A stretch of DNA of 32,994 nt from Lenisia limosa (taxonomy: Eukaryota > Protista > Breviatea), in contig LPNZ01003103.1 of assembly GCA_001655205.1 (NCBI GenBank), forward strand, positions 1 through 32,994. Direction: 5' to 3'. This document shows, one piece after another, positions 1 through 32,994 of this stretch; positions within the stretch are counted from its first letter, which is position 1, and each line of letters starts with the position of its first letter. The notes below the pieces were generated by a model. It saw nothing but the letters and a program-made list of their open reading frames with translations. It had not been told where the DNA came from and ran no database searches. Both the position numbers and the translations under genes were made by a program.

Positions 1-1609
1 GGGGGGGGGGGGAGCCCAATCAATATTCGTAAAAATCTGCTCAGGAGGCAATAAATAAACAGACCAATTATGGCATCATAGCTAGACGACCCCCCTACCA
101 AACAGCGGATAATCCAAACGTTGGGGTCGGACCCGGTAGGCTGCTGGGTGTGTTGGTCAACCTGCGCGGTGAGATCGAATTGTTCTTCTTTGATTGGTAA
201 CGGAGAACAAAGAATAGCGTTGGGATCAACAAGAATGCAAGAGGAAAGGATACTCTTTTTACCTAATAGCACCAAAATACTATTTGCATAATGACACACA
301 TAGTGTCACTAAATACTTGGGTATAATCACCGACCTTTCAAGAAAAAACCTTAAATTTTCCCCCTTTCCCAAGCCGCATACTTGTCTGGCGTTGTAGACA
401 CCATCCTCAAACTCGCCAGCTTCTACAAATGTCAAAACAAGAAAATAAAGCAAGCTTCTACAAATGTAAGAACTCAAGCACTGAAGCACAATGAGCACCC
501 CAGATCCCAGAGGAAAGAGCAATCAGTTTTACTGCAAAAATTGAGGAAGAGAGAAAGAACAAAAGAACAAACTTGATTGATAAAAGATAAAAGTTATGAT
601 GCAAGAATAGTTGAAACTGGGCGGGTGGGAGTTCACAAAAGCAGAAAACTGTTTTGTACTTGAGAAGATAAAAATGATACACTGATAACTCCCATATTCA
701 TGAGAGAGACAACAAGAAGACAACTTCCTCCCAAAAAAAATCTAGAAGACTGACATTATGAGAAAAGTGAACGACAATACAATGCGGGACTTTGTTATGA
801 TTGTGTCAATCTGCTTTCAACAAGGTCATTTGAAGATGAAGCAATTTCAAAAAAGTACTTCCAAAAGAAACAATAGAAACGGGCTATACAGAGCAAAACA
901 AAACAGTTGAAAAGATGTAGCGTTGTCAGAAATCTGGGATACCATCAGTGTATCATCCCCACCGTCTCTGATACGCTCTCTCTCTTCAATAAGACGCACT
1001 TGCTCTTCCATCTGCTCCTCATTCTCAGCCTGTGTGAGGAAATCCTCTCTAAAGATCTGTAAGAGAGAGGACGAGTAAGGAGTCTGCCTGTCCAGAACTC
1101 TTCACTAATCAACCAAAACGTTATTATCATGATGAAAATACGACTGAATAGCAGCGGCAGACCTGTGTCGCTCTTTATGCTCATATTGTTGCTTCGCTAA
1201 CTCCGCTTCCTCCTTCTCAGAAGCAAGGAAATTGTCTAAAAAGGTTAAAATAAGGCAAATCAGCTGACAAAGCCTCACCTTTCAAATCATTCTCAATGTC
1301 TAAGTCGTCGTCTTCTTCTGAGCCTTCCACATCGGCTTCGATATCCAAAAATCTAGAGCCTGATGATTCCTTCTTTGACTTCTTTCTACTGTCGTCCCTG
1401 CTTGCCCTCGCTCTCTTGCCAGTCACCACATTCGTGTCGCTCAGATCAGACTCAGAGTCATCAACCTCAGCTTCAGAAACATCAATGTCTGATTCATCCT
1501 CTGATTCATCCTCAGGTACCGTTGCTAAAGAGTGAGGACGCAAGATTGACCAACAAGTTTCGGGGATCACAATGTCTTCATCGCTCTCATTATCGCTAAT
1601 TACCGGCAT
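1..1609 (-). CDS. SPT5: Transcription elongation factor Spt5, 5' part (multi-exon; continues beyond left edge)
   Basis: Acidic N-terminus with RFLDIEADVEGSEEDDD (1217..1609 ORF), matching the Spt5 N-terminal 'RFLDIEAEV' motif. Later exons give DNFLASEKEEAELAKQQYEHKERH, EDFLTQAENEEQMEEQVRLIEERERIRD, EAGEFEDGVYNARQ. Exon 161..99 gives VDQHTQQPTGSDPNVWIIRCL, the start of the NGN domain (family pattern QQxLLPxxxDPxLWxVxC). Exact start codon and first intron are uncertain. Confidence 0.9.
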
Positions 1610-1896
1610 GATGTCCCAATAACACGAAGTTAAGCCTGTCTAATTGGGTTCCAATAAAGAAAGGCCACCCAAACGCGCAAAAACGACAAAAAGCTAAACG
1701 ATTGCGTGTACGTGGCGCAAGGTATTTAGGATTTGAATATCTTGTTGGGATCTTGGGATCACGCCTGTTTCTCGATTATTATAAGAATCCCTGGTTAATC
1801 CATCCATCATCGTAATTTGAACAAAATCATCATACACAATAATAAATACTGAATAAATAGGTGGAGGTGCTGACAGATAATTCGGAAACATATCTC
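1610..1896. promoter_or_regulatory. Probable bidirectional promoter SPT5/ALG14
   Basis: About 290 bp between head-to-head start codons. No specific motif is supported. Confidence 0.55.
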
Positions 1897-3641
1897 ATGA
1901 TGTTCAGTGTAGTTGTTATATTTTTGGGGCTATTGTTGGCAATTATCGTTTCAAGATGGGTGATATGGTCTCTATCACCACCCACAAAAAGGACAAGATG
2001 TCGGACAATGATTGTGCTTGGCTCAGGTGAGAAGGTTACTCTTTCCGTTTTCGTGAACTATTGCATGAAGATGAAGTTAACAATTATGTGTTGAAGAACA
2101 ATCCTCATTGACAATAATCTTATCTTATTCTTTTCACGGTTACCTTAGGAGGACATACAGCCGAGATGATAAAACTGCTTGAGGGGTAAGAGGGATCTTT
2201 GTTGTTTTCTTCAGCCTACTTGATATTTGTTTTTGATATCTCGCTTCCCTTACCCCCCCACACACAGTTTACCCCTCTTCAAGTTCAGCCCAAGAACCTA
2301 TGTATCAGCGTCGTCAGACTCCCATTCTCAAAACAAGGCCAGCACATTTGAATTAGTGGGGGGGGGTGAAAATGGCTAATACCCAAAGACAAAGAAATTT
2401 ATAGAGATTTGCTGATCGGGTTACCCCCCCCCCCTCATTACGCTGGATTGATGGTATGCGGTGTTGCAGAAATCACTGACCTAGGCTTTGTTTGTTTTGT
2501 TGTTTTTAAGTGTGTCGTTAATTCTGGTTTTTTCTGTTTCATTCCTCTAAAATCCTGAAATACAATGAAAACCAACTTTGGATTTCTGTCCTGTACTATG
2601 CCCTAGTTTTGTTCGCGCATGTTTAAAACAGCATACCTTCGTTTGATCGATAACAGCGTAGAATCATGGAAGCATAGAAGATGTCAGTTTTGTGACTATT
2701 CCACGAGCCCGAGAAGTGGGTCAGTCATACGTCTCTTCCGTGTTCACTACGCTGAGAGCCTCGTGGACCGCCTTTGCGTGAGTGATTCATGTCTTTTTGG
2801 ACAACCGTTTTCTTTTTTTTTTCTCGTTGTTGTTGGAGAATTTGGCAAAAAAAAATTGGATTTTGGTATTTGGGACGTGGGGCCCAGATCCACGCCCACT
2901 TTTCCGCCCGTCCCAAATCCCACAAATTCCGTGATATAGACAATCCATGATTCTCGTCCTATTTTTCAGATAATAAAATTGTCCCTTTAAAAAACATTTC
3001 CAACGGAAACTCCCTGGGTCTTTTAGGGTGCATTGTTTGGATGGGGAACGATTCTCTTCATGTTAACACTCCAGGGTTGTTGGACAGGAGCTGCCAGATT
3101 TGGTAGGGAGGCAAGCTATATGTCCTTTTGTGTGTTCTTTCCTGATCAAGGAAGCCTTACCCCCTAAATTGACCATCAAGATACTGACGAATGGCCCGGG
3201 CACGGCTGTGCCTTTGGTTATGGCGGCCTTCATTTTCAAGGTATGAGGGCTATTCGGCTTCACTGTATCGGAATTTTACGACAATTCCATTTTTAGCGGT
3301 TGTCTTTTTTGACCGTTTATCAGATTATAATGTGGTTACACAAAACACTGGTCATATTGTCAGATCTCATTTGTAACACTGCTCATGTCCTCAGATTTTG
3401 GGTATAAAGCCGATCCGGCTTGTCTATGTGGAGAGCATTTGCAGGGTGTCGTCGTTGAGTTTCACAGCGAAGGTCGGTGTCGGACTTAAACGACTGTCTC
3501 GGGTCCCCTTACTGATGTAGATTATTCGGCCATTCATTGACTTGTTAGCGGTGCAGTGGGATGATTTAAGGTACGAGGTTGAGCACTCATTTATTCTTCA
3601 GTCACAAAAGAGGAGTTGAGTATCTTGGAAGGCTGTCATAG
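1897..3641 (+). CDS. ALG14: UDP-N-acetylglucosamine transferase subunit Alg14 (multi-exon)
   Basis: N-terminal hydrophobic anchor, then the spliced motifs TMIVLGSG|GHTAEMIKLL, FSPRTYV, VTIPRAREVGQS, ILTNGPGTAVP, VYVESICRVSSLSFTAK, IIRPFIDLLAVQW and the C-terminal VEYLGRLS* (TAG 3639-3641). All are hallmark Alg14 motifs. Confidence 0.95.
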
Positions 3642-3780
3642 CCCTCAAGTCGGTATTATTGTGTGTAAGTATCAACCAAGTATGTTGATCGAAACATCTA
3701 AAATACATTAAACTTCACATATTATTACCATTGGGTCTAATATAGTGTACAGCAAATAACTAGGAAAACAAGAAACAAAA

Positions 3781-6700
3781 CTACCAAGCGCGGGTGGCCC
3801 TATACGGCGGCGGCTTGAGGTCACGGGACGGGGGGAAGGCACTTGGGGGGAGGGCCGGACGCTTGTGGGGCGTGGCCCCGGTGCGGAGTGAGGACATTGA
3901 AAGGGGGCGTTCTAGGGTGGAGCCTCCAACTGCAATGCAGCCTTGAACATAAAAGTGGAAGGTGAACAATGTGAAACAAGGAAGAAACGAAAGAGGCAAA
4001 TGTGAAAAGAAGAAATGAAAGCAAACCGGAAGCAACAGCTGAATCTCTTGCTATGGATCTTTGCAGCGTTGGGCGCGGGGCAAGGCTTGAGAAGGGGTCA
4101 AGGGGTCGCGGTGATGGCTCGCGAACTGGACGTTGTCGGGTGTCGGCAGTCATACGGAGGGTTGTAATGGCATCCTGTGGGTAGTGTTAGCTTGACCCAA
4201 ACTGGTGGTTCATGTTAGTTTCGGTACCTTGAATTCGGATGTCAGCTTGTCGGTCTGGTTTCGCGCCTCCTGGGCTTCGGAACGCCAATAGTGGGCCTAT
4301 CATGGGGGGGAGAGGAGTTAAAAAGACTCGTGAAACGCAATAAATCGTATTCAATTCTGTTGGATCTACATTTGAACATGAGAGAGGTTTGAAAACAAAC
4401 AAAGCCAATTGGCATGGTCGAAGAGTTGAATAAGAGTAGAGGTGAAAAATACGAACCTCATTTTCGAGATTCTGGCGAGACGGTGACACTGATGCAGCAA
4501 GGGACGACCTTCTATAGGGATCAAAGGAGGCTGTGTGTTTGGGTTAGTAATAGAAATAGTCAGAATCCTCCAAATAACGGTATTATCTGTAATATTAAGG
4601 CCATTTTATTTTATAACGAGAGTCGTAGGCATGCCATACCGGTGCCTTGATACTGGGGGGCCCGAGGGCGGAAGCGGCGCCATCAATCGATCCACTACAG
4701 TCTCCTGGAGGGGTAAGTCACGTGGATGTGGTTGTAAGGAATAACCGAGCCTACAGCTTCTTGAAGCCTGTCAGCCGCCTCGTGAAGAGCTGTGGGGTGA
4801 GATAACAGAAGGATATCCGTCTTGAGACTCTTGTGGAAGTCGATGACTTTCAGAAGAAAAAACGTGTCTGTCTGCCTACTTTCCTCGGTCATTTCAGCCT
4901 CCTTGGTTCTCAGGGCAACGAAGTCATTTTGCAGCTGCTCAATTTCCGCTTGGAGCGCCTGAAGGTGAGTTAGGAACCTGGCGTATCCCACCTCTACAGA
5001 TTGTTCGGCAACACCCAGCTGTAGGTCCTTCACCTTCAGCTCGGACGCCAGGGACTGGTTCAACATTGCTTCCTCGTGCAAACTGCCGGTTAGAAGGTGG
5101 TAACAAAATTGCCTAAAAATCATTCCAAACTATTCTGTCCAGGTCGTCAGAGGCAGAAAAAGAATATACTTTACCATGATAAAATGTGAGCTATTGTGTC
5201 AAACCCCATACTGGGCGTTGAGTTCTCTGACGTCAGCCTGCAGGTTGGCAAGAGCGTCTTCTTGGTCCTGGGTTGTGATAACAGCCAAACTTATCACGCC
5301 TCACCTTGACTACGTTTTTGAGGCGCGCTACAGCCACTTCAGCTTCCTCTGAGATTCGGGCCGCCTGGAGGGGAGGGGGGGGGGNNNNNNNNNNNNNNNN
5401 NNNNNNNNNNNNNNNNNNNNNNNNNNNNNNNNNNNNNNNNNNNNNNNNNNNNNNNNNNNNNNNNNNNNNNNNNNNNNNNNNNNNNNNNNNNNNNNNNNNN
5501 NNNNNNNNNNNNNNNNNNNNNNNNNNNNNNNNNNNNNNNNNNNNNNNNNNNNNNNNNNNNNNNNNNNNNNNGTCCGCAAATCCAATATTATATGTAAAAC
5601 GAAATATCGGGGTGGGTGGCTGAAGAACTATCAGGAGGGCCCACCCCTCTGTTCCTACAAATGGATGTCTCAGAACTCTATGATAGCGAACCCCTACGCA
5701 CCTGTACCCTCTGGACGGCGTGGTCCAAATCAGCCTCCAAAGTCGTTCTCGCGTCCTCACCATCCTTCAACGCAAGTTCCAACTGCATGATCTATGGAGT
5801 GACGGGACTTTCTCTGGTACGAAAAGCTTGCAAATGTCCAGAATTATCACAAACGATGGAAAATCTGTCTTTTATTTGGAAACTCCACCTCCCACTTTGC
5901 GCAAAGCCTCATCTCTATCAGCCCTCAACGCAGTGGCCTCCCTGAAAGCCTGGCGACTGGCCTGGCGCTCATCAAAACTACAGAGTTAGAGTTTTTTGAA
6001 CAGGAGAAATATTATGCCTTAGAAATCAGGGAAATAAATAAATACATGGGGGGTGAGATGTTGATAGGGCCAGGGGGGGGGGGGGCNNNNNNNNNNNNNN
6101 NNNNNNNNNNNNNNNNNNNNNNNNNNNNNNNNNNNNNNNNNNNNNNNNNNNNNNNNNNNNNNNNNNNNNNNNNNNNNNNNNNNNNNNNNNNNNGATAGTT
6201 ATACATATGATATATCATCTAAAGATATGTAATATTGGTGCATATCATCTGTTGACCCCAAATATTAGTTCCAACGAGCCGCCAACCGGGCCGTGGTCGC
6301 ATCATGAGAGAAGGCGCGGGCCTCCTTGAGTTGCGCCCGGGCCTCATCAAGGTCACGTGATAGACTGTCGCTTCGACGCTCGGCAAGTCGTTGTTTCTGA
6401 TTGTCAATAAAGCTCTTTTGCTGAAGTTCACAAAAACTAGAATGCAAGTGACTATGGAGCAAACAGCCCCCTCAATAACGCAGCAAACCCTGATTGAAGC
6501 GTCGCGGTCGGAGTATGCCACTTCCTGCGCCTCAAGCGCGGCCGACAGTCGTTTGGAGAGCTCCAACTCCCATGCGCTTTCACCAGGTGCCGTCGGGTCC
6601 ATAATAGCGGTGGTAGTAAGGGGGACCTAGGTTATTAACAACAAATTCGACCTGAGCACGATCACATCAGCTGTACCCGGATAGCTCACCGAATTCAAAG

Positions 6701-9700
6701 CCTCTCGCGCGCGTTGCGCTGACGCCTCTGCTCTCCTCACATCTTCCTGTCCATGTAGCAGCTGAAGCTTCAACTGGGCCACTTGAGTCTCAGCCTCCTC
6801 AGCTCTCCGCACGGCAGCCAAGCAGTCAGCCTTCGCCCCTGCTGTTTGTCCATTGGCTCGGTTGAGGTCCTCAGTGGCCTGGTCAAGCTCGCGGAAGGTC
6901 TCGTCAAGTCCGTCGGCAATACGGAGGAATGACGTGGCACTGCGGTTAATGGACACCGGAGACGCCCGGGGCGACTGGATGGGGGATACATGCGGAGAGG
7001 ACGGAGCGGAATTAGATGGGACGTGATCCTGAAGCTGAGGGGTTACATGAGGTAGACTACAACAAAGCATAAAAATAAGCTCTCTGCACACTATTCTGGT
7101 ATTATATGGGCAAAATAATAATTATTATATTTTATTTGTATATATAGTATTTATGTACTATGTATATAATATAGCTACTATGTATGGATAGGTTACAAAA
7201 TGTGAATAGTAATGAGTATACAAATAGAAGATTCTTTAATCTTTCAAGGTTTTTCATTCAAAAACTAGAGGCATATCAGACCCGTCATTACACACCCTGG
7301 TCACCTCAGCCTCAAGAATTTGAATGTGTTTCGCCATTTCGGCCTTGGCCTGCTGGATCTCATCCTGTGCGGTAACAGCCAGTTATAGTGTGGAAAGACT
7401 GTTGTCATCCCCCCTCACCCTTTCAGCAGTCAAGGCCTCCACCTTCTTGTTCGTATCGATTAGGTCGCCTTCAAGACTCTCAATTTGCAGTTCGAGATCA
7501 TCAAGTGACTAAAGTGTGATAATGCCTGACAACAGAGGGTTTATGACCTGGACAATGCTGATAGAATTCAAAAAAAGGCTTACTTGTTGAATGACAACAG
7601 TTGAGGAGTTCAATTGGGCCTTGTCCTGAGCTTGGGTGGCAAACTTGCCGGACATAGACTCAAGCTGGGTAGTGAGGCAAGGTGAAGTGGAGGTATGATG
7701 CTATATATACTATACACATGTCAAGTTTGACGCATGATATGGATGGAGATGGTGAAGGCAGAGTCCACAAACCTGGCTGACAAGCTCCCTTTTCTCCTTG
7801 CTGACGGCGGTGTTGCGCTTTGACAGCTCACTTGCCCATCGGTCAGCCCTGTCAAGCTTGTCATTGAGACTCTGAACTTCGCCTTGAAGTGCATCAATCT
7901 CTTTTGTTGAAACGCGGTTTCGTTTTCTCTCTGATTCAGTCTAAATGGTCAAAGGGGCTTCAGAGCTGGGATAAATAGATAGCTCCAAATGCACGGCTCA
8001 CCAAATCGGTCTGTTCAGCGATTTTTTGTGATGAAAGTCGGTATTTTTCCTCTGCAGCAGACAAATCGGCTTCCAAACTAACGACACGACGAGAAAGAGC
8101 CCTACAAGTGACATTAGCTCAGACTCATGGGTACCCACTGTAGCTGTTCCGATGGTTCACCAGCAGTAGAGAGGTTCAACACCGTGGACGCTCCATTCTT
8201 GAGCTGGTTTGTAAGAGAGCGGCAGTGGCTTACACTGTCAATTTCTTCACGAAGGTCCCGCACGAGTTCTCCCAGACACTCCAGGTCGGCTTCCGACTCC
8301 TCCCGTGTGGCCTAGTTGATGAGAAGAGCAAGGGGTGCAGATCGACAATACAAACAATCCTTAAATGAAATCAGAGTTAATTTTCCCTATGTCCGAACAG
8401 AGCTTGAGGCCTAGAAGAAGCAGTACCTGGTGGGCAGTACGCTCGGCAGCCAGGAGAGCCTCCAAACGTTCCACTGCCGCAATGTCTCCGACGGTGGCCT
8501 CAAAACCTGTTTGTTAGAATGCCCGCTTGTTGGTATACACGGTTTGCTAGAATGCCCTAAGGGGTGCCTACCAGTCGTGGTTTCAAGACCATTGGCGGGC
8601 TCAGGGCGGGCTAAAGGGAAAAGTTGGTATCAAAAAACAAAACTAAGAAAGGTCCAAAAAAACTGAATTGTATTGATAACCACACAATTGCAGGATATAA
8701 GGTCTGACTCACCACCCACGGATGTACTGAGGCGGACCCTCTGACGGTTCTTCTGGGCACGCACTCGGCAATACGGCCCCGTGCGCAGTACCAAGACGAA
8801 TATCAGGCCCAGCCTGGTCATCCAGCCCTTCTTGCTTCTTGAATGCCGGGACAGTCGGGCCAACTGACTTCCCGGACCGCATCTCGTCAAGCTGCGTCTG
8901 GAGGGCTTCAGCCTTGTAACGATACCTTTGCGTTTCAACGCGAGCCTCGTCCAAGTCACGTGTCAGAGCCCGCCTTGTGTCAGTCCATTGCGTCTCTTTG
9001 TCACTGAAGAAGGCCGCCCTTGACGTCGCTGCCTCCTTCATTCGGTTGATGGTTTGGTCCATTCCTGCCTTCAGCTCGGCTCTGTCCTCGACGCCCGCCT
9101 GAACAACCTTCTGCGTGCGATCCAGTTCACTTCGAAGTTCCACTTCCAACAGTTCCGAGGCACGGATTTGGGCCTCTAAATGGCGAATACGCCCACGAAG
9201 CTCAACCAAGGCCGAGTCATCAACAGCAAGGTTCGGCGGCGAGGCGGCTTGAGCAGACAACGACGTCACCTTGGCTCGGAGAACGTCCCCTTCCGCCACC
9301 GCAGATTTAACCCTCCGCTGCTGCTCCTTCAACTCGGCCACGAGCTGGCCAACTTCGGCTGCCTGGGCATCAAAGCGGATCACGTGCTGCTGGACCTCGC
9401 TTTTAAGTCGCGCAATGGTGTGTTGCGCAGAACGGAGCTCGACACGCGCATTGTTTGCGTCCGCTTCGAAGACCTGAGAGTCGAGCATGGCCGGGTGTGT
9501 GGTGTTGCGAATAATGGGCTGGAGTGTGACATCGGGAGCGAAGGACTGCGAAAGGCGTTGTGCGTGACGTAAGTCTTCAACGTGCTGCCGATCCTTCTGA
9601 AATGTGTGAGACAGGACGAAAGAGATATGAGATAATATTAAGGCATACCTGGAGATGAGCCCGCTGTAACTTCGCCATTGCGTCATCAGCAGCCTCAATT

Positions 9701-12700
9701 TGTGATCTCAGATCTTCCTCCCTCGCGGCGGCGGACTGAAGACGATCGCGCAACTCCCGAACTTCTTGGCTCGCAGATTCGTGTTCTCGAGCAATTGTTG
9801 AACGGAATGCAGAATCCTAAGGGTGTCATAAGGAAGAAGGTTATTAGCCAAAAGACCGATGGTTGGTAGAAAACTTTAAACGAAAACCCTGGTTTAGTTC
9901 ACTGCCCAAAAAATTGAACATAGACATACTTCATCATTAGAGTTGGAGAGCTGTTGTGATAATCGAGCGATTTCGGCAGAGGCAACAGCCTGGTCCGCTA
10001 AGGTTGATGCTAGTCGATTCTCGAGATGATGCAGGGATGCTCGATGGGCCTTCGGGGTCAATAAGTGCGGATGTGAGATTGTAATGACTGGTCAATAAGT
10101 GCGGATGTGAGATTGTAACGACTGGTCAATAAGTGCGGATGTGAGATTGTAATGACTGGTGAAGTTAAGGAAGATGAGGACAGCAAGGTATAAATCGCCT
10201 ACTTTATCAGCGTTGTCTGCTGCCTGGTTGAGTTTTGATACTGCAAGAAGCTTGTCCTAAAATGTTAACCCACATAATCAGAAAATCCTACAAAGGATCA
10301 TGGTGCTAACCTCGGCAATTTGTGCGATTTTGACTTCCAGGTCCCGGATAGTCTTTCGAGCCTCTGCAAGCTGAGTCTGAAGAACGTCGGAAGCGGAAGC
10401 GGAAGAGCGGCGGAGTTCGGCAAGAGAAGCTTCTGACTCCTTCCGACCCGAATCCAAGCCTGCATTGAATCCCTCATCACGACCCTTCCTCTGCCCAATC
10501 TCTTCGCCCTCCCGCCTACCTTGTTCCCTCCCAACGGACCACCCAGCCTTCCAGCCGCTGTCACGACCGTCAATATGGCCCTCATCTTTGCCGGTACGGG
10601 ACCCGGCAGAGAAGCCGTCACGCCACCCTGCCTCGCGCGCATCTTGCGCGGCGCGTCTCATTTCAGCATCCGTGACCATGCCTGGCCGCGCCGTTGTGGA
10701 GGTTAACATGGTCATGTCGTGTCTCCGGTTGTAGGCACGGGAGGCTTCCAGCTGCCTCTCCAGCTCGTCAGCGTGGCGCAAAGCGTCACGGCATTTCGCG
10801 TCACTGTTGGCAGCTTCGCGCTCAAAAGTGGCGCGTTCACGCTCAAGTCCTGCAGCAAGTCGCCTCAACTCATTGTCGCCCTGAGTGGTGGATACTCCGG
10901 TTGCCGGCCCGGAACTGACCAAGGTAGATAGTGACGAGGCCCGGGACTCTGCGGCGGCGGACCGTTTCTCAGCCGCCATGGCGCGGGCGTCGGACGCAAC
11001 AAGTCTGGCTTCCGCCTCGGCTAGTTGCTCAGTGAGTCTGTTGTCGATCGGTGGCGGGATGGGAGACGGAACTGTTTTGGCGGCGGAAAGGTCGGAAGTG
11101 AGTCGGGAGTTGGCACCCCGGAGTACCCGGATCTGGTTCTCGAGATCTTCAAGATCTGCGGTGTCTGTCTGAAGCTGTCGCACCTAGGGTGTTAGAGACC
11201 TGGGGGAAGGAACAATACACCCATACAGAGGTGAATATACAGTCATATAACACCCCACACACACATACATTATAGTATACTATGATACATTTATACTATG
11301 ATATATTATATACGTATTATTATATACATACCCACCCACCTGTCTTTTGAGCTTGCTGTTTTGCGTTTCCAAATCAGCAATATCGTCTTGGAGCAATTCG
11401 TTCTTATGTTGAAGTCTCAAAAGAGCGGAATCATCTATGATGATAATTAAAAAACAAAATTCTTGTGGCCCTACCTTGAACAATTGCCTGCGGTAGCGGA
11501 GGGGCTTGAAGTTGGACCTGGTTCCTTGACACTGCAAAATCGTTCAGATCTCGGTTCCGAATGGTTTCTTGAAGTTTTGAGAGCTCATTCTCCATCTTCG
11601 ATGTAGACGCCCGGGCATGGGTATGCTCTTCTTCCAACATTGTGGCGCGAGATTGTGCGTGAGCCTCTGCCAACTTCGCGTCATGAGCCTGAACTCGCGC
11701 TGCCTCAAGGTCGGCTCGGAGTTTTGCAGCCTCTTTCCGGGCTTCTGAAACGCTTTTGTCATTATCCGCCCGTGCAGACTGAAGGGCCACCTGGGGGGTT
11801 AATCATCCAATTTCTTCCATTTTGCCGAAGCAAATATGTGTGTAATATATCATCAATACTATCGAGGATAACCTGCCAGTTTCAGTAAGAACTGAAGGCC
11901 AAACGCGAGCAAATAATAGGCTTACCTCGAGATTATTGACCTGGCCTCTCAAATGGTCTTCAATTCGCGAGTCCTTCGCCAAGGCTATCGTGTGAGATAA
12001 GAATGAAAACCAGCTATTGCCACTAGCCCTCAAAGAGATGGAACTTAATAAAATCCCGATAAACCATTTTCCCAGCCTTTTATCAACCACAGTGAAACCT
12101 TACTTACTACCCGACATGGCTGATAAAAGTGTACTTTCTTGCTCCCAAAAAAGACCTGCCATACCACCAACCCACCCTGTGCGGCGGCGAGGTCGGCCTC
12201 AGCAGCAGCAGCACGGCCACTTGATTCGGCAGACTTCTCGAGGGCCTCGCTGAGCTGGTGGCGGAGATTGGCCACTTCTGTCGCACTGGCTTCGTGCTGG
12301 ACCTGAGAGGTGAAATGATTGCTATGCGAGAATGCTGGGTGATGTTGTGTGATTGAGCATTGCAGTTTTGGATGCCGCACCTTGAGAGAATGAAGCTGAC
12401 CCTCGGCAACCGCCTTTGCCACCGTCACAGATGAGAGTGTGGTCTCAAGCTCTGCCAGCCGACTCTGAGCGGTCAACACCACAGTTGTGCAAATAAAAAA
12501 AAAGGTCCCAGAACACAAGGTTTCGCAGAGAGAAAGCGCAACCCACTTCGTCAGTTGACCTTTGTGTGCGGTCTAAAATTCGAGCGTTCTCAGCCTTAAG
12601 CATAAGAGGACCAACAAGGAACAAGGATTAGTAGAGAAACAGACCTGAAGGGCTTCAGCTGTTGCAGAGGTCATTGCAAATTCGACTGAAAGTTGGCTAC

Positions 12701-15700
12701 TCTGAACCGTCAGGATATACCCCTTTAAAATACTGTAACTAGAGCTTCGATGCACTAACAAGGAAATCCGTCATTTTCGGTCTCCGAAGTAATCCAAAAT
12801 ACCTTTTCACGCGCGTCACTCAGCTCCTGTCTGACTTGGTCCAACTGCTGTGAAAGTTCAACTGCTCGCCCAACCGCCTGGGCTGCTTCAGAGGACTGCT
12901 GCTGAAGAGTGATTACGATTCTGTTGCAGCTATTTCGAATGACCAGTAAGGGACCATGACAATATCAGAGAGAAGCTCACTGGGGGTGTGGAGTCTTTGA
13001 TTTTGAGTATCTGAAGCTGGCTCTCCGCCGCCGTAGCCCTTTCAACCAGCCGTCGAGCATCAGCCTGATGGTCACGTGACATCTCGGCTGACCGCATCGC
13101 CTCATTGTCTATCTCCTTGCGAAGGTCCTCCAGCTGCCGTTGCAGACTGTCGTTCTCCGCTGTCAGTCGAGATACTTCACTACGGAGGCGCGACAATTCG
13201 TCGTCGTTGAGGGCCTTAAGAGGTGACGTGGCGGGGCTGGTGATGATGCGGACCGGCGAGAGGGCCCGGGCCGCGGGCGACTCCCGGCCTGACGTGGCCT
13301 TATCCCTTGCTAATATCGCTTCATCCTGGGGGATGTTAAATGCGAATGGAAGAGGTGTTAACCCTAGTAATACACAGTAATTCAAGAAGGCAGTATGCGC
13401 ATAACCAAGAAGCGAACCAGGTTATGCGAGGCCGTTTTGAGCTCATCCCTTAGCCTCCGATTTTCTCGCTCCAAATCTGCCACTCTTGCGGTCGGGACCG
13501 AATTCTACAGAGGCGTGAGTGGAACCAGTTTTCCCACCTGTGACACGTCTTTAAGCTCGTCCCGAAGGTCCTGAGACTCTGCCAATGCTTGCGAGGAAAG
13601 AACCTAGGTTGGATGAAAACCCTTCCCAAAAGAACCTACCTCAAATTCCTCTTTGATTTTTCTGATTTCTCGCTGCTGATGTTTCTTGAGTCGCTCCTGG
13701 GTCTAAATATTGTTAGAAACACAATAACCAGGTTTCAGTACTTTCTCAAAGTCTGCAGCCTCCATTTTCAGTAAATGATTTTCGTCTTCCAAGTCTGATA
13801 CACGCTGTTCGCACTCCCTGGGTGATGTGAGTTGTTCGCTCAGTATTTCATTATAAGAAAAGATGAAGCCTCACTCCAGCTTCTCTATAGCGCTTTTGTG
13901 TGCCTCTCTCTCAGCAGAAAGGTATAACTCCGTTCCTGTCACCGTGGCCGATTTACTGCAAAGTTAGCACAGCGCAAAAAAAAACAGCTCAAAATCAGCA
14001 AAACTGACTCACGTTTTCGCAAGATTTTCTGAAGATTGCAACTTCGCCTAAAGGTATCATAAGAAATGAACGAATCTCACACCAACCTTGAGCTGCTCAA
14101 TCTTCTTCTGTCTCTTCTTCAGCTCACTCTATTCAAAATTAGATGAAAATTAACAATGAAATGAAGATAAGAACAATATAACCCTTGAACCTCCTGAATG
14201 TGAAGTTCCGTTTTGACATCTGCGAGTGAGGTGTCACGCTCCTCCAATTCGTCCTGGAGCTCGAGGTTCTCTGTAAGGGTTAACACTGAATGAAAGGCCT
14301 CAGGTCTCACGTTTTTGGACATTGCCAATCTCTTTGTTCAGCGCTTCGACCTCTGCAAGGGCATTTTCCTTCAGGTCCTGGAAAGTGAAAACACTCCTTT
14401 ATTGTCTCTCCAAATGTCATTAGTTCAAAAGGTTTTAAAGACCAAAAATTGAATGTTGAACTTGTTTTTCAGAAGTTGCAATTGAATATCACCTAGTATA
14501 ACATATCACAGTATGATATTATATTATATAGAATTTTTCTGGTATCTAATATGATATATCGATATATCATATGTATATATCACATGATATATGATCCTTA
14601 ATTTCAAACAATTGAGTGTGATATGATACGTTGTAACCCTTATCTCACTTCAGAAATAGATAGATTCACGTTCTTTTCTCGGATGGTGAGTTGGAGCGAC
14701 TAAAAGCGTAAACAAAGTGCAAGATGAAGAAAGGTCAACAAAACACATTTTCAACAAACAAAACTAAAAAAACCAAAACAAAAGTTCAAGAACATTTAGG
14801 TCCCATTCCAACGTTGTTTTCCTTATCCAGAGCATCAGCGCGTTCCTCAGATCTCTCCAAGGCATTGGCAGTATTTGACAGTTCCCTCTTGAGAGCGGCG
14901 ATCTAAACGATCAGAAATTCCTAACACTATGTTGCCTCACCTCATTCGCAATGGCTTCGTCATCGGTGGACTCCTCCTCTAGACTATGCTACAGGCGTGA
15001 CGGGATGTAATGAGAGTGTTAGGCGTACCTTAGAGAAGTCCCTACTTCGAGCCGAATGGGCTCTGTTCCTATCGGCGCTGGTATGGGGCTGACTTTGCAC
15101 AGCCGACGTGGAGTTGGCGCGGCTTCGCGTGCGGTCCTCCCGACGGTCCCGCGGACTGTTGGGCACACTGTTGCTGCTCCGGGCCCTGGCAGATGGGGGA
15201 TCCTCCTTCTTTGTCTTGGACTTGGCCACTGCTACTGCGCCGGCGGCGACGGCGGCTGTTCCCACTAATACGGCCGCGCGGACGTCTGGAGAATGAAAAC
15301 CGAGAAATAAGATGAGAAGTCGTAAAACAACAGTCTTTGAATATAACAATTTTCCCATCCTAGGAGAAACAGGGCTCACTGTTTGAGCTGAGAGGGCTGG
15401 TTTTTGGGGTGACAGAGCCTTGGGACTGTCGCAAATTGTCTGAGAAAGATGCCGACACTCCAACAGGCGCTCGAGGGTCATACTTCGGCTCAATTACCTC
15501 GATTTCCTCCCCCAGGCCAAGGCCAACCAGGTCAAAACCCCTTAATGTTGGTGGCGCGGCCGGACTGGATGGTGTCGGACTGAGCGAAGGCTCGGAGCCA
15601 GGTATCGGCGAGATTGGCTCACCTAATGGTTAGAAGAGCCAAGAAACACCAACTTTTTCGTTTGTTAAAGAGGCTTGAGTCACTTGCATGACGGCCTTGA

Positions 15701-18700
15701 GACTTAACAGACTGGATTGTAAGGAGGAGGTACGTCACAACGCTTACCGGGGGATTGGAGGTTGGCTTCTTTTTGGTCATAAACAGCCCGTCCTCACTTT
15801 CTGCAACATGACAACGGAATGACAAAAGATATCAATAGGGCTTCCATTCGGTCCGAAAATGACCATTTACACATGTTTATCGAGGATTTATCGAGATATT
15901 CGGGTTTTTTTGGTACCTTAGGGAACCCCCAGTTATTAAAGATTACTTACCGCTAGAGTTGGCATCAAAGTCACTAGGTTGAATGCTGATGTTGCTGACC
16001 ACCGACTGCGCAGACGAAATGTTAGGTTGGGGCAGTGCTGGCTTCTCAGATGCACTAAAAGGTTAGAGTCAGGAGGAGACACAAGGAATTTATACTATTA
16101 GTCCATAGAATACGCCACTGACACGGACATTGAGTTTGACCGTGGCCTTGACTCATGACTAGTTGAGGGTTTGAGGGACTTCGACTGGACCGTAAAATGA
16201 AGTCAACATTTAACGATATTGAGAAATATAACGATTTCAGATTCACAAGCGTCACCAACAAACACTGTCCCTTCCCAGAGTGGATGAGGAACAAGCCTAT
16301 CCCCCCCCAAACGAATTCTGAGGCGTTTCTTGTCAGCGGAGCCGCGCGGGCAGGCTGAGCAATAGGCCCCATGGCCGGCTTTGAGAGAAGGCTCGGCCTA
16401 CACTGTCACAAAAAGGGTCACGTGCAGCTTGGTTCTGAGAACGTTTGTAGTTCTTCATATTCGCTTTTAAAAAATAGCAATTTTTATCTCAAGGATATGC
16501 TGAATACCCACAAGCCCATTTTTAGTAAGCCCTTGATACATCTGAATGGGCTGCGGCGCTGTAGCAGGCCGGTCAGTCTTGTCCTTAGTCTTCAGTTTAC
16601 CGGATTCAGAGGATTGAATTGGCGCTGGAGCAAGTACACTGAAATATCAAAACAACAGACAAACAGACACGGGTAGTAATAAGCAACAAAGGAGAAACAA
16701 AATGTTTTCCCTGAAGCTTCTTATTGTTTCCTTCTGTCCCTAACAACGCTGTATGAAATAGGCGAACCACACGTACTTTGTTGTGACAGCCGTCCCCGTG
16801 ATAGCAGTCATTTGAGGCGCTTTAGCTGCGGGCTTGGAAGGGCCAAACCCACTAAATGAATTGCGGCGCTGTGCACCAAACGTTGGAGCAACACCAACCT
16901 TGGAGCTTAATAATTTGTCATGAAGGAACTCATGATTGTATTTAACATCTGGTGGGATCTGCCAACCTTGCCTTTTTGGACAGGTTCCTTTTGAATAACC
17001 TCCTCCGCCGCCTTGAACAGATCGTCATCACTCGAAAAGTCGTCCACCTCGAGAGCCACTACAGGTGTGACGTTAGCTGCCGACTCACCTTCCTTCTCCT
17101 TTTTCTTGGGCTTGAAAGTTGGCCCAGCATTCTTCTGACTTGAGAGGGCAGCAACAGCCTCCTGTATGGCTCCTAGACTATGCGGATGGCCAGCAGCTGC
17201 AGTAGGCTACAGGGTTAGTGATATCACAAGAAGAACAAATCGATAAACCCTGAAGCCCTACAAATGTCCAATCCGATTCATGTGAACCCCTGTAACCTGG
17301 GTGGCGGGCTGACTGCCATGAACAGGAGAGGGAGGGACTGACCGCGTCACTAAACTCAAGGAACCGTCAGCTGGTGGAAGGGTTGGCTCCCTGTACAGTG
17401 AGGGTCATTGGTGTGATGAGGTGCTTTACAGTGAGGGAGTGATGAGGTGCTTTACAGTGAGGGTCATTGGTGTGATGAGGTGCTTTACAGTGAGGGTCAT
17501 TGGTGTGATGAGGTGCTTTACAGTGATTGACTTACGTGCTATTTGCTTCATCATCCACGTCTAAGATGGAGACCTCATCGGGATCTGAAGAGTTAATGGG
17601 GGGAAAAGGTCAGGGTGACGACTCACCTTCAGGAATTGGGGAGGCAGCGAAGTGTTTGGAAGAAGTGCCCATTTGTTCGATTGGATTGATAGTCATTGGC
17701 CTCTGCAAATGAAACAAATGTTGGAATTAAGCCTTCCAAAAAGGACACATTTATAATACGATACACCTACAAATGTTCCAACCCCATCCTAATTGACAAA
17801 TTGGTTAGCTTTCTCTCCAAAAGTCCCACCTTGTGTACTGGAACTGGGCTGTGGCCTGGACCTTTAAACCTCTTCTGAGGCTCGGTGGTTGCGCGATCCA
17901 CAGCTGCAATATTAAATCAAACACCACAAATGAACACTTCATCGCAAACCAGCAAGAAACCATAAAGTATCAAAAGTAATAACAATAACTGTTTTCCATT
18001 CAGCCCCTCACGAGTGGACGATCTTGAGCCAATTACAGCATCACTGAACTATTAACAATCGATAATCATCATGAAACATTTCACATAAAAAAAACAGTGG
18101 TTGAATCGTTACCCCCCCCCCCCNNNNNNNNNNNNNNNNNNNNNNNNNNNNNNNNNNNNNNNNNNNNNNNNNNNNNNNNNNNGGTTGGGCGCGGTGATGG
18201 TGGTGGCCTACATCAATGATGACGAAAGGAACGGCAAGGTTTTTCATTTCCCAATTGCTGCTCACCTTCCAGTCACAGTTATTGCCAAAGGTTGCTCAGT
18301 TGAGGAAAATTCGGTTTCGAGAGCTGAAATTGTTAGCGCACAATCTCATATCACAAGATGTATCAAAGAAACAATAAAAGGTTCTAGAAAAGTAAAAGAT
18401 CATATATGATATATTAATTCACCCAATCATTTGCCTTACAACTCTGTGCACACAGCTTTCTGCGTGCCTCCAATGCTCATAATAAATATCCCATCGCAGA
18501 CCCAGTTTCGGAATATCCTTCTCATTTCTCCGTTGGGGCATAGGCGACTGCGGGACTGGTGTAAAAGCTGACACCCTAGTGGACCTGCACTGTAAGTACC
18601 AAGAATGGCAAGAACGCTTTAGCATGAAGCAAGGCCTACACAGGGGTCGCGGGCACCAGATCATCGGGATCGTCGCCAAAGATACTTCCAACAACGGAAT

Positions 18701-20217
18701 GATCCAACGTAACCGATAGAAGTGGATCAGCAACTACCGATGTGTTCAACGGTGGCGGGGCGTGTGGGGTGTCTTCTTTGGCTTCTTCTTCTTTCTTTTC
18801 GCGAGCCTAGGGTATCAAACGTTATTGAAGCAACAAAAAGGTAATCAGAATATTGCTTATGCAGCTCAGGTTCAACTCACCTTGAGTTCTTTTTTAAGCA
18901 TGTTTACGAGAACAGGTTTACTTGTTCCAAGAGCATGATCCATCGGCTTTCGGTTCTAAAAGATGAGATAAATCTGCAGGAAACTGTGAGTGGTATTTTG
19001 ACATCATTGTCATTCACCTCATTATCTAGAATGTCCAGATTGACAGGAAATTCCAAAAGGACTTTCAGCGCCTCTTCGTGACCCTTATGGCAGGCGTAAT
19101 GCGTTGGTGTTCGACTAGGCAAATCAGCAGCAGCAAATGCCAGATATTAACAACAAAGTTATCCCAGTGCAAACTTAGCATTGTCAGTGACGTTGATGTT
19201 TGCGCCTTTTGTAATGAGAAATCGGGTATAGCGCTCGTAACCAAGATAAGTCGCCCAATGAAGCGCCGTTCTGTGATAGTAATGTTTCCGTTTATTATTA
19301 TCTGGACAGCAACCACAGGGTTTTTAAGATCCTAGTTTTAATGAAGACTGTACAATGATAAACTATTTCCTGACCGCTTAGAAGAAAATATGTGAGAGAT
19401 CAAAAAGATATAACAACGTTTGACGAGGGCTTTTCCTTGTCCTACCTTCCCTCATGGTCCTTGGCCTCGAGGTCAGCCTTGAAGTCAAGCAGGATACTTG
19501 CCGCCTCAGGGCAGCTCAGCGATGCGAAGTGCAGTGCTGTTTAACTTAGTAATCCAGAATCTCATTTTTGATTGTTATCATCAAAGCGTTAGAAGCTCAC
19601 GGGTCCGCTTTTCGTTATCAACTGCGTTAATCTTGGCGCCATTTTTAACGAGAACCGTTACAACATCCAATTTGCCTTCAGAACATGCCGTATGCAGCTA
19701 GATTCCGTTAGCAAACTAAAACTTGCCCATAATATGTATCAAGACACAGCATACAGGAGTTGCGCCAGATTCGTCCTTGAAGGCCTTGTTAGCCCCCATG
19801 ACACAGAGGAACTCCGTTGCCTTCTCATGGCCTGGATGTGAATTACCACTCTTCCGAAGAATCAATTCATCATACTCATTCCCAGCATATTTCAATAATA
19901 TAATAACAGGATAGTGAGAAAATAAAAGGAAGTGTGAGTGAACAAAACTCAAGAATAAGACATTACCTTGCTTGGCAGCATAGTACAGGGCAGTCTTCCC
20001 ATGTGAGTCCTTTAAATCGACATCTTCTAGTGTCGCATTACCTTTTTCTTCGAAATACTGTAAAGCGTGGTCAGAATACCAGTAAAGAGGACTCAGGACA
20101 CAAACCTTTCTGAGACTGGCGACGTCCCCTTCAAAAGCATACTTGTGAATGAGTTCATTATTGTTAAACTTGACTTGATTTCCCCCCTTTTTAGCGAAAT
20201 TTCCGGAAAAATCCCAT
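3781..20217 (-). CDS. Giant ankyrin-repeat plus coiled-coil protein (ankycorbin/UACA-like architecture), dozens of exons
   Basis: GT-AG exons chain wherever I checked phase. Six ankyrin repeats plus a cap come first (e.g. GKTALYYAAKQGHEKATEFL, LHTACSEGKLDVVTVLVKNGAKIN, TALHWATYLGYERYTRFLITKGANIN). A Ser/Pro-rich region follows (~18800-15000), then heptad-rich exons (8709..9698, 10278..11183, 6627..7091 etc.), ending at ...PPYRATRAW* (3781). No terminal exon or new promoter was seen internally. Three N-gaps prevent full verification and the start is ambiguous. Confidence 0.75.
10057..10160. repeat. Intronic tandem repeat, 34 bp x3
   Basis: GTCAATAAGTGCGGATGTGAGATTGTAATGACTG three times with one substitution, no spacers. 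Confidence 0.97.
10437..10652 (-). repeat. Coding period-4 glycine array AxxxAxxxG(xxxG)15
   Basis: AAQDAREA-GWRD-GFSA-GSRT-GKDE-GHID-GRDS-GWKA-GWSV-GREQ-GRRE-GEEI-GQRK-GRDE-GFNA-GLDS-GRKE in ORF 10278..11183. Glycines run from 10628 to 10446. Confidence 0.95.
17395..17526. repeat. Intronic tandem repeat, 33 bp unit, about 4 copies (one shortened to 26 bp)
   Basis: ACAGTGAGGGTCATTGGTGTGATGAGGTGCTTT at 17395, 17454 and 17487, a shortened copy at 17428, and a partial copy at 17520. Confidence 0.97.
18415..18471. repeat. Dispersed ~55 bp intronic element, copy 1
   Basis: TAATTCACCCAATCATTTGCCTTACAACTCTGTGCACAC-AGCT-TTCTGCGTGCCTCC. Differs from 29745-29797 by 2 substitutions and a 4-nt indel. 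Confidence 0.93.
18860..20160 (-). other. Ankyrin-repeat domain (6 repeats plus terminal cap) of the large gene
   Basis: TPLH/TALH-type motifs recur about every 33 aa across 7-8 small exons, roughly one repeat per exon. Confidence 0.92.
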
Positions 20218-20476
20218 TTTTGGCTCTGCCAAAGAAGGAATTCAGTTCTCAGTTGAAAGGAAAATTTAATATAGTAATATAACACTACAACACAAGAGGT
20301 CTGCAAGAGGTCACACAATAACACAAGCGAGGCGCTTTTTTCAAAGGGCATCGGCGTCGGAAAAATTCTCGCGTTCCGGGATTTCGGTAGGCATCACAAT
20401 TTTTCCAAATTTATTGATAGTTATATATTACGGCTAATACACTGAAAACATTATAGCAGTTGGAAGGGGAAATTAA
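20218..20476. promoter_or_regulatory. Probable bidirectional promoter, ankyrin gene / DUF676 gene
   Basis: About 260 bp between divergent genes, with a CpG-containing patch at ~20330-20395. Confidence 0.5.
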
Positions 20477-23400
20477 ATGAAAAAGAACCCAGTTTTACTG
20501 ATAGTCTTGTCCCATGGACTCTCAGGGACATCCAGTGACCTAAACTACATTCAAAAGGTCCTCGAATCATCATGTACAAGGACGGAGGTTGGTGTAGAGA
20601 ATAGATTGATTTTAAGCTGGTTACCTTGTCCTCTTCCTGCTACTATTACGCTGTAATCATGTTTAGTTTGCTTATAATCGCGTGATTTTGCCATAACTGG
20701 CAAACGCCCTTTCACTCCGCCAGATCTTCAACCCTGAAGTGAACAATGGGATGCTCTCAACCTTTGACGGAATTGATGCTGGTGGAAGACGACTTGCAAA
20801 GTTTGCAGCTTGTTATCAATTTCCACCTGAATTCATACTTGTGGCATAGGAATACGACCCGTTTCATTTCCAACTTCTGTAGGGCGGTTGTGGACTATTG
20901 TAGTAGCAGGTCTTACTTAACGCACATTGCCTTGATTGGCCACTCTCTTGGCGGCCTTTATTTGAGATATGCTATTGGTGAGTAATCTAGGGATTCATCA
21001 AGTACATTCATTCATTCTCACGATATATCATTTTTTGACTATTCTGTTCGGCTTGCACATAGCCCTTCTTCAACAAGGTGGTGACTATTTCAGGAGAATG
21101 GTTGACCGTTGGGCTACTATCACGCTTGAAGCCAACCGTGTACATCAGCGTGGCCACCCCACATTTGGGGTCTAGAAGGCCAGACAGCATATGGGGCAGT
21201 GTTATCCATTCCTTTACCAAGTACGTGGCTTAATTAATAAAGTGTTCGTTGACAACAATCGTCACATTTCAGGTACCTAACGGGTACTACAGGAAACCAG
21301 CTTTTGCTATTAGATCAGGATGGAATGTGGCCTGTTGAGGTAAGAAACTATCAATTTCTCAGCAGTTCTTCGGATTTGTTAAGACAGTATATCACTGTTT
21401 AGGATGACAATATAACCCTCAACCATGGATCTGCGCCTCCATGTCTTGTTGCATCCCTGGCAATGAATAGCAATCCGGCGTTCAAAGGCTTGGCAATGTT
21501 CCAAAAGAGGTTTGTAATGTGTAATTGATCGTGTGGTGACGAAAAACAAGTCCAAGGATGACCGCGCAGGATATGTCTTGCCAATACAGTCAACGATATT
21601 CAAGTCCCATATCTCACAGCTTCAATTCGACGTACTGTTCCTCAACATGCTCTTGACCCTAAGTAAGCTGACTTTCAATAAGACAAACAACTGAATGTAG
21701 AACTAACACTTTCAGCTCACCATCCATTTTCTTGAAGTATCCACACATTGTTGCATCCTACAAGTCCAGCCCCCACCACGCATCTCCAGATAACTTTGCT
21801 GACGCATCTTTTCTGTCAACTCCTCTACCCCCACATTCAAAAGTTGGCTATTTTTTGAGATATTTCCCAATTTTGCCATGTTTTTAATAACAGATTTATG
21901 CTGCAGAGAGTTTGATGACGTTTTTTTATTTCACTTAATCATCATATTATATTATGCCGTCACAATTCAGTTGCCCAAAACATCCCCACCTTCAACCTCG
22001 TTTGCCCACACCACCGCCATCGCCGTATCTGGAGACCCTGAAGACTCGGACTATGTGGACATCAATATCAACCCCGTTGCTCCTTCACCCGTTCCAGCGT
22101 TAGTGGCTTTTATTTCACCTGATCAAAGAAAGAGATAAAATATCAATATTTAACAAGGATTTGTTGAGAAAGTCAGTCTTTTTTTGGACAGATGTGAAGT
22201 CCACCTATGACTGGTCTGTTTTTATCGTCACATTCCAGGGGCGATACAGAGGACCTTGCAGTGATGTTACAATCAGCATCAGGTAACTCAGACCAGGCAG
22301 GAGACCGTCTAAAAATGGCATTTGAGTCGCAGTACGGCACGGGTCGGGTGGTTGGCCAGGCTCACAGCCCTAGTGCCAATGACGCTCTAACCCAAGCCCT
22401 CTCCGAGAACATTTTGGTAAGCAAGGTACGACGTAGTCAATTTTCTTGGCTTTTAGTCTTTTAAATAGTGAATTTTAATACATCGAAGGATATTTGGAAA
22501 AAGTTATAGATGTGAAGCTATTGTCTCTGTCATGGATTAATTTATGGTGCAAAGGAAACATGCTTGGGGATAAGGTAACTGAAATGTACATATTTGTGGA
22601 ATAGTGGGCGTGTATTTGCCTTGAGTTTGTGTCAAGCTGGTACTGTTCATTCTATCACTGCTATATGACAATTTTTATGATTCATCTACGTATTTAGTTG
22701 TATTTTGGTTGTTGCTGCGACACTCCAACAGGGATTAGAGTTATTTTGTATCAAATCCTATATCATATCCGTTTTAATATTTCGCAATGTGAGGATTTAA
22801 GTTTTTGTTTGCTTCTTTTTTTGACCTAATTAGCAACCTGCGGAACCTGATTCCGAAATGATTGTTGAAGACCAAGAACCTGAAACCCAACTACCGCCCT
22901 CAACACCCCCCATCACGTTGCAAGAACCAATTGTCAAAGAAGTAGCGGCAGCGAAAGCGGAGGTGGAAGTAGAGATGGAAGCATCAGTAGAAGAGCCAAT
23001 TGAAGCATCAACCAGCAAGAGGAGAAGGAGGAAGGGGAAGAAGAAGGCAGCCCACGTGTCAGCCACAGCGCCATCAGCTGAAATCGAAGCTGAAGAACCA
23101 GAGCCAGCTGCTGCATCACCAATGAAGAAGAGAAGAAGTGAAATCTCACTCCCAGCACTTGAAACACAAACCCCGTTGATGGAGTCGCCTTCAACATCTG
23201 TTTCGATAGTAGTTGAAAATTCCACACCCACGTTGCCAACCCATCTGGATGGCACCCCACTTCAAAGGTTCAAGGGCCTGTATTCGTGTTAAGGTCATAT
23301 TTCATGGAACCTATGTGTTCCTGATTTCACATTTATCTTGGTGGTTTACTCCATTAGAACGACAAAGAGATCCCCGGTCTCAACATCACAATCAGCACCC

Positions 23401-23963
23401 ACCCCGCCATTCCCTCCTGTTTACCCACTCAATGTGGAGCCTGCATCTTGGTTCACTTTGAAAGGTTTGCCCAACATATCATTTGGATAATACCCATTGT
23501 TCTACATGAGTTCTAGTTGACGATTTCAGTACTCCCAGCCTCCATGGATATGAAGGAGTTCTTTGGATACGGCCAACTTGATGTAATATCAAGGTAAGGG
23601 AGCTGCAGGTGTCATATTTAACCTGATATTCCCAATTAATGTATGGGCGGCTTCTGCCAGATATTATAGCCTTTTTGCCAAATCTCATATCTTCACATTT
23701 CCAGAAGCTGTTTGATTTACTGCCCTAGAATACAAACGTCGCTATCGACATTAGAATGGGACCACATAGACTGCCGATTAGGATTGCTCAGTCGTAAGCT
23801 CACCTCGAATTTATAATCTCTACCTCAGTCCTTCTTCCCCCCAACTGTTTTAGATGACGCGTTAGCAGTGAAGCGTGAGATTCCTTTCTGGAATGACGGA
23901 AGGGATGTTATTCAGTACCTTGTTGACGAAATTATGGTCCCTTTAACCCAGAACCTCGTCTGA
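20477..23963 (+). CDS. DUF676-type putative serine esterase/lipase (alpha/beta hydrolase), multi-exon
   Basis: Spliced motifs LIVLSHGLSGTSSDL, STFDGIDAGGRRLA, IALIGHSLGGLYLRYAIG (nucleophile elbow 20938-20955), YISVATPHLGSRR, LANTVNDIQVPYLTASI, and the C-terminal LEWDHIDCRLGLLS|HDALAVKR...GRDVIQYLVD...NLV*. The order matches DUF676 family proteins. Exon use in 22430-22830 is unclear. Confidence 0.88.
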
Positions 23964-24440
23964 GCCCTTTTTCTTGTTGACAGATAGTGTGTGTCTGTCT
24001 GTTTCTGTGTAATATTATTGTATTTATTTAAGAAGTGTTTACATTTGGTTATTATTTAGATAATTAGGCAAATGCGTCACTAATGTTGTTATGTCAGGAG
24101 GGAGATGCTACCAGCAAAGCATCAAGATGCCAGAGACCTGGAGGGATGCTAGAGGGCAGCTGGGGATTGGCTTGGGGGGCTGGGGAGGGNNNNNNNNNNN
24201 NNNNNNNNNNNNNNNNNNNNNNNNNNNNNNNNNNNNNNNNNNNNNNNNNNNNNNNNNNNNNNNNNNNNNNNNNNNNNNNNNNNNNNNNNNNNNNNNNNNN
24301 NNNNNNNNNNNNNNNNNNNNNNNNNNNNNNNNNNNNNNNNNNNNNNNNNNNNNNNNNNNNNNNNNNNNNNNNNNNNNNNNNNNNNNNNNNNNNNNNNNNN
24401 NNNNNNNNNNNNNNNNNNNNNNNNNNNNNNNNNNNNNNNN

Positions 24441-27400
24441 NAAACAGCTTGCAGTAACTGCTGCCCTTCTTTTCTTGTTCTTGAATATCAATCAATGTCT
24501 TTCGGAAGGTTGGTTGAAGTCTGTTTTTGATTGGTGACGTTTACTTTCGTCAGTGAGCACCCCCTTTGGTTATCTCCTTGAGTCAGGAGTGTTAAAGAGT
24601 TTTTCTTTCGATGTGGTGGGTTCTGTTGTTCTTTTGGAGCGTGACACCGTTTTGGACCTTTCAAGTGGTGACTCCCACATTGGTAGAGGGGGTTGCCTCA
24701 GCTTCTTCTTTCTGGTTTGGTATCACTATCCACTTATAATCTATTGGTGTACGTTTGACCATCATGATATTAGGTATCTCCGTCTTCGACAACCTCAACC
24801 AGGTGTACTCATCCGTCAAGTCTACCGGGGGCGTCCATACCATTGGTACGCTTTTCATCATATTCACTTATTATATAGTGAACAAAAATGCCGCCGAGGA
24901 GGCATCTTTCGAGCTTCCGGCCAATTCCCGTGTTCTTGCAATTGAGAAAGACGTTTGAGGGGATGTTGTGCAATTGCCGTCGGTACAATTTGTTTCCCGT
25001 TTTTTAATGACATACTGCCCATGAAGTGAAATGTGTTTCTTTTGCTGTCTTACTTTCAATTTCCACTTGTTTTTGCTGGGAAGCAATTCGGTTACCAAAT
25101 AGGCGTTTCAAGCACAGGACTCCCTCCTCATTCTTGCGGCCGACACAACCACTCACCGCTTCTTCCTTTCCAAGTACTCCTTCTCATCCAGTGTTTCCAT
25201 GACAGCTGTGGGTTTGGGTATTAGTTTATTCTTGTTTCGGTTTTCGTGACCATGCCAGGCTGGAATGCAACGCAAGGACCTGTCTACTACCTTCAAGTAT
25301 GCCGGAATCGGCGTGAGCGCCTTCGACCCCGTCGGCCGCCGCATGTTCTTCGTCATGGCCACGGTGGACGGCCAACAGTCTCTCGTCACTTTCGACGTCA
25401 AGACCATGTCTGTGACCTCCGTCGACAGCCTCACCACCACCGTTGTCTCCATGGACTACTGGGTCGGAAAGGGCCTCTACGTTGCCGCCTTCGACAGTGC
25501 TTCCGTAAGAGGGGGTTTGGATCGCCATGTTTGCAGTTTTGTCTCACGTTTTGTCAGAAGAAGAGTTCTCTCTACTCCTTCAACGCCGGCGTCTTCACCA
25601 AGGTTCATGAGTAGGTAAAGTAGTATATGCAAATCGATATTGTGAAACACGTAGTGTTTACAAATGGAGAGATAAGGAGAGGTGCAAAGCTAATTAAGTC
25701 GACTCCTAAAACGGCTTCATTTGACCCCACCTCAGATTTGCCGACACATCGATGTATCTCTTCAGCAGCGATCTTGACCAGCTCTCCGGTACCATGACTT
25801 CCGTGGCAAAGAACCTGAACTCTCTCCAGCTAATTTCTGTTAATCTCAGCGACACCACTAACGAAGTTCATGCCAATATCTCCTCCAGCTCTCCCCTCTT
25901 CGACTTTTACTACAAGCACGGTGAGTAACTTCTTTTTTTTGCATTTCCCTGCCTCCTACTCATGTTCCAGTTGATGAGTGGACCTGCGAAAAGTTCTCTA
26001 ACGATGGTACCCCTGGATATAAACATGTAAGTTGGGGCAATCTTTTGAAGAATATTGGTTCTAAAGCCAGTTTGGGTGTAGATGCAGCTTGCGTTTCGGT
26101 TTCGGTTTCAATGCATCACATCCAGGACTACGCCCCTGGTATTGATGGCACCACCATTGCGCCCGGGACGATTGTCTCTGTCTCACCTGAGGCTGGCTAC
26201 TTCATCGTCGATAAGGGTGAGGGGGGAGGGGTACTTTTGTAAAATAAACAGCAAACATCTTTTAGCGTTGGGAATTGTCGGACAGCGGTTGTCACACTTT
26301 AGACGGCGACCACTCGGCTACCTGCCGTGCCACTAAGACCTGGAGCAAGTCCGGCTTCACCGTTGCCAAGGTTGGTACCCGCATGATGGAGTGCGTCTCA
26401 CTATCAGATCCCCTCCGTCTCCAATGTCCAAATGAACCCTCCGGCCACGCCGTCAGTCGAGACCATCACGCTGACGTTCAACGCCCTGGGCTCCAGCTCG
26501 GCTGCAGACTGTGTCATCCAGTGGACCGTCAAGGGCTACGTAAGCATCCATTGCAAATCGGTACCCACTCATCACTCAGGTTGTTCCTGAGACATCAACA
26601 GAGTTGTCCATCCGTGACTACAACAATGGTATTCTTCTCAACGAGGGCGACGTTGTATCTGTATGCAGGAGCTTCTTTCAAGTCCAAACTGAGTGCATTT
26701 CTTGATAAATCCTTTTTTGGGGTCTCCTGGTGTGTCTCTGATGGATTAGGTCACCGTTACTCCACGCACCACTTCGGCCTACAATGAAGCCGACTATGCG
26801 CCCTTCACCTCGCCGGTTTCGGTGAGCCTTAGGCCTCTTGCTTTCAAAGAACAACCTTTTTTGTCTTCAAATAGCCTGATGTAATCCTTTTTGCTTTGGA
26901 GATTGACTGCTTAGATTTCCACCACTGCCGTTGCTTGCTCTGACTACTGCCGCAGCTGCTCTTCGCAAACCATGTGTTCCGAGTGTTATGACAACTACTT
27001 CGTCAAATTCGTGAGCTAGCCACGAAATAAGAAGGCACTTGTTGAAGACGCTCTGACTGACCCTCCAGGATAAGGGCGCTCTGATCTGCTCGCCCTGTCC
27101 TGAAGGCTGCCCCACGTGCACGGCAACCGGAACCTGCGATGTCTGTGCTGAGGGTCTCAGATGGCACGAGGGCAAGTGTGTCGTATGGGGGGGGACTTGA
27201 CATCTGCCTAATATGATCTGATATGTACTTTGTTTTAACTCTTCAGGCCTGTAGCGGTGCAACATTCCCATCAGCCAGCAACACACCTGGATCGTGCATT
27301 ACCTGTGCGGACGGCTGTGCCTCATGTGAAGGTCCCGGCCTGGGCAAGTGCACGGCCTGCCAGGAGGGCATGCATAGAGACTTTACCCTGGGCTCTTGTG

Positions 27401-28985
27401 TCGCCAAATGTGCTGACGGACAGTTTGCTCAGACCAGCAACTCCTTCTCTGATTGCACCGTTAGTGGGGAACATGGAATTTTACCCAACCCCAGGAATTT
27501 TATTCATAACTTGGGTAAAATTCCACTTTTTTTGTGAGTTTATGAATTCGTATGTCAGCATGCCTCACAACACAGGACTGTACGGAAGGCTGTGACAAGT
27601 GCAGCGCCAAGGGTCTTGACGATTCGGTGTGCTCGCAGTGCAAGGAGGGCTACCACCGCTCCCTCTCCGGCGTCTGTGTCTCCAACATCCAGGTAGAGTG
27701 CCCCAAGTTCTACTACCTCAACAAGGACAATGCTGAGGCCATGTGCTCAGGTTCGTCTCTAACTACCTTTCCTTCTGTTGACTCCTTTAGAATGCCTTGA
27801 CAACTGCGAGCAATGCATCGACGGCAACACGTGCCAGAAGTGCAAAGACTGTAAGCGGCCTAGTCATGTGAAATACATAGAATGGCCATCCCTTACTAAC
27901 CTTGCAGTCACCGACAAATGGAACGACGACGGCTATGACGTCTGCACTGCCGCTTGCACCGAACCATCCCCGGATAGAACTCACATCATCACTGACATCA
28001 CATCTTGTGCCAGCCACTTCTGTAGGCTCTTTTGCTTTTAGTAGCTTGTCAAATTTTGGCTTGCCTCTCAGAATATAACCCCCCCCCCCCAGACGGGNNN
28101 NNNNNNNNNNNNNNNNNNNNNNNNNNNNNNNNNNNNNNNNNNNNNNNNNNNNNNNNNNNNNNNNNNNNNNNNNNNNNNNNNNNNNNNNCTCCGGCGCCAA
28201 CGTTGCCACCTGCGAATACGTCATGGGGCAGTCCATGTGGACTGGCTTCGACTGTCGCCGCAGTATGCTAGAGGGAAAGCGTTGCTGTCTTTCATTATTG
28301 AATATAGGGCTAAAACCACGCAATCTTGGATTGAATATGGTTGTAATTTTGGCGACTCACACTTCGCAGAGGCCGACTCGGACGAACAGGGTGAAAACAG
28401 CTCTATCGACAACCTGGAGGGACAGGAGACGGTTCTTGCCTCGTCAACTGAGGAAAGCAGCACGACGGACAGCATCATTAAGGTCTCGGGTGTGAGTGTT
28501 GTCGCCATCGGAGCCGCTGCAATGATTGTGGTCTTGGCCAGGCGCAAGTCCCCCGAGGCCGAGGACGTCATCAACAAGGAGATGGGCTTCATTGGTAAGC
28601 TACTAGCCTTTTGCATCAATTCTCGTCTCTGCTGCCCTATTGACCAGTCAGAATCTGAGGCAATCACCTTCGACGCCAATGACGATGTTGCCACTGTCCC
28701 CGATAGCTCCTCCAACCAGGGCGCCAGCCTTAACGTGGGTACCCTCGCAGATATTTTCTAACCTTGTAGTCTGAGTTTATGATGAGCATGGACTTCAACA
28801 ACACCATGAACGAGGCCGATGTCGACGATGATAGCAGCGAAGACGGCAGGGAGTACTCCTTCATCACCGAGTCGTCCACCGGCCTTCCTTCCACCAACCT
28901 GTCATCTGATGGCAGCGTTGGCACCGCGGAATACACGTATCTCACCACCATGGAGCCTTCCGTCACTCCCCAGTCCTTCCTCTAG
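24441..28985 (+). CDS. Uncharacterised type I single-pass membrane protein with propeller-like, Sushi-like, Ig-like and furin-like Cys-rich modules (start codon probably in the gap)
   Basis: Signal-peptide-like KQLAVTAALLFLFLNINQCLSE right after the gap. Beta-rich repeats (SVFDNLNQVYSSV, SAFDPVGRRMFFV, MDYWVGKGLYVAA). Furin-like repeats CITCADGCASCEGPGLGKCTACQEG, DCTEGCDKCSAKG..CSQCKEGY, ECLDNCEQCIDGNTCQKC. TM VSGVSVVAIGAAAMIVVLA (28483-28539) followed by RRK. Tail ends QSFL* at 28985. Exon phases were consistent where checked. Confidence 0.85.
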
Positions 28986-29244
28986 GCTGTCCTTGTTATG
29001 TATCCTGTGTATGTTATGTAGTAATATGTTTATTGTTAAGTTTGGATATTGTTAGCACAGTTGTTGTTTTTATTGATGCACTTTAATTTGTCATTAAATG
29101 GCATTCATCTTTGTTCAGAATTTGATCAAGAAAAACAACACAGCCTAATTACAACTTAACTTCAGCTTCAAACTCAAAACAAGACAAAGAATCAAAACTG
29201 ACTACTTGTTATTATCGTTCGAGCGTCTGCCTTTTTGCGATATT

Positions 29245-32200
29245 TCAGTTCAGAAAAGCTGAAGAATCAGAACGAGACTGGTGGTAAAAATATTAACACG
29301 TCTAAACGAAGACCTGCGAACCTTAGTCGGGTTGAGGACTCATCCCGCAGTACAACTCGAGCCTTCTTGTTGAACTCCTGGGTTTTCTGCTTTGTCAGTT
29401 CAAATGATAAATGTCAATCCTCTTCTCAACTCTGGACCTGCCAACATCTCCAATTCCATTGCTTAGTTATTATTGCTGGGAAAAGCAACATTTTTCAGTG
29501 AAAGTTCTGAGATGGATGAATGTGTTTACTCTCTATTCTTTATTAAAGGGGAGGCCCCTCACCTTGGCTTGGCCCTCGGCTATGCCCCAGGTTGTGAGAC
29601 ATCGCTGCGTGGCTTCTTCCTGATTCAAGAGCGCGATAGTTCTGTGGGAGGGTAAGATATACAAAATGAGAAATAAAAACAAGGCTGTATGTATCTGGCC
29701 GAAGTCATCCAATTATCACGCTTTTCCTAGATATTGAATAATAGTAATTCACCCAATCATTTGCCTTATAACTCTGTGCACACTTCTGCATGCCTCCCCA
29801 GCTAGAGCCGCCTACGGGTCAAGTGCAAAGTGGATTAGAGCGTCACATCCCTCTTCCTGGATTGTAGCAAGCCGAATGTTTGACTCTCGAATATAATCGA
29901 TAAAATCGGGCGACATTTTATCCAGAGAAATGAGAATTGAAACGTCTTTTTCTGAAAATGTGAGCAGCATTTTAAAACAAATGTTAACACAAAATAGGCT
30001 TTCCTACCTATTTTCTCTAATGATTCAAGCTTGTCATTAACATCAAAAAGGTAGTCAGACACAGTGGGATTTCGAATTCGTAAATTCCGACAGATAATAT
30101 ATCTAAAGAAATCAGCAACTCTCATTTAAAGCGCACCTTTCAGAGTTGGCAGGTCTTGATGTGAAAGGCTTTACAATGGCAATGCTCTCAAAATGTAGAG
30201 ACATGATATAGAGAAGGCCGACGGTAAAGGGCATGAAAGCGTCGAAAAGCTTGCAGACAAAGTCTCCACCTGTTGAAATTATATCGTAAACTCTTTGTTT
30301 GAAAGGTAGAATAGACAGTTAAAAACAAAGCGTTTCATGTGTGAACACCCAAAAACCCCACCTTTTCGCACAGTACACAAAGCAGTGTTAAACTGGCAAA
30401 GAACTAGACGTTTGAGATGGTCTTCTTGAAAGTTCTCATCATCTGCTGTAGAAAAGCCCTGAGAAGTCAACTCCAACCACTAAAAGAGAGCAGTTCACCA
30501 TCCCCGCTTACACCATCGGCCATCAATAGGTCAAGTCCAACTCCCCGTGTTCTTTCGTCAATTACAGCTTGGTAGGACTTTACGTTCGCTTTCTTGTAGA
30601 TATCACCGGTATTGTCCTCTAGACGAGAAAATATGTTACAAAAAGCATGAGGTACCCAGCCTATCAAGTCCACGGCTAACCTCCATAGACGGCTTTGAAT
30701 GACTGCGGTAATAGCTTAAACTGAACTGTTAGCCCCAAAAACAAAACACCCAGAAAATGCTACTCTATGCAATTGTCCCAGCCCTGCCAACAGTTCCGAT
30801 TTTGAAGTCATTTTCTCCAACAAGAGTCATCCCTTGAAAGTCAACACGAAAGCAAAATCATGAAAGAAGTCAAAGCGTTGCATTTTACATACCTGTTCCA
30901 AAGCATTTCGACCCAAGTTTGTGGATTACGTATTGCGAGAACCCTCCAGGCCCTGCACAGACGTCGCCAAAGTAAAACTTTTTCTGAATATGAGTTGGAC
31001 TTGAGAAATTCAAAAAGTTAGTTGAAGTGTTTGTGAGAACTGTCAGTAATATTGCATCAGAACTTATGCTTACATCGGCTGGAATATGAGATGCTGGAGG
31101 GAGAAGAGAAGCCATATGGTCTAAATTGGCCATTTTCACTGCAGCCCGGTTTCCAAATAAGTTTTTCGCTCTGTTGATATCCTAAAGAGTAACTTCAGTC
31201 TTTTTAGTGGAAATAAGTTGCCAAGAAATAGCACCAACCTCATGCGGGTTTGCCTTTTTCCTTGCTTCCATAAAGGTCTTACTATCTAATTTGCCGAATT
31301 TGTCCTAAAAAAGTAAAGAAAAAAACTCCAGATTCTGTAAACAAAACAGACGCTCAAACCTTCGCTTTGAAAAGATCTGCTACAAGCTTTTTACCGCAAA
31401 ATGTCTCAAAATCAATTCGGCTTCTGTCCTACAACGATAAACAAGAATCCCTCAGAAGAACCAAACACCCACAAACAGCAGGACATTCCTCATAGCCCAT
31501 ATCAAACCAAACACCCACAAACAGCAGGACATTCCTCGTAGCCCATATCGAACCACTTCTGGACTGTCATGTCTTCAAGAGGCTCGGGAGCTACACAACA
31601 ATAAGCATGGGTACGCGCAATTTACCTTTCTGTGGTGGAAGCCAGGACCAAGCTTCCTCATGAGGAATGAACCTGAATGGTTATTGATGTCGCACGACTT
31701 ATGCTGCCACTTACCTGCCCATGTTTGGCTTGGTATGGACATATTTTGTTTTGAGAACGTCGTCCTCTTCAGGCACCTCGTAGCCAAGTCCTAAACATTA
31801 CCGCCGATAGGACACTTAACTTACTCAATTTATGACCCCTTTTAATTAAAATCAAATCTCATATTACACAGTCCATATTTAAAATCAAGACTGATGTAGA
31901 AGTCAATGCGTAATCCAGCTTACCAGCCTTGAACCCTCCTCCCGATTCGATAACAGCCTGACGACGTGCCATGGTTTTACCAATCTTTGAATCGGATGTT
32001 AGCCCAAATTTTTCCTAAAGGAGTGATAAGAATCGGTGACGCCTTGTTTGTTCAGGAGATTGCGATAATTTTCCTCAGCTTACAAAGAGGCCCTTCTTTT
32101 CGGTGTTTATATGATCCGATTCAGAGCTCTAGAAAGGTTACAATCAAAAACATGGGTGACTTTTCTAATACTAGAAAGAAGAACAAGGACTAACCAAAAA

Positions 32201-32994
32201 AAAGTGACCATTAACAAATCAACAGTCAATAACACCCCACACCTCTGTGGGAGTATCCTCCACTGGACTTGCTTCTTTTTCTTCTTGTTCATCAGCAAGA
32301 GTTGTTGAACTCACAAACACTGAATCCAAACTCTACAGAAATGAAAACCAGACATCAGGCTCTGCAATACCACGCTAGCCAACCTTTCTCTCAACTTTTT
32401 TCTGTTGGGGGCGATACTTGGTACTAGTGGGCTCCTCATCAGCTACAAAACGTAAGAAACATAGACAAAAAATCAGTCAAGTATCTCAGCTAAGGTTCTA
32501 TCCAAATAATATAATAGCACTGTTAATAACTCTCAATAGTTGCTCTAATTATTTTTAGATAATTGGACTTTTTCTGAAGGGCACTATTAAAAATATAACT
32601 ATTAATTTATTAATATTAATAAATAGCACTATTAATTATTATTTTTAGTTTTGATTTGGATATGCTTTTTTCTAACTCAAATTAATAGTACTATTAATAA
32701 CTATTAAAATTTGCTATTTGTAAAAATATTAATGTCTAGCTATTAATAGGACGGGTTTAACCCAACCCATTGCTTACGACTTGGAGCACGACGTTTGAGA
32801 CTGGTTAGTGGGGCAGTTGGGAACTGGAAGGGTGACCTTCAATACACAAGAACAATACCTCAGCACTGAACTCACCTTCGGTGGCTTGAGCACCCCGGCA
32901 CCAAACTCCTTCTGGAACTCCGCAAAGTGGATGTCAACATCCGTATAGAGATTAGAGAAGTCTGGATGGTGAGGTTAACATGTAACATGTGATT
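29245..32994 (-). CDS. CMTR1: Cap-specific mRNA (nucleoside-2'-O)-methyltransferase 1 (multi-exon; 5' end beyond right edge; 3' end approximate)
   Basis: Spliced motifs EARKKANPHE, FGNRAAVKMANLD, FYFGDVCAGPGGFSQYV, LLMADG, ENFQEDHLKRLVLCQF, FVCKLFDAFMPFTVGLLY, VKPFTSRPANSER|YIICR, FIDYIRESN, QRCLTTWGI, all typical of the CMTR1 Rossmann-fold methyltransferase. An upstream G-patch-like segment is present. Confidence 0.95.
29745..29797. repeat. Dispersed ~55 bp intronic element, copy 2
   Basis: TAATTCACCCAATCATTTGCCTTATAACTCTGTGCACACTTCTGCATGCCTCC, inside a CMTR1 intron, same orientation as copy 1. Confidence 0.93.
31459..31555. repeat. Tandem duplication, 46 bp x2, across a CMTR1 exon end and donor
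   Basis: AACCAAACACCCACAAACAGCAGGACATTCCTC(A/G)TAGCCCATATC(A/G) twice with 2 mismatches. Confidence 0.97.
32495..32750. repeat. AT-rich low-complexity island with a recurring AATAGCACTATTAAT-like motif, in a CMTR1 intron
   Basis: Variants AATAGCACTGTTAAT, GGCACTATTAAAAT, AATAGCACTATTAAT and AATAGTACTATTAAT, plus a perfect 18-bp palindrome at 32681-32698. Confidence 0.7.

Follow-up and report, generated by a model that had tools for sequence, protein, structure and literature searches.

Yae1 and Lto1 are adaptors for the insertion of iron-sulfur clusters into Rli1/ABCE1, and they bind both Rli1/ABCE1 and the iron-sulfur targeting complex. Formation of the Yae1-Lto1 complex is abolished when glycines are replaced in the central or the C-terminal portion of the Lto1 motif (PMC4523923). 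In an AlphaFold 3 model that pairs Lto1 with the fission-yeast Yae1 domain, two helices intertwine and the glycines make up a continuous interface (PMC12810181). In general, small residues spaced four apart allow close approach and right-handed crossing of two helices (cited in PMC4523923). A bacterial counterpart is provided by FliH. This protein is dimeric, and its glycine repeats have been proposed to mediate helix-helix dimerisation, with position x1 contacting the partner helix (PMC2674601).

Here, we describe an array of this type in a protist gene. The window, meaning the whole stretch of DNA that was analysed, is 32,994 nucleotides of Lenisia limosa. Translation of a minus-strand exon identified 16 glycines at exact period 4 (residues 186, 190 and onward to 246), spanning 61 codons. 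Two alanines, Ala178 and Ala182, precede the array in register and Ser250 follows it. The array and its exon are positioned as follows.

10311..11183, minus strand: array exon of 873 bases and 291 codons, phase 0 at both ends (from splice sites and frame).
10446..10628, minus strand: core array, 16 glycines at period 4 (from translation and shuffles, with no repeat at the DNA level).
10434..10652, minus strand: extended stripe of small residues, AxxxAxxxG(xxxG)15xxxS (exon residues 178-250).

The sequence-only reading had claimed this pattern, together with divergent underlying DNA and spacer triplets that are charged or aromatic. All three descriptions hold. In the exon translation, no glycine between residues 186 and 246 is out of register. 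The triplets named (WRD, FSA, KDE, REQ and FNA) are present in the array. Trp, Phe, Leu or His occupies x1 in 7 of 15 units, while Arg or Lys is found there in 5. At x3, 12 of 15 units have Glu, Gln, Ala, Asp, Ser or Thr, and 7 of the 15 have Glu, Gln or Ala. The array follows the FliH-type form, AxxxG(xxxG)n with an aromatic residue or Leu at x1 and Glu, Gln or Ala at x3, though it is more charged (PMC2674601). It also has the defining feature of GX3 repeats: at least 10 glycines at exact period 4, separated by non-repetitive spacers.

Chance arrangements fall short of this length. The longest period-4 glycine run was 5 when the protein encoded by the whole exon was shuffled 20,000 times. Shuffling the 61-residue segment, one quarter of which is glycine, gave a longest run of 10 in 200,000 trials. 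No second comparable period-4 glycine array was found in the six frames of the whole window. At the DNA level, Tandem Repeats Finder detected no repeat inside the array. Apart from the glycine codon, the 12-base units share 30% identity, and that codon appears in all four GGN forms. A recent microsatellite origin was rejected on these grounds. Hence, the period-4 pattern is a property of the protein and not of recently duplicated DNA. Since the DNA has no repeat, the period must be kept by selection on the protein.

We compared the array exon with known families using hmmscan and the whole of Pfam. The only motif-type match was Yae1_N (PF09811), at residues 198-235. This scored 15.6 bits (E = 0.013) and is sub-threshold, the family cut-off being 27.5. 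The scan, which retained matches with E up to 1, found neither FliH nor the HrpE/YscL/FliH/V-ATPase subunit E family in the array exon. V-ATPase subunit G was covered by this whole-Pfam scan alone. Similarly, the FliH (PF02108) and HrpE/YscL/FliH/V-ATPase subunit E domains are absent from nine other open stretches of the gene. Of the profiles that had been suggested for comparison (FliH, Yae1_N and V-ATPase subunits E and G), Yae1_N is thus recovered, but below its cut-off, and FliH and subunit E are not.

An exhaustive HMMER search of 1.84 billion representative proteins took as its query 131 residues with the array at their centre. There were 600 matches at E≤1e-3, 27 at E≤1e-10 and one, the exon itself, at E≤1e-30. 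The matches cover essentially the array alone (about query positions 21-90), and no protein in this search also matched the array flanks. All 149 matches listed besides the exon's own carry a period-4 glycine run of at least 5. Arrays of at least 8 units have, among the matches listed, a median of 16 units and a maximum of 92. Tyr accounts for 46% of x1 positions among the matches; the array described here is more charged than typical arrays and has fewer Tyr or Phe residues at x1.

We then scanned the 96 nearest sequence neighbours for domains. Yae1_N was matched (E≤1e-3) in 90, and three, whose arrays have 33-37 units, are true FliH proteins. The domains that co-occur with the arrays in these 96 proteins include BspA-type leucine-rich repeats (6), phage tail-tip domains (6), FliH (3), GAF (2), an AIG1 GTPase (1) and several others. 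The matches are united by motif and not by common descent, with identities of 30-40% that derive mostly from the glycines. By features, the nearest ESM Atlas clusters consist of Basidiomycota Yae1_N proteins; their value of 0.86 falls short of what would make them more than a lead. The structure rows of the same resource all had TM scores below 0.55 and were unrelated. A Protein Data Bank sequence search returned no solved long GX3 helix. Only low-complexity sequences were matched, namely a Gly-x-Pro-Ser-type repeat and the Glu/Gly repeat of Plasmodium P230. Together, the comparisons support assignment of the array to the FliH / Yae1-Lto1 class of GX3 glycine repeats, the class being a motif and not a homologous family. 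The FliH/Yae1-like label originally given to the array was therefore well chosen, given Yae1_N in 90 of 96 neighbours and three true FliH proteins among them.

What might such an array do? An α-helix has 3.6 residues per turn, with residues four apart offset by +40 degrees. Sixteen positions free of side chains would thus line a continuous right-handed groove, turning ~40 degrees per unit, so that ~90 angstroms of helix hold about 1.7 turns. Another helix bearing the same stripe could pack on this groove at very short distance. We estimate that 40 degrees per 6 angstroms, with an inter-axis distance of ~6.5-7 angstroms, would give a crossing angle near 40 degrees. Right-handed GxxxG helix pairs are known to cross at such an angle. 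The right-handed stripe that the sequence-only reading derived from the period of four is thus soundly reasoned, and it agrees with the AlphaFold 3 model of the Yae1 domain and Lto1 (PMC12810181). We infer that the array forms a helix with a glycine face and that this face packs tightly against another helix of the kind, most probably the equivalent segment of the other chain in a dimeric rod. On balance, we judge this interpretation somewhat likelier to be right than wrong. The rod would otherwise be a dimer of heptad type, and at the array its two chains would pair tightly and, locally, in a right-handed manner.

The identity of the partner deserves separate consideration. The most likely candidate would be the identical segment on the second chain. 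In a parallel dimeric rod, the sister chain's array presents the nearest matching stripe and is the most concentrated partner, so self-pairing is favoured. Alternatively, the array may serve to dock another GX3 protein, such as the organism's own Yae1/Lto1-type adaptors or some other partner. The sole eukaryotic GX3 pair to have been studied experimentally is indeed a heterodimer (PMC4523923), and a Yae1 domain can remain functional in fusion with an unrelated enzyme (PMC12810181). The occurrence of GX3 arrays in many unrelated architectures is also what would be expected of a portable pairing module. However, the window contains no second array, and FliH, whose arrays are closest in length, is a homodimer (PMC2674601). 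Hence, we consider docking of a different protein possible but unlikely.

We examined the predicted fold of the array exon using AlphaFold2. With the exon alone, helices were predicted at residues 3-37, 48-90, 100-161, 172-191 and 219-300. In this model, the first half of the array (residues 190-219) was coil with pLDDT below 50. When an alignment of 110 array segments was supplied, a single helix was predicted for residues 172-289, with a mean pLDDT of 90. The aligned segments are analogous arrays and not orthologues, and the result reflects how the class behaves in AlphaFold rather than providing independent evidence. A hairpin of the array on itself was supported by neither AlphaFold2 run. 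According to these models, AlphaFold2 treats the GX3 class as helical, and the helix may run straight into the downstream coiled coil. Two features adjoin the array.

10671..10700, minus strand: non-helical linker (residues 162-171) containing Pro and Gly, low-confidence coil in both AlphaFold2 runs.
10311..10445, minus strand: helix running unbroken from the array into a heptad-like coiled coil (residues 247-291), from AlphaFold2 with the alignment.

The downstream helix has a hydrophobic periodicity of 3.5-3.7. The array had been described as flanked by heptad helices. This is upheld by a flanking hydrophobic periodicity near 3.5, but needs amending just upstream of the array helix, where the short non-helical linker intervenes. 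In our favoured arrangement, the pairing segment would be decoupled on its upstream side by this short flexible linker and would merge downstream into ordinary coiled coil.

The coil in the single-sequence prediction could mean something else: the array would be a bend point in the rod, mostly disordered or marginally helical, acting as a hinge or spacer with no specific pairing. Glycine reduces helix propensity, the ESM Atlas model of the array exon is also poor (pLDDT 0.58), and further short breaks were predicted elsewhere in the exon from the single sequence (residues 38-47 and 91-99). Yet a hinge would work without exact register, and here none of the 16 glycines departs from it and no further glycine intervenes, even though the DNA has diverged. 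Moreover, the spacer preferences fit those of helical FliH-type repeats (PMC2674601), and AlphaFold2 with the alignment predicts the whole segment to be helical with high confidence. A hinge is, in our assessment, quite unlikely, and we retain paired glycine-faced helices as the preferred explanation.

We also considered the coding context of the array. The minus strand is open for 301 codons at 11183..10281. Within this frame, the array exon is bounded by the acceptor CCCTAG upstream and the donor GTTAGC downstream. The putative gene around it and the ankyrin repeat upstream lie as follows.

11340..11434, minus strand: preceding exon of 95 bases, coiled-coil-like and in frame with the array exon (from splice sites and frame).
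11184..11339, minus strand: upstream intron of 156 bases, GT..AG (from splice sites and frame).
10257..10310, minus strand: downstream intron of 54 bases, GT..AG (from splice sites and frame).
10256..10203, 10049..9930 and 9816..9649, minus strand: three following exons, phase 0 and coiled-coil-like (from splice sites and frame).
8712..9596, minus strand: next in-frame open stretch, 295 codons and coiled-coil-like, after a GT..AG intron of 52 bases (from frame).
18907..19146, minus strand: ankyrin repeat, upstream (Pfam Ank, 26.5 bits against a cut-off of 21.1).

The three following exons measure 54, 120 and 168 bases, with GT..AG introns of 153 and 113 bases between them. In all, six consecutive GT-AG introns surround the array (40, 156, 54, 153, 113 and 52 bases) and one frame is kept throughout. 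GC content is 0.40-0.61 in the exons versus 0.30-0.44 in the introns. The exons around the array are rich in Ala, Glu, Arg, Leu and Gln, and several of their helices have a hydrophobic periodicity near 3.5. Runs of N interrupt the whole 16-kb span. The sequence-only reading had placed the array in a coiled-coil giant. The six in-frame GT-AG introns and an ankyrin repeat on the same strand fit this description, but a single gene spanning 16 kb stays putative. On sequence grounds, the array is a real coding feature of a predicted coiled-coil-rich gene.

Relatives of the gene were sought with its exons taken singly rather than joined as a spliced model. Word searches, covering proteins of 0.55-1.75 times the query length, found only the query itself, both for the whole array exon and for the next large open stretch (8712..9596); longer relatives could be missed. 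The library of 1.84 billion proteins contained no transcript-derived protein with the array segment. Neither the word searches nor the exhaustive HMMER search turned up an orthologue. The array exon occurs on one other contig, from an ENA metagenome, that is 100% identical to the window. This contig is the same organism or assembly and offers no variation for a test of selection. That the array is in no protein that is made, because it lies in a pseudo-exon, is read in another frame or belongs to a decaying gene copy, is very improbable: two other frames across the array are also open and the length-limited searches brought up no relatives, but the 301-codon open frame has canonical, phase-preserving splice sites and runs on through five further exons, and a strict period in the protein with no repetition in the DNA is hard to explain without selection on the frame.

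Coiled coils adjoining GX3 arrays are found in other lineages. In XP_076855441.1, from the knifefish Brachyhypopomus gauderio, an AIG1 GTPase head is joined to a long Glu/Lys coiled coil, after which two arrays (14 and 19 units) follow directly. In the ascomycete Melanomma pulvis-pyrius, KAF2787770.1 has ~330 residues that are coiled-coil-like by eye, followed by arrays of 14, 6 and 11 units; UniRef names it a Yae1 N-terminal domain-containing protein. Since these proteins exist, neither the motif nor its coiled-coil setting is unique to the gene described here. Our literature searches found no experimental study of the fish or fungal protein and no paper describing the combination of coiled coil and GX3 array. 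Searches for a structural account of the FliH glycine repeat as a coiled-coil dimer, and for other uses of PF09811, yielded nothing relevant to coiled-coil scaffolds. The suggestion that a GX3 repeat in such a scaffold was new is weakened: public databases already hold fish and fungal examples, but no paper describing them was found. This is a known, little-studied and widespread motif in a new host protein, with a plausible mechanism and limited novelty.

For the gene alone, the implications are modest: one more rod-shaped protein would have a known pairing motif built in. The wider point is more useful. A 131-residue query led to 600 protein clusters with very different architectures, including eukaryotic coiled-coil proteins. 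Relative to what is stated in the two papers describing them, long GX3 arrays occur far more widely and grow much longer. A bolder proposal is that GX3 repeats are a general, portable helix-pairing code used across life, and that the array recruits GX3 proteins, possibly Yae1/Lto1, to a cytoskeletal scaffold. We regard this as decidedly unlikely. If true, it would run counter to published opinion, which restricts the motif in eukaryotes to Yae1 and Lto1. The proteins that such a code would span are FliH, phage tail tips, bacterial surface proteins, fish immune GTPases, fungal proteins and protist rod proteins. In practical terms, a soluble 16-unit array that runs on into a coiled coil would serve conveniently as a model peptide for the structure of a long, soluble GX3 pair.

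Comparison with the described systems places the array as follows. The deca-GX3 motif of Yae1 and Lto1 is, like the array, eukaryotic and built with glycine at every fourth residue. Both are predicted to be helical, the array when AlphaFold2 is given the alignment. In both, an aromatic or basic residue follows the glycine, and the residue ahead of the next glycine is acidic or small. Unlike the 10 units of Yae1 and Lto1, there are 16 here, and the Yae1_N score is below the family cut-off. Yae1 and Lto1 are also small adaptors (140-230 residues) with the motif at the N-terminus, whereas the array sits in the middle of a long coiled-coil protein. Lto1 has, in addition, a C-terminal Trp. At least 185 residues lie upstream of the array in its own exon, with further exons on both sides, so neither small size nor N-terminal position applies. 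Because the Yae1_N score is sub-threshold and the architecture is wrong, the protein is not a Yae1/Lto1 orthologue. The window contains no link to iron-sulfur assembly.

FliH and YscL/SctL, the stalk proteins of type III export ATPases, share the AxxxG lead-in and have similar preferences at x1 and x3 (PMC2674601). In these proteins an array of variable length lies inside an elongated, helical, dimeric protein. The rod described here would share this design, a dimer being its probable state. Unlike FliH, the protein is eukaryotic, lacks the FliH C-terminal domain and has no ATPase partner in view, and the similarity is confined to the repeat. Given that the FliH domain is absent, it is not a FliH/YscL protein. 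The fish and fungal proteins are alike in that a long charged coiled coil adjoins GX3 arrays; they differ in their head domains and lineages, and have no detectable similarity outside the array. Finally, the packing principle is that of glycophorin-type GxxxG pairs between membrane helices. Those pairs use 1-3 units on a hydrophobic transmembrane helix, whereas the array has 16 units on what would be a soluble, highly charged helix.

All six introns flanking the array of 16 period-4 glycines (window positions 9597-11474) are canonical, with GT..AG boundaries and lengths of 40-156 bases; no intron of 21-34 bases ending in TG has to be invoked here. Features in and around the array exon, and the gaps in the putative large minus-strand gene, are as follows.

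11183-10311, minus strand: array exon (873 bases)
10628-10446, minus strand: glycine array
10388-10405: perfect hexanucleotide repeat, (CGGAAG)3
10202-10050, minus strand: intron, two exons downstream of the array
10056-10160: 34-base unit present 3.1 times (97% identity)
about 5340-5570, 6030-6190 and 18110-18170: runs of N

The hexanucleotide repeat falls in the array exon, a short way beyond the 3' end of the array; read on the coding strand, it specifies the Ser/Ala run that follows 'ELRR'. The 34-base repeat lies within the intron. Translated in the wrong frame, it yields a repeated peptide. Hence, raw translations could mislead. The putative large gene is broken up by the three runs of N. 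An ENA metagenome contig (L001), identical to the window, carries bases in place of the first two runs.

Proteins matching the array were identified by HMMER, using a 131-residue query centred on it. Four bacterial matches (P0005, P0085, P0088 and P0120), one of them from an Acidobacteria genome, have a common design. It combines a helix at the N terminus with a GX3 array (19-56 units), a GAF-like domain and, at the C terminus, a conserved helical domain. These proteins appear to be an uncharacterised family.

Among the eukaryotic matches is an AIG1/GIMAP-type GTPase with a long coiled coil, from the fish Brachyhypopomus gauderio (P0056; XP_076855441.1). Here, a module of coiled-coil tail and GX3 array is present in duplicate, the arrays having 14 and 19 units. 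Literature searches turned up no report of such arrays in GIMAP-like proteins.

Three further matches (P0037, P0048 and P0143) are true FliH proteins, as defined by the Pfam FliH domain. Each contains 26-37 consecutive GxxxG units. A 2009 survey of FliH gave m = 12 as the maximum for the repeat; the runs in these three proteins are well beyond that value.

Follow-up and report, generated by a model that had tools for sequence, protein, structure and literature searches.

The surface repertoire of the breviate Lenisia limosa bears on the assembly of animal-type adhesion and receptor modules, and breviate surface proteins are informative in this respect because breviates adjoin apusomonads and opisthokonts in phylogeny. 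The locus considered here lies in a window of 32,994 nucleotides, which is the whole stretch analyzed (contig LPNZ01003103.1, assembly GCA_001655205.1), and raises the question of whether its numerous short exons encode one protein and whether that protein is a kinase-type signaller or a receptor of another sort. The locus is one real gene for a single-pass surface protein; we favour, with moderate confidence, the reading of its product as a type I protein of a three-member family, a propeller-headed receptor for binding or uptake with a sorting-type tail, and not a kinase signaller.

Gene structure and paralogous copies

The single spliced gene occupies positions 24442-28985 of the + strand and comprises 24 exons; the 23 introns, all GT-AG and 33-150 nt long, are consistent in phase, there are no internal stops and all 23 junctions are in frame. 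The product has about 950 aa (Table 1). The modules follow one another in the order listed in the preliminary description. Two further genomic copies share this layout, one on contig C3930 and one distributed over contigs C5268, C1521 and C312, making a family of three. The C3930 paralogue matches the gene exon by exon with 31-74% identity, and its introns coincide at the compared positions, with two additional introns, while the fragments of the third copy span the same modules. With three copies in this genome, no other eukaryote-like relative of the head and no named family found to have the same architecture, the gene family looks lineage-specific, as the preliminary description had proposed.

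Table 1. Predicted features of the gene, in coordinates of the window.
Feature	Position	Strand	Remarks
Exon 1	24442..24508	+	signal peptide h-region and cleavage region; 5'-truncated by N gap; reads KQLAVTAALLFLFLNINQCLSE
Head, ~290 aa	24554..25920	+	probable six-bladed beta-propeller; three units of two blades each
Head exons	24554-24682, 24774-24845, 24879-24952, 25103-25207, 25259-25504, 25558-25610, 25736-25920	+	
Sushi-like unit 1, degenerate	25971..26370	+	exons 25971-26026, 26126-26216, 26303-26370
Beta-rich unit, ~95 aa, one Cys	26408..26821	+	exons 26408-26539, 26580-26660, 26750-26821; previously termed 'Ig-like'
Five furin-like (FU/VSP-type) repeats	26915..27954	+	Cys spacing C-x2-C-x3-C-x2-C
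Furin-like exons	26915-27010, 27069-27182, 27247-27459, 27576-27750, 27791-27850, 27908-27954 (exon 20 part)	+	
Sushi-like unit 2, six Cys	27955..28255	+	exon 20, up to 28021, then exon 21 (28093-28262), which holds the assembly gap
Acidic Ser/Thr-rich juxtamembrane stalk	28370..28482	+	from the translation; partly conserved in the C3930 paralogue
TM helix, 19 aa, followed by RRK	28483..28539	+	Kyte-Doolittle peak 2.45; conserved in C3930
Cytoplasmic tail, 117 aa and stop	28540..28985	+	coding parts 28540-28594, 28652-28734, 28770-28985

Exon 21 contains an assembly gap (28098-28188, 91 letters in the assembly), but in a public DNA contig of run X1 only 38 letters separate 28097 from 28189. 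This bridge is in frame and contributes 13 residues, TCEFTCASAFESN, with matching residues in the C3930 paralogue at the same position (TCPFICSVNYEAPP). The spliced model, with the gap written as X, served for translation, hydropathy, and local HMM and hhalign comparisons. At the 5' end, an N gap (24190-24441) hides the start codon, and public DNA of run X1 reaches about 640 nt upstream of 24442; exon 1 aligns with the complete, ATG-initiated first exon of C3930 (MFSKRHHGLLVALFILLNTHLCVSE), and from this comparison about three codons are absent from it. The ATG at 24611 (MWWVLLFF...), which opens a signal-peptide look-alike in a wrong-frame ORF overlapping exon 2, was rejected as the start because the C3930 paralogue conserves another frame there.

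RNA contigs were found only at 28466-28674 and 28770-29058, both in the 3' end of the gene. The second begins exactly at the predicted acceptor, in agreement with splicing at 28770, whereas one RNA contig (depth 2) keeps the predicted 57-nt in-frame intron 28595-28651. Exons 1-21 have no RNA contig over them, as would also be the case if a secreted propeller gene and a Cys-rich transmembrane gene had been falsely joined in the model. Such an artefact is nevertheless extremely improbable, given that C3930 has the same order and intron positions, that the fragments of the third copy cover the same modules, and that the in-frame junctions are accompanied by exon spacing of at most 150 nt and by the absence of a second signal peptide. 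The earlier proposal of a single gene with a TM exon is upheld by a frame-consistent 24-exon model, a collinear paralogue and the presence of the TM segment.

The N-terminal head and its bacterial relatives

Searches with phmmer matched exon 25259-25504 to bacterial repeat proteins with E values of 4e-16 to 1e-3, and to a giant protein of 30 repeats at E 1.8e-36. Across 1.84 billion representative proteins, the search for the head domain returned 34 matches, bacterial-type repeat proteins in every case save one ORF fragment that resembles the third genomic copy; this search yielded no other eukaryote-like relative. The only relatives detected are thus-far uncharacterised DUF6923/DUF4394 proteins that bacteria secrete, about 300 aa long and carrying IPTL-CTERM or T9SS sorting tails; several of those matched by phmmer carry PF21959, and one is located in a bacterial gcvTHP neighbourhood. 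The Pfam family DUF6923 (PF21959) itself matched neither the exons of the gene nor the six-frame translation of the genome, and a literature search found no mention of DUF4394 or DUF6923. Beyond the copies in this genome, domains of the DUF6923/DUF4394 type were met solely in proteins secreted by bacteria.

A profile of the bacterial family aligned with residues 159-295 of the model (E 1e-16, one-sequence search) and, weakly, with residues 54-114, so that the central and C-terminal blades fit the profile best; an earlier profile alignment, obtained with a model that had a wrong 5' end, was collinear across most of the head. The same profile matches YWTD, TolB and YncE propellers of the PDB (E 2e-6) and, distantly, LRP2, and the AF2 model of the bacterial homologue P0004 (pLDDT 92) matched six-bladed propellers in Foldseek (TolB, nidogen, LRP). 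With its fold taken from this bacterial homologue, the head is probably a six-bladed beta-propeller like those of the DUF6923/DUF4394 proteins. Like these proteins, it is built on a two-blade repeat with, for example, the motif sAFDPvGRRlFF, well kept only in the middle unit of the head; unlike them, it is encoded in seven exons, with six spliceosomal introns between these, and continues into a eukaryotic stalk, TM segment and tail.

The preliminary description had compared the head with LDLR, plexin and integrin propellers, a likeness that the bacterial relatives displace. None of the exons gave a Pfam match to Ldl_recept_b or EGF, so that the head does not qualify as an LDLR-type YWTD propeller, nor did Pfam match Sema, PSI, TIG or FG-GAP on the exons; Sema and FG-GAP propellers are seven-bladed. 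Neither Sema nor integrin propellers occur among the PDB sequence matches or the fold matches of the homologue, and the integrin motif KxGFFKR is absent from the tail.

Lenisia carries hydrogen-scavenging Arcobacter as epibionts. It could be imagined that the propeller is bacterial in origin, was split by introns, was grafted onto a Sushi/furin stalk and now recognises or holds these epibionts or prey, but we regard this as distinctly unlikely; a head that came from bacteria and binds bacteria would, if real, offer a concrete molecular route to understanding how the epibionts are held by Lenisia.

Composition of the Cys-rich stalk

The Sushi/CCP unit (PF00084) has about 60 aa and four Cys paired 1-3 and 2-4, with a conserved Trp preceding Cys4; its Pfam cut-off is 20.7 bits. 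Both Sushi-like units of the protein are below the Pfam threshold in the exon-by-exon scan, and the six-frame scan of the genome with PF00084 gave 31 matches, none of them on this contig (C3103) or on C3930; introns interrupt both units, and in this gene the assembly gap falls within unit 2 as well. Unit 2 opens with CxxP and retains the conserved Trp, and its six Cys are spaced as in Pfam-positive units elsewhere in the genome, which show the four-Cys/Trp pattern with one extra Cys pair. It gave an hhalign P of 0.0055 and 6.2 bits with a home-made Sushi HMM, built on the Pfam-positive Sushi units of the same genome (1/500 shuffles scored as high), and for the corresponding half-unit of C3930 the nearest language-model-feature clusters in the atlas were Sushi (0.93, 75/100 matches). 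Unit 1 retains only Cys1, Cys3 and the Trp, having lost the Cys2-Cys4 pair, a pattern conserved in C3930; the home-made HMM gave it 10.7 bits (0/500 shuffles as high), over G..tC...tWS only. The two Sushi-like units described earlier hold as to their order and as to the Cys/Trp pattern of unit 2, whereas unit 1 has two of the four Cys. In place of a tandem array of Sushi/CCP units, only two are present here.

The exons of the beta-rich unit (44, 27 and 24 aa), scanned singly, had no Pfam match, and no test lent support to the earlier 'Ig-like' label; the first is 70% identical to its counterpart in the C3930 paralogue.

In the furin-like region the Cys pattern occurs five times, in accordance with the count of about five given earlier. 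Pfam was applied to every exon encoding 20 aa or more, and the furin families considered were PF00757, PF15913, PF03302 and PF14843; the furin-like exons reached only sub-threshold matches, namely VSP (E 0.006, 16 bits, cut-off 31.4), GF_recep_IV (E 0.07, 13.4 bits, cut-off 29.5) and DUF7630 (E 0.019). Among the language-model features of the atlas, Furin-like_2/VSP clusters were nearest (0.91, 174-181 shared features). A phmmer comparison of two furin-repeat exons with PDB sequences gave nothing meaningful, and the AF2 model of the 71-aa furin-repeat exon (3-row alignment) reached a pLDDT of 54.8 only, and Foldseek found nothing for it at E<=0.001. R-spondin Fu1-Fu2 and the Cys-rich domain of CaSR headed the non-significant Foldseek rows for this exon; these were not used as evidence. 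Cys spacing and language-model features support the predicted furin-like and Sushi modules.

Giardia VSPs have a very short, conserved CRGKA cytoplasmic tail and form a large variant gene family. The best Pfam match of our protein, albeit sub-threshold, is VSP, and VSP clusters are among its atlas neighbours, as might be expected of a structural or variable surface coat of the Giardia VSP/HCMP kind, in which Cys-rich repeats shield the cell and have no specific ligand or trafficking role. However, there are three copies only and no large variant family, the tail is partly conserved and far from the short CRGKA type, and conservation between the copies extends to a distinct propeller head and to Sushi units, which makes a coat function quite improbable. 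The tail, which ends in QSFL, and the number of copies place the protein outside the Giardia VSP family.

Membrane anchor and cytoplasmic tail

Hydropathy analysis revealed two hydrophobic stretches only, the signal peptide and the TM segment (model residues 812-830), bearing out both elements of the preliminary description. The tail, previously put at about 110 aa without a kinase, is indeed too short for a kinase domain; none was found in it, nor any Pfam family at E<=10. The tail exon had no other genomic copy at E<=0.01, and the tail of C3930 was recognised only by reading its exons.

The tail contains an acidic cluster (DVDDDSSEDG), the Tyr motifs YSFI and YTYL and the C-terminal QSFL. 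Islands of it are conserved with the C3930 paralogue, including Y(C)SF[IV], a YxxPhi-type motif, whereas neither the acidic cluster nor YTYL, the second of the Tyr motifs, is conserved in C3930. YxxPhi motifs and acidic clusters are short and can arise by chance. The tail had been labelled 'signalling', but its conserved features resemble sorting signals (the YxxPhi-type motif and, in this copy only, the acidic cluster).

Signalling by phosphotyrosine would require that YSFI and YTYL, once phosphorylated, serve as docking sites for SH2-type adaptors, much as ITAM/ITIM motifs do. Two Yxx[IL] motifs are available in the tail of this copy; they are, however, separated by about 35 residues, a distance that does not fit an ITAM, and only the first Tyr is conserved in C3930. 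This reading of the tail is made less attractive by a survey of the integrin adhesome in which FAK-cSRC was not detected in Breviatea (bioRxiv 10.1101/2020.04.29.069435), and we consider it very improbable.

Proposed role

The conserved YxxPhi-type motif and the acidic cluster, together with the enzyme-free tail, lead us to prefer a binding or uptake receptor over a kinase-type signaller. In this model, based on sequence, the propeller head would be the ligand-binding part, and the Sushi-like, beta-rich, five furin-like and six-Cys Sushi units would form a rigid, disulfide-rich stalk that keeps the head off the membrane, above an acidic, probably glycosylated linker. The putative ligand of the head would lie outside the cell and could be, for example, a bacterial surface, prey or a substrate, and the bound receptor might then be internalised or sorted by means of its tail.

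A receptor of the Vps10/sortilin or plant VSR-like type would instead act inside the cell, its head binding soluble cargo of lysosomal or secretory kind within the Golgi, while its tail would drive cycling between Golgi and endosome. The layout agrees with this (propeller, Cys-rich region, TM segment, short tail with acidic and Tyr motifs), as does the lack of an enzymatic domain in the tail, but a relation to Vps10 or BNR repeats appeared in none of the searches, no dileucine motif was noted in the tail, and the long Sushi/furin stalk and acidic Ser/Thr linker are traits of plasma-membrane proteins. Intracellular cargo sorting is accordingly unlikely. The gene unites Sushi-like and furin-like modules and a bacterial-type propeller in a single-pass protein that is kept in three copies; on the present evidence this is an example of domain shuffling in surface proteins and no new principle.

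Comparison with known receptor systems

The protein shares tandem Cys repeats in front of a single TM segment with FU-repeat protist proteins (Giardia VSP/HCMP) and with the Cys-rich regions of EGFR and the insulin receptor, and the feature clusters nearest to its Cys repeats are Furin-like_2, VSP and GF_recep_IV. It differs from all of these in lacking an L domain, a kinase and a CRGKA tail, in its sub-Pfam scores and in the addition of a propeller head and Sushi units. Exon-wise Pfam analysis found no YWTD/Ldl_recept_b, LDL-A, EGF or Vps10 domain, nor was an NPxY motif found. Like members of the LDL-receptor family and sortilin/Vps10, it combines a propeller ectodomain with an enzyme-free tail containing Tyr-based and acidic motifs; by this analogy of layout, which is not one of membership, it may work in a similar way to those receptors.

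Gene structure and paralogous copies

The gene at positions 24442-28985 of the forward strand encodes a protein in which known modules are combined in a new way beneath a propeller head of bacterial type, and we infer that this protein functions as a receptor. Three-frame translation of positions 24441-29000 revealed open segments linked by short GT-AG introns, and the corrected model comprises 24 exons and 23 introns (33-150 nt in length, 23/23 GT-AG), several of which carry a CTAAC-like branch site near the acceptor. A paralogue on contig C3930 matches this model exon by exon (31-74% identity); its introns are divergent in sequence. Those intron positions that were compared coincide with positions in the window gene, save for two extra introns in the paralogue. 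The gene is real, and the preliminary description of it was correct. Comparison with the paralogue led to the rejection of a start at ATG 24611 (MWWVLLFFWSV...), which lies in a wrong-frame ORF; gene predictors could take this ORF as the start of the receptor gene. Fragments of a third family copy, scattered over three short contigs, C5268 (2.6 kb), C1521 (0.6 kb) and C312 (2.5 kb), cover residues of the model in the same order. The ENA metagenome contig ERZ3820729 has an ORF apparently like the C5268 piece, so the host organism or a close relative may be present in another public assembly. Both genes neighbouring the receptor gene are of ordinary eukaryotic type.

Coordinates of the receptor gene exons and of nearby features in the window
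Feature	Position (nt)	Strand	Remark
Exons 1-4	24442-24508, 24554-24682, 24774-24845, 24879-24952	+	Corrected gene model
Exons 5-8	25103-25207, 25259-25504, 25558-25610, 25736-25920	+	Corrected gene model
Exons 9-12	25971-26026, 26126-26216, 26303-26370, 26408-26539	+	Corrected gene model
Exons 13-16	26580-26660, 26750-26821, 26915-27010, 27069-27182	+	Corrected gene model
Exons 17-20	27247-27459, 27576-27750, 27791-27850, 27908-28021	+	Corrected gene model
Exons 21-24	28093-28262, 28370-28594, 28652-28734, 28770-28985	+	Corrected gene model
Signal-peptide-mimicking wrong-frame ORF	24596-24736	+	ATG 24611; overlaps true exon 2
Neighbour gene	20477-21233	+	DUF676-type putative serine esterase, E 3.7e-5
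Neighbour gene	30467-31139	-	FtsJ-like methyltransferase, E 1.6e-4, just under cut-off

Assembly gaps and transcript evidence

The internal gap 28098-28188, drawn as 91 N, was bridged by a contig from a public DNA run (X1), with 0 mismatches on either side and 38 real letters between 28097 and 28189. These letters keep the frame from the first five bases of exon 21 into 28189 onwards and add 13 residues (TCEFTCASAFESN); the paralogue has TCPFICSVNYEAPP at the equivalent position. The two sides are thus continuous and in frame, across a gap smaller than the assembly shows. The start codon was lost in the upstream gap 24190-24441, so that exon 1 opens in the middle of the signal peptide, and alignment with the complete first exon of the paralogue suggests that about three codons are missing. 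An X1 contig reaches ~640 nt upstream of 24442. Both gaps, like those at loci L007 and L006, adjoin G- or C-runs, and gap size was over-estimated in the one tested (28098-28188).

Two contigs of the poly(A) metatranscriptome of the same study (X2) match the receptor gene, with no RNA support for exons 1-21 among them. The first (28770-29058) begins exactly at the predicted acceptor, and its 7 unaligned letters upstream of 28770 fit splicing. The second (28466-28674, depth 2) retains the predicted 57-nt intron 28595-28651, which is in frame and stop-free in the window copy. Possible sources of this contig are carried-over DNA, pre-mRNA that was not yet spliced, or a transcript that keeps the intron, whose tail would be 19 aa longer. 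The paralogue intron at the equivalent position contains a stop, making its removal necessary there.

Stalk, membrane topology and tail

Search, family and structure tests were run exon by exon, the joined spliced protein being used in local scripts only. The five furin-like repeats are evident from their cysteine spacing. In Pfam comparisons of the individual exons, VSP, GF_recep_IV and DUF7630 were all sub-threshold; language-model features of the largest repeat exon fall among Furin-like_2/VSP clusters, and its structure model was too poor for use. The 95-aa unit between the two Sushi-like units is conserved, and none of its exons matched a Pfam family.

A six-frame scan of the genome with PF00084 gave 31 matches, none in the window gene or on C3930. 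About 19 of the 31 exceed the cut-off and many are a six-cysteine variant; they lie on contigs C9396, C10648, C8715, C10302, C3679, C1104 and others. Fourteen were retrieved, many with six-Cys spacing identical to that of the second Sushi-like unit, and a small Sushi HMM was built from them. It scored the complete second unit of the paralogue at 6.2 bits (equalled by 1/500 shuffles) and the first unit at 10.7 bits, over the C3-Trp motif only (0/500 shuffles). Together with the hhalign comparison (P 0.0055) and the atlas features of the paralogue's half-unit of the second unit, which point to Sushi (0.93), these scores lend modest support to the Sushi reading: the second unit is probably a Sushi variant, and the first may be a degenerate one.

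Hydropathy of the joined model, with the internal gap written as X, detected two hydrophobic segments only, the N-terminal signal sequence and a TM (residues 812-830), after which comes RRK. The stalk, TM and tail share ~35% identity with the paralogue, both full tails being aligned. The 117-aa tail, previously read as signalling, has a high content of Ser, Asp, Glu and Thr, and Pfam returned no family for it; its conserved islands are KEM, IESE[AV][IT]F, NQG.[SN]L, [SA]EF, Y(C)SF[IV] and T.M.P.V. The conserved Tyr is compatible with YxxPhi, and the window copy has an extra acidic cluster and second Tyr motif. FAK-cSRC was undetected in Breviatea in a survey of adhesome proteins (bioRxiv 10.1101/2020.04.29.069435). 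The YxxPhi-type Tyr, the acidic cluster and this survey result favour a putative sorting or endocytic role over phosphotyrosine signalling, judging from sequence features.

A head domain of bacterial type

The 82-aa exon 25259-25504, compared with 1.84 billion representative proteins, gave 34 matches. Nearly all are to proteins of ~300 aa, each aligned over three separate stretches, and one is to a protein of 3384 aa aligned over 30. They bear DUF6923 or DUF4394 together with sorting tails of bacteria (IPTL-CTERM, Por_Secre_tail and CHU_C), and one is encoded next to a gcvT-H-P operon, on a metagenome contig of 80 kb; the sole eukaryote-like match among the 34 is an ORF fragment resembling the third family copy. 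A profile built from 24 of the matched proteins aligned to model residues 159-295 (E 1e-16, one-sequence search) and, weakly, a second time to residues 54-114. On the first model, which had a wrong 5' end, it was collinear over most of the head. The same profile matches the PDB propellers LRP2 YWTD, TolB and YncE, and the AF2 model of a bacterial homologue, P0004 (pLDDT 92), matched the six-bladed propellers TolB, nidogen and LRP4/6 in Foldseek. Homology to bacterial proteins with such propeller evidence supports the earlier propeller reading; its assignment to the LDLR, plexin or integrin kind did not hold, as the DUF6923/DUF4394 matches place the predicted propeller in a bacterial family. 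The receptor head has the same three two-blade units as its bacterial DUF6923/DUF4394 relatives, the middle one being the best kept.
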